Shown here: piece after piece, positions 1-13,233 of the stretch
How the letters are laid out: every line of letters begins with the position of its first letter
How positions within the stretch are numbered: the stretch's first letter is position 1
Virus record (IMG/VR): IMGVR_UViG_2695420747_000007
Location: 1 to 13,233 of that record
Source of the DNA: a virus
Lineage: Duplodnaviria > Heunggongvirae > Uroviricota > Caudoviricetes
Reading direction: 5' to 3' (one strand)
Length of the DNA: 13,233 nucleotides
Notes under the pieces: generated by a model
Databases searched by the model: none
The model's input: only the letters and a program-made list of their open reading frames with translations
What the model was told of the DNA's origin: nothing
Program-made: the position numbers and the translations under genes

Positions 1-115
1 CCCGCCACCAGCACACCGTCAGCCAGCACTGACATTATCCGGCTGCTGCAATGCCATTCACAAAAACAGTAAGCAATCACTTTTTACCGTAACAGGTGAT
101 AATCCAGATATGTAT

Positions 116-469
116 CTACCCCAGATGAGTAATCCGAAGTTCATCCATACCACAGGTCCTGGCTATTCTGTTGTACTCCTGAACAAGAGCAAATAATTCT
201 GAATTAGCCACCATGAACTCATCGCAAACCCTCTGTATAGCATCACTATTCAGAATAATAACGTCTCTTCCCGAAAGACGATCAGGAGTACAGAACAAAA
301 CTGTCAAACGGCTGAAGGCCTTTGCTCGTTCTGCATTGACTATATCAATACGCTGCCTAAGGATGAAACACCCCGACGCCTCATCAATATTCACTCTACC
401 CACACCATATGAATGATAAATATTTAATGCTGAAAAAACCATTAGACGGTATAACAAACACTCAATCAA
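116..469 (-). CDS. Hypothetical AT-rich cargo protein (117 aa, copy 1), downstream of the phage tRNAs in the late-transcript direction
   Basis: Open frame in the six-frame track; co-oriented with Q/pR'. Track start at 469 is TTG; first in-frame ATG is at 442; no convincing SD at either. Stop TAG at 116-118. No family recognised. Confidence 0.35.
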   Translation of the reverse strand: MIECLLYRLMVFSALNIYHSYGVGRVNIDEASGCFILRQRIDIVNAERAKAFSRLTVLFCTPDRLSGRDVIILNSDAIQRVCDEFMVANSELFALVQEYNRIARTCGMDELRITHLG

Positions 470-579
470 TACTTAACAGAACTTTTATTTTTGACAAACA
501 TATAATATTTTCAACAAGATCCTGAGCCAGGTATATTTCAGTATAAGGCTCTGCCGGAAGGAATCTGGAAGAATGAATA

Positions 580-656
580 TGGCGCGCTGTACTGGATTCG
601 AACCAGTGACCGATTGCTTAGAAGGCAATTGCTCTGTCCGGCTGAGCTAACAACGC
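580..656 (-). tRNA. tRNA-Arg (anticodon UCU), copy 1
   Basis: Reverse complement folds as a cloverleaf: acceptor GCGTTGT/ACAGCGC, D-stem GCTC/GAGC, anticodon stem ATTGC/GCAAT with loop CTTCTAA, T-stem ACTGG/CCAGT with loop TTCGAAT, encoded CCA. Resembles the argU/argO class from memory. Confidence 0.9.
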
Positions 657-690
657 TGAATACCGATAATGGACCGCCATCGGGGACCCG

Positions 691-706
691 CCCCCCCCCC
701 CCCCCC
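691..706. repeat. C16 homopolymer between the two tRNA genes (C5 in the second copy at about 2350-2354)
   Basis: Read directly: 16 consecutive C here versus 5 at the equivalent position of copy 2. Confidence 0.9.
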
Positions 707-767
707 GCACCAACAACCCTGTTATCGTGTCGTCTGCTCTTCCTGATAAGCTCATGGCGGTTTGTGA

Positions 768-843
768 TGGTGGCCCTTGCTGGATTTGAACCAGCGACCT
801 GGCGATTATGAGTCGCTCGCTCTCACCACTGAGCTAAAGGACC
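768..843 (-). tRNA. tRNA-Ile2 (anticodon CAU, ileX/ileZ-like), copy 1
   Basis: Reverse complement GGTCCTTTAGCTCAGTGGTGAGAGCGAGCGACTCATAATCGCCAGGTCGCTGGTTCAAATCCAGCAAGGGCCACCA: anticodon loop CTCATAA, T-loop TTCAAAT, encoded CCA. Near-identical to my recollection of E. coli ileX; CAU could formally also be Met. Confidence 0.85.
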
Positions 844-882
844 GGGAGCAGAATAATAACGGTCCGTAATTAATTCCGCAAT

Positions 883-904
883 AAAAAACCCGCTCGGTGG
901 CGGG
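883..904 (-). terminator. tR'-like intrinsic terminator, copy 1
   Basis: On the minus strand a GC hairpin (CCCGC-loop-GCGGG, plus 889-904) is followed by a T6 run (plus 883-888), placed after the pR'-like promoter. Confidence 0.65.
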
Positions 905-953
905 TTGTAGAAACTCTTCTAACGTCAGGTATAAAAAGCCCATCGTTATGACG

Positions 954-981
954 AATTTACCACAGATTCCGGAAAAATCAA
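954..981 (-). promoter_or_regulatory. Late promoter pR' with qut/pause region, copy 1
   Basis: Minus strand TTGATT-16-TAAATT followed by CGTCATAACGATGGGC. The TAAATT...AACGATGGG arrangement matches the lambda pR'/pause element as I recall it. Confidence 0.6.
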
Positions 982-986
982 CCTTG

Positions 987-1756
987 TTACCTAGTTACCT
1001 TTTTTAACTGCCGCTCAGCCCATGCTTCTTCAATATCAAACCGGGTCACCAGCGCATCATAGAATTTCTTAACTGTTTTTTCCCATGACGCGCGTGTTAT
1101 CTGGTTTGTCACCTCGCATATAGCATTAAATGCCTCCGTTGATGGTAGTCTTTCATAGCCACGACCACCACAACGCTGGCAGTCTCTGATAACAGGCATA
1201 CCACGTTTTACCGACTCTTCACGGTGAATGGCGACACCACGCCCACGGCAATCCTTACAGACGGTGGAAACCTCACCCTTTCCGCCACACTCCGGACAGG
1301 CAACTTTTACCACCTCCCTGACTTTTTTCCATTCTTCCCAGTAAGACGGATACACACCTTTCGTACACTTTGCCCATACCGGCGGCTTACCATCCGGATA
1401 CTGGACCTTGTTTGTAAAAACTACGCTTTCAATAAATTTTTCCCCATAGCAACAAGGGCACTGCTTTTTACTCGCTGCGCTGCGGGCATAATCCTCAAAA
1501 GCGTACGAAGCCATAATGCGCATCACTACCGGTTTTATTTCTGCCGGAAGTTTTCTCAACGCCGCCACACGATCGCACCGACTGAGTGCATAATCTGCCA
1601 GTAATTCTGTTGCCCGCGCCCTGTCATTCATACTGATGCCCATCTTCCCCAGGAACGCAGAAAACCCCATCTCAGCCCGATTCTGTGTCATGCCCTGCGC
1701 GGCCATCACATCAGTGATACTCAGCGCATCTTTTGACGTTGAGGCCGATGCATCGG
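987..1756 (-). CDS. Q-like late antiterminator, copy 1, 5'-truncated by the N gap
   Basis: Paralogous to the 273-aa ORF at 4175-4996. Multiple CxxC zinc-ribbon motifs (CPCC, CPEC, CKDC, CQRC); sits directly upstream of pR'. The frame runs open from 1709 up to the N run at 1757. Confidence 0.7.
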
Positions 1757-1763
1757 NNNNNNN
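1757..1763. other. Assembly gap (7 N)
   Basis: NNNNNNN in the sequence; flanks match mid-Q on one side and the ORF117 downstream flank on the other. Confidence 0.95.
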
Positions 1764-1784
1764 GGTGATAATCCAGATATGTAT

Positions 1785-2141
1785 CTACCCCAGATGAGTA
1801 ATCCGAAGTTCATCCATACCACAGGTCCTGGCTATTCTGTTGTACTCCTGAACAAGAGCAAATAATTCTGAATTAGCCACCATGAACTCATCGCAAACCC
1901 TCTGTATAGCATCACTATTCAGAATAATAACGTCTCTTCCCGAAAGACGATCAGGAGTACAGAACAAAACTGTCAAACGGCTGAAGGCCTTTGCTCGTTC
2001 TGCATTGACTATATCAATACGCTGCCTAAGGATGAAACACCCCGACGCCTCATCAATATTCACTCTACCCACACCATATGAATGATAAATATTTAATGCT
2101 GAAAAAACCATTAGACCGTATAACAAACACTCAATCAACAC
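1785..2141 (-). CDS. Hypothetical AT-rich cargo protein (copy 2 of the 117-aa ORF)
   Basis: Near-identical to 116-469 (one R/G difference near the N-terminus). Track start at 2141 is GTG. Confidence 0.35.
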   Translation of the reverse strand: MLIECLLYGLMVFSALNIYHSYGVGRVNIDEASGCFILRQRIDIVNAERAKAFSRLTVLFCTPDRLSGRDVIILNSDAIQRVCDEFMVANSELFALVQEYNRIARTCGMDELRITHLG

Positions 2142-2248
2142 TTAACAGAACTTTTATTTTTGACAAACATATAATATTTTCAACAATATCCTGAGCCAGG
2201 TATATTTCAGTATAAGGCTCTGCCGAAAGGAATCTGGAAGAATGAATA

Positions 2249-2325
2249 TGGCGCGCTGTACTGGATTCGAACCAGTGACCGATTGCTTAGAAGGCAATTG
2301 CTCTGTCCGGCTGAGCTAACAACGC
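2249..2325 (-). tRNA. tRNA-Arg (anticodon UCU), copy 2
   Basis: Identical sequence to the tRNA at 580-656. Confidence 0.9.
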
Positions 2326-2425
2326 TGAATACCGATAATGGACCGCCATCGGGGACCCGCCCCCGCACCAACAACCCTGTTATCGTGTCGTCTGCTCTTC
2401 CTGATAAGCTAATGGCGGTTTGTGA

Positions 2426-2501
2426 TGATGGCCCTTGCTGGATTTGAACCAGCGACCTGGCGATTATGAGTCGCTCGCTCTCACCACTGAGCTAAAGGGC
2501 C
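2426..2501 (-). tRNA. tRNA-Ile2 (anticodon CAU), copy 2, variant 3' end
   Basis: Same cloverleaf as 768-843 but the 3' terminus is encoded as TCA instead of CCA (plus tga at 2426-2428) and acceptor position 3 is C instead of T, turning a G-U pair into G-C. Confidence 0.8.
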
Positions 2502-2550
2502 GGAAGCAGAATAATAATGGTGCGTAATTAATTCTGCAATCTCATCCGTT

Positions 2551-3600
2551 TCAAACGATTAAATCCTGAACTTCCCTGACTGTCTGCTCAAAACGTCCGG
2601 TCTCCAGTTCAACGCCAATCGCACGACGCCCGAGCGCCAGTGCAGCTTTTACCGTTGAACCTGAGCCCATAAAAAAATCTGCAACCAGGTCACCCGGACG
2701 ACTGCTTGCGCTGATTATCTGCTGCAGCATTTCTGCCGGTTTTTCGCACGGATGTTTCCCGGGATAGAACTGCACCGGTTTATGTGTCCACACATCCGTG
2801 TACGGCACCTGCGCCGTCACACCAAAATACCGCCGCAGATGCTTATATTCACTCTGCAGCTCCACATACTGCCGGTTCAGTGACGTATACGTATCCACCA
2901 GCTGGTGGTGGGGCTTTTCCAGTTCACCGCGCTGATGTTTCTCTTCTGCCACCCGGGCAAACAGCGACTGTAATTTCAGATAATCGCTTTCGTTCGGTAG
3001 CTGCCACTGACTGGCACTGAACCAGTGCGACACCATGTTTTTCTTTCCTGTGGCATCTGCAATCTGTTTTGCCGTTATCCCCAGGGCCACGCGCGCATCA
3101 CGAAAGTAAGAAATCAGCGGGGCCATCACATGCTGTTTCAGTGCACTGCCCTTCGCCGCATACCCGGCATCTTTCGGACGATACGGCCCCTGATAATGTT
3201 CCGCGAACAGAATGCGCTCTGTGGCGGGGAAATACGCCCGCAGGCTTTCCTTGTTGCATCCGTTCCAGCGTCCGGACGGCTTCGCCCAGATAATATGGTT
3301 CAGCACACTGAAGCGTTCACGCATCATGATTTCGATATCAGATGCCAGGCGATGACCACAGAACAGGTAAAGACTTCCGACAGGTTTCAGCACCCGCCAG
3401 AACTGCGCCAGACACTGGTCCAGCCACTTCAGGTAATCATCGTCGCCCTTCCACTGGTTATCCCAGCCCTCAGGCTTCACTTTAAAGTACGGCGGGTCCG
3501 TGACTATCAAGTCAACAGAATTTTCGGGTAACGACCGGATAAATTCCAGGCAGTCGACGTTGATTAACTCACAACTGGATATTTTTACAGTGTTAAGCAT
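2551..3600 (-). CDS. Orphan DNA methyltransferase, beta-class (N6-adenine or N4-cytosine), 349 aa
   Basis: N-terminal motif IV DPPY (IVTDPPYF) precedes C-terminal motif I FxGxG (DFFMGSGST), the beta-class permutation. ATG at 3600 with weak SD. No adjacent endonuclease gene. Confidence 0.85.
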   Translation of the reverse strand: MLNTVKISSCELINVDCLEFIRSLPENSVDLIVTDPPYFKVKPEGWDNQWKGDDDYLKWLDQCLAQFWRVLKPVGSLYLFCGHRLASDIEIMMRERFSVLNHIIWAKPSGRWNGCNKESLRAYFPATERILFAEHYQGPYRPKDAGYAAKGSALKQHVMAPLISYFRDARVALGITAKQIADATGKKNMVSHWFSASQWQLPNESDYLKLQSLFARVAEEKHQRGELEKPHHQLVDTYTSLNRQYVELQSEYKHLRRYFGVTAQVPYTDVWTHKPVQFYPGKHPCEKPAEMLQQIISASSRPGDLVADFFMGSGSTVKAALALGRRAIGVELETGRFEQTVREVQDLIV

Positions 3601-3692
3601 GGATCATTAAGCCTGTCTCTGATAGGCTCATTCTGCTTTTGCGCAAAGCAGTGGGCCTGAGGTTTGCTTGTGAACCCAACGCATGAGCAGAT

Positions 3693-3723
3693 GGCTGGTG
3701 GGTGCCCCTAACACCCACCAGCC
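3693..3723. promoter_or_regulatory. Perfect 12-bp inverted repeat (GGCTGGTGGGTG-N7-CACCCACCAGCC) in the methyltransferase 5' region
   Basis: Read directly; arms are exact reverse complements and no T-tract follows on either strand, so it is not an intrinsic terminator. A second near-palindrome CTGCTTTTGCGCAAAGCAG lies at about 3632-3650. Confidence 0.4.
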
Positions 3724-3740
3724 GCCCATTTACCACAAAT

Positions 3741-3763
3741 AAAAAAGCCTTCACTGCGGAAGG
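3741..3763 (-). terminator. Intrinsic terminator after the small wHTH ORF
   Basis: Minus-strand hairpin GCCTTC-loop-GAAGGC (plus 3747-3763) followed by T6 (plus 3741-3746); overlaps the stop codon of the upstream ORF. Confidence 0.5.
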
Positions 3764-3948
3764 CGTCTGTAACAACCGAACTGATAGTCTGCCAGACCCG
3801 CCATAACCAGCTGGGTCAGTATTAACTGGCAGCGTTCGCGTGAAAGGTAAGTATTCTGCGCTATCTCCCCGACTGTCGCCGGTTCGGTAACGCTTAATTC
3901 ATTAAACACCACTCTGGCGGTTTCTGTCATATCCTGCTGTTTTAGCAT
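3751..3948 (-). CDS. Small putative winged-helix protein (65 aa)
   Basis: ATG at 3948 with SD-like AAGGGA 7 nt upstream; the track's longer ORF extends this upstream. Sequence MLKQQDMTETARVVFNELSVTEPATVGEIAQNTYLSRERCQLILTQLVMAGLADYQ looks like a small wHTH/FeoC-like fold. Inference only. Confidence 0.5.
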   Translation of the reverse strand: MLKQQDMTETARVVFNELSVTEPATVGEIAQNTYLSRERCQLILTQLVMAGLADYQFGCYRRLPQ

Positions 3949-4070
3949 GTCTTTTTCCCTTTTCCGGTTAACGTGACACACCAATAACTCTTGTCGAAAA
4001 AGCCAGCAAGCTGAAAGACAGGTATTCACCGCCACCAGCGCGTTTACTGTACTGACGCGATTTCAGTCAT

Positions 4071-4092
4071 AAAAAACCCGCCAGGTGGCGGG
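4071..4092 (-). terminator. tR'-like intrinsic terminator, copy 2
   Basis: Minus-strand hairpin CCCGCC-ACCT-GGCGGG (plus 4077-4092) followed by T6 (plus 4071-4076). Confidence 0.7.
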
Positions 4093-4141
4093 GTGTAAAA
4101 AATCTTCTAACGTCAGGCATAAAACGCCCATCGTTAGAGCA

Positions 4142-4169
4142 AATTTACCACAGATTCGGGAAAAATCAA
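4142..4169 (-). promoter_or_regulatory. Late promoter pR' with qut/pause region, copy 2
   Basis: Minus strand TTGATT (plus 4164-4169), 16-nt spacer, TAAATT (plus 4142-4147), then TGCTCTAACGATGGGCG; lies just downstream of the Q stop codon. Confidence 0.65.
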
Positions 4170-4174
4170 CAACA

Positions 4175-4996
4175 CTATCGCGTTACCCTCTTTAACTGCC
4201 GCTCCGCCCATGCCTCTTCAATGTCAAACCGAACCACCAACGTATCGTAAAAGCGTTTCACTGATTTTTTCCACGTATCAAGCGTGATAGCACTCGTCAC
4301 TTTGCATATGGCATTAAATGCCTCCGTTGATGGCAGCCTTTCACAGCCACGACCACCACAACGCTGGCAATCTCTGATAACAGGCATACCACGTTTTACC
4401 GACTCTTCACGATGAATGGCGACACCACGCCCACGGCAATCCTTACAGGCGGTGGAAACCTCACCCTTTCCGCCACACTCCGGACAGGCAACTTTTACCA
4501 CCTCCCTGACTTTTTTCCATTCTTCCCAGTAAGACGGATACACGCCTTTTGTGCACTTTGCCCACACTGGTGGCTTACCATCCGGATACTGGATCTTGTT
4601 TGTAAAAACCTCGCTTTCAATAAATTTTTTTCCGTGACAGCAGGGGCACTGTTTTTTGCTCGCCGCGCTACGGGCATAATCTTCAAACGCATACGAAGCC
4701 ATAATGCGCATCACTACCGGTTTTATTTCTGCCGGAAGTTTTCTCAACGCCGCCACACGATCGCACCGACTGAGTGCATAATCTGCCAGTAATTCTGTTG
4801 CCCGCGCCCTGTCATTCATACTGATGCCCATCTTCCCCAGGAACGCAGAAAACCCCATCTCAGCCCGATTCTGTGTCATGCCCTGCGCGGCCATCACATC
4901 AGTGATACTCAGCGCATCTTTTGACGTTGAGGCCGATGCATCGGTCAGGCCAGGGGATTTTGGGGAGTAGTATTTCGGTAAATCTTCCAGTTTCAT
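4175..4996 (-). CDS. Q-like late antiterminator (273 aa), zinc-ribbon type
   Basis: ATG at 4996 overlaps the rusA stop (ATGA). Four CxxC pairs. Position immediately upstream of the lambda-like pR'. Resembles the QuuQ/YdfT class from memory. Confidence 0.8.
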   Translation of the reverse strand: MKLEDLPKYYSPKSPGLTDASASTSKDALSITDVMAAQGMTQNRAEMGFSAFLGKMGISMNDRARATELLADYALSRCDRVAALRKLPAEIKPVVMRIMASYAFEDYARSAASKKQCPCCHGKKFIESEVFTNKIQYPDGKPPVWAKCTKGVYPSYWEEWKKVREVVKVACPECGGKGEVSTACKDCRGRGVAIHREESVKRGMPVIRDCQRCGGRGCERLPSTEAFNAICKVTSAITLDTWKKSVKRFYDTLVVRFDIEEAWAERQLKRVTR

Positions 4997-5367
4997 TTTT
5001 TGACCTGCTCTTCATGCATTATGGGGTAAATCTTCACCCCCATACGTCCACCAGATACTGGCTGACCACGAACGATATTGATTTCATCAAACTGCTCATC
5101 GTCCATTAACACTCCCGCATGCGTCAGCGCATCCAGCGGTGCTTTCAGGATATTGTCCAGGTCGCGACGACGCTTATCCGGTGGCTCTGCAATCACCTTT
5201 ATCGCCAGCCTTCCGGACAGGCTTAATTTCAGCCGCTGCTGGCGAACAATAAGCGCCACAGCACGGCGATAACGCTTTCCCTCCTCCGAGATAAAATATG
5301 TGCTGCCACGGCGTCGCCAGTAAGTGTTCACCGTCGGCGGGTAAGGTAAAACCAAATCTATGAGCAT
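4993..5367 (-). CDS. rusA: Holliday-junction resolvase RusA
   Basis: 124 aa; conserved RusA-like segment PPDKRRRDLDNILKAPLDALTHAGVLMDDEQ; ATG at 5367 with SD AGAGGTGA. Confidence 0.9.
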   Translation of the reverse strand: MLIDLVLPYPPTVNTYWRRRGSTYFISEEGKRYRRAVALIVRQQRLKLSLSGRLAIKVIAEPPDKRRRDLDNILKAPLDALTHAGVLMDDEQFDEINIVRGQPVSGGRMGVKIYPIMHEEQVKK

Positions 5368-5379
5368 CAGTCACCTCTT

Positions 5380-6429
5380 TTACCCAAGCACGCCAGTTGC
5401 AAAGGCGTGATCAAGAAAACGAAAAATTAAATCAACCTGAGAACCATGCTTTTCTTCGAACGCCAGCGGATCCGCATGAAGCTCGTTGTGATGCTCCCGA
5501 CACAGCGGTAGCGTGAAAATATCGTGAGATTTTGTCCCCATTCCGCCCTGACCATGACCAATCAGGTGATGGGGATCGTCGGCTGGCTTACCACAACACG
5601 CACACGGCTGTGTCTTCACCCAGCGTGTGTATTTCTCGTTAACCCAGCGGCGACGTTTAGGTCGTTTCATGAAAGATTCCGGAGACTCAGGATCAACGGC
5701 AATGCTGACCACCGTCTTTTCCTGTGGTGGGTTCTGTTGCTGGTGGGCGTGAGGCAGCGGCGCAAGATTTTTTGTGCGCTGTTTCAGTATGCTGGTGGCG
5801 GTCTGCTCTCCCGGTACGATGTCGCTTTCACGGTACATTGAGCGGATTTTTTCCGCACGCAACCCCAGCGAACGACGTAATACCGCTTCCGGTAGCGCGT
5901 CCGCCAGCTGATTGCGGACCGCCCACCAGGATAATTCAGCCAGAGATAATTCACGCTCCTGCGTACCGCTTATTGCGTGACCGATGACGTCAATCATCCA
6001 TGCTGACAGGTTTTGATGAGCAAGTTGCTCGAGTGATTCGGATGTCTGGTCACGCAGCTGGTTGTCGCAGTGCCAGCACAACACCATTGCGCCGGTACCA
6101 TATCGGTGAATAACGGTTTCGCTGTGATGATAATCGCCGTGTGGCCACTGGCAGGATTTAATATGGCGCAACAGCCAGTCAGACAATGCACCAGCACCAC
6201 CAGCAGCACGAATTACCCGTGCGTTACTGAAAAACGGCAGCAATGTTTTGTCTTCCACCAGCGGCTGGCGAACGGCAGGAACGACCCCGGACGGCATATT
6301 ACGCATGCTTTTCGGTTCCGGCTCCACCAGTACCCGGGTATTGTGGAATACCGGCATGGATTCACGGCCCGGCTTAACGACCACCAGCCCGAGTTCCGGT
6401 ACCAGAACAGGTCGAAGTAATACCCGCAC
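5380..6429 (-). CDS. YdfU-like DUF968 protein with C-terminal Cys/His (HNH-like) motif
   Basis: 349 aa; GTG start at 6429 with GGAGG 4 nt upstream; C-terminal CACCGKPADDPHHLIGHG...CREHHNELH; adjacent to Q as ydfU is to quuQ in the Qin prophage (recalled synteny). Confidence 0.7.
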   Translation of the reverse strand: MRVLLRPVLVPELGLVVVKPGRESMPVFHNTRVLVEPEPKSMRNMPSGVVPAVRQPLVEDKTLLPFFSNARVIRAAGGAGALSDWLLRHIKSCQWPHGDYHHSETVIHRYGTGAMVLCWHCDNQLRDQTSESLEQLAHQNLSAWMIDVIGHAISGTQERELSLAELSWWAVRNQLADALPEAVLRRSLGLRAEKIRSMYRESDIVPGEQTATSILKQRTKNLAPLPHAHQQQNPPQEKTVVSIAVDPESPESFMKRPKRRRWVNEKYTRWVKTQPCACCGKPADDPHHLIGHGQGGMGTKSHDIFTLPLCREHHNELHADPLAFEEKHGSQVDLIFRFLDHAFATGVLG

Positions 6430-6430
6430 G

Positions 6431-6709
6431 TTACCTCCAGATGCGTTGCTGGAATGTACGGGACGGACGCGGTGGGCGTTCGGAGTAAGGCAATCTGACT
6501 GAGATTATCCAGTGACGGTAGTCGAGGCTAAGGGCTTTTTTAACCTCGTATCCGCGCCTGCGGTAACACTGAATTATCCATTCAGCCTGCTCTTCAGTGC
6601 ATGGTGGATGCTGGAACCAGTCCGATTTGAATGCATGAAAACGCCGTCCGCACCTGCTGGCAAAGACGGCAGAATCATCAGAATTGTGTAATTTGGTATC
6701 GTGCGCCAT
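6431..6709 (-). CDS. Hypothetical nin-region protein (92 aa from the ATG at 6709; the track ORF extends to a TTG at 6820)
   Basis: Open frame whose stop (TAA 6431-6433) sits 1 nt before the GTG of the downstream gene. Start uncertain, no clear SD. Occupies the position of rem in Qin but identity is not established. Confidence 0.4.
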   Translation of the reverse strand: MAHDTKLHNSDDSAVFASRCGRRFHAFKSDWFQHPPCTEEQAEWIIQCYRRRGYEVKKALSLDYRHWIISVRLPYSERPPRPSRTFQQRIWR

Positions 6710-7070
6710 CGGTTGTCTCTGCTGGCGCAGCAGGTGCCAGTTGTTCAGGCTGGCGTATAAAGTATAAATAAACTGGTTCCAGTGTAAAGCCCCTACATTA
6801 ATGGAATAAAAGTCAAACAACAGATTGTTGGGATAAACACAACGCTTATTATTAAAAGCGATTAGATAAATTAAATTTTAATGTTATGCAATTTTACCAG
6901 ATCACCATAACATCTCGTTTGAAACCACCGAAACAACAACCATATCAATATTGATTATGTTAAAGTGAGTAAATATGGAAAACAACAAATCTGCACATTA
7001 CGCTCCTTTTTTATCTGTGATACTTTTTGTTTTATGCTGTGTGTGGGCATTATTTTTATAAAAATATTTA

Positions 7071-7097
7071 CAGATAAAATAAACCCGCCGAAGCGGG
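7071..7097 (-). terminator. hok mRNA 3' terminator / fold-back region
   Basis: Minus-strand hairpin CCCGC-TTCG-GCGGG (plus 7084-7097) followed by a T-rich run. The 3' segment CCTCAACGCACCC (plus about 7105-7117) is complementary to the predicted hok mRNA 5' end GGGTGCTTGAGG. Confidence 0.55.
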
Positions 7098-7167
7098 TTA
7101 AGCGCGGGTGCGTTGAGGATGCCTGACACATCAGAGGCGGCGAGGGATTTCTCCCTCGCCAAGTCTC

Positions 7168-7323
7168 TTACTCCTCAGGTTCGTAGACTGTGAAGACAGC
7201 GACCTCCATCTGGCCGGTTCGGATTCGTACCTCGCAGAGGTCTTTCCTCGTTACCAGTGCCGTCACTATGACGGTTAAACAGATGACGATCAGGGCGATT
7301 AACATCGCCTTTTGCTGCTTCAT
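7168..7323 (-). CDS. hok: Hok-family type I toxin (51 aa)
   Basis: MKQQKAMLIALIVICLTVIVTALVTRKDLCEVRIRTGQMEVAVFTVYEPEE, near-identical to HokD/RelF as recalled. SD AAGGAG 9 nt upstream. An in-frame upstream ATG at 7380 gives a 70-codon mok-like frame. Confidence 0.9.
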   Translation of the reverse strand: MKQQKAMLIALIVICLTVIVTALVTRKDLCEVRIRTGQMEVAVFTVYEPEE

Positions 7324-7336
7324 AGCCTGCTTCTCC

Positions 7337-7365
7337 TTGCCTTTCGGCACGTAAGAGGCTAACCT
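7337..7365 (+). promoter_or_regulatory. sok: sok antisense promoter
   Basis: Plus strand TTGCCT-17-TAACCT, colinear with the plasmid R1 sok promoter (TTGCGC-17-TATCCT) as I recall it; lies inside the mok-like leader, antisense to hok. Confidence 0.5.
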
Positions 7366-7371
7366 AGATTT

Positions 7372-7445
7372 GCCGTTCATAGATTGAGCCTCAGATTAAT
7401 GTTAAGCGTCTTGCAGGACGCGTAATGTTAACTGGGGCTTTTCTC
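7372..7445 (+). ncRNA. sok: Sok-like antisense RNA (approximate extent)
   Basis: Inferred from the promoter above and the usual Sok length of about 65 nt; the 3' end is not defined by a clean terminator. Confidence 0.35.
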
Positions 7446-7498
7446 TATCTGCCTTTGGTGTTCATGCCTGAGGCAGATAGCCTCAAGCACCCGCAGTC

Positions 7499-7526
7499 AT
7501 TCTACTTAACTAAGATTTCCCCGCAA
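7499..7526 (-). promoter_or_regulatory. hok/mok promoter
   Basis: Minus strand TTGCGG-16-TAGAAT; the predicted 5' end GGGTGCTTGAGGCTATCTGCCTCAGG resembles the R1 hok mRNA 5' end as recalled. Confidence 0.5.
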
Positions 7527-7581
7527 ACCGTTTTTGTCCAGCACAATAAATATCCAACTAAACCAATGGAGTTCGCTGTAT

Positions 7582-7761
7582 TTACCGCCAGTATTCAATG
7601 CACATGACCGCCATGAACACCCCTAAAAAAAGGGCATTTATATATCCAAATATTAATATCAAAACATCAACTTTTTCCATATACCTTGCTGTGAAGATGA
7701 TGGGCATACATGATACGAACAACCAGAACGCAACAAACAAAAACTGCAATGCGTTTTTCAT
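7582..7761 (-). CDS. Small hydrophobic two-helix membrane protein (59 aa)
   Basis: ATG at 7761 preceded by AGGAGG (4-nt spacer); MKNALQFLFVAFWLFVSCMPIIFTARYMEKVDVLILIFGYINALFLGVFMAVMCIEYWR. The track ORF extends to a GTG at 7800. Confidence 0.5.
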   Translation of the reverse strand: MKNALQFLFVAFWLFVSCMPIIFTARYMEKVDVLILIFGYINALFLGVFMAVMCIEYWR

Positions 7762-8192
7762 TATTCCTCCTACAATCAATGTGCAATTACATTTAAACAC
7801 ACCTCAATTTGGCCGGACATATAAATATCTAAACTAGAAAAAATCACTTACATAGCGTTACAAACTCTTTAGTCTAAAGGTTCATCGTAAAACACTCCCC
7901 ATACTTATCAGTCCGTTCCGCGCCAGGTAGCTTATTGCCTTATCTGGCAACCTATAATCAGGTTTCCGCTTTTTCAGTTGGCTGGTCGTTTAACCGACAT
8001 AGTTAACCCATTAATCTAGTTGCCGGATGTTGGTGGATTTTCGCGTTTTAGTTGTTCATAAAAGTGCACAGCTTTAACCAGTTCTTCTGATGTAACCAGG
8101 GCTGGTGAGGCAGTGAATAAGGCCTGAATTTGATAGTTCGGCCTGTCGTTACAATCCTCTTTTTTCGGTACATATTTCCAGTCAACAGACCA

Positions 8193-8303
8193 CTACTTCT
8201 CCTGAAAGTCCGTAACGCCTTTTTTCACGTAGCGATATCGCCATGCCACTGGTTTTGCTTGCTCCGCCGTTTCATACCCTTCCTGATAATTAATCTCGCT
8301 CAT
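8193..8303 (-). CDS. Small ORF (36 aa) ending in TAG, with 58 further in-frame sense codons down to 8016
   Basis: ATG at 8303 overlaps the upstream stop (ATGA). After the TAG at 8193-8195 the frame continues protein-like (…PALVTSEELVKAVHFYEQLKRENPPTSGN) with no start codon of its own. Confidence 0.4.
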   Translation of the reverse strand: MSEINYQEGYETAEQAKPVAWRYRYVKKGVTDFQEK

Positions 8304-8476
8304 TCATCGCCCCACTCATCACAATATGCTTCGACCGGATTTTTTCCTGCTTCATAATCATCACGCCATGCTTCAGCATCAGCAGCACTGCCACCACGTA
8401 ACTCTGCATAGTCCATTAACAGTTCATGCCATTTTTCAAAACTGACGTTGTATTTAGTTGAACCAAAATCAGCCAT
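8300..8476 (-). CDS. Small protein (58 aa), translationally coupled
   Basis: Not in the track (under 60 aa). ATG at 8476 with purine-rich SD GAGGAA; overlaps the upstream stop (ATGGCTGA) and the downstream start (ATGA). MADFGSTKYNVSFEKWHELLMDYAELRGGSAADAEAWRDDYEAGKNPVEAYCDEWGDE. Confidence 0.5.
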   Translation of the reverse strand: MADFGSTKYNVSFEKWHELLMDYAELRGGSAADAEAWRDDYEAGKNPVEAYCDEWGDE

Positions 8477-8651
8477 TTTGCTCTTCCTCTTCGTCTTTTA
8501 TTTCGTGATATGAGTAATTGCAGTAGTTAAAGAAAATATCTTTTGCTTCGTCATGTATTTCATCAGGCGTCGCATCAGCATCCACTTCGAATTCATCCTC
8601 GAAATCTCCACCAGCCATTCCCGTTTCAATAATTATTTTGAACTTTCGCAT
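8469..8651 (-). CDS. Small highly acidic protein (60 aa)
   Basis: ATG at 8651; Asp/Glu-rich (…GDFEDEFEVDADATPDEIHDEAKD…KDEEEEQNG); first gene of a coupled three-gene set. Confidence 0.45.
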   Translation of the reverse strand: MRKFKIIIETGMAGGDFEDEFEVDADATPDEIHDEAKDIFFNYCNYSYHEIKDEEEEQNG

Positions 8652-8744
8652 TTCACTACCGCCCTTTCGGGTGGCCTCCTGCTGTTCTGAGGGTGCAGAA
8701 ATCCCTCCGGTTAAGGATTAAATTTTTAACAGTGCTAAATTTAA

Positions 8745-9101
8745 TTATTCAGTTTTGGATTTTGTCACCCTGCGTATCCACGCTTTCCCGTTACGCTCAA
8801 TCTGAATTAGCTTTTCTATATTTTTTCGCCTTTCCCGTTCCTCCTGGCGCAAGAGCCTTACATCATCTGCCAGTCTGGTTTCTCTTTTCGCCACAGAGAG
8901 CATCCAGTCAAATGGCTCCACAACTGCACCGCAGATTTTACAGCGGACCTGACGCTCTTTTTCGTCAACCCGGACAGAAGCGTGATGGCAATATGGTCTT
9001 TCCGATGGCTCATAAAGAAAATTAACCTGATTACGAGGGTCATCCTCTTTTATCGGAAATAAAACGATATTGCTTAACTAATCCTCTGGTTTTATTTCCA
9101 T
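8745..9101 (-). pseudogene. ORF interrupted by an in-frame TAG at codon 8 (about 118 codons total); Cys/His-containing protein
   Basis: ATG at 9101 with SD AAGGAG 6 nt upstream; codons ATG GAA ATA AAA CCA GAG GAT TAG, then 110 open in-frame codons (…ERPYCHHASVRVDEKERQVRCKICGAVVEPFDWM…) to TAA at 8745-8747. No alternative start between the TAG and the Cys motif. Confidence 0.4.
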
Positions 9102-9158
9102 GCTCCTCTCCTTTGATGCGAATGCCAGCGGCAATTGAAGCCTGATAGCTAATTTCAC

Positions 9159-9581
9159 TCACAGTACCGCCTCCTGAAAATTACCCTGATAGAAAGCCAG
9201 TACACGCTGCATAGCTTCGCTCTTCCGGCACTCGCGACAGATTATATTCAGGCGCCTGTCGTAGCGGCGTATTTCTCCGTCTGGTAATGACCAGATTAGG
9301 TCCGGATCAACCGCAGATGGTTTCTTCGGCTTTGCCCTTGAGAGCTTTTTACGGGCATTTTGCCAGTCCTTACGCGCCTGTTCAGACGGGAATAACCCGT
9401 AACCAGAGTTGTATACATCGCCACTGGCAACCAGCTCTCTGGCCAGAACACTCATCAGATATCTTGTTGCCCCAGTTTTAGTTTCCAGTTGTCGTAACGT
9501 CTCGCGCCCACTTTGGCGTACGAGTTCAACAACCTGCCCTTTAATTTTTTCCCGCTCTTCTTGTGTAAAAACTTTTGCCAC
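9159..9581 (-). CDS. Hypothetical replication-module protein (140 aa)
   Basis: GTG start at 9581 with AGGAGG upstream; follows the O-like gene. No family recognised. Confidence 0.6.
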   Translation of the reverse strand: MAKVFTQEEREKIKGQVVELVRQSGRETLRQLETKTGATRYLMSVLARELVASGDVYNSGYGLFPSEQARKDWQNARKKLSRAKPKKPSAVDPDLIWSLPDGEIRRYDRRLNIICRECRKSEAMQRVLAFYQGNFQEAVL

Positions 9582-9621
9582 AAGCCCTCCTGAAAATTAC
9601 CTCATGACCAGAAATTAACAC

Positions 9622-10692
9622 TTACCCCCTGAAGCCCGGCGGAATTTCGTTATCCGGTTCAGAAATATGATTCACACAACGCTGGTTGTTCGTGCCGCTT
9701 ACCGGGAGCAACCAGGGGTTCTCAAAATTCCGGTCCGGTCCAAAAAACGTCGTCGCTCGCTGAACAAATTCCGTTCCCGTTTTCCCGGTAGCCGCCAAGT
9801 ATCTTGCGTAACGCCTCACGCCATCCAGCATGGCCTCTGGTGGCACCCCCTCGCGTAATCTGGCCTTCCAGGCACTGAAAGCGGATTTCTTCGGGTTTGC
9901 TCCGGCACGCAACGGGTACTCCCGCCAGACCTGTTCGAACACATCCGGATAATCCACTCGTCCCACAGACTGCCCGGTGTTTTCCGGGACTACCCGATCG
10001 GCTTCCCGCTGAATGGCGGAATCGGCTTCGGGCTGCTGCAGTTGGTGTGATTGCTCCGGCCTTGCGGTCATCACCTGCTGCACAGCGCCCGAATCGGCTT
10101 TCAGCGCATACGCTGAATCGGCTTCCGGTGTCGTGCCTGCTGGCTGACCAAGATTGACGGTCTGAACATCCCCTGCCTGGTTCGTGGCGTTTTTTACGCC
10201 ATGGACCATAGTGTTTTGATCTTCTTGATCTGTATCTTTATCTGTATCTTTATCTGTCGTGACTCGTCGTGACATATGCGTGACATTTCGTGACGCGCCG
10301 TGACAATCGCCATTTTGTTCCCGCTTTCTTTCCCTCTCTCGCTGCGCCCTCTTGCGCTCTGCAGGAGATTTTGCGGTTTGCGAAATATTGCCGTTGTCCT
10401 CTTTAAGCACCTGGCGTTTTTCCCATCCAGTGATTAAATCACCATCAAGTACCCGCCCCTGCATCGTCTGCAAAATTGAATCAATTACCTCTTCTGTCAC
10501 GTCGAGCGCACTTGCCAAATCTTCTGTCGTGACCTCAATGTGACCTCGCGTGACATTTCGTGACGCGCTCACCAGGAGGTGGATATACACTGCCATCACT
10601 GTTGCAATTGGCTGCCCTGACACCCTGGCAATTGTTCGCCACTTAGGGTCATTTGGCATGTCATGCCATAATCTGAGCCAGGCGTTAGCCAT
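9622..10692 (-). CDS. Phage replication initiation protein, O-like (replisome organizer), 356 aa
   Basis: ATG at 10692 with SD GAGGTG (the track starts 2 codons earlier at a GTG). Position after cro-like/YdaT-like genes. N-terminus MANAWLRLWHDMPNDPKWRTIARVSG… resembles replisome-organizer N-domains. Contains the phased repeats listed below. Confidence 0.65.
   Translation of the reverse strand: MANAWLRLWHDMPNDPKWRTIARVSGQPIATVMAVYIHLLVSASRNVTRGHIEVTTEDLASALDVTEEVIDSILQTMQGRVLDGDLITGWEKRQVLKEDNGNISQTAKSPAERKRAQRERERKREQNGDCHGASRNVTHMSRRVTTDKDTDKDTDQEDQNTMVHGVKNATNQAGDVQTVNLGQPAGTTPEADSAYALKADSGAVQQVMTARPEQSHQLQQPEADSAIQREADRVVPENTGQSVGRVDYPDVFEQVWREYPLRAGANPKKSAFSAWKARLREGVPPEAMLDGVRRYARYLAATGKTGTEFVQRATTFFGPDRNFENPWLLPVSGTNNQRCVNHISEPDNEIPPGFRG
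10258..10304. repeat. Iteron-like array 1: five CGTGAC repeats at 10-11 bp phasing, next to an AT-rich GATC-containing stretch (10211-10257)
   Basis: CGTGAC at 10258, 10268, 10279, 10289, 10299. Upstream is the direct repeat ATCTGTATCTTT x2 and two GATC sites. Confidence 0.5.
10496..10564. repeat. Iteron-like array 2: CGTGAC/TGTGAC repeats at 10-11 bp phasing plus one inverted copy
   Basis: Copies at 10528, 10539, 10549, 10559 and inverted GTCACG at 10496. The 21-mer GCGTGACATTTCGTGACGCGC is identical in both arrays (10279-10299 and 10549-10569). Confidence 0.5.
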
Positions 10693-10763
10693 ACTCACCT
10701 CTTTTGATACCGAATCTTTTTACTCACAAATTGCCGGAAGCGATCCGGTATGAATATTGCGAG

Positions 10764-11189
10764 TCAATGCACAGCCACAATATTTCCTGCAGGGCCACCA
10801 CGATTCATCTGGTTGAAACCAGCGATCGCCACTGCGACAAAATCATCAGCGTCTCTCACCAGTCGTTCCCGCGTCTCCACTAGTTCCCGAAAATAGGCTG
10901 AGCTATGACTGCGCATTCGGGCCACCAGCAGAGGTGGCATTGCTTTTTCGATAGCTGGTAACAACGCCTGAATTTTTTTAACCGCATCAGGGGTGTCTTT
11001 CTCCACCCAGCGGAAAATTTTCTGAGTATTGCGAGCCAGGGCTTCCGGATGGCTGTCGTCATACAGTTCCGGGAACGTCATTCCCAGCTCGAAATACGCT
11101 TTGGTAATTTTCGCAGCCGGTACTTTTTCGCCGTCCGGATGCGCCCAGGCATTCATCGCCATGCGGATGTGTTCATGCTTGATTTTCAT
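10764..11189 (-). CDS. YdaT-like protein (141 aa)
   Basis: ATG at 11189 overlaps the cro-like stop (ATGA); SD GGGAG. N-terminus MKIKHEHI matches my recollection of Rac YdaT; position equals cII/ydaT in lambdoid maps. Confidence 0.5.
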   Translation of the reverse strand: MKIKHEHIRMAMNAWAHPDGEKVPAAKITKAYFELGMTFPELYDDSHPEALARNTQKIFRWVEKDTPDAVKKIQALLPAIEKAMPPLLVARMRSHSSAYFRELVETRERLVRDADDFVAVAIAGFNQMNRGGPAGNIVAVH

Positions 11190-11440
11190 GAATCAACTCC
11201 CATCAGCTTTTTCGTAGTAGTTTTATTCCTGCCAATAGTTAAAATTGCATCGGCAGAAAATAATCCGTTTGATGCAAGAGCGATTTTTTCAGCGTAATTT
11301 GTTTCGCCGGTATATTCTGTGCGAGGCAATTTTCCGTTATCCATCCATTTATAGATTGCTCTTTGGCTGACACCACAAACGTCGGCCACAACAGCAACGC
11401 GAACAGTTTTGATTACATCTTCAAGTGTTTTCTGGTTCAT
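11186..11440 (-). CDS. Cro-like / YdaS-like HTH regulator (84 aa)
   Basis: ATG at 11440 with SD GAGGGTGA (the track ORF extends upstream to a non-ATG start). HTH-like segment VADVCGVSQRAIYKWMDNGKLP; divergent from the repressor gene. Confidence 0.65.
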   Translation of the reverse strand: MNQKTLEDVIKTVRVAVVADVCGVSQRAIYKWMDNGKLPRTEYTGETNYAEKIALASNGLFSADAILTIGRNKTTTKKLMGVDS

Positions 11441-11456
11441 ATCACCCTCACAATGT

Positions 11457-11512
11457 GAACTTTGAGTACATGCTATAACAGAACTGACAGTACATTCAAG
11501 AGCGAATATCAT
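11457..11512. promoter_or_regulatory. OR-like divergent promoter/operator region
   Basis: Two 15-bp direct repeats, GAACTTTGAGTACAT (11457-11471) and GAACTGACAGTACAT (11481-11495). Plus-strand CTGACA-17-TATCAT ends 7 nt before the repressor ATG (leaderless-type). Minus-strand TTGAAT...TATAGC for the cro-like gene. Confidence 0.5.
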
Positions 11513-11519
11513 TGAACTT

Positions 11520-11939
11520 ATGGTTCATGAAGATAAAGCGCGTAAAGAGTTCGCCAGTAGGCTTGCGCTAGCCTGTGAAAACGCTGGTTATGAACAACAT
11601 GGAAGGCAGGCAGAAATTGCCCGTCGAATGAAATTAACACCAAAAGCGGTTAGCAAATGGTTTAATGGCGAAACAATTCCTCGCCGGGAGAAATTAAGGG
11701 AATTAGCAACACTAATAGGAACAACACCAACCTATCTTTTGGGAGAGGATACAGAAGAAAGTGGACAGGTACGTTTCTATCAGGAGTTAAATCCAAGACA
11801 AAAAATCATCATTGACCTTCTGGACGAGCTCCCTGACAGTGAGACAGATGAACTTTTAAAAACTCTTGAAGAGAAAAAACAGAAGTACAATGCAATTTAC
11901 GAAGAGTTAGCACGAAAGAAAAAACAAAAAGCCTCTTAA
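11520..11939 (+). CDS. DicA-family prophage repressor (139 aa, XRE-type HTH, no peptidase domain)
   Basis: HTH segment MKLTPKAVSKWFNGETIPRREKLRELATLIGTTPTYLLG; C-terminal helical tail. No SD before the ATG. Architecture matches DicA/RacR-type repressors as recalled. Confidence 0.75.
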   Translation: MVHEDKARKEFASRLALACENAGYEQHGRQAEIARRMKLTPKAVSKWFNGETIPRREKLRELATLIGTTPTYLLGEDTEESGQVRFYQELNPRQKIIIDLLDELPDSETDELLKTLEEKKQKYNAIYEELARKKKQKAS

Positions 11940-12014
11940 ACCAGCATAAATCCGGTAGCGCCTTCCTCCGGGTTTGTGCTTCACTTTATCCCATCTCATT
12001 TTTTTACACACAAA

Positions 12015-12059
12015 ATGTACTAAATGTACTTTACAACAATGAACACAAAGTACATTATA
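12015..12059 (+). promoter_or_regulatory. OL-like operator/promoter region downstream of the repressor gene
   Basis: ATGTACT at 12015 and 12024 and inverted AGTACAT at 12049, the same heptamer as in OR; candidate promoter TTTACA-(17-18)-ATTATA reading rightward. Confidence 0.4.
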
Positions 12060-12236
12060 TACCTGCCACCCACCCCGCCCCACAGAATGCAGGGCAATAC
12101 TTCGAGTTACCAGGCAGTGGTCAGGGGTTAAGTAGCCAGCCCGAGGCGTAAGAACATGACGGCAGGGTTCAACTTTAATAACTATGCAGCAGGTTTTTGT
12201 TCCGCTACCCCGGCGTTAAGGGGAAATGAGGTCAGC

Positions 12237-12392
12237 ATGGATACTATCAATCTTGGCAACAGCGAATCTCTGGTATGTGGCGTGTTCCCCAACCAGGACG
12301 GTACGTTCACCGCAATGACGTATACCAAAAGCAAAACGTTTAAAACCGAAAATGGTGCCCGTCGCTGGCTGGAAAGAAACTCAGGTGAGTGA
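12237..12392 (+). CDS. YdfA-like small protein (51 aa)
   Basis: ATG at 12237 with GAGG 5 nt upstream; MDTINLGNSESLVCGVFPNQDGTFTAMTYTKSKTFKTENGARRWLERNSGE; resembles Qin YdfA from memory. The track ORF starts at an upstream ATG (12156). Confidence 0.55.
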   Translation: MDTINLGNSESLVCGVFPNQDGTFTAMTYTKSKTFKTENGARRWLERNSGE

Positions 12393-12393
12393 T

Positions 12394-12969
12394 ATGGATT
12401 TCGACACAATCATGGAAAAGGCTTACGAAGAATACTTCGAAGGCCTTGCCGAAGGCGAAGAAGCTCTCAGCTTCAGTGAGTTTAAACAGGCACTCAGAAT
12501 AAGAATGTGCTCTCACAATGACGCGGAGCACAAATATGAGAAGCAAAATCAGACCGCAGAAAATTTTGTTCTGGAACCCGGAGAAACGCTTTTCAAAATT
12601 CCCGTTACGTGCCCCATTTGCGGTTTTACATCAGAAGAACTTGACGACTCCTGTAACAATCAGGAAACAACCAAGTATGTCGAAGATGATACCGAGTGCG
12701 CACGAAGAACGATTATATCCACGAGTCCAAACTCCAGGGCCAATAAATCTCACTTTGAGAGGGTGATTAATCCACTCCCCCAAACCAATAAAAAAGATGC
12801 CGGAGGACAAAAAACCCAATGGAACAACGGGATATCTGTCAAAAAAAGACGTTCCATTAAAGACAAACAACGCAGCGCCAACAACTGTAAGCGCTTTATA
12901 CCAGTAATCAATTTTCATGTTCTTAAGCGGATTTATTGGTGGTTGCGACATTGCTTAATGAATCCTTAA
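12394..12969 (+). CDS. Hypothetical early-left operon protein (191 aa), CPICGF motif; C-terminal part low-complexity
   Basis: ATG at 12394 is 1 nt after the YdfA-like stop, with SD AGGTGAG. The N-terminal part is protein-like; the last 60 or so codons are A-rich and basic and may be fortuitous. Confidence 0.4.
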   Translation: MDFDTIMEKAYEEYFEGLAEGEEALSFSEFKQALRIRMCSHNDAEHKYEKQNQTAENFVLEPGETLFKIPVTCPICGFTSEELDDSCNNQETTKYVEDDTECARRTIISTSPNSRANKSHFERVINPLPQTNKKDAGGQKTQWNNGISVKKRRSIKDKQRSANNCKRFIPVINFHVLKRIYWWLRHCLMNP

Positions 12970-13233
12970 AACTGTGGTGATTTTAAGGATACCACCTCGC
13001 CTGACGTGGTTAAAAGCAGGCACACAACACGAAAGCGCACGGCGAAGTTCGTCTCACTGTACGGTGTCGTTAAATTTAATTCGACCGTGCGCTTCCGGTT
13101 GTGGCAACCCGCAAAATGGCGCGGCGGTAAGTATGGCGGGGTTATTCCTTCCCCGTTGAGGACACCGGGTTGTCAGGTTGACCATACGCTTAAGTGACAA
13201 CCCCGCTGCAACGCCCTCTGTTATCAATTTTCT

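Follow-up and report, generated by a model that had tools for sequence, protein, structure and literature searches.

The window, which is the whole stretch of 13,233 nt that was analysed, contains one lambdoid late-control interval twice, in divergent copies (95-1756 and 1764-4944) that have the same orientation and only a run of 7 Ns between them. This run, located at exactly 1757-1763, is the sole ambiguous sequence in the window. The genes of both copies lie on the minus strand and comprise ORF117, tRNA-Arg, tRNA-Ile(CAU), tR', a pR'-like site and the antiterminator gene Q. Lysis and morphogenesis genes fall outside the window; in two finished E. coli prophages, those of strain 53 and FDAARGOS_1259, the module is followed by holin, lysozyme, Rz-type lysis and terminase genes. 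Two prophage types are distinguished below, where P1 type (A type) corresponds to the left copy, or version A, and P2 type (B type) to the right copy, or version B. The features are as follows.

1-80, minus strand: DUF3927-family gene, 5' part; left flank, P1 type (PGAP CDS of L001, L013, L014 and L015 maps here)
116-469, minus strand: ORF117 copy 1, function unknown (ORF list; phrog_2873, E = 1.7e-70)
580-656, minus strand: tRNA-Arg (anticodon UCU) copy 1 (ARAGORN; Rfam RF00005)
691-706, left copy: C16 homopolymer between the tRNA genes (G16 on the transcribed strand)
768-843, minus strand: tRNA with CAU anticodon (tRNA-Ile in PGAP) copy 1 (ARAGORN, Rfam, PGAP)
906-887, minus strand: tR'-like intrinsic terminator copy 1 (terminator scan; conserved with copy 2)
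954-981, minus strand: pR'-like promoter candidate copy 1, just past the Q stop codon (TTGATT, 16-nt spacer, TAAATT)
987-1756, minus strand: Q antiterminator, P1 allele, cut by the gap, residues 19-273 kept (PF03589, E = 4.9e-49)
1757-1763, no strand: run of 7 N, very likely a contig/scaffold join; junction absent everywhere searched
1764-2116, no strand: head of the right contig, 353 nt identical to 95-447
1785-2141, minus strand: ORF117 copy 2 (ORF list; left/right alignment)
2249-2325, minus strand: tRNA-Arg (UCU) copy 2 (ARAGORN; Rfam RF00005)
2426-2501, minus strand: tRNA-Ile (CAU) copy 2 (ARAGORN and Rfam calls at 2429-2501)
2541-4068: segment of 1,528 bp in the right copy only, between tRNA-Ile and tR'
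2551-3600, minus strand: DNA methyltransferase, 349 aa (PF01555, E = 2.1e-44; PHROG DNA methyltransferase families)
3751-3948, minus strand: hypothetical protein, 65 aa (phrog_331; also hypothetical in the L002 annotation)
4092-4077, minus strand: tR'-like intrinsic terminator copy 2 (terminator scan)
4142-4169, minus strand: pR'-like promoter candidate copy 2, assigned from position (conserved block in the left/right alignment)
4175-4996, minus strand: Q antiterminator, P2 allele, complete, 273 aa (PF03589, E = 2e-49)
4692-5700: shared zone of about 1 kb (Q 5' part, rusA, start of the DUF968 gene), near-identical to both prophage types (difference maps)
5700-13233: early region of a Qin-like P1-type prophage, natural continuation of the left copy (strain 53 comparison; collapsed match)

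The two copies of the late-control interval

Positions 95-882 aligned to 1764-2540 with 97.2% identity over 788 columns (E = 0), and 881-1756 to 4069-4944 with 90.7% identity over 879 columns (E = 0). These alignments bear out the preliminary description, made from the sequence alone, of a divergent duplicate of the late-control module across the gap. The bounds it gave for the copies (98-1756 and 1764-4996) were exact beside the gap, at 1756 and 1764, while the left copy was found to start at 95 and the homology of the right copy to end at 4944. ORF117, both tRNAs, tR' and Q had been named as common to both copies, and all were located twice. ORF117 gave no Pfam match, and PGAP leaves it unannotated in both finished genomes for which a region table was examined.

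The differences described between the copies were likewise recovered. The methyltransferase insertion, with the PF01555 gene inside it, is limited to the right copy. The C16 tract of the left copy has as its counterpart C5 at 2360-2364; across four finished genomes the length of this tract was C12, C16, C8 and C7. The two tRNA-Arg copies are identical. The tRNA-Ile copies differ in the acceptor stem and at the 3' end, where the left copy has U3.G70 and an encoded CCA and the right copy has C3-G70 and UCA in place of CCA.

Left and right Q are 93% identical, with matches to the Q-like families phrog_127 and phrog_25523. Dense divergence extends to 1122/4310, which fits the mosaic breakpoint previously placed near 1130/4315, and a second, sparser patch was found at 1356-1503/4544-4691. 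Positions 4945-4996 hold Q codons 1-17 and one base of codon 18 and have no counterpart in the left copy, so the N run cuts Q 52 nt from its start and not in the middle of the gene, as had been supposed.

Both tR'-like terminators lie shortly downstream of Q and have a GC-rich stem followed by a T run. The presence of pR' in both copies, also claimed earlier, held as far as a block of TTGATT, 16-nt spacer and TAAATT is conserved in each. A consensus promoter scan flagged neither candidate because only 8 of the 12 consensus positions match, and the promoter assignment therefore stays positional: from their location, the two blocks may be the pR' late promoters.

Comparison with finished prophages and searches for the junction

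When 1757-4944 was removed, the remaining 10,045 nt (1-1756 and 4945-13233) matched complete genomes such as strain 53, OZ121084, E04 and strain 64 as one BLAST piece, with 100% coverage and 99.9% identity, and 127 genomes covered at least 80% of this collapsed sequence. The locus in strain 53 (NZ_CP048359, 2,311,856-2,321,896) is a Qin-like lambdoid E. coli prophage, colinear with 1-1756 plus 4945-13233 at 99.9% identity and sharing with the window the order DUF3927, tRNA-Arg, tRNA-Ile, Q, rusA, DUF968, hokD and a ydaT/DUF977/repressor early region. It has a single late-control interval, without the methyltransferase segment, and the coordinates of the left copy and of 4945 onward abut exactly in the finished genome. 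The left Q DNA is 99.6% identical in strain 53, and only 3 differences separate 4692-13233 from this genome; its poly-C tract is C12, against C16 in the window.

The right copy followed another prophage type. The E. coli prophage of FDAARGOS_1259 (NZ_CP069559) is 99.7% identical to the window over 1764-5400, and likewise to about 5700, and diverges from it beyond that point. Taken singly, the two sides of the gap are thus each colinear with finished genomes, the prophage type being a different one on either side. The best matches of the two copies come from different genomes, without overlap among the top-listed accessions. E. coli genomes that carry the module have it at a median of 2 places, and at up to 15-16.

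The junction as drawn was not recovered. Queried with 407 nt across the gap, none of 5,426 complete E. coli genomes gave a match of at least 80% coverage, and a junction pattern allowing a gap of 0-30 nt, which as a control does match the window itself, found none in viral, species-representative genome and metagenome contig collections. The whole right contig was present in 0 of the 5,426 complete genomes (best coverage 87%). The best-covering genomes listed for it carry an A-type Q region, which at the strain 53 locus goes without the methyltransferase segment. The exact protein of the right Q (Q2) is very common in public assemblies, where it adjoins several different early regions, including the dicB/ydaT type; none of ten fetched Q2-encoding loci matched the window well beyond about 6750.

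Both contigs end in exact repeats at the gap. The last 253 nt of the left contig (1504-1756) equal 4692-4944, and the first 353 nt of the right contig (1764-2116) equal 95-447. Position 94, an A in the window, separates P1-type genomes (A) from P2-type genomes (C). It is the only type-distinguishing site in 1-447, and the right contig begins one base after its equivalent, exactly where a contig of an assembly graph would begin. At the left contig end (equivalent to 4944) no diagnostic variant was found, the nearest being at 4951. The gap length of 7 equals the distance from 4944 to 4951, the next departure of the window from strain 53, and was regarded as a coincidence. A reading of the N run as a mask over real bases was disfavoured, the junction being absent from all finished genomes. 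Within the shared zone the alleles are mixed, with A-type bases at 4938 and 5263 and B-type bases at 4951 and 5043.

Origin of the join

Taken together, the 7-N run is very likely a scaffold or contig join that sets two alternative versions of one prophage interval in series, and not a biological arrangement. The scaffold join of two related prophages that the preliminary description proposed is supported by the separate colinearity of the two sides, the absent junction, the repeats at the contig ends and the 99.9% match of the collapsed sequence: the junction itself is unsequenced, and taking out one copy restores a known arrangement. Judged by sequence comparison, 4945-13233 belongs naturally with the left copy and not with the right one. 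The contig to the right of the gap probably combines both prophage types, passing from one to the other within the shared stretch of about 1 kb, with 4692-5700 as the probable zone of crossover or collapse.

Version A (95-1756) would then belong to the Qin-like prophage of the rest of the window, with 4945 onward as its true continuation, and version B (1764 to about 4691) would come from a second, related prophage with an Stx-phage-style methyltransferase module, resident either in the same genome or in a co-sampled strain. Short reads are reported to mishandle homologous prophage content (PMC10925052). Because identical sequence flanks the two versions on the left and on the right, the assembler may have ended the A contig after 253 nt of the shared right flank and begun the B contig 353 nt within the shared left flank. 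The B contig would probably have run on through 4692-5700 into the early region of the A prophage, after which a scaffolding or contig-ordering step would have put one contig behind the other, with a nominal gap between them. That a scaffolder linked both contigs implies that some pairing or ordering evidence existed, which counts against an artefact.

Two other readings also take the join to be false. It is possible, though we hold it only tentatively, that the right contig is a genuine recombinant, in which an Stx-phage-type methyltransferase/Q late module sits on a Qin-like early region, and that another prophage at a separate site of the genome, with the other Q allele, supplied the left contig. 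Given the extensive mosaicism of lambdoid prophages, the right contig need not be chimeric just because finished genomes lack it; the variety of early regions beside the exact Q2 protein and the mixed alleles of the shared zone point the same way. Against such a recombinant, its combination was found in none of the 5,426 complete genomes and in no fetched contig, and it is the left copy with 4945 onward that finished genomes reproduce at 99.9% identity.

It is rather unlikely that the sample was mixed, with two strains or prophage variants whose assembly-bubble arms were laid out one after the other. The layout is exactly that of a shared flank, arm A, gap, arm B and shared flank, and the lack of overlap between the genomes that best match each arm would agree with it. 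Co-resident related prophages are, however, the norm in E. coli, and since the median is 2 module copies per genome, co-residence is the simpler explanation and at least as likely as a mixed sample. No sign of a metagenomic source was found.

A genuine tandem partial duplication, with both modules following each other in a single prophage and the 7 Ns standing in for a few uncalled bases, is favoured only by the scaffold as drawn, with its same orientation and short gap, and is highly improbable: between the copies there is 3-9% divergence and a 1.5-kb indel, while each is at least 99.6% identical to the allele of another genome, of a separate lineage, and the copies therefore do not stem from a recent duplication; they are neither near-identical nor divergent in the manner expected of descent in place, no junction was recovered in independent assemblies or in any collection searched, and the arrangement would leave Q cut off at codon 18. 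A second phage that integrated by homologous (Campbell-type) recombination was rejected as a route to such a duplication because the copies would be expected to lie a whole phage genome apart, not 1.7 kb.

Consequences and resemblance to known systems

The result is chiefly of use for quality control and adds no new biology. Anyone who accepted the scaffold as drawn would see the Q/tRNA late-control module duplicated and a Q gene truncated, and would count too many phage tRNAs and antiterminators; the right-hand contig may mis-link an Stx-phage-type methyltransferase/Q module to a Qin-like early region. In annotation pipelines and when prophages are compared, positions 1757-4944 are best handled as an alternative allele that does not form one contiguous prophage with the rest. 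Were the junction real, which we consider extremely doubtful, a single prophage would hold one late-control unit after another: directly downstream of a complete Q2 and methyltransferase unit would lie a Q1 lacking its 5' end, with pR', tR' and tRNAs, and late transcripts would run into two terminators and two sets of the tRNAs.

All the components belong to familiar Qin-like and Stx-phage-like modules. FDAARGOS_1259, Stx2-converting phages and phiP27 share with the right copy the order Q, small ORF, DNA methyltransferase, tRNA-Ile and tRNA-Arg; the Stx2 and phiP27 phage records have about 87-92% identity with the window over the shared segments, and the window, unlike Stx2-converting phages, has no stx genes. 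In the closest finished genome (L002) the tRNA-Ile ends in CCA, whereas the right copy of the window has UCA. The arrangement as a whole resembles the short-read scaffolding artefacts that arise at homologous prophage repeats, with the same repeat-borne contig ends, a join by an N run and the alternative versions placed in series.

Anatomy of the two copies

The seven Ns at 1757–1763 are the sole ambiguous run in the window, and the same interval is present on both sides of them. The preliminary description of a divergent duplicate across this gap was borne out by two BLAST-level matches, 95–882 against 1764–2540 (97.2% identity, E = 0) and 881–1756 against 4069–4944 (90.7% identity, E = 0). 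Its boundaries were revised: the left copy starts at 95 rather than 98, and homology in the right copy stops at 4944 rather than 4996, so the gap cuts Q merely 52 nt from its start codon and not in mid-gene as had been proposed. The right copy alone has an additional 1,528 bp (2541–4068). Both copies encode all their genes on the minus strand, transcribed in the following order.

Both copies, minus strand: Q antiterminator (PF03589), first in order
Both copies, minus strand: promoter-like block TTGATT-16-TAAATT after Q, conserved between copies
906–887 (left) and 4092–4077 (right), minus strand: intrinsic terminator after the promoter-like block
Right copy only, minus strand: 65-aa ORF (phrog_331) after the terminator
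Right copy only, minus strand: DNA methyltransferase (PF01555) after the 65-aa ORF
Both copies, minus strand: tRNA with CAU anticodon, named tRNA-Ile by PGAP
Both copies, minus strand: tRNA-Arg(UCU) after tRNA-Ile
116–469 and 1785–2141, minus strand: ORF117 (phrog_2873, E = 1.7e-70; PHROG family of unknown function), last in order

The putative pR' was flagged by a consensus promoter scan in neither copy and is placed by position alone. ORF117 carries no PGAP annotation in either of the two finished E. coli genomes for which region tables were consulted, and is a putative protein-coding gene.

The differences originally listed between the copies all hold, including the methyltransferase insertion. 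The homopolymer tract between the tRNA genes is C16 on the left versus C5 on the right, and tRNA-Ile carries U3.G70 and an encoded CCA on the left versus C3-G70 and UCA on the right. Dense divergence, spanning the Q C-terminus and the promoter/terminator region, reaches 1122/4310, and a second, sparser patch covers 1356–1503. Residues 19–273 remain in the left Q, whose identity to the right Q is 93%.

The homopolymer (poly-G on the transcribed strand, between tRNA-Arg and tRNA-Ile) differs in length among otherwise near-identical prophages. Its length is 16 in the left copy (691–706), 12, 16, 8 and 7 in four finished genomes (A-type loci L001 at 12682, and L013, L014 and L015 at 882), and 5 in the methyltransferase-type copies, i.e. 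the right copy (2360–2364) and the FDAARGOS_1259 locus. The late-transcript leader may have a genuinely hypervariable tract here, or sequencing error in homopolymers may account for part of the variation. At the 3' end of the right-copy tRNA-Ile(CAU) (2426–2428, minus strand) UCA replaces the encoded CCA; FDAARGOS_1259, the nearest finished genome, reads CCA here, so UCA is either private to the window sequence or a base-call error.

Prophage types matched by each side

Each side was compared with 5,426 complete E. coli genomes. An uninterrupted match to window 1–1756 (99.6–99.8% identity) occurs in, for example, strain 53 (NZ_CP048359), inside a lambdoid prophage of Qin-like type that has dicB, ydfA, hokD, essD and rrrQ annotated nearby. 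Window 1764–5400 is likewise uninterrupted, at 99.7% identity, but in another type of prophage, e.g. that of FDAARGOS_1259, which carries the methyltransferase segment like the right copy. In difference maps, the right contig (1764–13233) showed about 10 differences from FDAARGOS_1259 over 1764–5700 and strong divergence beyond, while 4692–13233 differed from strain 53 at three positions only. Over approximately 4692–5700, from the 5' part of Q through rusA into the beginning of the DUF968 gene, the two types can hardly be told apart. Window alleles alternate within this shared zone (4938 A-type, 4951 and 5043 B-type, 5263 A-type), a pattern compatible with earlier gene conversion between prophages in one host, or alternatively with a consensus that blends reads from collapsed repeats. 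The module is multi-copy, with a median of 2 places per genome having it and a maximum of 15–16.

The junction and its probable origin

At the strain 53 locus, window 1–1756 aligns up to position 13752 and the alignment of window 4945 onward resumes at 13753. Several finished genomes contained a collapsed sequence of 1–1756 plus 4945–13233 (10,045 nt) as one BLAST piece (coverage 100%, identity 99.9%), and at least 80% of it was covered in 127 genomes. The whole right contig reached at best 87% coverage in any complete E. coli genome; among the matches listed, its best genomes were those matching the collapsed sequence, a type that, as the strain 53 locus shows, lacks the methyltransferase segment. 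Ten further loci encoding the exact Q2 protein (the complete right Q) did not reproduce the right-contig combination. A 407-nt cross-gap query, designed so that the normal arrangement cannot link its halves, was covered to at least 80% in none of the 5,426 genomes. A junction pattern allowing a gap of 0–30 nt had no match in IMG/VR viral contigs, species-representative genomes or JGI metagenome contigs; it did match the window's own N-containing junction.

Short-read contigs stop inside exact repeats. The final 253 nt of the left contig are identical to 4692–4944 and the initial 353 nt of the right contig to 95–447, so both gap ends sit inside exact repeats. Position 94 is the lone site in 1–447 separating the two types: A in strain 53, strain 571, P27_L1_05.20 and CRE444 versus C in FDAARGOS_1259 and locus L008. 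The right contig starts (1764) one base past its equivalent, and an assembly-graph contig would begin exactly after a single-base branch, which points to a break made there by a graph-based assembler. That the gap is 7 long, just as many bases as separate 4944 from the following variant site (4951), is apparently coincidental.

The scaffold join of two related prophages suspected initially is thus favoured, as each copy matches a different prophage type and the junction was found nowhere searched; the 7-N join is very probably artefactual. Version A (95–1756) would be the late-control region that belongs natively to the Qin-like prophage occupying the remainder of the window, and version B (1764 to ~4691) would derive from a second, related prophage with a Stx-phage-type methyltransferase module; both may have been present in one genome, or each may stem from a different strain. 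For both versions the assembler would have continued some hundreds of bases into the flanks they share, the B contig probably being carried through the ~1-kb shared stretch into the early region of the A prophage, before a scaffolding or contig-ordering step lined the two contigs up in series across a token gap. Within the false-join account the right contig may instead be a real recombinant, although a chimera is favoured. A genuine tandem duplication is very unlikely, because the two copies diverge too far, with each more closely related to sequence in other genomes, the collections searched contain no such junction, Q would be truncated at codon 18, and homologous integration of a second phage would space the copies one whole phage genome apart.

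Use of the record and comparison with known phages

If the join is false, as is very probable, there is no real duplication here. The value of the observation is as a quality-control flag: 1757–4944 is best handled as an alternative allele, and on this scaffold alone it is unsafe to trust that the methyltransferase/Q2 module is linked to the early region. Mishandling of homologous prophage content in E. coli by short reads has been described (PMC10925052).

Each component is a commonplace and well-characterised element of lambdoid prophages: a Q antiterminator module (PF03589), rusA, DUF968, a DNA methyltransferase of the late region, and phage genes for tRNA-Arg and tRNA-Ile. The right-copy layout is also present in Stx2-converting and phiP27 phages at approximately 87–92% identity. 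In the early region, five CGTGAC motifs with 10–11-nt spacing and three more about 270 nt off (10258–10304 and 10528–10564) all lie inside a 358-aa ORF (9622–10698, minus strand) adjoining the DUF977 and YdaT genes; by analogy, this array resembles the origin iterons embedded in the replication-initiator gene O of lambda.

Follow-up and report, generated by a model that had tools for sequence, protein, structure and literature searches.

The closest described counterparts of the locus analyzed here are the morons of lambdoid phages, a concept of Juhala et al. 2000 (as cited in PMC4104026). Two of these, stxAB in 933W/Sp5-type phages and tciA-tciB in JLK-2012, lie in the same slot, from Q and the tRNA genes to the lysis genes, as a small gene in the window, the whole 13,233-nucleotide stretch of DNA that was analyzed. 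JLK-2012 itself lacks this gene, and its slot holds the tRNAs followed by tciA and tciB; the pR' moron site also carries sRNA genes (Tree et al. 2014, PMC4104026). Judged by gene order, the locus described below, a single-gene module between Q/pR' and the lysis genes, has a moron-like architecture. As in morons, the GC content of the gene lies under that of its neighbours, and terminators flank some of its relatives. In contrast to stxAB-type morons, the cargo in the window's clade is a tiny, predicted helical protein without a link to toxins or the envelope and, unlike phage-slot morons, its family also occurs on plasmids.

The lambdoid prophage sequence in the window represents the immunity-to-late-control part, read on the minus strand, and its gene content includes a cI-like repressor, YdaT-like, DUF977 and DUF968 genes, RusA and Q. 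Seven N at 1757-1763 mark a scaffold junction, and the window is thus a scaffold rather than continuous DNA. Left of the gap, the minus strand carries Q, a pR'-like promoter, tR', a tRNA (CAT), a tRNA-Arg (UCU), an ORF at 116-469 and the start of a DUF3927/TciB-like gene; right of the gap lie Q2, a short ORF, an N6/N4 DNA methyltransferase, both tRNAs again and a second copy of the ORF. The features are as follows:

1..35, minus strand: start of the small DUF3927 (TciB-like) gene, the next one downstream, which leaves the window (PGAP in 55989 and B19374; tciB in JLK-2012)
116..394, minus strand: CDS copy 1, 92 codons, GTG 394-392, TAG 118-116 (dN/dS, start of the relatives, PGAP, open frame, AlphaFold2)
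395..469, minus strand: 5' part of the ORF, holding ATG 442-440 and TTG 469-467 (frameshift and stops in relatives)
580..656, minus strand: tRNA-Arg (anticodon UCU), 185 nt upstream of the GTG start (ARAGORN, Rfam)
768..843, minus strand: tRNA with CAT anticodon, tRNA-Ile (Ile2 type) in RefSeq/PGAP (ARAGORN, Rfam, PGAP)
887..906, minus strand: tR'-like intrinsic terminator, 7-bp stem then U-run (hairpin plus U-run)
954..981, minus strand: pR'-like late promoter, TTGATT-16-TAAATT, just downstream of Q (read from the sequence)
987..1756, minus strand: Q antiterminator of prophage 1 (Pfam Antiterm, 1.6e-54), 5' end lost at the N run
1785..2063, minus strand: CDS copy 2, same sequence as copy 1, in the second prophage region (contig ends 21 nt past the stop)
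2249..2325, minus strand: tRNA-Arg (UCU), copy 2
2429..2501, minus strand: tRNA (CAT), copy 2
2551..3600, minus strand: N6/N4 DNA methyltransferase, between Q2 and the copy 2 tRNAs (Pfam N6_N4_Mtase, 2.1e-44)
4175-4996, minus strand: Q2 (Pfam Antiterm)

The N run starts 21 nt past the stop codon of copy 2 and truncates the Q gene at 987-1756 at its 5' end, the Q frame being open up to the N. The pR'-like site at 981-954, which we take to resemble lambda pR', scores under the threshold of the promoter scanner. Positions 95-882 are repeated, near-identically, at 1764-2540. An earlier note on this DNA had listed the ORF at 116-469 on the minus strand and a second copy at 1785-2141, and both were found, with 117 codons from a TTG and 118 codons, respectively. 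The copies are identical over 95-447, and in the ORF region they differ only at 448 and 471. A local duplication of the ORF was ruled out, as the copies belong to two different prophage regions; with the N run being a scaffold junction, the 1.67-kb spacing between them is a product of assembly.

That the ORF sits in the moron/toxin slot of Stx phages, as previously proposed, was borne out by the complete genome B19374 (L112), which is 100% identical to copy 2. Here the order is Q, a 65-aa gene, methyltransferase, tRNA-Ile, tRNA-Arg, the ORF, DUF3927, iraM (opposite strand), a SASA esterase (nanS-p-like) and a holin, which is the Stx2-phage layout with this gene replacing stxAB. The family was found behind four unrelated Q families (PF03589, PF06323, PF06530, DUF1133), and members precede holins in E. 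coli, in a Citrobacter genome and in a Salmonella assembly. The L096 and L098 lineages show the order ORF, TerB-like, DUF3927, holin, whereas the window's clade has no TerB-like gene. Similarity between clades at the DNA level extends over about 471-162, which is hardly more than the ORF. In L098 and L091, intrinsic terminators lie on both sides of the gene, and L096 has one after it; in the window, a terminator was looked for after the stop codon and none was found. Promoter-like sites upstream of the gene (e.g. TTGAAA-16-AAAAAT, 514-487) are no commoner than in shuffled sequence. The region had also been described as visibly AT-rich. Its GC content is indeed lower than that of the neighbours, but only moderately so (ORF 44%, GC3 42%; Q, methylase, RusA and DUF968 50-54%), while the upstream spacer has about 35% GC and the relatives of the ORF 34-43%.

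STnc100 (RF02076) sRNA copies, up to four in tandem, were observed downstream of the ORF in related loci (L001 4693-4883; L009 5352-5547 and 5612-5718; L103 2559-2771 and 4530-5509, the last with four tandem copies), and in 55989 one copy lies about 120-300 nt past the window's left end. Their proximity to the ORF fits the sRNA genes known from the pR' moron site (PMC4104026).

The limits of the ORF differ from those of the gene, as the comparative data put the start at GTG 394-392, giving a product of 92 aa. The remaining part, 395-469, is noncoding by these comparisons and probably a 5' leader: clade 2 (L009) has a frameshift and a stop in it, and L102 has a stop 10 codons upstream of the start. 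Frame disruption among relatives, which had been suggested as a sign against the ORF, is thus present in the 5' extension and absent from the 92-codon core. Contrary to the earlier statement that there is no canonical ATG, an in-frame ATG is found at 442-440, though without a Shine-Dalgarno sequence. Many gene callers choose it, resulting in a 108-aa version; residues 1-14 of this version are disordered in the AlphaFold model (pLDDT <50), and the first 16 residues of the 108-aa GenBank/PHROG form are probably untranslated. The 92-aa start is the one used by PGAP in the WP_001017777.1 clade (51 genomes). In L096 a GGAG lies 5 nt ahead of the GTG, and distant members of the family have an ATG plus Shine-Dalgarno sequence at the homologous start position. 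The GTG of the window's clade is preceded by GGTG (406-403, 8 nt) and GGG (401-399, 4 nt), a weak ribosome-binding site.

Comparison of three E. coli clades (window, L009 and L096/L102) indicates that 116-394 is a real gene maintained by selection and not a remnant. Amino-acid identity to the window is 57-62% for L009 and 64% for L096/L102 (WP_001017777.1), and the Nei-Gojobori omega for the clade pairs is 0.27, 0.20-0.24 and 0.27-0.32 at dS 0.9-1.2. Differences fall on the three codon positions as 24/21/43 and 19/20/44, the third position collecting about twice as many as each of the first two. The minus frame is without stops in all seven lineages, whereas every other frame is stopped in at least five of the seven. 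Polymorphism within the window's near-identical clade (82 sequences, 23 haplotypes) points in the same direction: segregating sites make up 2.9% of the CDS at 116-394, compared with 6.7% of 395-469, 10.8% upstream and 6.2% downstream, and the CDS polymorphisms (5 synonymous, 4 non-synonymous) show an excess at third codon positions. In all 54 evenly sampled E. coli genomes of this clade, the match is exactly 279 nt long.

In L003-L008 of clade 2 (e.g. L003 3762-4990 and 5001-5360), an IS3-family element with HTH_Tnp_1 and rve ORFs lies directly upstream of the core. Its insertion gives the protein P0017 a chimeric N-terminus, with the 92-codon core intact from VDIDEK onward.

The earlier note recognized nothing like this protein, but its sequence is already deposited, both as a hypothetical protein and as a PHROG of unknown function; accordingly, we regard the gene as a late-region moron and not as a new type of system. 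The 117-aa ORF matches many deposited hypothetical proteins as well as phrog_2873 (E 1.7e-70, residues 10-117 on profile positions 1-108), and the 92-aa form matches phrog_2873 over all 92 residues (E 2.5e-58, profile 17-108). All nine aligned relatives match phrog_2873 as well. A second profile, phrog_4827, is matched at E 1.2e-5, and by distant members at 2.5e-16; both PHROGs carry the label 'unknown function'. RefSeq WP_001017777.1 (E. coli) and WP_079938455.1 (Citrobacter freundii complex) share length, start and prophage place with the window gene, while the GenBank and PHROG models use the 108-aa ATG form as opposed to the 92-aa GTG form proposed here. None of these two proteins and two PHROGs has a described function, and a literature search for WP_001017777 found no mention of it. 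Neither candidate ORF scored above noise against Pfam, NCBIfam or PADLOC.

Only 20 hits came from a first profile search, which covered 1.84 billion representative proteins, and no longer relative of which the ORF could be a fragment was among them. Five of the relatives (P0027, P0028, P0029, P0031 and P0034) are full-length, with 91-95 aa and 32-42% identity, and align from the VNIDE start; relatives at 32-44% identity come from E. coli, a Citrobacter genome, a Salmonella assembly and metagenome contigs and have the same start. The second profile search gave 31 hits, none of them fused to another domain or containing a Pfam domain, and added P0080 (Salmonella enterica assembly) and P0079 (E. 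coli, plasmid contigs). Hits with a named organism were only from Escherichia, Shigella, Citrobacter and Salmonella, and a search for related loci with a 5-sequence alignment yielded three species representatives. We excluded P0033 (106 aa, 22% identity, E 2e-6), encoded ahead of Mu-type baseplate genes, since its coiled-coil match was doubtful.

Within E. coli the gene is widespread, being present in 1312 of 5426 complete genomes (24%), in 1185 of them at 95% identity or more; the window's clade is the commonest form, and the carriers include environmental and animal isolates. By comparison, tblastn of 50,697 phage records gave a single match, mEp460_ev081, and most copies may therefore sit in defective prophages. 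In RefSeq, all 54 rows sampled from the window's clade lack an annotated feature at this place, with a PGAP gap of about 500-540 nt from DUF3927 to tRNA-Arg in every sampled genome of the clade (L001 5036-5579, L112 3487-3985), whereas the 64%-identical clade (WP_001017777.1) does get a PGAP annotation. The omission may be due to the weak ribosome-binding site together with atypical composition. The neighbouring DUF3927 gene is called at 28, 43 or 50 aa, depending on the genome.

P0079 (91 aa, 34% identity; L108-L110 8001-8276; H146-H155) is encoded on E. coli plasmid contigs with Rep3 and ParA/SopB, where it adjoins a PapB-regulated, K88-like chaperone-usher fimbrial operon; in its sister lineage P0029 (L093), a tRNA-Thr is located about 580 nt upstream. 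Its presence on plasmids means that the gene has moved outside prophages and, since the plasmid members adjoin a fimbrial operon, that it is not tied to phage lysis.

The 92-aa product has a mass of 10.5 kDa and is acidic (pI 5.3). As read from the sequence, its hydrophobic stretches are all too short for a signal peptide or a membrane span, so the protein is probably cytoplasmic. AlphaFold2, run with nine aligned relatives (pLDDT 88.3, pTM 0.75), predicts an antiparallel two-helix hairpin with helices at residues 3-33 and 50-81 and a loop holding a conserved T-P-D-R; R23, P37, N64, Y74 and N75 are invariant across the family. At the codons of the conserved loop, inside the CDS, the minus strand contains a hairpin (CGTCTTTCGGGAAGAGACG) that, with the T-rich stretch after it, resembles a terminator (262-280); it is probably incidental, as several of its positions differ in clade 2.

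Foldseek against BFVD gave no match at E of 0.001 or better, and among solved-structure families there was no match beyond weak profile or shape resemblance. Prefoldin beta (1FXK_A) and other antiparallel coiled-coil hairpins (ROP-like bundles, the ESCRT-III/Vipp1 hairpin) are alike in shape only and support no functional inference. Prefoldin beta (helix - beta-hairpin - helix) shares 2% sequence identity with the protein, a Pfam prefoldin match is lacking, and hundreds of unrelated hairpins score nearly as high. The best hits of a PDB sequence-profile search pointed to GapR (UPF0335/DUF2312), an alphaproteobacterial DNA-clamping nucleoid protein, as a weak match over helix 1 plus the loop (E 0.04-0.2). 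Homology to GapR/DUF2312 (PF10073) was rejected after a DUF2312 alignment and hhalign, which gave 6% probability, and no member of the family has a DUF2312 Pfam hit. GapR is basic, unlike the acidic protein of the window.

Taken together, it is highly probable that 116-394 and 1785-2063 represent a genuine gene of a small stx-slot family encoding a hairpin protein, for which we infer late transcription and partner binding. Given where it lies and how lambdoid late operons are known to work, the gene would be transcribed behind the two phage tRNAs, as part of the late transcript that starts at pR' and is antiterminated by Q. AUA and AGA/AGG, the codon types decoded by these tRNAs, account for 8 of its 92 codons, that is, 8.7 AGA+AGG+AUA per 100 codons versus 0.6-3.8 in neighbouring genes. 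A functional tie to the tRNAs was considered and rejected, the shared slot being the better explanation, as the tRNAs lie 0.1-2.3 kb off or are absent, depending on the lineage. The acidic hairpin, with conserved polar residues all along it, might, on the predicted model, bind a partner or self-associate, and would seem somewhat less suited to an enzyme, a toxin or a DNA binder. The most likely reading is that of a late-transcribed accessory (moron) protein acting through partner binding.

Several other readings of the locus were weighed against this one. The RefSeq/PGAP blank in all sampled genomes of the clade, the weak Shine-Dalgarno sequence and GTG start, and the AT-richness of a region that behaves like a 540-nt 'intergenic' gap would all suit a chance open frame or the decayed remnant of a larger gene from which no protein is made, and the earlier note had indeed considered a leaderless or decayed gene. 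Such a reading is improbable, given a GTG start that is conserved in three clades, an omega of 0.20-0.32 at dS of about 1 across them, homologues at 32-44% identity that keep length and start, CDS polymorphism below that of the flanks and enriched at third positions, a confident AlphaFold model with the deepened alignment, and the lack of a longer relative in the profile searches. Alternatively, the functional gene might be the plus-strand ORF at 213-416 (67 aa), also raised previously, with the minus frame as its shadow. This ORF has an ATG, has no stop in either the window or the L096/L102 clade and shows an equally low apparent omega (0.22). As the two frames share third codon positions, omega cannot separate them; stop counts did, with 2-7 stops in five of the seven lineages for the plus-strand frame versus none for the minus frame. 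Moreover, L009 has a GTG for the ATG plus an internal stop, the translation is rich in Arg and Ser, which is what an antisense reading would give, and it has no PHROG, Pfam or NCBIfam match. With its frame broken in this way rather than conserved, we give the plus-strand ORF next to no weight.

The position of the gene raises the question of whether it encodes a Stx-like toxin or other virulence cargo released at prophage induction: it occupies the exact stx position, after the same tRNA types and before a nanS-p-like esterase, and its ORF has the AT-richness and the abundance of rare codons that are ascribed to stx. The product is hard to reconcile with such a role, being a 10.5-kDa acidic, all-helical hairpin by prediction and not a RIP N-glycosidase A subunit or B-subunit fold, with no signal peptide or membrane-span stretch, no N-terminal hydrophobic segment, no Pfam, PADLOC or NCBIfam match and no toxin-specific fold match. 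As the gene is also found in 24% of complete E. coli genomes, environmental and animal isolates included, we consider a toxin very unlikely. The same low probability applies to a conserved RNA in place of a protein, either an sRNA or a leader that regulates the late transcript in cis. Although sRNAs are known at moron sites 3' of pR' (PMC4104026) and STnc100 lies near related loci, Rfam 15 at E up to 1 matched only the tRNAs and nothing within 1-579, folding of 100-480 was not significant (z = -1.4), and the substitutions are codon-periodic, with the protein still conserved at 32% identity, a distance at which the DNA can no longer be aligned. A further, unlikely reading sees a small effector, not recognized before, that takes the place of stx in non-toxigenic lambdoid prophages and binds and modulates a host or competitor protein in the late phase or in the lysogen. 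As possible variants, it could be a partner of the TerB-like/DUF3927 (TciA/TciB) module, or a protector of the adjacent tRNAs of the phage against defence nucleases or tRNA-targeting colicins. If an effector were indeed encoded, a fitness benefit would explain the presence of the gene in about a quarter of complete E. coli genomes.

For the preferred reading, a late-transcribed moron protein acting through a partner, the new element is the gene model itself (116-394, GTG, 92 aa), whose commonest clade is unannotated in every sampled RefSeq genome. Its value for annotation is that RefSeq misses the commonest form of a small gene which is under selection and which some 1,300 of the 5,426 complete E. 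coli genomes carry, and that the start used in GenBank/PHROG is probably wrong (108 aa instead of 92). The gene adds one more conserved cargo gene to the best-known lambdoid virulence slot and provides a defined target for screens of prophage accessory genes, with a mass of 10.5 kDa, a confident model, the TPDR loop and a Y-N motif. The understanding of these phages is unchanged by it, as hypothetical morons are common in the slot and nothing here points to a toxin.

Minor differences were observed between the two tRNA regions. A homopolymer of 16 C (plus strand) lies at 691-706, between the tRNA genes of copy 1, where copy 2 and E. coli 55989 have 5 C; the tract is either hypervariable or a sequencing or assembly artefact. 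The CAT tRNA copies (768-843 and 2429-2501) differ at their ends. Copy 1 has an encoded 3' CCA (GGGCCACCA) and a G-U wobble at acceptor pair 3-70 (GGTCC...), while copy 2 has a G-C pair (GGCCC...) and reads ...GGGCCATCA, without an encoded CCA, which accounts for the ARAGORN lengths of 76 nt for copy 1 and 73 nt for copy 2.

Follow-up and report, generated by a model that had tools for sequence, protein, structure and literature searches.

The locus described here raises the question of what a temperate phage gains from carrying an orphan DNA methyltransferase gene in its late operon, and of when this gene would be expressed. The window, meaning the whole stretch of 13,233 nucleotides that was analyzed (Caudoviricetes, IMG/VR record IMGVR_UViG_2695420747_000007), contains two similar regions, copy 1 and copy 2, and a preliminary description had pointed to about 1.5 kb of cargo between the terminator tR′ and the tRNA genes in one of them. 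The reading proposed here, to which we assign a probability of roughly 0.8, is that this DNA is a lambdoid mosaic cassette residing in the late cargo slot, whose orphan, non-specific methyltransferase would be off in the lysogen, would be turned on after induction and would shield the progeny DNA. All genes and signals given below lie on the minus strand.

The Cassette and Its Boundaries

Global alignment of positions 1–1756 with 1764–5100 places 95–880 against 1764–2538 at 96–99% identity and 881–1756 against 4069–4944 at 82–95% identity, leaving 1530 bp of copy 2 (2539–4068), the cassette, without a counterpart in copy 1. The limits, previously put at 2540–4070, are thereby slightly shifted, and the breakpoints are ambiguous by 2 nt because the dinucleotide AT is common to both junctions. 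The cassette begins directly after the T-run of tR′ and ends at a point 37 nt before tRNA-Ile2, and its flanks, which read as quoted earlier (GTAATTAATTC(C/T)GCAAT and AAAAAACCCGC, one at each end), are identical in both copies. Neither target-site duplications nor recombinase footprints were found at the junctions, which have the 2-nt overlap only. The empty site of copy 1 (843–906), delineated by ARAGORN, the terminator scan and direct reading, consists of the counterpart of the tR′ hairpin with its T-run (906–881), a 37-nt gap and tRNA-Ile2 (843–768), the T-run ending at 881 and the tRNA starting at 843; the preliminary description had given approximately 40 bp for this distance.

The statement that the cargo occupies one copy only holds as a presence/absence difference between the copies, but not as evidence of a duplication. 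A run of seven N (1757–1763), evident from the sequence, the alignment and the comparison with a complete genome, joins two contigs, and positions 1–94 are collinear with the sequence that, in that complete genome, adjoins the start of copy 2 on its left; the window is therefore made of two contigs joined by a scaffolder. The copies are probably two prophages, carrying related alleles of the same region, rather than a demonstrated duplication, and it should be borne in mind that the “two copies” of this window result from a scaffold joint.

Late-Operon Context

The gene order is Q, a pR′-like promoter, tR′, the cassette and the tRNAs. The Q gene, which forms the upstream context outside the indel (4175–4996), encodes a 273-residue antiterminator (PF03589 Antiterm, E 2e-49; phrog_127) and is annotated as “antitermination protein” in the RefSeq version of an identical locus. 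The putative late promoter at 4141–4168, read from the sequence, has a −35 element TTGATT (4168–4163), a 16-nt spacer and an extended −10 element TGgTAAATT ending at 4141, and is followed by AACGATGGG; we take this arrangement to resemble that of lambda pR′ (TAAATTTGACTCAACGATGGG). It was not listed by the consensus promoter scan, because it matches the consensus at 8 of 12 positions. The terminator scan identified tR′ at 4070–4092 as CCCGCCACCTGGCGGG followed by TTTTTT. On the other side of the cassette, ARAGORN and Rfam place an ileZ-type tRNA-Ile2 with the anticodon CAU (2429–2501), 49 nt beyond the stop codon of the methyltransferase gene, and a tRNA-Arg (UCU) at 2249–2325; the former, whose anticodon reads CAT in the DNA, is called Met by ARAGORN and tRNA-Ile by RefSeq.

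The site downstream of pR′ has been described as the moron insertion site (PMC4104026), and the cassette occupies the same place, between Q/pR′/tR′ and the lysis genes and beside the ileZ/arg tRNAs, as the stx genes in the slot of 933W-type lambdoid phages (PMC4104026, PMC6266700), where expression is likewise expected only after Q antitermination. As in morons, a terminator of its own follows the small ORF of the cassette, and the cassette is present in some related genomes and absent from others. Classical morons are transcribed from a promoter of their own, in many cases already in the lysogen, whereas no promoter was found for the cassette and its payload belongs to the M.EcoGI/GII type, described as lysogen-silent. 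With regard to the promoter, no sigma-70 consensus match was obtained on either strand of 2200–4300, although this was a simple scan that weak promoters could escape. The terminator scan found none after the methyltransferase gene.

The Methyltransferase

The larger gene of the cassette (2551–3600) encodes a beta-class N6-adenine DNA methyltransferase of 349 residues, matching PF01555 (N6_N4_Mtase) over residues 29–340 with an E-value of 2.1e-44. Its motifs follow the beta order as defined in PMC5778455, with DPPY (motif IV) at 35–38 in the N-terminal part, a central TRD, and FFMGSGS (motif I, FxGxG) at 309–315 in the C-terminal part, consistent with the class previously proposed. PADLOC classifies it as a Type II methyltransferase (E 3e-166). 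The closest characterized enzyme is M.EcoGII, with which it shares 328 of 349 residues (at least 94%), the alignment having two single-residue gaps only and pairing residue to residue in 349 of 350 columns; this identity is a lower bound because the reference was a machine-read copy, with obvious reading errors, of the sequence printed in the supplement of PMC11551740. For comparison, M.EcoGI and M.EcoGII share 333 of 349 residues. In the PDB no structure of M.EcoGII was found, the best sequence matches being generic beta-class enzymes.

The gene content of the window and of the complete-genome locus shows the methyltransferase to be prophage-encoded. An endonuclease gene was found neither in the window nor, in a complete genome with the identical module, in the roughly 10 kb flanking it on each side, which bears out the earlier description of the methyltransferase as an orphan. 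At the DNA level, positions 2400–4200 are 94.5% identical to phage 1720a-02, which was named by Murray et al. as the carrier of a very similar methyltransferase (PMC5778455), and the cassette is 99.4% identical to strain 55989.

M.EcoGI and M.EcoGII were described in E. coli O104:H4 C227-11 (Murray et al. 2018, PMC5778455), and are, like the window enzyme, 349-residue, beta-class, PF01555, prophage-borne proteins. They are non-specific and are not expressed in the lysogen, and their overexpression slows growth (PMC5778455; review PMC12707154). Homologues of about 93% similarity in O111 strains are predicted to be non-specific, and matching methylation was undetected in the lysogens (PMC6602927). 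The window enzyme is a different allele from M.EcoGII; it is of the M.EcoGI/GII type, and adenine methylation without sequence preference is predicted for it on the basis of its sequence. Its location behind two terminators suggests that it, too, would be silent in the lysogen.

Winged-Helix Protein and Second Terminator

Upstream of the methyltransferase lies a gene for a 65-residue winged-helix protein (3751–3948; phrog_331, E 1e-37, with a weak Pfam TrmB match), which RefSeq names either hypothetical or “TrmB family transcriptional regulator”. Its AF2 model (pLDDT 90.4) has the topology H-H-H-beta-beta, i.e. three helices and a beta hairpin, in agreement with the winged-helix-like fold suspected earlier. 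Foldseek matched the model to the winged-helix domains of IclR, MarR and O-methyltransferase proteins with best TM-scores of approximately 0.8 and E-values of 2e-3 or weaker, and since these are only generic winged-helix matches, no specific function can be assigned to the protein. There are 334 homologues, which belong to Enterobacterales among the matches listed and named. The ORF is an optional accessory: it is absent from 16 of 42 loci with full-length methyltransferase homologues at least 70% identical to the window enzyme (species genomes L011–L054).

The small ORF does have the terminator ascribed to it. A GCCTTC/GAAGGC hairpin (3764–3747) spans its stop codon and is followed by a T-run, the whole element occupying 3737–3764 in the terminator scan and placing another terminator, besides tR′, before the methyltransferase gene. 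In Klebsiella and Buttiauxella the stem is kept by compensatory changes (GCCTCC/GGAGGC). The T-run is poor in Klebsiella and Salmonella, so the hairpin may terminate inefficiently there.

A Structured Leader RNA

The segment of about 135 nt that immediately precedes the AUG of the methyltransferase (3601–3738) is a conserved, structured leader RNA, the covariance model of which matches 3598–3738 at 124.9 bits. Its fold consists of a three-way junction (P0, UGGGC/GCCCA; P1; P2) and a hairpin P3, with helices supported by covariation counts and invariant junction and loop nucleotides, and the leader is more conserved than the coding flanks. No Shine-Dalgarno sequence precedes the AUG. The leader is conserved across Enterobacterales, Vibrio and Acinetobacter and accompanies the methyltransferase with or without the winged-helix ORF. 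In Rfam 15, the minus strand of 3598–3738 gave no match at E-values up to 1, nor did the divergent leaders of two other loci (L091 and L100); these scans covered the window and four related loci, and neither leader type was matched. A literature search by sequence strings returned nothing relevant.

Several candidate explanations of the signals in and around the leader were set aside. Two Rfam matches below threshold look like matches to terminator hairpins, namely a weak one to P26 on the opposite strand and one to Trp_leader in the tR′ region of copy 1. A seven-codon upstream ORF inside P1 (MGGWWVL) lacks a ribosome-binding site and is not conserved in length, reading through in the window and in locus L013, and is attributed to chance. 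The anti-sRNAs AgvB and AsxR are located downstream of the moron coding sequence, a position different from that of the leader.

Two alternative pairings may be available to the RNA. An extended helix P3x (GGCCCAC/GUGAGCC), which competes with P0, can form in most of the sequences and has a constant C·A mismatch and little covariation. In the second alternative, P2 contributes its 3′ strand and loop (GGUCA..AAGCG) to a pairing with CGCUU..UGAUC, a segment that ends 1 nt before the AUG. It is proposed that the P2 fold and the GGUCA/UGAUC pairing are mutually exclusive, in the manner of a riboswitch or of a protein- or ligand-dependent translational switch. That the leader represents an undescribed class of cis-regulatory RNA gating the translation of a toxic, promiscuous methyltransferase is put forward tentatively, at slightly below even odds, and a weaker addition to this proposal is that the winged-helix protein could act as the trans-acting partner of the leader or as a reader of m6A DNA.

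Relation to Known Control Systems

Mu com-mom is a toxic DNA-modification function of a temperate phage that is lysogen-silent and late, and the cassette would be comparable in these respects. They differ in that Mu Mom is not a methyltransferase and in that no Com zinc-ribbon gene is found upstream of, or overlapping, the methyltransferase in the window. A Com-like zinc-ribbon ORF (PF10122) precedes the methyltransferase in distant homologues from Vibrio, Shewanella and Acinetobacter only (loci L058, L059, L062, L065, L069, L115 and L124, that of L062 being called from its sequence and not Pfam-scanned), the order in the Vibrio and Acinetobacter relatives being leader, Com-like ORF, methyltransferase. 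Translational control of the com-mom type was rejected for the window in view of the missing Com gene and of the leader covariance model, which has no match in Mu com-mom.

The controller (C) proteins of Type II restriction-modification (R-M) systems are classical HTH proteins that time the expression of the endonuclease. As in the cassette, a small protein with a DNA-binding fold is encoded just upstream of the modification gene; in contrast to these systems, the fold here is a winged helix, there is no endonuclease, and the ORF is absent from a part of the close methyltransferase loci, as counted above.

Distribution

Of 5426 complete E. coli genomes, 2004 have the filled arrangement, with the cassette; the empty one occurs in about 815. 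The methyltransferase unit, which in most loci includes the winged-helix ORF, is found behind Q genes in Escherichia, Klebsiella, Salmonella and Buttiauxella, and the Q genes belong to four families (PF03589, as in the window, PF06323, DUF1133/PF06530 and PF06530); in Klebsiella and Salmonella the unit stands ahead of the lysis genes. It is therefore a late-operon module. A “transcriptional regulator + DNA methylase” pair between q and the tRNAs has been reported as a variable element of Stx2a phages (PMC8456039; PMC3491183, Fig. 5). This distribution and the reports on Stx phages support the cargo and anti-restriction reading, and they also mean that the cassette is an optional and well-known part of lambda-like E. 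coli prophages and that the cargo finding as such is already known.

Model of Expression and Alternative Readings

The model builds on what is shown here of the layout of the locus, the family to which the enzyme belongs, the missing partner endonuclease, the terminators and the spread of the cassette among genomes, and it takes non-specificity, lysogen silence and toxicity from the literature on the M.EcoGI/GII relatives. In the lysogen, transcription from pR′ would halt at tR′, with the second hairpin terminator and the structured leader devoid of a Shine-Dalgarno sequence acting as further blocks, so that the harmful methyltransferase would stay off. Upon induction, the Q-modified RNA polymerase would pass both terminators, and the enzyme would be made along with the lysis and morphogenesis genes, a Q-dependence suggested by the position of the gene. 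The replicating phage DNA would become heavily adenine-methylated, and the progeny would thereby escape many of the restriction systems encountered in the next host. The roles given here to the leader and to the winged-helix protein, like the anti-restriction benefit, are conjectural. That M.EcoGI and M.EcoGII overcome host restriction after induction is a presumption in the papers on these enzymes (PMC5778455; PMC12707154), and no in vivo demonstration of anti-restriction by this family was found in the literature.

Of the two functions envisaged in the preliminary description, anti-restriction is supported by the kinship with M.EcoGII and by the literature, while the same papers disfavor an epigenetic one in the lysogen. 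The enzyme would then regulate the host chromosome as Dam or M.EcoGIII do, for which one may cite its orphan state on a prophage and the effect of other Stx-phage methyltransferases, such as M.EcoGIII, on host expression; yet no methylation by M.EcoGI/GII or the O111 homologues could be detected in lysogens, adenine methylation regardless of context is harmful once the enzyme is expressed, and the gene is preceded by two terminators, the scan having revealed no internal promoter, which makes this reading very improbable. Even less credible, to the point of being negligible, is that the enzyme is the modification half of an R-M system with its endonuclease elsewhere. The “Type II methyltransferase” class of PADLOC and REBASE-style naming would fit such a system, but the endonuclease is missing from the window and its complete-genome surroundings, the leader and the methyltransferase, in most loci together with the winged-helix ORF, recur in many genera without a third conserved gene, and no site-specific endonuclease can be the cognate partner of a methyltransferase that acts independently of sequence. 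That the relevant substrate is RNA, with m6A deposited late in infection on transcripts of the phage or the host and not on phage DNA, is unlikely as well: M.EcoGII does methylate rA in DNA:RNA hybrids and in in vitro transcripts, and an engineered RNA methyltransferase has been made from it (PMC11551740), but support in vivo was not found in the literature, DNA is an excellent substrate, and anti-restriction is the obvious selective benefit.

A reading of a different kind, and one that we consider rather probable, is that no insertion took place in this genome, the copies being alleles of two prophages or strains and the empty form possibly derived by deletion. Besides the N-run and the collinearity of 1–94 with the sequence expected before 1764, the divergence of the Q-side flank (82–95% identity) relative to the tRNA-side flank (96–99%) gives a mosaic pattern and not that of a recent duplication, and both arrangements are common in complete genomes. 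The two-allele reading leaves the cargo reading uncontradicted, however, and takes away only the direction of the change and the notion of a duplication; the 2-nt overlap at the junctions favors neither insertion nor deletion.

Implications

As a cargo finding the locus adds little, since M.EcoGII is a commercial reagent and the family is catalogued in REBASE. What the publications on M.EcoGI/GII give is lysogen silence without a mechanism (PMC5778455; PMC12707154), and in this literature neither the location behind tR′ nor the second terminator is mentioned, nor are the winged-helix partner and the leader RNA. The anatomy offers an explanation for that silence, in that the gene lies behind tR′, a second terminator and a leader without a Shine-Dalgarno sequence. 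The leader RNA is the one item of the locus that appears to be new, and, should its regulatory function prove genuine, it would illustrate by what means a temperate phage can hold a genome-wide methylating enzyme in check and later switch it on.

Gene order and the extra segment

The locus is the late-regulatory region of a lambdoid prophage, with all genes of interest in the window on the minus strand. In copy 2 (from 1764), a DUF968/HNH-like protein and RusA precede the Q antiterminator (4175-4996, 273 aa, PF03589), which is followed by a short intergenic stretch, a 65-aa ORF (3751-3948), a 349-aa methyltransferase (2551-3600, PF01555), tRNA-Ile2 (CAU) and tRNA-Arg (UCU). The downstream neighbours in a complete E. 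coli genome that is 100% identical over the cassette region (window 2400-4200) are DUF3927, IraM, a SASA esterase, a holin, a lysozyme and the terminase. A hok/sok-type type I toxin-antitoxin locus lies at 7168-7492 (minus strand), where a 70-aa Hok-like ORF (7168-7380, minus strand) has its start within the Rfam sok match (111.7 bits, 7318-7492); RefSeq annotates hokD at the corresponding position of a related genome.

Alignment of copy 1 (1-1756) with 1764-5100 yields the collinear blocks 95-880 = 1764-2538 and 881-1756 = 4069-4944, between which copy 2 holds 1530 bp of extra DNA (2539-4068), in agreement with the preliminary description of an insertion of about 1.5 kb, in one copy only, between the terminator tR' and the tRNA genes. 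The flanks quoted there are correct; AT is common to both sides, leaving the junctions uncertain by 2 nt, and neither direct repeats nor any other footprint is seen at them. The terminator hairpin of copy 1 (906-887) ends in a T-run (886-881) lying 37 nt from the tRNA, close to the 40 bp previously estimated.

The indel is thus real, with one correction. The copies are separated by a run of seven N (1757-1763), window 1-94 matches the sequence immediately left of the copy-2 start in a complete genome, and the two copies are 96-99% identical towards the tRNAs but no more than 82-95% within Q. The apparent tandem is a scaffolding product, in which two contigs from related mosaic prophages, alleles of one prophage region, were juxtaposed by the scaffolder; the pair is not a demonstrated duplication, and it fits insertion and deletion alike. 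Between tRNA-Arg and tRNA-Ile2, copy 1 has a C16 homopolymer (691-706) where copy 2 has C5 (2355-2359); the length deviates by a few bases in complete genomes that match copy 1, and the tract could be hypervariable or a sequencing-prone site.

The methyltransferase

The motifs DPPY (residues 35-38) and FFMGSGS (309-315) occur in the beta-class order, which together with PF01555 upholds the earlier class assignment, and the PADLOC Type II methyltransferase model matches the enzyme with an E value of 3e-166. The closest characterised specificity is that of M.EcoGII, a non-specific adenine methyltransferase (PMC5778455), to which 328 of the 349 residues are identical with two single-residue gaps only, several of the differences being evident reading errors in the machine-read reference (sequence printed in the supplement of PMC11551740). 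M.EcoGII, itself of 349 aa, has 333 residues in common with M.EcoGI of the same strain; both are wholly non-specific for adenine and are encoded in prophages, and phage 1720a-02 carries a very similar enzyme (PMC5778455). That phage and the cassette share 94.5% DNA identity. No endonuclease gene was found anywhere in the window, nor in about 10 kb to either side in the complete genome, so that the methyltransferase is a true orphan, as had been proposed; a cognate endonuclease for a context-free methyltransferase would make no sense.

Promoter, terminators and the proposed working of the cassette

Directly after the Q stop codon stands TTGATT-16 nt-TGgTAAATT followed by AACGATGGG, which we take to resemble closely lambda pR' with its promoter-proximal pause element; this site was not among the matches listed by a simple consensus promoter scan. 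About 45 nt beyond it, a terminator scan found the strong intrinsic terminator CCCGCCACCTGGCGGG + TTTTTT, the tR' of the preliminary description, and the cassette begins with the first base after its T-run. In lysogens, the pR'-tR' unit (4070-4168 and 881-975, minus strand) would yield an RNA of about 60 nt constitutively, analogous in position to the lambda 6S RNA and the StxS sRNA of Stx2a phages. Inside the cassette, a simple scan found no sigma-70 consensus promoter on either strand, and a second minus-strand terminator, GCCTTCCGCAGTGAAGGC then TTTTTTATTT, lies over the stop codon of the small ORF, which accordingly does have a terminator of its own. The methyltransferase AUG follows 150 nt beyond it, without a Shine-Dalgarno sequence. 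Upstream of the small ORF, a block conserved across genera (3965-4015, minus strand; CTTGCTGGC..AGAGTTAT..GT.TGTCA) recurs in the loci L002, L006 and L009; a convincing promoter is lacking there, and the block may act as an operator or RNA element.

In the lysogen, transcripts from pR' would stop at tR', and any transcript begun within the cassette would run into the second hairpin. After induction, Q-modified polymerase would pass both, allowing the methyltransferase to be made with the late proteins and the phage DNA to be methylated before packaging. The anatomy is observed here and the enzyme properties are taken from the literature; the Q-dependence and the gain against restriction are inferred. 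The preliminary description had left open whether the cargo is anti-restriction or epigenetic. The former is supported, overcoming host restriction being the likely role given for M.EcoGI and M.EcoGII (PMC5778455). An epigenetic role is disfavoured because the two enzymes are not expressed in the lysogen and slow growth when overexpressed (PMC5778455); homologues in O111 STEC (about 93% similarity), predicted to be non-specific, show no activity in lysogens.

Distribution and the small winged-helix ORF

Of 5426 complete E. coli genomes, 2004 have the filled arrangement (coverage of a 1.8-kb probe of at least 80%), and in about 815 the empty one is contiguous. The cassette is carried by 21 deposited phages, and a further set of more than 250, for the most part Stx2a phages, match the probe only in part. 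The winged-helix and methyltransferase pair also stands behind three further Q families (PF06323, DUF1133/PF06530 and PF06530) in Klebsiella, Salmonella and Buttiauxella, in the first two directly ahead of the lysis genes, and is therefore a late-operon module that recombines independently of Q type. A methylase has been drawn between Q and the tRNAs (PMC3491183), the presence or absence of a regulator and methylase at this place has been reported for Stx2a phages (PMC8456039), and the position downstream of pR' has been described as a moron insertion site (PMC4104026); the cargo cassette is therefore real, was rightly interpreted and is already known.

The 65-aa protein, called by RefSeq, belongs to phrog_331, a family of unknown function, and is variously named TrmB-family or DprA-like winged helix. 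Its AlphaFold model (three helices and a beta hairpin, pLDDT 90.4 from a shallow alignment) and its Foldseek matches agree with the winged-helix reading; the matches are only to generic winged-helix domains (IclR and MarR regulators, O-methyltransferase dimerisation domains; E 2e-3 or weaker), from which no specific function follows. Among 42 loci from different species (L011-L054) encoding full-length homologues with at least 70% identity to the window enzyme, the small ORF lies about 150 nt upstream in 26 and is absent in 16, and is thus not obligatory for the methyltransferase. A Klebsiella-type locus (L003:4195-4900; its small protein is the one named from K. aerogenes) keeps the winged-helix ORF and the leader, but its methyltransferase ends after DPPYFKVKPNG and gives way to an unrelated stretch resembling a tRNA gene; it is a decayed copy of the cassette.

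A structured leader RNA ahead of the methyltransferase

Directly 5' of the methyltransferase AUG lies a structured leader of about 135 nt (3601-3738, minus strand). In four genera, the small ORF and the methyltransferase are set apart by a spacer of constant length (150 nt), whose nucleotide identity is 78-87%, against 67-79% for the coding flanks and about 50% at third codon positions. The leader recurs in L002-L056, L091-L107, L124, L065, L115, L062 and L069, and stands ahead of the methyltransferase with or without the winged-helix ORF. In the loci inspected, its 5' side is closely bordered by an intrinsic terminator or a hairpin resembling one.

RNAalifold and pair counts, applied to 46 species variants aligned with MAFFT, back a proposed fold of four helices, namely P0 (UGGGC/GCCCA), which encloses P1 and P2, and the hairpin P3. 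In this alignment 92.8% of cells pair, against 32-46% with the partners slid, and double changes occur at 12 pairs against 3.2 in shuffles, the structure being tested on the sequences from which it was derived; one P2 pair is CG in 21 sequences, AU in 10, UA in 9 and UG in 4. The viral contigs L091 and L100-L106 have the same architecture with wholly different helix sequences (e.g., P1 CUACAGUAUG/CAUACUGUAG). A covariance model built from 59 sequences gave exactly one match per matching locus, and on the window none outside the cassette; unseeded matches (23-56 bits) were found in Vibrio, Acinetobacter and other gammaproteobacterial loci, in which the RNA is followed by a Com-like zinc-ribbon ORF and then the methyltransferase. 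The model-fitted alignment, whose count leans to the model, has double changes at 25 of 28 pairs with 93.5% of cells pairing, compared with 12 pairs and 89.8% in a MAFFT alignment of the same set. The leader matches no Rfam 15 family, the model found nothing in Mu com-mom, and the literature searched contained no publication describing the leader.

Com-like ORFs stand ahead of more distant methyltransferase homologues in L058, L059, L062, L065, L069, L115 and L124 (Vibrio, Shewanella, Acinetobacter and others), an arrangement that shares its operon logic with Mu com-mom. Of the six ORFs scanned (all but that of L062), PF10122 is above cutoff in L069 and L059 and weak in three others, and the L115 ORF has no Pfam match. 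Another methyltransferase branch (L108-L114, L117, L123, L168) has a conserved leader of its own, unrelated to the first, some 170 nt upstream of the methyltransferase start (2501 in those loci), with a LexA-box-like CTGTATAAAAATACAG ahead of it in most loci. Its sequence, GAUGCCUUGAGUACCUGAGACCCAG..CUGGAGAGGAAGCA, includes an internal hairpin resembling a terminator (GCCGCCAG..CUGGCGGC) and has UUCAAGGCUC at its end, after which comes a good Shine-Dalgarno sequence; scans of L108 and L117 gave no Rfam match.

In the cassette leader, the P2 3' strand and loop (GGUCA..AAGCG) have an alternative partner in CGCUU..UGAUC, whose last base lies one base short of the AUG. Of the cells in this pairing 85% pair, against 19-40% when slid, and single-sequence minimum free energy folds favour it (z-scores -4.0 and -3.4). 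The alternative pairing suggests two mutually exclusive folds, in which the start codon is hidden or exposed. Our best guess is that the leader serves to gate the translation of this dangerous enzyme.

Follow-up and report, generated by a model that had tools for sequence, protein, structure and literature searches.

The region at positions 7582-8651 of the 13,233-nucleotide stretch of viral DNA analysed here (the window) is probably a mosaic, partly decayed accessory-gene patch of a Qin/Rac-like lambdoid prophage, composed of four independent pieces: a module of about 430 bp that carries two small genes (gene 1 and gene 2), the wreck of a phrog_660 gene, a 340-bp AT-rich insert and a hok/sok locus. 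It is not one cassette of coupled tiny genes with a membrane protein, which is how the original prediction had described it. Genes 1 and 2, which run in the direction of the operon, are real phage genes and are conserved, a conclusion that follows from their matches to protein families, from the purifying selection on gene 1 and from the presence of homologues of both in other phages. Mosaicism of this kind is routine, and both genes are already catalogued, as DUF7167 and phrog_519, without a function. The value of the analysis is corrective: one of the “tiny genes” is a pseudogene stub, and the “membrane protein” is without evolutionary support.

Its sequence marks the window as the early-right operon of an E. 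coli lambdoid prophage of the Qin/Rac type. The stretch is identical (100%) to many E. coli chromosomes annotated by PGAP in RefSeq, and its phage relatives are ON470612 and PV340562. All genes of the region lie on the minus strand, flanked on one side by replication genes (O-like, DUF977) and on the other by hok/sok, DUF968, RusA and Q. The low G+C content that had been pointed out is confirmed (40.5% at 7582-8651 and 34.8% at 7582-7880, against 47.8% for the whole window), and the open reading frames (ORFs) that had been listed all exist, with products of 60, 58, 36 and 59 amino acids. No intrinsic-terminator-like site was found on the minus strand between 7100 and 9200, and no Rfam family was found in 7493-8750, even at a relaxed threshold (E <= 1). 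A simple promoter scan returned nothing on the minus strand; it likewise failed to detect the hok promoter that the 5' end of the Rfam-aligned hok mRNA implies. Two neighbouring genes of the prophage are broken, which argues that the prophage is decaying, so that genes 1 and 2, though intact, may be out of use here. The features of the region and its borders are as follows:

8652-8680, minus strand: leader of gene 1, consisting of AGGAGG (8675-8680), a 16-nt GC hairpin with a GAAA loop (8659-8674), 7 nt and the ATG (sequence and predicted fold)
8469-8651, minus strand: gene 1, encoding a 60-aa DUF7167 / phrog_1997 protein (Pfam, PHROG, PGAP “DUF7167 family protein”)
8300-8476, minus strand: gene 2, encoding a 58-aa phrog_519 protein (PHROG profile match)
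8193-8303, minus strand: the 36-codon “third tiny gene”, or gene 3, which is the 5' stub (first 36 codons) of a pseudogene (ORF and tblastn)
7882-8303, minus strand: phrog_660 pseudogene with a 171-codon ancestor (PGAP “frameshifted; internal stop”)
7540-7880, no strand assigned: AT-rich variable insert, about 35% G+C, between the pseudogene and hok/sok (composition, locus comparison)
7582-7761, minus strand: orphan 59-codon ORF, predicted two-helix membrane hairpin (ORF; Shine-Dalgarno (SD) AGGAGG at 7766-7771)
7168-7492, minus strand: hok/mok/sok type I toxin-antitoxin locus (Pfam HOK_GEF, 74.9 bits; PGAP name hokD)

The assignment of gene 1 to a family is straightforward, since residues 2-53 of its product align to positions 1-60 of the 60-position Pfam profile PF23768 (DUF7167) with an E-value of 4.8e-14 and a score of 52.6 bits (cutoff 24.4), and the match to phrog_1997 has an E-value of 1.3e-29. 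Precomputed PF23768 matches are also found on nearly all close homologues, and further homologues occur in Klebsiella phages and metagenomes. The original prediction of a strongly acidic first protein is correct, with 19 aspartates and glutamates against 5 lysines and arginines, a net charge of -14 and a pI of 4.06. The ratio pN/pS across 83 loci is 0.14 (0.15 for the neighbouring DUF977 gene), which indicates that gene 1 is under purifying selection. The predicted fold is a beta-hairpin followed by a helix and a disordered acidic tail. Acidity extends to the whole family, in which all of about 60 representatives at 50% identity have a net charge of -6 to -21 and a pI of about 4.1-4.6; much of the conserved acidity falls within a “DDAT-EEIEE” helix-capping motif, and the alignment of diverse members is without any conserved stretch of 7-10 columns. 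Some members are tandem-duplicated, which suggests a dimeric unit.

Gene 2 matches phrog_519 with an E-value of 5.1e-22 (79.8 bits; residues 1-58 on positions 76-137 of the 143-position profile), and has no match in Pfam or NCBIfam. A “DUF5419” label carried by its homologue in one phage record was considered and is not reproduced by current Pfam. The protein is acidic (15 D+E against 5 K+R, net charge -10, pI 4.17) and is predicted to fold as a three-helix bundle, the mean AF2 pLDDT being 77 for this model as for that of gene 1. Its pN/pS of 0.46 is a weaker signal of selection than that of gene 1. Homologues were found by tblastn in 196 phage records, including virulent Vi01-like Ackermannviridae, and the core F..WH..L..A..GGSAxDAxAW..DY..GKTP....DEWG is conserved over a range that runs from the prophages of E. 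coli to Vi01 and to a phage of Morganella.

The two genes are joined by an 8-nt overlap, ATGGCTGA, in which the start of gene 2 lies over the stop of gene 1, and gene 2 is in turn joined to the third reading frame by the 4-nt overlap ATGA. Both of the start-to-stop overlaps that had been noted are therefore present, and both are retained in about 80 related loci; the first is kept in 82 of 83 loci, and the remaining one has GTG. The arrangement of genes 1 and 2 is that expected for coupled translation, which is accordingly a prediction from the sequence. The argument that such overlaps show the genes to be real holds for genes 1 and 2, which belong to conserved families, and fails for the third frame, a stub with an inherited junction. 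Genes 1 and 2 travel, together with the leader that carries AGGAGG and the hairpin, as a mobile module of about 430 bp (8255-8681), with homology breakpoints at 8671-8681 in several loci and at 8255. The left edge of the leader is the left boundary of the module, and the other end lies within the first 16 or so codons of whichever gene comes next. About 80 loci retain the leader, and in most of them the CCGCCC/GGGCGG stem is perfect; the copy in the window has an A.C mismatch. The z-score of its predicted fold is not significant, and the hairpin was rejected as a terminator on this ground and for want of a T-run on the minus strand.

The third frame is what remains of a longer gene. Comparison of the intact protein with the window by tblastn reveals a stop at codon 37, a deletion of 30 codons, a second stop and a frameshift, and PGAP annotates a pseudogene. 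Intact 171-aa alleles are present in about 22 related loci, and their product matches phrog_660 with an E-value of 4e-75. It has no match to Pfam Ead_Ea22 (PF13935) at E <= 0.1; in other loci the same slot holds a 211-aa protein that scores 135 bits against that family, and the two share only their first residues, MSEI(N/D)YQ. From this comparison the ATGA junction is read as inherited from the intact 171-codon ancestor. The three tiny genes of the original prediction are thus two genes and a stub: the frames of genes 1 and 2 are conserved in related prophages and that of the third is not, and profile searches, a kind of check that had been proposed, place genes 1 and 2 in DUF7167 and phrog_519. 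Comparison with the intact protein places the third frame at the start of a phrog_660 protein.

The AT-rich insert is a separate and variable element. It is missing from several related loci, where homology resumes at 7511-7539, and in MN652886 its slot is occupied by an unrelated 87-aa gene. At an identity of at least 95% the segment is found in 1568 of 5426 complete E. coli genomes, and in 40 sampled RefSeq genomes it contains no PGAP feature, the 59-codon ORF included. The ORF had been put forward as a membrane protein with a strong SD sequence and a position next to hok. Those two observations are accurate. AGGAGG is followed by 4 nt and the ATG (AGGGGG in the other allele), and occurs only six times on the minus strand of the window, four of the six preceding ORF starts. 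The hok/sok locus (hok at 7168-7323, mok at 7168-7380) is directly downstream of the region, with the sok/hok-leader RNA at 7318-7492 (Rfam RF01794, 111.7 bits) and the 5' end of the hok mRNA at about 7492. As a conserved gene, the membrane protein does not stand: polymorphisms in the 133 copies in which the frame is intact are 9 nonsynonymous and 1 synonymous, PGAP leaves the ORF unannotated, and homologues outside E. coli and Shigella were absent from searches of 5.8 billion proteins, phage records and one genome per species. The neutral expectation is 23% synonymous, and a binomial calculation from the neutral fractions rejects omega values up to 0.3 (p about 0.01) but not neutrality. These data give no evidence of a protein maintained by selection, and the conservation of the frame in related prophages speaks neither for nor against it.

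Translation of the ORF is an evenly balanced proposition, and the case for it consists only of the strong ribosome-binding site and the codon periodicity: 53% of the codons have T as their second base, and G+C is 50% at the third position (GC3) and about 30% at the first two. That the ORF encodes a genuine small inner-membrane hairpin protein, a young and lineage-restricted moron with a role in superinfection exclusion, membrane perturbation or toxicity, is possible and on the unlikely side. This reading draws on the periodicity and on an SD geometry shared with the bona fide DUF977 gene, and also on the two hydrophobic 17-mers separated by a charged ARYMEKVD loop in the predicted product, on a frame that is open in the 133 copies and rearranged in 2 (IMG/VR and metagenome loci), on an orientation that agrees with that of the operon, and on the presence of other cargo genes in the slot before hok in other prophages. 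It is opposed not only by the polymorphism counts, the narrow distribution and the lack of annotation, but also by the phage annotators, who called the opposite strand, by database variants of the protein, some of which are frameshifted or truncated, by the fact that a T-rich strand yields hydrophobic ORFs from composition alone, and by the finding of no promoter-like or terminator-like site around the ORF. The ORF has no family match in Pfam, PHROG, NCBIfam or PADLOC; an alternative GTG start at 7800 would extend it to 72 codons. ORF length alone is not decisive in this segment, because the longest ORF is an antisense one of 79 codons and dinucleotide shuffles reach at least 79 codons in 1.6-3% of trials. 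The only diverged copy found (L086, 53%) was set aside as uninformative, since it belongs to a degraded prophage remnant and is itself frameshifted. If translated, the ORF would exemplify small membrane proteins that are very young and restricted to one lineage.

The role of the DUF7167 family can be approached through its neighbourhoods. Nothing was found in the literature on DUF7167, on the GenBank record MN652886 or on the N-termini of the three peptides, and no experiment, solved structure or annotated homologue that gives a function for DUF7167 or phrog_519 was found in the literature and databases. Members of the family are known from temperate lambdoids, from Guernseyvirinae and from metagenomic phages, and the argument is based on about ten loci. 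The order in one phage is N, Ral, Y8K6, DUF7167, cIII, Kil and RecT; a Lar-like restriction-alleviation gene is near a second DUF7167 gene; a third locus has GamL, RecT, further genes and then DUF7167. A further copy directly follows a gene of the Tad5 family, Tad5 being an inhibitor of ThsB (PMC13402655). Other contexts, in an NrdD/radical-SAM region and a Pam3-like phage, are uninformative. The neighbours Ral, cIII, Kil, GamL/RecT, exonuclease and Tad5 suggest, by analogy, that the general role of DUF7167 may be that of an early host-takeover or anti-defence inhibitor, to which we assign somewhat less than an even chance. A more specific form of the proposal, that DUF7167 is an unrecognised, widespread family of dimeric, acidic phage inhibitors of about 55 residues which neutralise a host enzyme that works on nucleic acids, be it RecBCD or a restriction or other defence nuclease, and which have a fold unrelated to known DNA mimics, is unlikely; if it were true, the copy in the window would be one of the commonest E. 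coli representatives. The family is compact, uniformly acidic and under purifying selection, and it recurs in very different phages among genes for host takeover and anti-defence, so that including it in screens for anti-defence proteins or nuclease inhibitors would be reasonable and cheap.

Two particular versions of such an activity were weighed. The original prediction had raised the first of these, in which gene 1 is a DNA-mimic anti-restriction protein like Ocr or ArdA whose array of aspartates and glutamates imitates the DNA backbone and blocks type I restriction-modification enzymes. The charge is present, and the uniform acidity of the small family members, the dimeric unit suggested by tandem duplication, the location of one relative two genes after ral and of another near the Lar-like gene, and the general occurrence of DUF7167 in accessory regions where anti-defence genes cluster are all consistent with the idea. 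It is nevertheless improbable, since no sequence, profile or fold link to known mimics emerged: at E <= 1 the only Pfam family other than DUF7167 is a sub-threshold AnkX_ins match, and PDB searches by sequence profile and by fold gave no relevant or interpretable relative for gene 1 (nothing interpretable was obtained for gene 2 from PDB fold and sequence searches either). There was no PADLOC match for gene 1 or for any of the other three proteins, in a library that covers defence systems rather than anti-defence proteins. Acidity by itself is common among phage early proteins, and that of DUF7167 could be structural, given its conservation in the helix-capping motif.

The second version is that gene 1 modulates DNA-end processing or recombination, either as an inhibitor of RecBCD or another host nuclease in the manner of Gam or T7 gp5.9, or as a partner of a phage exonuclease. 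T7 gene 5.9 encodes a small acidic RecBCD inhibitor and lies directly before the gene 6 exonuclease. The arrangement in Guernseyvirinae is of this kind, the DUF7167 gene being directly upstream of, and overlapping the start of, a gene for a 454-aa exonuclease, after which comes a Gp2.5-like annealing protein; in temperate phages DUF7167 shares an operon with GamL, RecT or Erf-type modules, and in ArgO145 gene 1 is in the exo-xis region. This version is also quite improbable. In the window and in a Klebsiella lambdoid, gene 1 follows the replication genes, far from any recombination gene; the predicted beta-beta-alpha fold would be unlike the helical gp5.9 or Gam; and the link to recombination is drawn from a handful of loci, and recombination genes are in any case a constant feature of lambdoid early-left operons.

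That genes 1 and 2 form an obligate two-component unit such as a toxin-antitoxin pair or a heterodimer is hardly credible and is already largely refuted by missing co-occurrence, for although the two share 8 nt and are carried together by E. coli lambdoid phages, and a homologue of gene 2 is named “antitoxin” in one phage record, no profile supports that label, two strongly acidic proteins would be atypical of a toxin-antitoxin pair, a search with an HMM of gene 2 found no homologue beside distant DUF7167 genes, and gene 2 occurs without gene 1 in Enterobacter prophages (beside Ead/Ea22 genes), Vi01-like phages and a Morganella phage. The sequence comparison thus indicates that genes 1 and 2 are independent and are found apart outside the E. 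coli lambdoids.

As independent genes within a shared module, they would, as gene order suggests, be transcribed soon after induction by polymerases that read through from the immunity region. No terminator-like site lies between them and the replication genes. Ribosomes ending gene 1 would reinitiate at the overlapping start of gene 2, and each product may act on its own, as a small acidic protein that binds or inhibits proteins of the host or of a competitor, on the assumption that they resemble the small proteins encoded around DUF7167 genes elsewhere (Ral, cIII, Kil, GamL, Tad5). The designation of an early gene fits gene 2 poorly in Vi01, because its homologue there lies just after the major capsid gene.

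Among known systems, small phage membrane proteins (Hok-type toxins, class II holins, T4 Imm and HK97 gp15) resemble the predicted product of the 59-codon ORF, which is short, two-helix and hydrophobic, with a possible dual start (GTG 7800, ATG 7761) and a place beside hok. The ORF differs from them in the lack of evidence of selection on its protein, and from Hok/Gef proteins and holins in having no profile match to any family. Hok/Gef type I toxins differ further in that the ORF has two hydrophobic segments and no antisense RNA family match (Rfam, 7493-8750), and holin-type proteins in that it is not beside lysis genes. In E. coli strain 53, NZ_CP048359, an annotated relative that carries this prophage, the lysis genes are found on the far side of the tRNA genes and the Q antiterminator.

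The product of gene 1, known from its sequence, invites comparison with DNA mimics and anti-nuclease proteins (T7 Ocr, ArdA, T7 gp5.9 and lambda Gam), being likewise small, very acidic, probably dimeric, putatively expressed early and encoded amid genes for host takeover; like gp5.9 in particular, it is in some phages encoded immediately ahead of an exonuclease. There is no sequence or profile similarity between gene 1 and any of these proteins, and Ocr, gp5.9 and Gam have helical folds where that of gene 1 is predicted to be a beta-hairpin plus helix. Profile scores place gene 1, gene 2 and gene 3 in its intact form clearly within Pfam DUF7167 and PHROGs 1997, 519 and 660, which are catalogue families without a function; the phrog_660 copy in the window is a pseudogene.

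The remaining comparison is with the accessory genes of the lambdoid exo-xis and nin regions (lambda ea22, ea8.5, orf60a, orf61, orf63 and orf73, and the P22 ea genes). Neither gene 1 nor gene 2 matched any characterised Pfam family, lambda and 933W are absent among the tblastn matches listed for the two genes, and the module in the window lies in the early-right operon after the replication genes rather than between exo and xis. According to two papers, the exo-xis region is one of the first to be transcribed and has an influence on the choice between lysis and lysogeny (PMC8614690, PMC10834534). The likeness is clearest in the Stx2a phage ArgO145, whose exo-xis region holds a trio of gene 1, gene 2 and an Ead/Ea22 gene, the module being present in some Stx2a-converting phages, and in the Enterobacter prophages where gene 2 stands beside Ead/Ea22. 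Like the genes described here, the exo-xis and nin accessory genes are small, non-essential, mosaic and packed start-to-stop in early operons, and, as here, they are exchanged between phages at short shared linkers.

The DNA comes from a lambdoid E. coli prophage of the Qin/Rac type, of which the window spans the regions for immunity, replication and late regulation. Many complete E. coli chromosomes are identical to it over bases 7400-8800, and at least 80% of this interval is present in 1214 of 5426 complete E. coli genomes. The PGAP annotation of strain 53 gives the minus-strand order as an HTH regulator and a YdaT-family protein, an O-like replication protein, DUF977, two small hypotheticals, a "DUF7167 family protein", a hypothetical, a pseudogene, hokD, and then DUF968, RusA and an antiterminator; the closest phage records (ON470612, ON470619 and PV340562) have the same layout as the window. 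All genes of the finding lie on the minus strand, which is the direction of the early-right operon, and a consensus scan of that strand over 7100-9200 returned no terminator-like site. The four open reading frames of the original prediction are present, and the cassette is AT-rich as had been claimed, with a G+C content of 40.5% over the cassette interval (7582-8651) and 34.8% over 7582-7880, compared to 47.8% for the whole window. The features concerned are as follows.

9040-9162 (-): 40-codon ORF, phrog_37408, with AGGAGG at 9170-9175
8652-8680 (-): gene 1 leader, conserved: AGGAGG, a 6-bp GC stem with a GAAA loop, 7 nt, ATG
8469-8651 (-): gene 1, 60-aa acidic DUF7167 protein
8300-8476 (-): gene 2, 58-aa phrog_519 protein
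8193-8303 (-): gene 3, 36-codon ORF
7598-7837 (+): antisense 79-codon ORF, annotated "hornerin" in ON470612 and ON470619, also annotated in PV340562
7582-7761 (-): 59-codon ORF
directly after the cassette (-): hok/mok, Pfam HOK_GEF, 74.9 bits
7318-7492 (-): sok/hok-leader RNA, Rfam RF01794, 111.7 bits
2551-3600: 349-aa DNA methyltransferase gene, between duplicated copies
583-656, 771-843, 2252-2325, 2429-2501: tRNA genes, in the duplicated late-regulator end of the window

At that end a segment of about 0.8 kb occurs twice (95-882 and 1764-2540, 100% and 96% identity), each copy with a 117-aa ORF and two tRNA genes, and there are two Q-type antiterminator paralogues of 240 and 273 aa (987-1709 and 4175-4996) with about 79% DNA identity.

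The end of gene 1 (...CAA AAT GGC TGA) contains the ATG of gene 2 in an 8-nt overlap, the end of gene 2 (...GAT GAA TGA) overlaps the ATG of the next ORF as ATGA, and about 80 related loci retain the two junctions. These overlaps had been taken to argue that all three tiny genes are real, which holds for genes 1 and 2, since both belong to families and gene 1 has a pN/pS of 0.14 (13 synonymous and 9 nonsynonymous polymorphisms over 83 loci), a level matched by the DUF977 neighbour at 0.15, but fails for gene 3. When the ORF beginning at the ATGA junction is read in 80 IMG/VR loci found via gene 1, it has 171 codons in about 22 loci and 85, 104, 119, 40 or 36 codons in others, while in some loci the slot is taken by true Ead/Ea22-like proteins (211 or 239 residues). 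By its match to phrog_660 (E 4e-75) the 171-aa form clearly belongs to that family, and it lacks the Ead_Ea22 Pfam domain, on which the 211-aa alternative scores 135 bits. The intact 171-aa protein aligns to the window by tblastn from 8303 to 7885 at 61% identity, with two stops (the first at codon 37), a frameshift and a deletion of 30 codons interrupting the alignment; the label that PGAP gives to 7882-8303, arrived at independently, is "frameshifted; internal stop". The 36-codon ORF is therefore not a gene but what survives of the head of a dead one, from which it inherited its ATGA overlap. Directly upstream of the cassette, a phrog_1621-type gene (8745-9158, minus strand), 95.6% identical to the 137-aa version in phage ON470612, carries an in-frame stop at codon 27, and PGAP, in splitting it, annotates a 107-aa protein from a non-canonical start; this stop and the pseudogene at 7882-8303 show that the prophage is decaying here. 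The 40-codon ORF at 9040-9162, which reads MSEISYQ...AAGIRIKGEEHGNKTRG, joins an Ead-type N-terminal linker to C-terminal residues of the 239-aa Ea22-like protein found in two related loci (L030 and L060), and looks like an Ead/Ea22 gene collapsed through internal deletion or recombination.

The 59-codon ORF, proposed to encode a membrane protein, lies in a 340-bp AT-rich segment (7540-7880) that is missing in some relatives and replaced by an unrelated 87-aa gene in MN652886, so the slot before hok/sok is variable. As predicted, it has a strong Shine-Dalgarno (SD) sequence, AGGAGG with a 4-nt spacer, which is near consensus, spaced as in the bona fide DUF977 gene, and AGGAGG or AGGGGG in every copy; AGGAGG occurs six times on the minus strand, four of them before ORF starts. 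The ORF also has the orientation of the operon, T at position 2 in 53% of its codons, a GC3 of 50% versus about 30% at positions 1-2, and two hydrophobic stretches flanking ARYMEKVD. These points favour a real gene, as does the frame, which is open in 133 copies (taken from IMG/VR, genomes and metagenomes) versus two that are rearranged. However, since only about 5% of random substitutions create a stop, 9-10 substitutions more often than not keep the frame open, and its openness is uninformative at such low divergence. Against a real gene, searches of Pfam, PHROG, NCBIfam and PADLOC give no match up to E 10; homologues are confined to E. coli/Shigella and, with few exceptions, exceed 90% identity; among database variants, several are truncated or have a frameshift at the T7 run; and the segment occurs in 1568 of 5426 complete genomes with no feature annotated in 40 of 40 sampled rows. 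Phage annotators called the opposite strand, where the antisense ORF, the longest in the segment, has no PHROG match; its "hornerin" label is spurious and shows that gene callers differ on the coding strand. Shuffles reach at least 79 codons in 1.6-3% of trials, and ORF length is not decisive here. The ten polymorphisms are 9 nonsynonymous and 1 synonymous, with 23% synonymous expected under neutrality; a binomial test from neutral fractions rejects omega <=0.3 (p about 0.01) and does not reject neutrality, and the polymorphism of the 133 copies gives no sign of selection maintaining the protein. The ORF may well be translated when the operon is transcribed; that it makes a functional membrane protein is unlikely.

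The ORF adjoins hok, as had been noted, with hok/mok and the sok/hok-leader RNA directly next to it, and nothing indicates a functional tie between hok/sok and the cassette genes beyond this adjacency. In the Rfam alignment the hok mRNA starts at 7492, and in loci without the AT-rich insert the homology boundary of the hok/sok cassette is at 7511-7539. Just upstream of 7492, TTGCGG, 16 nt and TAGAAT (7500-7535, minus strand) form by eye a plausible hok promoter, which is absent from the consensus-scan output.

Gene 1 scores 52.6 bits against Pfam PF23768, whose cutoff is 24.4, and hits phrog_1997 at E 1e-29. It is strongly acidic, as predicted, with 19 acidic versus 5 basic residues and a pI of 4.06. 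Searched exhaustively with HMMER (E <=0.001), 1.8 billion cluster representatives gave 81 matches, about 60 of them stand-alone proteins of 50-70 residues with 33-62% identity, and two tandem duplications; all relatives are acidic (net charge -6 to -21). They share an M+K-hydrophobic strand, a G, an acidic strand "FEVEDDAT", a helix "EEIEEEA+-hhFN" and an aromatic "YGW.E" segment, and the AlphaFold2 prediction for gene 1 (pLDDT 77) has strands at 2-9 and 16-23, a helix at 29-46 and a disordered acidic tail. The profile matches, family pattern and predicted fold link gene 1 by neither sequence nor structure to a solved DNA mimic, Ocr, ArdA, Gam and gp5.9 included; anti-restriction is still a suggestion drawn from composition. 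Overall, the original prediction is partly confirmed as observation and partly supported as interpretation. In the leader, 23 nt separate the SD from the start if no hairpin forms; the stem is a perfect CCGCCC/GGGCGG in most relatives and has an A.C mismatch in the window copy, and the fold z-score is insignificant. The leader may be a structure-assisted ribosome-binding site.

Gene 2, nearly as acidic (15 acidic versus 5 basic residues, pI 4.17), matches phrog_519 strongly and has no Pfam or NCBIfam match; its predicted structure (AlphaFold2, pLDDT 77) is three helices, for which Foldseek and PDB profile searches found no relative. Homologues occur by tblastn in 196 phage records, from E. coli lambdoids, many Vi01-like Ackermannviridae (Salmonella, Klebsiella, Escherichia) and one Morganella phage, with the invariant core F..WH..L..A..GGSAxDAxAW..DY..GKTP....DEWG. 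Because gene 2 directly follows an Ead/Ea22 gene in Enterobacter prophages (both near xis/int and after O/P) and the major capsid gene in Vi01, and its HMM has no match beside distant DUF7167 genes, genes 1 and 2 are independent accessory genes that co-travel in E. coli lambdoids. Homology breakpoints delimit a shared module of about 8255-8681, made up of both genes with the leader and roughly 16 codons from the start of the next gene, a case of the usual lambdoid exchange at short shared linkers (here MSEI[ND]YQ).

The theme across DUF7167 loci is an early accessory set encoding small inhibitors of host proteins. The Stx2a phage ArgO145 has a gene 1-gene 2-Ead/Ea22 trio inside the exo-xis region; in a Klebsiella lambdoid, DUF7167 follows replication protein P amid nin-type genes; in two virulent Guernseyvirinae it shares bases with the start of a 454-aa exonuclease gene, after which comes a Gp2.5-like annealing protein; and metagenomic temperate phages have either the order N, (Ral), Y8K6, DUF7167, cIII, Kil, RecT or the order GamL, RecT, further genes, DUF7167. 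A single case, metagenome contig ERZ23495098 scaffold_441 (locus L095, 2573-3183), puts DUF7167 within a recognisable anti-defence locus, directly after a Tad5-family gene (PF25190) whose stop it overlaps; phages use Tad5 to inhibit ThsB of the Thoeris system (PMC13402655). The remaining contexts are uninformative. Guilt by association over about 10 loci thus tentatively suggests a host-takeover or anti-defence inhibitor, a reading with somewhat less than an even chance. The same neighbourhoods weakly support a nuclease/RecBCD modulator and an anti-restriction DNA mimic, the latter opposed by the missing link to solved mimics; both are improbable, and to the same degree.

The analysis shows the gene order, orientation, overlaps, family membership and selection on gene 1, that gene 3 is a pseudogene, where the mosaic boundaries lie, and what hok/sok is. 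After induction, transcription would run from the immunity region through the replication genes into the cassette stretch, and gene 1 would be translated from AGGAGG, with the conserved GC hairpin, speculatively, giving an effective spacing of 7 nt. Ribosomes ending at the gene 1 TGA would reinitiate at the overlapping gene 2 ATG, and both acidic proteins could then act separately on host or competitor targets.

RefSeq has entries identical to the cassette sequences, and these already stand in the family catalogues under DUF7167, phrog_519 and phrog_660, so the feature is already known as catalogue entries and the finding is ordinary; its one lead is DUF7167, a candidate inhibitor of nucleases or of defence systems. 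The cassette belongs to none of the characterised families, but it resembles the small mosaic accessory genes of the exo-xis and nin regions in size, packing, position and mobility, and the closest known kind is this accessory-gene pool of the lambdoid exo-xis and nin regions.

Follow-up and report, generated by a model that had tools for sequence, protein, structure and literature searches.

The interrupted genes and their setting

The window, the whole stretch of 13,233 nucleotides that was analyzed (positions 1 to 13,233 of IMG/VR record IMGVR_UViG_2695420747_000007), is part of a lambdoid E. coli prophage. On its minus strand it carries two small genes, here called C and D, which are interrupted by in-frame TAG (amber) codons. 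The features of this region are as follows.

7974-8303, minus strand: gene C, originally 109 codons, phrog_660 family, a pseudogene with ambers at codons 37 and 96
8016-8018, minus strand: second amber of C, codon 96, which is CAG (Gln) in relatives
8193-8195, minus strand: first amber of C, codon 37, a hypervariable codon in intact relatives
8220-8225, minus strand: A6 homopolymer in C, lengthened to A7 or A8, with a frameshift, in many copies with the first amber
8745-9101, minus strand: gene D, 118 codons from ATG 9101 to TAA 8745, phrog_1621 family, a nonsense pseudogene here
8931-8990, minus strand: zinc-ribbon motif of D (Cys-His-His ... Cys-x-x-Cys), a weak Pfam match
9040-9162, minus strand: overlapping ORF of 40 codons in another frame than D, a hypothetical protein in PGAP and a by-product of the D mutation
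9078-9080, minus strand: amber of D, codon 8, from GAG (Glu) by G-to-T at 9080

At least 16 complete E. coli genomes, sequenced independently of one another, contain the 1401 bases from 7900 to 9300 with 100% identity; they came from pigs, river water, birds and patients and from various laboratories and platforms, and the stops are therefore not base-call errors. A further strain, ATCC 43886, is 99.9% identical and has the D amber. One of these genomes, strain 53, carries the prophage in ydfJ, the Qin attachment site. Its prophage begins with integrase, excisionase, exonuclease, dicB and ydfA, continues through a Rac-like immunity and replication region (YdaS/YdaT-like proteins, an O-like protein, DUF977) to the C/D region, goes on with hokD/sok, DUF968, RusA, the Q antiterminator, lysis genes and an IS2, and ends with terminase, portal, capsid, tail and tail-fibre genes; essD and rrrQ are present as well. 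Because this gene content extends from the integrase to the tail fibres, the element in strain 53 is a nearly full-length mosaic prophage of the Qin/Rac type. As small accessory genes, C and D occupy the interval between the replication genes and Q, the equivalent of the lambda nin region. Outside the studied stretch, collinearity between the window and strain 53 was incomplete, and the best whole-window matches reached 88% coverage. An Rfam search over the window returned only sok and four tRNAs, with nothing in 8016-9101, and a literature search found nothing specific to genes C or D.

Translation of 8745-9101 on the minus strand (MEIKPED*LSNIV...KSKTE*) agreed with an earlier, sequence-only reading of this DNA, which had described gene D as having an amber at codon 8 and 110 sense codons behind it. 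That reading was also correct that no ATG, GTG or TTG stands between the amber and the Cys/His motif: the first such codon is the GTG at 8921, past the first half of the motif. An alternative in-frame GTG start for D lies upstream, at 9156-9158. For gene C, translation of 8016-8303 on the minus strand gave 36 codons, the TAG at 8193-8195, 58 sense codons and another TAG at 8016-8018. The first TAG and the 58 codons behind it are thus as previously described, but the gene had been taken to be interrupted once and to end at 8016, and this part has to be revised, as 8016-8018 is a second premature TAG.

Homology across the amber codons

It had been argued that open frames of this length behind a stop are very unlikely to arise by chance. 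When we made mononucleotide shuffles of the window as a control, each shuffled window held approximately 5 runs that stayed open for 110 codons or more and approximately 67 that did so for 58 or more. The argument is therefore weaker than claimed; on its own, ORF length is a hint in the case of D and carries no information for C, and we dropped it as a test of chance.

What gives the TAGs a meaning is homology across them, which we regard as the decisive evidence. Read-through proteins of both genes have homologs that span the stop, the check that the sequence-only reading had proposed. With the TAG read as Glu, D matched phrog_1621 from end to end (residues 1-117 on profile positions 1-120 of 134; E=2.1e-53). 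The read-through of C matched phrog_660 (residues 2-93 on profile positions 34-118 of 193; E=1.5e-25), a family related to the C-terminal module of Ead/Ea22-like proteins, and the match spans the first amber. Both HMM matches thus run across the amber positions, but the members of the two families are intact ORFs whereas the window copies are interrupted.

Gene D

The D protein (TAG read as Glu) matched approximately 100 database relatives, and we examined the codon that stands at the amber position in the DNA. Phage vB_EcoS-640R1 has GAG at this position. Among 80 IMG/VR loci encoding D relatives, 73 had GAG and were intact, and 6 had TAG. In 5426 complete E. coli genomes, we also searched for the two forms with sequences of 55 bases that have the variant base in the middle, so that this base falls inside every possible 28-base megablast seed. 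The GAG form was found at 1707 places in 1418 genomes and the TAG form at 93 places in 91 genomes, the amber accounting for approximately 5% of copies; it was absent from all 50,697 isolated-phage records. These counts show GAG to be the ancestral codon and TAG a derived, minority form. Glu8 was invariant, and the surrounding EDELSN motif (E-[DKN]-E-L-S-N) was kept in homologs down to 48% identity, so the amber lies inside a conserved coding region and not in a mis-called leader.

Nonsense alleles produced by prophage decay had been the leading explanation from the sequence alone, and the sense codons found in the DNA of relatives at each of the sites bear this out. The route then proposed, a transition from CAG or TGG, does not apply to gene D; since the relatives have GAG, the mutation is a G-to-T transversion.

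Copies with the amber also differed from intact copies in how they had changed. Intact D haplotypes differed from one another by approximately 20 synonymous and 3 nonsynonymous changes. The TAG lineage, compared with the nearest intact haplotype, showed E8*, V17I, A105G and R116K and no synonymous change; V17I, A105G and R116K were common to all amber copies, and sub-lineages had acquired in addition either R108W (the copy in the window) or E118V. The contrast of 0 synonymous and 5 nonsynonymous or nonsense changes with 20 and 3 in intact copies gave p=6e-4 in a Fisher test, on small counts (5 versus 23). The amber allele was therefore found as a derived form in one lineage with linked substitutions. 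Some strains of this lineage carry an IS5 directly after the TAG, flanked by a TTAA duplication (gat-TAG-TTAA|IS5|TTAA-gc), and an IS1 was found in the 3' end of the gene (P0030; strain PI7). Taken together, the pattern is the signature of a gene that has been out of use since the amber arose.

The intact gene is predicted to encode a zinc-ribbon plus long-helix protein. The Pfam family Zn_Ribbon_TF matched D weakly (E=1.6e-4, below the gathering score), and C38, H40, C54 and C57 were invariant among homologs. For the intact homolog P0006, AlphaFold2 gave a model of moderate quality (pLDDT 69.5), with a disordered N terminus of 30 residues, a small zinc ribbon on C38/H40/C54/C57, beta-hairpins and one long helix (residues 63-117). 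A Foldseek search of the PDB with this model found nothing significant, the best match being the TFIIB zinc ribbon (E=0.45), and NCBIfam and PADLOC searches with D gave no match. In other prophages, the D module is fused to the N-terminal parts of Ead/Ea22 or DUF977 proteins.

Gene C

For gene C, we surveyed 120 IMG/VR loci among the matches listed by scanning with a degenerate pattern; the sample is arbitrary and not ranked by similarity. Codon 37 was highly variable among these 120 matches listed (CCG 41, TAG 39, CAG 17, TTG 11, ATG 8, CTG 2 and TGG 2), being a sense codon in 81 of them, and a TCG can be inferred from the Ser in P0117. TAG is one step away from CAG, TTG or TGG, which leaves the immediate ancestor of the first amber ambiguous. 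All 39 amber copies among the matches listed share the flanks WS.DWKYVPKKEDC...SEELVKAVHFYEQLK and are closest to the TTG clade; we take this shared context to suggest a single origin. The first amber was also found on more than one C-terminal mosaic (L085), and it is widespread rather than private to the genome of the window. Its presence in about one-third of the copies among the matches listed, on more than one mosaic, is readable as maintenance and not drift.

The original extent of the gene was given by L084, a member of the TTG clade, which has CAG at the site of the second amber and continues QINGLTMPVKRPAD to a TGA corresponding to window positions 7974-7976; the original C was therefore 109 codons long (8303-7974). 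PGAP already annotates 7882-8303 as a pseudogene ('frameshifted; internal stop'). We considered a frameshift near 7975, which the PGAP extension to 7882 would imply, as a third lesion. This was rejected because P0137, L084 and the TTG clade, all of them intact relatives, terminate with the same TGA (...QINGLTM[SP]VKRPA[ND]*), making this end a legitimate shorter C-terminal variant.

Further damage was concentrated in copies that carry the first amber. An upstream frameshift, caused by lengthening of the A6 run to A7 or A8 or by a different indel, was present in 24 of the 39 TAG copies versus 2 of the 81 sense copies among the matches listed (p=5e-13). Again among the matches listed, 22 of the 39 first-amber copies had the second TAG, and 14 of the 39 had a 47-bp deletion that creates the new ending ...LITDSQIRQ. 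One copy, L087, combines A8 with a compensating extra base and reads across the TAG out of frame. Judged by these nested lesions, gene C is an old pseudogene that has been passed on widely and damaged again in several successive rounds. At such divergence, the 58-codon open stretch behind its first amber is unremarkable.

Interpretation of the amber alleles

We conclude that genes C and D are very probably loss-of-function pseudogene alleles of small accessory genes in a Qin/Rac-like lambdoid E. coli prophage. The comparisons of DNA establish the ancestral sense codons, the derived minority status of the D amber, the relaxed constraint and the secondary lesions. Gene D would have been lost recently, by the G-to-T change that made a TAG of codon 8, the GAG of an invariant Glu; translation would stop after 7 residues when started at ATG 9101 and after 26 when started at the alternative GTG, and the long open frame past the stop would be the still-undecayed remainder of the gene. 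Gene C would have been lost much earlier, with the first amber at codon 37 as the initial event, and its descendants would then have acquired the second amber (CAG to TAG at codon 96, as in the window copy), poly-A slippage to A7 or A8, and the 47-bp deletion. Translation of the amber alleles presumably ends at the TAGs, apart from possible read-through or reinitiation at a low level, so that no functional protein is expected from them. Such decay could be tolerated because these are early lytic-operon genes that would be silent in the lysogen and are likely to be dispensable.

An alternative that we consider unlikely is that selection favoured the null alleles, for example because the product is harmful to the lysogen or is a target of host defence. 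The first amber of C does occur in 39 of 120 copies among the matches listed and on several mosaic backgrounds, and many C copies have additional knock-out lesions. However, the extra lesions are nested in one TAG clade (WS.., PKKEDC, SEELVKAVHFYEQLK) and are not independent primary knock-outs, and how often an allele appears in sequence collections depends on the clonal way in which E. coli lineages have been sampled. Most C copies among the matches listed are intact and intact D alleles are strongly biased toward synonymous change, which also argues against a benefit of loss, as does L087, which regained its frame by a compensating insertion.

Gene D might still yield a functional, N-terminally shortened protein by reinitiation or from an alternative start after the amber, and we view this as quite improbable. 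PGAP does annotate a 107-aa CDS (WP_234975314.1) for the rest of D, starting at ATC 9066-9068; the zinc ribbon and the helix lie intact downstream of that ATC, and disorder is predicted for the first 30 residues. However, E. coli initiates very poorly at ATC, and the nearest GAGG is 14 bases upstream, too far to serve as a Shine-Dalgarno site; the first ATG, GTG or TTG in frame is not reached until codon 61. A protein started at the ATC would lack the E-[DKN]-E-L-S-N motif including the invariant Glu8, and the TAG lineage shows nonsynonymous change only, together with IS insertions.

A still less probable reading holds that the C amber is maintained and forms, with the poly-A run, a conditional switch operating via leaky read-through or A-run slippage. 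The first amber lies 24 bases downstream of this run, whose length varies (A6, A7 or A8).

We give even less credence to the possibility that full-length proteins arise because the TAGs are read as sense codons, whether through an amber suppressor tRNA of the host or the phage or through programmed read-through. It would account for the three premature stops all being TAG with open frames behind them, and some automated gene callers did place Gln at the TAGs (P0104 and P0105, treated below as artefacts because their contigs carry TAG). The window, though, encodes two Arg-TCT and two Met-CAT tRNAs, and none of these four has a CUA anticodon. Of the possible suppressor genes, which also include tyrT, serU and leuX, the search for a suppressor allele covered glnV, with a 55-base query that has the supE44 change at its centre. 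A supE-type glnV allele was found in 158 genomes, and the 60 of these that were listed were all K-12 laboratory lineages (among them C600, DH5alpha, DH1 and J53); the known supE44 strains C600 and DH5alpha, which served as the positive control, were among the matches listed. There was no overlap between these 60 listed carriers and the 60 listed D-amber hosts (of 91). The amber-suppressor host that had been proposed from the sequence alone thus finds no counterpart in the window tRNAs or in the listed glnV alleles. The base after each of the three TAGs is T or A, an efficient termination context in E. coli. The pattern of decay provides an independent argument against decoding: instead of a conserved TAG with purifying selection downstream, we found nonsynonymous changes, frameshifts, deletions and IS insertions, and the frameshifts, IS insertions and relaxed constraint pile up specifically in the TAG lineages.

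Finally, sequencing or assembly errors in one record can practically be dismissed, since at least 16 complete genomes, produced in different laboratories and on different platforms, have the identical stretch, the D amber and its context are present in 91 genomes, and the same amber is seen in IMG/VR, Logan and ENA contigs.

Relation to known systems

The cryptic or defective lambdoid prophages Qin, Rac and DLP12 are the same type of element, and the strain 53 copy also sits at the Qin site. Like these prophages, the element studied here has lost accessory genes by nonsense mutations, homopolymer frameshifts, deletions and IS insertions. The K-12 Qin is heavily deleted, whereas the strain 53 prophage is nearly full length, with one IS2 and decay in small accessory genes only. 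A general picture of prophage degradation was reportedly drawn by Bobay, Touchon and Rocha in 2014, and the decay of C and D is consistent with it. We regard the two genes as a textbook case of accessory-gene decay in a resident prophage, with little biological weight; they are of some practical use for annotation.

Two other groups of phages resemble these alleles at first sight. Laboratory ambers of lambda, such as Sam7, Oam29 and Pam80, likewise consist of one in-frame TAG that interrupts a gene of a lambdoid phage and leaves the rest of the frame intact. They affect essential genes, were obtained by selection on suppressor hosts and occur only in laboratory stocks, whereas the alleles described here are in probably dispensable genes of natural isolates with no supE-type allele among the listed hosts. 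The suggestion that C and D carry deliberate amber alleles does not fit carriers isolated from pigs, birds, rivers and patients. In stop-codon-recoded phages (such as some crAss-like phages and Lak phages), TAG encodes Gln, many TAGs occur in late genes, and a suppressor tRNA is usually present. The likeness is in the in-frame TAGs in phage ORFs, which pipelines translate as Gln (compare P0104 and P0105); the difference is that here three TAGs are confined to two decaying accessory genes, in a window without a suppressor tRNA and in an E. coli host that uses the standard code.

Consequences for annotation

The mutation in gene D has left traces in the databases. The G-to-T change also alters the overlapping frame, where a TGA stop (GGA TGA) becomes TTA and an ORF of 27 codons, whose GTG start overlaps the DUF977 stop, is thereby extended to the 40 codons of 9040-9162. 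The 27-codon form belongs to phrog_19884, and the 40-aa form belongs to phrog_37408. We regard both this 40-codon ORF and the 107-aa ATC-start CDS as annotation artefacts, the latter because its ATC has no usable Shine-Dalgarno site and the conserved N-terminal motif is missing. One G-to-T change has thus given rise to two spurious database entries, one of them with its own PHROG family.

A second kind of artefact concerns gene C. The best database matches to C, P0104 (95% identical) and P0105, seemed to be intact C alleles with Gln at the amber position. Both were rejected, as their source contigs (L083 and L085) carry TAG and the contig DNA does not translate to the listed protein; these Gln residues are artefacts of gene callers that used a TAG-as-Gln code on short contigs. 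Large metagenome-derived protein collections hold such "intact" homologs with Gln at an amber, and since these entries come from an alternative code, matches that span a stop need to be checked against the underlying DNA.

Apparent read-through homologs and allelic variation of gene C

The first amber position of gene C is read as Gln in the database sequences of two metagenome-derived homologs, P0104 and P0105, and the second amber is also given as Gln in P0104, whose underlying cluster holds 160 member sequences. The two proteins lie on the following contigs:

L083, positions 310-639: P0104, gene C homolog
L085, positions 874-1233: P0105, gene C homolog

We checked the contig DNA and found TAG present in both sources. 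Evidently, a TAG-as-sense code was applied by gene callers to short E. coli prophage contigs, giving P0104 and P0105.

In intact alleles, the codon of the first gene C amber (8193-8195; homologous codon in loci L088-L207) is hypervariable, encoding Pro, Gln, Leu, Met, Trp, or Ser, and it is surrounded by well-conserved flanks (FQ[EG]K-x-W.[GV]DWKY). The gene C poly-A run (window 8220-8225) also varies, being A6, A7, or A8 depending on the prophage copy. In one genome (locus L087, 1001-1318; protein P0120), an A8 run occurs together with an additional T located 3' of the TAG, so the frame is restored and 12 codons, the TAG among them, are read out of frame.

ORFs and insertions at the gene D amber

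Two PGAP-annotated ORFs flank or overlap the amber codon of gene D and owe their existence entirely to one G-to-T change, at 9080:

9040-9162, minus strand: 40-aa ORF WP_001345625.1
8745-9068, minus strand: 107-aa CDS WP_234975314.1, with an ATC start

The 40-aa ORF has been given a separate PHROG family, phrog_37408. In other strains, the gene D amber codon is directly followed by IS5 with a TTAA target duplication, and the insertion produces a chimeric ORF, P0001:

L210, 270-300 and 1470-1490 (corresponding to roughly 9071-9080 in the window): IS5 insertion after the amber

In E. coli strain PI7, IS1 breaks the 3' end of gene D (P0030).

Domain fusions of the gene C and gene D modules

Domain shuffling in the gene C/D region is illustrated by fusions of both modules. 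In other prophages, Ead/Ea22-like or DUF977 N-terminal parts are joined to the gene D module, a zinc ribbon plus helix (P0002, P0005, P0007, P0039, and P0042), and the gene C module is also found behind Ea22-like N-termini (P0137, P0153, and P0218).

Other features of the window

A type I toxin–antitoxin locus was identified from an Rfam sok match (7318-7492; 111.7 bits) and from the identical sequence of E. coli strain 53, in which hokD is annotated:

7168-7492, minus strand: hokD/sok locus

No more than 88% of the window is covered by its best E. coli matches. The window contains a repeated module of roughly 0.8 kb:

95-882: tRNA module, first copy
1764-2540: tRNA module, second copy

Each copy, about 1.66 kb apart, carries tRNA-Arg(TCT) and tRNA-Met(CAT), the latter possibly an Ile-lysidine tRNA. 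Two stretches are repeated between the modules without gaps, one of 300 nt with 100% identity and the other of 185 nt with 96%, and window 874-1173 is 79% similar to 4062-4361, the 3' part of the gene for the Q antiterminator. These sequence similarities suggest that the Q-tRNA region has been duplicated or recombined.

Follow-up and report, generated by a model that had tools for sequence, protein, structure and literature searches.

Segment 10178–10565 of the DNA stretch analysed here (the window, 13,233 nucleotides of the Caudoviricetes record IMGVR_UViG_2695420747_000007) is probably a prophage replication origin lying within the gene for its own initiator, with one of its two iteron arrays, array B, acting as an accessory site; the probability of this reading, which is derived from sequence comparison, is put at about 0.8. 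A candidate origin inside this gene had been proposed in an earlier note based on the window alone, and the comparison of homologs supports the proposal through the helical phasing of the repeats, the frozen synonymous sites within them and an adjoining AT-rich tract.

The initiator gene and its product

The gene and the parts of its product discussed below are:

9622–10692, minus strand: initiator gene ('phage replisome organizer'), 356 amino acids, stop included (open reading frame and translation)
10408–10692, minus strand: N-terminal winged-helix domain (N-domain), residues 1–95
10315–10365, minus strand: basic helix, residues 110–126, AERKRAQRERERKREQ (AF2 secondary structure)
9625–9699, minus strand: C-terminal tail, residues 332–356, ...SGTNNQRCVNHISEPDNEIPPGFRG (phmmer against the PDB)

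The gene starts with an ATG at 10692, preceded by GAGGTG, and belongs to the early-right operon, in which cro- and cII-like genes precede it. Its product, for which the NCBI name is 'phage replisome organizer', matches PHROG 3729 ('replication initiation protein') with E = 2e-257. It is the sole replication gene of the lambdoid E. coli prophage module and of the complete phage Tritos, which is 96.8% identical to the window in nucleotide sequence over the shared region and 99.4% identical in the N-domain. Unlike in lambda, the gene downstream is not P-like or DnaC-like but DUF977/Ren-like; no P-like gene was found in the window and no helicase loader gene in the window or in the live phage Tritos, and a DnaC-like gene is present in relatives that share the C-domain. 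The N-domain comprises helices at residues 4–11, 16–25 and 29–45, a loop (46–55), a helix-turn-helix (HTH; helices 56–63 and 67–77) and a wing (78–88). This is a DnaD-like winged-helix fold, with fold matches to DnaD and pSK41 RepA. The basic helix, in which R113, R118 and R120 are conserved, is located between the winged helix and the residues encoded by array A. The C-terminal tail is nearly identical to the extreme C-terminus of the host primosomal protein DnaT: in a phmmer search of the PDB it matched 6aep ('Primosomal protein 1', E = 7e-4) and residues 159–179 of DnaT (9zbt_D), and it also corresponds to positions 156–179 of the NCBIfam DnaT model. No function for the extreme DnaT C-terminus was found in the preprimosome paper. 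The gene had been described as 'O-like', which is appropriate for its role but not for its ancestry: homology to lambda O was rejected, with no Pfam family matching the whole initiator at E ≤ 0.01, no Phage_rep_O match at E ≤ 0.1 in any of 93 family members, and an N-domain of the DnaD-like winged-helix type.

Two phased iteron arrays

The repeats within the gene are arranged as follows:

10257–10305, minus strand: array A, five iterons, GTCAC cores at gene nucleotides 389, 399, 409, 420 and 430
10527–10565, minus strand: array B, four iterons, GTCAC cores at gene nucleotides 129, 139, 149 and 160
10496–10501, plus strand: inverted single core copy, GTCACG, 33 bp downstream of array B

Read on the plus strand, CGTGAC occurs in array A at 10258, 10268, 10279, 10289 and 10299 (steps of 10, 11, 10 and 10 bp) and in array B at 10528, 10549 and 10559 and, with one mismatch (TGTGAC), at 10539 (steps of 11, 10 and 10 bp). 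There are thus nine direct copies in two arrays, with a start-to-start distance of 270 bp, and the positions and the 10–11 bp phasing reported previously are confirmed. On the gene strand, the core is GTCAC(G), an asymmetric sequence repeated head to tail in units of 10–11 bp. Two further observations of the earlier note also hold: a 21-mer, GCGTGACATTTCGTGACGCGC, is common to both arrays in exact copies (10278–10298 and 10548–10568), and an SRNVT-type segment is encoded twice by the repeats, as ASRNVT at residues 43–48 and 133–138. The note placed an AT-rich segment against the 'first' array; the adjacency is correct but the order is not, since the gene runs on the minus strand, making the 'first' array (10258–10304) the downstream one, with the AT-rich tract after array A. 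The window contains 14 copies of CGTGAC, against 5.3 ± 2.2 expected, a count reached in none of 200 shuffles, and only 6 of 1000 window shuffles contained any same-strand cluster of at least three close copies, two of which (five and four copies) are observed. In the complete 46-kb Tritos genome, GTCAC clusters are limited to arrays A and B (0.025 expected), and neither this genome nor the window has a further origin-like cluster comparable to SPP1 oriR.

The sites are accommodated by the protein. Array A encodes C130–T145, in a disordered linker (linker pLDDT below 50), and array B encodes A43–T55, corresponding to the end of helix 3 and the loop before the HTH, which accepts insertions of at least seven residues. 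The inverted copy reads GAC GTG ACA (DVT) in the gene frame and is present at gene nucleotide 193 in 17 of the 23 genes of the GTCAC class and in none of the other classes; conservation of the peptide DVT could equally explain its retention.

Conservation and selection at the DNA level

Fifty homologous genes from gamma-, beta- and alphaproteobacteria (hosts including E. coli, Serratia, Pseudomonas, Bordetella, Chromobacterium and Sphingomonas) were compared. At matching gene positions, at least three phased copies were found for array A in 46/50 homologs and for array B in 37/50, with chance levels in shuffled sequences of 2% and 0.4%, respectively. The 10–11 bp phasing, the scrambling of which in homologs had been named as an outcome contrary to an origin, is therefore kept. 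The core differs between lineages (GTCACG, GTAACG or (C)GAACGC) and is identical between the two arrays of any one gene: in a blind test, the cores of arrays A and B were matched in 31 of 36 cases (the five misses being four register artefacts and one tie), and this co-variation held in two further genes. Third-codon positions had a conservation of 0.93 inside the cores and 0.56 outside (p = 9e-7), which answers the call for an alignment of synonymous sites made in the earlier note. Between classes, the encoded peptides change wholesale, whereas the DNA periodicity and the two-array layout stay. Initiators with unrelated N-domains and the same C-module have their own 11–12 bp repeats, followed by an A-rich tract, in the same place.

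Some features of the arrays vary. Array length differs among strains, and in the E. coli variant P0019 most of array A and the AT-rich tract are missing. The helical phase between arrays A and B is not conserved, the distance modulo 10.5 being scattered. Within GTCAC-class genes, the array B peptide ASRNVTRGH is itself conserved, so that the nucleotide conservation of array B is partly shared with constraint on the protein. No HTH or wing residues tracking iteron class were found; within the fold, class-specific residues are confined to those encoded by array B and, at the HTH turn, by the inverted copy. The ACG shared by the three classes may allow them all to be read in the same way.

The AT-rich tract and other DNA signals

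Two elements follow array A in the direction of the gene:

10211–10256, minus strand: candidate DNA-unwinding element, A-rich and purine-rich on the gene strand, ACAGATAAAGATACAGATAAAGATACAGATCAAGAAGATCAA
10178–10208, no strand: imperfect 13-pair palindrome, just past the AT-rich tract

The tract encodes T146–N161 (TDKDTDKDTDQEDQN), and the interval 10200–10259 is the GC minimum of the gene (0.33–0.35), with a strong excess of T on the plus strand. Three 12-bp repeats (TCTTTATCTGTA) at 10223–10258 adjoin array A, and GATC sites are present at 10218–10221 and 10227–10230; the low GC content, short direct repeats and GATC sites attributed to this segment from the window alone are thus all borne out. 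An A-rich, purine-biased tract followed array A in all 41 loci examined (AT 0.69 in the tract vs 0.45 in the gene; purine 0.75 vs 0.57). Among these loci, two different reading frames are used for the tract, which is kept even in hosts whose gene is only 31–40% AT.

The palindrome, with a perfect core of TGGCGT-ttttt-ACGCCA (10185–10201), falls where the C-terminal module joins (NTMVHGVKNAT). In 25/41 loci, a perfect hairpin of 6 bp or more occurred within 130 nt after array A, compared with 16% of shuffled sequences and 32% of control windows. The GGCG..CGCC part is found again in 4 of 5 genes with the same junction, where it is inseparable from conservation at the protein level. A scan for promoters and terminators yielded nothing above shuffled sequences except this palindrome, which on the antisense strand was scored as a hairpin of the terminator type. 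DnaA boxes were not above chance, with none within 9700–10700, and Rfam gave no RNA family in the origin segment.

Resemblance to known origins

The lambda origin is located in gene O and contains four 19-bp inverted repeats bound by dimers (PMC5043065). Like the putative prophage origin, it lies inside the initiator gene, between the parts encoding N-terminal DNA binding and C-terminal recruitment, its array of initiator sites is followed by about 40 bp of AT-rich DNA, and the gene comes after those of the cro and cII type in the early-right operon; in the prophage, array A (residues 130–145) and the AT-rich tract (146–161) both fall within the disordered linker. A palindrome after the AT-rich region is also common to both, and, as shown by lambda hybrid phages, origin specificity moves with the N-terminal half in module recombination, which would also be the case in the prophage family. 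The parallel with lambda drawn in the earlier note extends to the AT-rich tract after array A; the iterons themselves are asymmetric direct repeats every 10–11 bp rather than inverted repeats of about 19 bp. Unlike lambda, the prophage also has a second array, inside the region encoding the DNA-binding domain.

In SPP1, oriL lies in gene 38 and consists of repeated boxes with an adjacent AT-rich unwinding element (PMC5737612). As in the prophage, both are embedded in the gene of the organizer, and the SPP1 protein, G38P, is called a replisome organizer, like the prophage protein in its NCBI name. The repeats and an AT-rich 9-bp repeat are found at about nucleotides 360–450 of gene 38, just past the N-domain, a relative place equal to that of array A. 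Homology to G38P was not demonstrable (hhalign probability 0.8%); PF09681 (Phage_rep_org_N) matched the initiator below its cut-off (E = 0.02; 15.3 bits vs 23.3), with a colinear alignment of residues 5–122 to positions 1–118 of the 121 in the profile. SPP1 differs in that its second G38P-bound region, oriR, is far off, whereas the second array of the prophage lies in the same gene, and in encoding a loader and a helicase (G39P and G40P), neither of which is present in the prophage module.

The origin of plasmid pSK41 lies in rep, the product of which has a DnaD-like N-terminal domain; its direct repeats are known as 'Rep boxes' (PMC5703833). This domain binds the central repeats in its own gene, and the prophage shares the DnaD-like fold and the layout; in both, the central repeats encode a linker between N- and C-terminal domains. 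The RepA_N Pfam family had no sequence match to the initiator or among the 93 family members. Moreover, pSK41 is a Firmicutes plasmid with one array, whereas the prophage belongs to a phage of Gram-negative hosts and has two, and its C-module, with the DnaT-like tail, is unrelated to that of pSK41. In P1 (oriR/incA) and F, two arrays of one initiator-binding repeat, a few hundred bp apart, flank the initiator coding sequence, an arrangement that might serve, by analogy, as a model for array B. The iterons of such plasmids, which have Rep_3 initiators, are about 19–22 bp long, with roughly two-turn spacing, and lie outside coding sequence, unlike the intragenic 10–11 bp iterons of the prophage.

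Proposed mechanism and alternative explanations

The locus resembles an iteron-type theta origin in having at least three helically phased direct repeats beside an AT-rich element, together with selection on the DNA and co-evolution with the initiator module, without co-varying HTH residues. In the proposed mechanism, the N-terminal DnaD-like winged-helix domain would bind the asymmetric GTCACG iterons. As these are one helical turn apart, the bound initiators would all face the same side of the helix; array A would take five of them and array B, about 230 bp upstream of array A, four. On supercoiled DNA, the array A complex would melt the adjoining A-rich, purine-biased tract (10211–10256), and the C-terminal module of the initiator would recruit the host helicase system. 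We infer that array A and the AT-rich tract make up the core origin and that array B serves the same initiator as an accessory site, whether as a partner in cooperative binding or looping or in negative control. It is most improbable, although conceivable, that loop 44–55, encoded by array B and lying beside the HTH, helps to read the iteron, with site and reader sharing one stretch of DNA. If so, a change in the repeat could alter the site and the specificity together, and new origin specificities and incompatibility groups would have an inherent way of arising.

Array A and the AT-rich tract might constitute the whole origin, with array B acting in negative control or autoregulation rather than in firing, a possibility to be taken seriously at somewhat less than even odds. 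Array B is missing from 13/50 homologs that retain array A and the tract, and is not, therefore, essential to the design; furthermore, the AT-rich element adjoins array A only, the helical phase between the arrays is free to vary, and a control set of iterons is well established in iteron plasmids (P1 incA, F incC). Against this, array B is present in 37/50 homologs separated by very large distances, with the core, orientation and phasing of array A, which a cooperative partner would fit equally well. Variants of such a division of labour include a bound initiator blocking or attenuating pR-type transcription, and 'handcuffing' of the arrays against re-initiation (cf. P1 incA). It is very unlikely that both arrays are only operators, for the initiator or another regulator, with replication beginning elsewhere in the prophage. 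Intragenic arrays of binding sites could serve as transcriptional roadblocks, and the literature search turned up no data on binding, melting or replication in this initiator family, but the complete Tritos genome has no other GTCAC cluster, the universal AT-rich, purine-biased tract next to array A is a feature of origins rather than operators, the layout equals that of three proven origins (lambda, SPP1 and pSK41), and the arrays move with the N-domain in module exchange.

The reader of the sites is very unlikely to be another phage or host protein (for packaging, recombination or the nucleoid) rather than the product of the gene itself. The lack of HTH or wing residues co-varying with iteron class would be compatible with such a reader, but the arrays are strictly tied to the N-domain in three proteobacterial classes with differing neighbour genes, other N-domain types have other repeats at the same place, and a host factor would leave the lineage-specific cores unexplained. 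Finally, the repeats might only encode a repeated peptide (SRNVT), or slippage-prone filler for the linker, with no function as DNA. ASRNVT is indeed present twice, low-complexity repeats (e.g. DKDT) are common in linkers, and array length varies from strain to strain. However, each of the three reading frames is used for the core, with different peptides as the product (CH, ASR, NVT, GH and MSR), which excludes a repeated peptide with free synonymous drift; in addition, synonymous sites inside the cores are frozen, a period of 10–11 bp is not a multiple of 3, the peptides differ entirely from class to class while periodicity and the two-array layout persist, and two frames are used for the A-rich tract. 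The peptide explanation, the probability of which is practically negligible, was therefore rejected.

Implications for the prophage family

The layout of the putative origin is a known design, found here in a family with no described origin in the literature located; searches on GTCACG iterons or an origin of this initiator family returned nothing relevant. The family extends over three proteobacterial classes, and a 2.5-kb region including the initiator gene (9100–11600) is at least 80% covered in 1540 of 5426 complete E. coli genomes; in the lysogen ATCC 43886 this region is identical to the window. The origin defined in this way would be a small, self-contained replicon, with one gene and the origin inside it. 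Incompatibility or specificity classes (GTCACG, GTAACG and GAACGC) would be predictable from sequence, and replication-competent prophages would be easier to call, P0019, without most of array A and the tract, being an example. The arrangement also illustrates how constraints on DNA and protein can be reconciled, the iterons being spaced by one turn, spread over three reading frames and confined to a loop and a linker. An origin inside the linker of its initiator would be a recurrent layout, seen in lambda O, SPP1 G38P, pSK41 Rep and this family of prophage initiators.

Anatomy of the putative origin

The initiator gene of the window (9622–10692, minus strand) begins at an ATG at 10692 preceded by GAGGTG; a mechanical ORF list starts it two codons upstream, at a GTG. 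It hosts two arrays of an iteron motif that reads GTCAC(G) on the gene strand. In gene direction, the elements are:

10527–10565, minus strand: array B, four copies at gene nt 129, 139, 149 and 160
10496–10501, plus strand: single inverted core copy, 33 bp past array B
10257–10305, minus strand: array A, five copies at gene nt 389, 399, 409, 420 and 430
10211–10256: AT-rich tract, candidate unwinding element
10178–10208: imperfect palindrome of 13 pairs, following the tract

The two arrays have a 21-mer in common (exact match). CGTGAC occurs 14 times in the window, against 5.3 expected, a count reached in 0 of 200 shuffles, and only 0.6% of shuffled windows contain any cluster of at least three copies. 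Next to array A, on its downstream side in the gene, lies the gene's GC minimum (0.33–0.35), which is A-rich on the gene strand and includes three repeats of 12 bp as well as two GATC sites. An earlier note on these arrays and the flanking AT-rich segment was accurate as to motif positions, AT-richness, repeats and GATC sites; the array that it called the first exists, but is the downstream one in gene direction, the gene being on the minus strand. The GATC sites (10218–10221 and 10227–10230) have counterparts within the AT-rich tract, or at its end, in several homologs, in many enterobacterial ones in the context …GAT CTA AAA…. Control of origin firing by Dam/SeqA through these sites is conceivable, or they may be a mere consequence of GAT codons. 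A motif search revealed no excess of DnaA boxes over chance, and the complete genome of Tritos, an isolated phage with the same gene, has no GTCAC cluster besides arrays A and B.

Conservation of the arrays and selection on DNA

A homolog scan with one genome per species yielded 50 loci with relatives of the N-domain (33–100% identity), from Enterobacterales, Pseudomonas, Bordetella, Chromobacterium, Janthinobacterium, Sphingomonas, Rhodoblastus and assorted MAGs, and two more genes were obtained by exact protein look-up. After removal of one identical locus and two loci cut by contig ends, the window gene, 47 scan loci and the two look-up genes formed a set of 50 genes, in each of which the best 10/11-bp-phased 5-mer was sought blindly. 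At least three phased copies were present at the position of array A (the linker) in 46/50 genes (1.9% of shuffles) and at that of array B (nt 90–230) in 37/50 (0.4% of shuffles), with both arrays present in 37/50. E. coli, Serratia, Pseudomonas, Bordetella and other members have GTCAC(G) as their core, Pantoea, Enterobacter and others have GTAACG(C), and many members from beta- and alpha-proteobacteria have (C)GAACGC. Although lineages differ, arrays A and B of any one gene carry the same core, as they do in the two look-up genes; in the blind test, the independently found 5-mers of the two arrays had a common 4-mer in 31 of 36 genes, the five misses comprising four register artefacts (e.g. 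CGAAC vs AACGC within one CGAACGC) and one tie. Array B is absent or reduced in 13 of the 50 genes, all retaining array A and the tract (e.g. loci L036 and L048 and AT-rich Ventosimonas/Entomomonas members). One locus (L049) has one array further upstream and array A in reversed orientation, and no conserved helical phase between arrays A and B was found across homologs. In two Serratia/Pantoea loci (L042:2501-3691 and L047:2501-3805), a domain of some 110 residues (YVYYVATTDGDVVRVGISRNPWAR…) is inserted between N-domain and linker; it is GIY-YIG/T5orf172-like in appearance when judged by eye, and CTACG/CGTAG repeat arrays lie on either side of it.

The cores of the window start at codon positions 3, 1, 2 and 1 in array B and 2, 3, 1, 3 and 1 in array A, coding for ASR, NVT, GH, CH and MSR, and the iteron period is not divisible by three. 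Among 22 GTCAC-class genes aligned by codon, each pair below 90% nucleotide identity, third-codon conservation was 0.93 in cores vs 0.56 at other N-domain third positions (Mann-Whitney p = 9e-7). With this comparison of synonymous sites, which the earlier note had called for, the free synonymous drift that it had envisaged for repeats simply encoding a repeated peptide was not seen; selection acts on the DNA of the cores.

Beyond array A, the next 42 nt are rich in AT in every one of the 41 loci examined (0.69 vs 0.45 for the gene), even where the gene is only 31–40% AT, and have a purine bias on the coding strand (0.75 vs 0.57; typical sequence CAGATAAAGATAAAGA…). Translation of the tract uses frame 0 in 33 genes (DKDK/DTDT) and a different frame in six (QIREE…). 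Perfect hairpins within 130 nt after array A were counted in the 41 loci: stems of at least 6 bp occurred in 61% (shuffles 16%, control windows 32%) and of at least 7 bp in 29% (shuffles 4%, control windows 9%). An 11-nt loop (TCACTACGTTC) is common to three loci (L003, L019 and L044) from the distant hosts Aquitalea, Chromobacterium and Rhodoblastus, over differing stems (CACCTACC, ACCCACC and TATATCC), and L011 has a similar loop (TCACTTCGTTC). These hairpins lie 22–27 nt past array A, right after the AT-rich tract, and possibly serve as a signal for priming or loading; the window's hairpin at this place differs from them.

The initiator protein

The initiator, named 'phage replisome organizer' by NCBI, matches phrog_3729 (replication initiation protein, E = 2e-257) in PHROGs. 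Pfam gave no significant family, and homology to lambda O was rejected, Pfam searches being without match. The N-domain aligns end to end with PF09681 (SPP1 G38P-type N-terminal domain) at a sub-threshold E = 0.02; a direct profile comparison with G38P was not significant. An AlphaFold model based on 93 diverse homologs, confident for residues 11–95, has helices at 4–11, 16–25 and 29–45, a loop (46–55), a helix-turn-helix (helices 56–63 and 67–77) and a beta-hairpin wing (78–88), then a basic helix (110–126) and a disordered stretch (133–167). Array B codes for A43–T55, comprising the last part of helix 3 and the loop that immediately precedes the helix-turn-helix, and array A with the tract for C130–N161 in the disordered linker. 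The loop tolerates insertions of 7 to >20 residues; in E. albertii and in certain variants of E. coli, the insertion of 7 residues corresponds to 21 bp, exactly two extra iterons. In the homolog comparison, no helix-turn-helix or wing residues track iteron class, the only class-specific positions within the fold being those coded by the iterons themselves, so that all classes are read in the same manner by way of their common ACG, or else the determinants are of a subtle kind.

The last 25 residues (9625–9699, minus strand; …ISEPDNEIPPGFRG, also given as …NQRCVNHISEPDNEIPPGFRG) are almost identical to the very C-terminus of the host primosomal protein DnaT (6aep, E = 7e-4; 9zbt_D residues 159–179). 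This resemblance suggests mimicry of DnaT giving access to the host helicase-loading machinery; the preprimosome paper yielded no partner for this tail. A pair of imperfect 36-bp direct repeats, 96 bp apart (9997–10128; ATCGGCTTC…), codes for the recurrent PEADSA motif of the C-terminal linker and coincides with a length polymorphism of E. coli copies, 324-aa variants missing the 32 residues between the repeats. In P0019, a natural 302-aa E. coli variant, an in-frame deletion that runs from immediately behind CHGAS to PEADS takes out the AT-rich tract, the junction and the greater part of array A; the prophage copy concerned is probably origin-dead.

Genomic setting and module exchange

The window is part of a lambdoid E. 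coli prophage, in which the initiator gene has these neighbours:

11520–11939, plus strand: repressor
11186–11512, minus strand: Cro/YdaS-like
10764–11189, minus strand: YdaT/cII-like, directly before the initiator gene in gene order
9159–9581, minus strand: DUF977/Ren-like, directly after the initiator gene

Beyond these lie hok/sok, DUF968-HNH, RusA, Q, DNA methylase and tRNA genes. The hok/sok-type toxin-antisense pair (7168–7492, minus strand) consists of a Hok/Gef protein (7168–7380) and Rfam sok (7318–7492, 111.7 bits). Two paralogous Q-type antiterminator genes (987–1709 and 4175–4996, minus strand; both Pfam Antiterm, E ~ 1e-49) share one late-control region, with an N6/N4 DNA methylase (2551–3600) and tRNA genes (2252–2325 and 2429–2501) between them; two additional tRNAs lie at 583–656 and 771–843. 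The 2.5-kb region 9100–11600 has 100% identical copies in many E. coli chromosomes, is found at ≥80% coverage in 1540 of 5426 complete E. coli genomes, and is 95–98% identical in isolated phages such as Tritos, Evi and vB_EcoM-606R7. In the phage collection, this N-domain occurs in recent isolates only, and in no model phages.

Origin specificity travels in a modular way in lambdoid phages, and the N-domain, iterons and tract of this family are likewise exchanged jointly. The N-domain and arrays are joined to at least three C-terminal kinds (the window's own, a DnaT-like PF17948 domain and short forms), and the related proteins P0047 and P0100 combine a window-type C-terminal part with unrelated N-domains. 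Immediately ahead of the common junction (…QNT(L/M)VHGEK…), their genes carry repeats of their own, three of about 11 bp (tcGAAGGgc) in P0047 and four of 12 bp (AAGCCTTCGTTA) in P0100, each followed by an A-rich tract. Since each N-domain type comes with its own repeats and tract, these comparisons indicate that binding domain, iterons and AT-rich tract are one mobile unit, with a recombination joint just beyond the tract. In all four relatives fetched with the same C-terminal module (L054–L057), a DnaC-like (IstB_IS21/Bac_DnaA) gene lies directly downstream; the window and Tritos are without it and have the DUF977/Ren-like gene next. In fully annotated Tritos (46 kb), the initiator is the sole replication gene, with no P, DnaC-like, helicase or primase gene, and the window version of the module presumably depends on host DnaC.

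A probable origin within its initiator gene

The best explanation of the arrays and tract, from sequence comparison, is an iteron-type origin embedded in its own initiator gene. The winged-helix domain would bind GTCACG sites phased at one helical turn, the array A complex would open the adjoining A-rich tract, and the C-terminal part of the initiator would recruit host helicase-loading proteins; array B may be an accessory site for the same initiator. What the comparisons establish is the anatomy of the segment, its conservation, the selection on DNA, the co-variation of the arrays, the fold and the modular exchange; binding, melting, recruitment and the part played by array B are inferred from them.

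The same design has been established experimentally in lambda, where ori within O has four inverted 19-bp iterons and a 40-bp AT-rich region (PMC5043065), in SPP1, where the AB boxes and unwinding element of oriL in gene 38 are sufficient in vitro (PMC5737612), and in pSK41, where the DnaD-like N-terminal domain of Rep binds four Rep boxes within rep and the encoded linker is dispensable (PMC5703833). Unlike in those systems, the prophage iterons are short, asymmetric and spaced one per helical turn, they form two co-varying arrays, one within the coding region of the DNA-binding domain, and in this window the phage encodes no loader. As far as literature searches reach, no published description of this family's origin was found. 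Origins within initiator genes are textbook knowledge and their proposed occurrence in this family is apparently undescribed; the finding is solid and useful, and would not surprise a specialist.

Follow-up and report, generated by a model that had tools for sequence, protein, structure and literature searches.

The DNA analyzed here (the window, 13,233 nucleotides) matches a Qin-site prophage of E. coli strain 53 at 100% identity and phage Tritos of E. coli LF82 at 99%. Tritos makes virions and plaques, and its CI gene is expressed in lysogens (PMC9928086). On the plus strand, the gene for a DicA-type maintenance repressor of 139 amino acids (11520..11939) is followed by a hairpin (11943..11980, +; -19.2 kcal/mol, z -4.7) that may terminate the repressor transcript; it has no clean T run, and the scan that gave the promoters did not call it. 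Farther along the same strand is ydfA (12237..12392; Pfam DUF1391, 3.7e-27; also named in the RefSeq annotation of the identical prophage), the first gene of the operon predicted to be repressed. Transcribed divergently, on the minus strand, are an 84-amino-acid cro-like helix-turn-helix (HTH) protein with its own Shine-Dalgarno (SD) sequence, GAGGGTG (11186..11440; phrog_35, 6.8e-14), and a YdaT/CII-like regulator (10764..11189; Pfam YdaT_toxin, 1.1e-9; phrog_163, CII-like, 3.5e-45). The open reading frames, their Pfam and PHROG assignments, and the annotation of the identical prophage and of Tritos give a lambdoid gene order, with cro-like, YdaT/CII-like, replication, and Q genes on one side and ydfA..dicB, exo, xis, and int on the other. 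No Rfam family matched in or near the immunity region; DicF would start only at the window's extreme end. As judged from its sequence, the region is the lysis/lysogeny (immunity) switch of a Qin/Tritos-type (Qin-family) lambdoid prophage of E. coli.

Most of the 1.35-kb region is carried by 530 of 5,426 complete E. coli genomes (~10%), and a scan of IMG/VR contigs, which returned only 99–100% identical copies, gave 599 matching stretches, 355 of them encoding a repressor relative. For comparison we used relatives from E. coli, Salmonella, Raoultella, and metagenomes, representing 22 distinct control-region versions.

The repressor consists of an N-terminal HTH (residues ~2–74), a disordered linker (78–88), and C-terminal helices (92–103 and 106–138), and its AF2 model (mean pLDDT 80.6) has a C terminus of two helices. 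It is 29% identical to K-12 DicA over 112 amino acids (BLASTP, E 5e-15) in an alignment that spans residues 30–137 and includes both the HTH and the C-terminal helical domain; both proteins match phrog_5736 through their C-terminal part. A C-terminal motif, LTxRQxxLLxLFxxLPxxE...EEKK...EEL, is visible in an alignment of 32 sequences. The protein thus has the build of the DicA/Gifsy short repressors, which are ~130–160 amino acids long with an N-terminal XRE-type HTH and a C-terminal helical motif. Pfam detects only HTH domains (HTH_3, 1.8e-9; HTH_31) and no Peptidase_S24, and the S24 autocleavage C terminus with its Ala-Gly site is a lambdoid hallmark that the region lacks. Across the relatives, the recognition-helix region is 95–100% identical in those from E. 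coli and those of S24 type and 81–86% identical in two from Salmonella. Similarity to RacR is restricted to the HTH (E 5e-4). Matches in the PDB, by sequence and by fold, were only to generic XRE HTH domains, and those to repressors under antirepressor control (SinR/SinI, an arbitrium-phage entry, and a Salmonella temperate-phage repressor) were weak and HTH-driven. In lysogens, the Tritos orthologue is expressed 24-fold over the prophage background (PMC9928086).

Upstream of the repressor gene, the promoter scan found a single plus-strand match, CTGACA-17-TATCAT (11484..11512; 10/12 matches), the predicted P_RM-like maintenance promoter. Since its -10 hexamer ends 7 nt before the repressor ATG at 11520, transcription would be expected to start at 11519/11520; given this 7-nt discriminator, the first transcribed base might be the T at 11519, which would leave a 1-nt leader. 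There is no alternative in-frame start, as this ATG is the first ATG, GTG, or TTG after the in-frame TGA at 11463–65. Anti-SD pairing of the 20 nt upstream amounts to -1.9 kcal/mol, the second weakest in the prophage (rank 31 of 32 genes), compared to -6.1 for the divergent cro-like gene and -8.1 for ydfA. In 10 loci (the window and nine relatives), the promoter is kept as CTGAnA-17-TA(T/C)nnT, always 7 nt before the ATG, with TATCAT, TATAAT, TATGAT, TACAAT, or TATACT (TAnnnT) as the -10. In all loci the start codon is ATG, so that the repressor gene has the two features of leaderless messages, an AUG and no SD. This geometry, conserved in all relatives, is consistent with a leaderless repressor mRNA, as described for dicA, racR, and ymfK by dRNA-seq (PMC4681348) and for paaR2 by 5′ RACE (PMC8630535). 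Thus, the earlier note's description of a DicA-type repressor with no LexA-like peptidase domain, with CTGACA-17-TATCAT as the best plus-strand promoter (like the other promoters here, a match to consensus) ahead of an ATG with no SD, is borne out by the homology, Pfam, promoter, and pairing results.

On the minus strand, a P_R-like leftward lytic promoter can be read as TTGAAT-16-TATAGC after TGt, an extended -10 (11472..11499). It scores below the threshold of the promoter scan, and TATAGC is a poor hexamer whose last two bases are polymorphic in the population (IMG/VR contigs); relatives have TTGCGT-16-CATAAT or TATAAT. The cro-like proteins are homologous (57–85% identity) in every locus with the same operators, co-vary with those operators, and are unrelated to K-12 DicC. 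The YdaT-like regulator is 33% identical to Rac YdaT. Across the cro stop and the ydaT start lies a YdaT-type inverted repeat, TTGATTTTCATGAATCAA (11179..11196), with no mismatches to TTGATT-N6-AATCAA; every other match in the window has three. It is presumably a P_RE-like control site, given that a YdaT site at the same position in CP-933P has been footprinted and associated with P_RE (PMC9986795).

The heptamer AGTACAT has five exact matches in the 13,233 bp, all within two control regions (11465–71 and 11489–95 on the plus strand, 12015–21 and 12024–30 on the minus strand, and 12049–55 on the plus strand); chance expectation is 1.06, and none of 200 shuffles reached five. These heptamers are parts of a 17-bp palindrome, ATGWACT-nWn-AGTWCAT, and its core, GWAC-N5-GTWC, also occurs exactly five times in the window, each time in a control region, where 0.58 occurrences would be expected in total. 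The earlier note had counted two heptamers between the divergent genes and three after the repressor stop. Their placement is as it described and the two clusters are real, but the units are three plus two palindromic operators rather than two plus three heptamers: the minus-strand heptamers at 12015 and 12024 are the halves of a single operator, and a third operator in the divergent region, over the ATG, contains no heptamer and was missed.

The divergent region (79 bp) holds three predicted operators with centers 24 and 33 bp apart. OR1 (GTGAACTTTGAGTACAT, 11455..11471) lies just downstream of the leftward -10, over the predicted cro-like start (near 11465), at -63 from the repressor ATG in all loci compared and in 79 of 80 IMG/VR contigs. 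OR2 (CAGAACTGACAGTACAT, 11479..11495) has the weakest left half-site, lies at position -39 relative to the ATG in every locus, and occupies the spacer of the leftward promoter; the repressor promoter's -35 falls within this operator. OR3 (TTGAACTTATGGTTCAT, 11512..11528) reaches across the repressor's predicted +1 and start codon; its position, -6 from the ATG, holds in all loci, even where codon 3 differs. The other two, also predicted, sit upstream of ydfA on TTTACA-17-CATTAT (12030..12058, +; 9/12 matches), the predicted promoter of the ydfA..dicF-dicB operon (dicBp/P_L equivalent), with a transcript start expected near 12065. OL2 (ATGTACTAAATGTACTT, 12015..12031) abuts and overlaps its -35, and OL1 (ATGAACACAAAGTACAT, 12039..12055), the best consensus match, lies over the spacer and reaches into the first bases of the -10.

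Several observations support these sites as operators. Half-sites are invariant across loci and central bases vary. OL1 and OL2 are always 24 bp apart, and the pair is found with its promoter from 69 to 1,715 bp after the repressor stop, amid unrelated flanks and despite morons (higBA, AAA ATPase) between the repressor and OL; across eight loci with otherwise unrelated flanks, TTTACA does not vary and the -10 is retained. Beyond the control regions, the core has only three further matches in ~140 kb of the loci compared and two in 80 IMG/VR contigs (462 kb). As the pattern was derived from the window itself, evidence independent of the AGTACAT heptamers comes only from OR3 and the sites in other loci, and since the divergent region is 82% identical across diverged relatives, the conservation of position there partly reflects shared ancestry rather than independent evidence. 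A dimeric DicA-type repressor would be expected to recognize 17-bp palindromes of this kind.

How might the switch work? Occupancy of OR1 and OR2 would block the leftward promoter for the cro-like, YdaT, and replication genes, occupancy of OL1 and OL2 would block the dicB-operon promoter, and OR2 on the repressor -35 together with OR3 on the +1 and ATG would provide negative autoregulation. The repressor mRNA would begin at the AUG or 1 nt before it and undergo leaderless translation. The cro-like protein probably uses the same operators with the preference reversed, and YdaT, acting from its own palindrome where cro meets ydaT, probably switches on an establishment promoter. Derepression would occur through an antirepressor directed against the C-terminal helical domain, as with Rem and DicA or GfoA and GfoR, or through stochastic loss of repressor. 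Because OR2 overlaps the repressor -35, the layout does not imply lambda-style activation from OR2. Unless weak, OR2 in this position would stop repressor synthesis whenever P_R is repressed. At low concentration, DicA and PaaR2 reportedly activate their own promoters (PaaR2: PMC8630535), and such self-activation is not obviously allowed by the operator layout here. Lacking both an autocleavage domain in the repressor and a LexA box in the prophage, the switch would not couple derepression directly to the SOS response. The resemblance to lambda cI/OR/OL that had been proposed for the region holds, as the gene order is lambdoid and predicted palindromic operators lie on both divergent promoters, with a second set at the P_L equivalent. 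Overall, we favor a DicA-type switch with palindromic operators, a leaderless repressor mRNA, and no direct SOS wiring as the best explanation, with a probability of about 0.8.

Other readings of the repressor transcript and of the palindromes can be envisioned. The repressor could be made mainly from a leadered upstream transcript, such as one that a P_RE-like promoter within or behind the cro-like gene would produce under YdaT activation, in which case CTGACA-17-TATCAT would not be the working promoter and the ATG would be an internal SD-less start. Such a transcript would fit the perfect YdaT site at 11179–11196, where CP-933P has its P_RE-associated site, the absence of an obvious dicA promoter in Qin (Yun et al.), and the position of OR2, which covers the proposed -35 so that the promoter should be shut in a lysogen. 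However, we consider this unlikely, since a near-consensus -10 lies exactly 7 nt before the ATG in 10 diverged loci in which the bases between vary, the start is always the ATG that leaderless translation requires, a leadered mRNA with so low an SD score would be poorly translated, and leaderless starts have been mapped for the homologues dicA, racR, and paaR2. A P_RE product would most likely add to a leaderless P_RM transcript, as in lambda, rather than replace it. It is more improbable still that the palindromes are bound mainly by the cro-like protein or some other factor, with the 139-amino-acid protein binding elsewhere or at only some of them. The cro-like protein co-varies with the sites as the N-terminal domain of the repressor does, so covariation cannot separate the two, and in an in vivo assay Qin DicA bound Oc and not the predicted Om and Oa (Yun et al.). 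Nevertheless, the OL pair lies on the promoter of an operon that the maintenance repressor must silence, and the recognition region of the repressor is as strongly conserved among relatives as described above. CI and Cro of lambdoid phages use common operators. In CP-933P, PaaR2 and YdaS footprint the same operator set (PMC8630535).

For induction, which had been supposed to need an antirepressor or another route, a search elsewhere in the prophage yielded no antirepressor candidate. DicA is relieved by the antirepressor Rem (PMC10448788), and no Rem homologue was found by BLASTP, tblastn, or PHROG, with tblastn covering the window, Tritos, strain 53, and three relatives. The 92-amino-acid ORF at the rem position (6431–6709) shows no similarity to Rem; its PHROG, whose function is unknown, is not that of Rem. 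No antirepressor is annotated in the identical prophage or in Tritos, and neither the strain 53 prophage nor the examined 36 kb of Tritos contains an exact LexA box (CTGT-N8-ACAG). A LexA-controlled antirepressor in the style of Gifsy was therefore discounted, the seven one-mismatch matches in the window being not above chance; one of them (7576–7591) is at the 3′ end of a small membrane-protein ORF rather than before a plausible gene. The ImmA/IrrE protease of Tritos is absent from the window and from strain 53, which places it outside the conserved module, and was rejected as the inducer. It is possible, though we lean the other way, that no antirepressor is involved and that release occurs by stochastic flipping, general proteolysis, or repressor dilution, perhaps with temperature sensitivity, making the element effectively non-inducible. 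In support, a Rem homologue, an annotated antirepressor, and a LexA box are all absent across the whole prophage, spontaneous release of Tritos amounts to ~3e6 genomes/mL, and the phages reported to be induced by ciprofloxacin or trimethoprim do not include Tritos (PMC9928086). Ciprofloxacin induction was reported only for Gally and Cyrano, and trimethoprim lowered Tritos production 3.4-fold (PMC9928086). DicA also binds more weakly at 37°C than at 25°C (Yun et al.), in keeping with its reported temperature sensitivity. On the other hand, all characterized short repressors are countered by protein antirepressors (Rem for DicA; GfoA/GftA for the Gifsy repressors), some of which act in trans from another prophage. 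Small antirepressors are also diverse, and homology searches easily overlook them, so a trans-acting or unrecognized antirepressor may operate on this switch.

The same DNA-binding domain, operators, and cro occur in some relatives with an S24-peptidase C terminus. A tentative generalization, to which we give somewhat less than an even chance, is that the immunity unit consists of the N-terminal DNA-binding domain, five operators, and cro, coupled to either of two interchangeable C-terminal induction modules: the DicA-type helical domain (E. coli and Salmonella phages) or the S24 autoprotease (Raoultella, Klebsiella, and metagenomic phages). In that case, SOS inducibility would vary among homoimmune phages, and the DicA-type version here, having no Rem-like or LexA-controlled antirepressor, would answer to a trigger not yet known. 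One binding module joined to a cleavable or non-cleavable C terminus would be a natural case of induction mode evolving independently of immunity specificity. These two points, the S24 C terminus on the same binding domain, operators, and cro, and the failure to find a Rem homologue or LexA box, are mildly new. The main features are already published for close analogues (leaderless dicA, racR, and paaR2; DicA/Rem and the Gifsy repressor/antirepressor pairs), so that the region represents a new immunity allele of a known kind, with DicA, RacR, and PaaR2 as precedents, and current understanding of lambdoid switches is unchanged. The immunity type is common and should control the cell-division inhibitors dicF and dicB as well as a functional phage of the Crohn's-associated strain LF82. 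The map of operators and promoters can serve directly in footprinting, in reporter fusions, and in typing Qin-like prophages by immunity.

Among known systems, the switch is essentially identical to that of the functional phage Tritos and, on comparison of proteins and sites, is a heteroimmune allele of the dicA-dicC-dicBp module. The K-12 Qin module occupies the same chromosomal site, next to rspB, with the same order of cro-type gene, repressor, and ydfA..dicF-dicB. The repressors are homologous in both domains and neither has an S24 domain, operators lie in the divergent region and at the dicB-operon promoter (one flanking the -35, one in the spacer/-10), and both repressor ATGs lack an SD, the dicA mRNA being leaderless (PMC4681348). 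Since the repressors are only 29% identical and the Qin operators are TTAG-N6-CTAA rather than GWAC-N5-GTWC, the two switches should be heteroimmune. Qin further differs in that its cro-type protein is unrelated, Rem is present, and dicA has no recognizable promoter (Yun et al.), whereas here the repressor promoter is near consensus, no Rem homologue was found, and an intact YdaT/CII-like gene accompanies a functional phage.

The RacR-YdaS-YdaT region of Rac shares the architecture, the leaderless repressor mRNA in its case being that of racR (PMC4681348), and a related YdaT, but there the repressor likeness is confined to the HTH. GfoR, GtgR, and GfhR of Salmonella Gifsy-1/-2/-3 are short lambdoid repressors that are not cleaved on induction, in a class that names DicA and RacR; unlike the present prophage, which has no such box or dinI-like gene, the Gifsy prophages have, beyond the replication genes on the downstream side, a LexA box and then a dinI-antirepressor operon. 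Lambda itself, like the window, has three 17-bp operators between divergent repressor and cro genes, with the first pair spaced 24 bp, a further set of operators at the leftward promoter, a maintenance transcript that is leaderless (in the window, by prediction), and a CII-type establishment regulator. It differs in its S24 autocleavage domain and in having three OL sites rather than two; here, the divergent promoters interleave, with starts ~55 bp apart, OR2 is on the repressor -35 rather than beside it, and the third site is on the start codon. Finally, PaaR2-YdaS-YdaT of CP-933P (E. coli O157:H7) resembles the window in its published features: a short CI analogue with leaderless translation (5′ RACE), repeated palindromic operators in OR and P_L, YdaS as Cro, YdaT as CII, and an identical YdaT palindrome, TTGATT-N6-AATCAA, at the ydaS/ydaT junction. 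Its operators are four 18-bp repeats of another sequence, and PaaR2 is co-transcribed with the paaA2-parE2 toxin-antitoxin pair, which has no counterpart here.

ORFs, Pfam and PHROG matches and the annotation of an identical prophage and of phage Tritos show that the window contains a lambdoid prophage's early region. Q, rusA, DUF968, hok/sok, DUF977 and a replication gene come before a YdaT/CII-like gene (10764–11189, minus strand) and a cro-like HTH gene (11186–11440, minus); a 79-bp gap separates the latter from the 139-aa HTH repressor gene (11520–11939, plus), beyond which lie ydfA (12237–12392) and, outside the window, dicF, dicB, exo, xis and int. Over the 1.35 kb that surround the immunity region, the sequence matches a prophage of E. 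coli strain 53 at 100% identity; that prophage is inserted beside rspB, the site of the cryptic K-12 prophage Qin. Identity to Tritos, a functional phage of the adherent-invasive strain LF82, is 99%. Most of this stretch is present in ~10% of complete E. coli genomes.

The window also contains a direct repeat of ~1.67 kb (95–880 and 1764–2540, with 300-nt blocks 100% identical), both copies of which carry tRNA-Arg(tct) and a tRNA with a CAT anticodon. Two paralogous Q-type antiterminator genes (987–1709 and 4175–4996, both minus) lie on either side of a DNA methyltransferase gene (2551–3600, minus); the otherwise identical strain 53 prophage has a single Q and a single tRNA pair. In the place of K-12 ydfB/ydfC are two ORFs that overlap on opposite strands, one of 205 aa (12352–12969, plus; phrog_35040, function unknown) and a hydrophobic one of 95 aa (12631–12918, minus). 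Both are missing from the RefSeq annotation, which lists ydfB as truncated.

The earlier note had drawn attention to repeats of AGTACAT near the repressor gene. This heptamer occurs five times in the window (1.06 expected; none of 200 shuffles reached five), confined to the places where it had been noticed. Each heptamer is one half of a palindrome whose self-complementary core is GWAC-N5-GTWC. The 13.2 kb contain exactly five matches to this core (0.58 expected): three in the divergent region, at 11457, 11481 and 11514, and two past the repressor gene, at 12017 and 12041. These correspond to five predicted 17-mer operators with the consensus ATGWACT-nWn-AGTWCAT: OR1 (11455–11471), OR2 (11479–11495) and OR3 (11512–11528; TTGAACTTATGGTTCAT) between the cro-like and repressor genes, and OL2 (12015–12031) and OL1 (12039–12055) at the ydfA/dicB-operon promoter. 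Center-to-center spacings are 24 and 33 bp for OR and 24 bp for OL. OR3, which spans the repressor start codon, had been overlooked because it lacks an AGTACAT heptamer; the two minus-strand heptamers previously counted separately are present, but form the two halves of a single site, OL2.

To compare this arrangement with that of relatives, the repressor was used as a database query and the DNA of the proteins found, which fell into three groups, was retrieved. E. coli variants are 89% identical, Salmonella proteins are 62–65% identical with the same C terminus, and proteins from Raoultella, Klebsiella and metagenomes share the N-terminal 76 residues alone (67–75% identical; 20 of 21 residues in the HTH stretch), joined to an S24 peptidase domain. 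All of the retrieved DNA has the core pattern at precisely −63, −39 and −6 relative to the ATG, and wherever the contig extends far enough, a pair with 24-bp spacing lies on a TTTACA-17-CATTAT promoter, 69 to 1,715 bp past the repressor stop. Elsewhere the pattern has three matches in ~140 kb. Half-sites are invariant and central bases vary. Another 80 contigs from IMG/VR (462 kb; repressor 99–100% identical) have the sites at the same offsets and contain two matches elsewhere in total. Because the diverged relatives share 82% identity over the whole divergent region, common descent accounts for part of the positional conservation there. Stronger evidence comes from OL: 41 bp are kept between lineages within unrelated flanking DNA, and repressor and OL pair are separated in some lineages by an inserted higBA pair or AAA ATPase gene. 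These morons occupy 3553–4220 and 3588–4255 of loci L004 and L009 (higB-HTH pairs, Salmonella prophages) and 3808–5250 of L005 (a 480-aa AAA ATPase, Raoultella).

The repressor itself contains an HTH_3 domain and no S24 peptidase by Pfam search, bearing out the earlier view that it lacks a LexA-like peptidase domain. It aligns with K-12 DicA over residues 30–137 (29% identity, E 5e-15). The alignment takes in the C-terminal part, through which both proteins match phrog_5736. The motif LTxRQxxLLxLFxxLPxxE...EEKK...EEL is common to 31 relatives of 120–170 aa. In an AlphaFold model (mean pLDDT 80.6), five helices make up the HTH domain, and a disordered linker (78–88) connects it to two C-terminal helices (92–103 and 106–138); fold and sequence searches of the PDB returned generic XRE matches and nothing more specific. 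The S24-fused relatives (L005, 3013–3723; L007/L008, 3001–3708; L014, 4009–4588, in locus coordinates) all carry the three OR sites described above; in L005 and L014 the OL pair and a homologous cro are present as well. The arrangement suggests that the C-terminal module has been exchanged inside one immunity type. In L007/L008 a Q-type antiterminator gene, not cro, is divergent from the repressor gene.

A leaderless repressor transcript had also been proposed, and each of its sequence features holds. CTGACA-17-TATCAT (11484–11512) is the sole plus-strand promoter-like site ahead of the gene in a promoter scan, and 7 nt separate its −10 from the ATG, the earliest possible start past an in-frame TGA. 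Anti-Shine-Dalgarno pairing in the preceding 20 nt is only −1.9 kcal/mol (rank 31 of 32 prophage genes); the ribosome-binding sites of the cro-like gene and ydfA are ordinary. All relatives start with ATG and have, 7 nt ahead of it, a hexamer that fits TAnnnT (TATCAT, TATAAT, TATGAT, TACAAT or TATACT), with CTGAnA 17 nt upstream. From this geometry we predict that the transcript begins with the A of the AUG or the preceding base. A stable hairpin lies 3′ of the repressor stop.

The leftward promoter, predicted by reading the sequence, is TTGAAT-16-TATAGC with an upstream TG (TTGCGT-16-CATAAT or TATAAT in relatives). OR2 occupies its spacer and OR1 starts directly after its −10. Since the divergent promoters interleave and the −35 of the repressor promoter falls within OR2, the layout favors negative autoregulation, which the repressor would exert through OR2 and OR3, and does not appear to favor lambda-style activation from OR2. 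DicA and PaaR2, however, are reported to stimulate their own promoters when present at low concentration, which sits uneasily with this view. Polymorphisms of the divergent region in the 80 IMG/VR contigs fall mostly in the final bases of the leftward −10 (11472–11477; TATAGC versus TATAGT, TATAGA or TATAAC) and the adjoining OR1 base, suggesting natural variation in lytic promoter strength.

How might such a prophage be induced? Gifsy repressors, of which DicA and RacR are named as relatives, are not cleaved and are taken off DNA by LexA-controlled antirepressors (Lemire et al., PMC3121763), and Rem, the Qin antirepressor, derepresses dicBp 165-fold (Ragunathan and Vanderpool, PMC10448788). 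Searches of the prophage found no Rem homologue, dinI-like gene or annotated antirepressor, and no exact LexA box occurs anywhere in the element. This fits the published behavior of Tritos, which is released spontaneously and forms plaques, with its CI gene expressed in lysogens; ciprofloxacin induction was reported for Gally and Cyrano only, and trimethoprim reduced Tritos production (PMC9928086). At the position of Qin rem lies a 92-aa ORF (6431–6709, minus; phrog_1212, function unknown) that is unrelated to Rem and adjoins an AT-rich gap (6710–7167). The hokD/sok toxin-antitoxin locus follows (7168–7492, minus; Rfam sok, 111.7 bits), then a very hydrophobic ORF of 59 aa that matches no family (7582–7761, minus). 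Tritos differs in having an ImmA/IrrE-HTH gene and another ORF inserted between the 92-aa ORF and hokD.

The earlier reading is thus right in substance, and the region, already annotated CI/Cro in Tritos, is an allele of Qin's dicA-dicC-dicBp module that is heteroimmune and has its YdaT arm intact. Our analysis adds a predicted map of operators and promoters with comparative support, a third putative operator on the start codon, the occurrence of the same DNA-binding domain, operators and cro with an S24 autoprotease C terminus as well, and the seeming lack of a recognizable antirepressor or SOS link in this prophage. The cro-like proteins of all compared loci are homologous (57–85% identity), and DicC of Qin is unrelated to them. 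The short non-cleavable repressor, leaderless maintenance transcript and operators flanking the repressor gene are all documented for homologues: of just five leaderless mRNAs that transcript mapping detected in E. coli K-12, three are those of dicA, racR (Rac) and ymfK (e14) (PMC4681348), and 5′ RACE and N-terminal sequencing showed PaaR2, the CI analogue of CP-933P, to be leaderless (PMC8630535). The YdaT arm, too, has its counterpart. A perfect TTGATT-N6-AATCAA palindrome (TTGATTTTCATGAATCAA, 11179–11196) lies across the cro-like stop and ydaT start, and in CP-933P YdaT footprints its main site, OM, of the same form and at exactly the corresponding position (PMC9986795).
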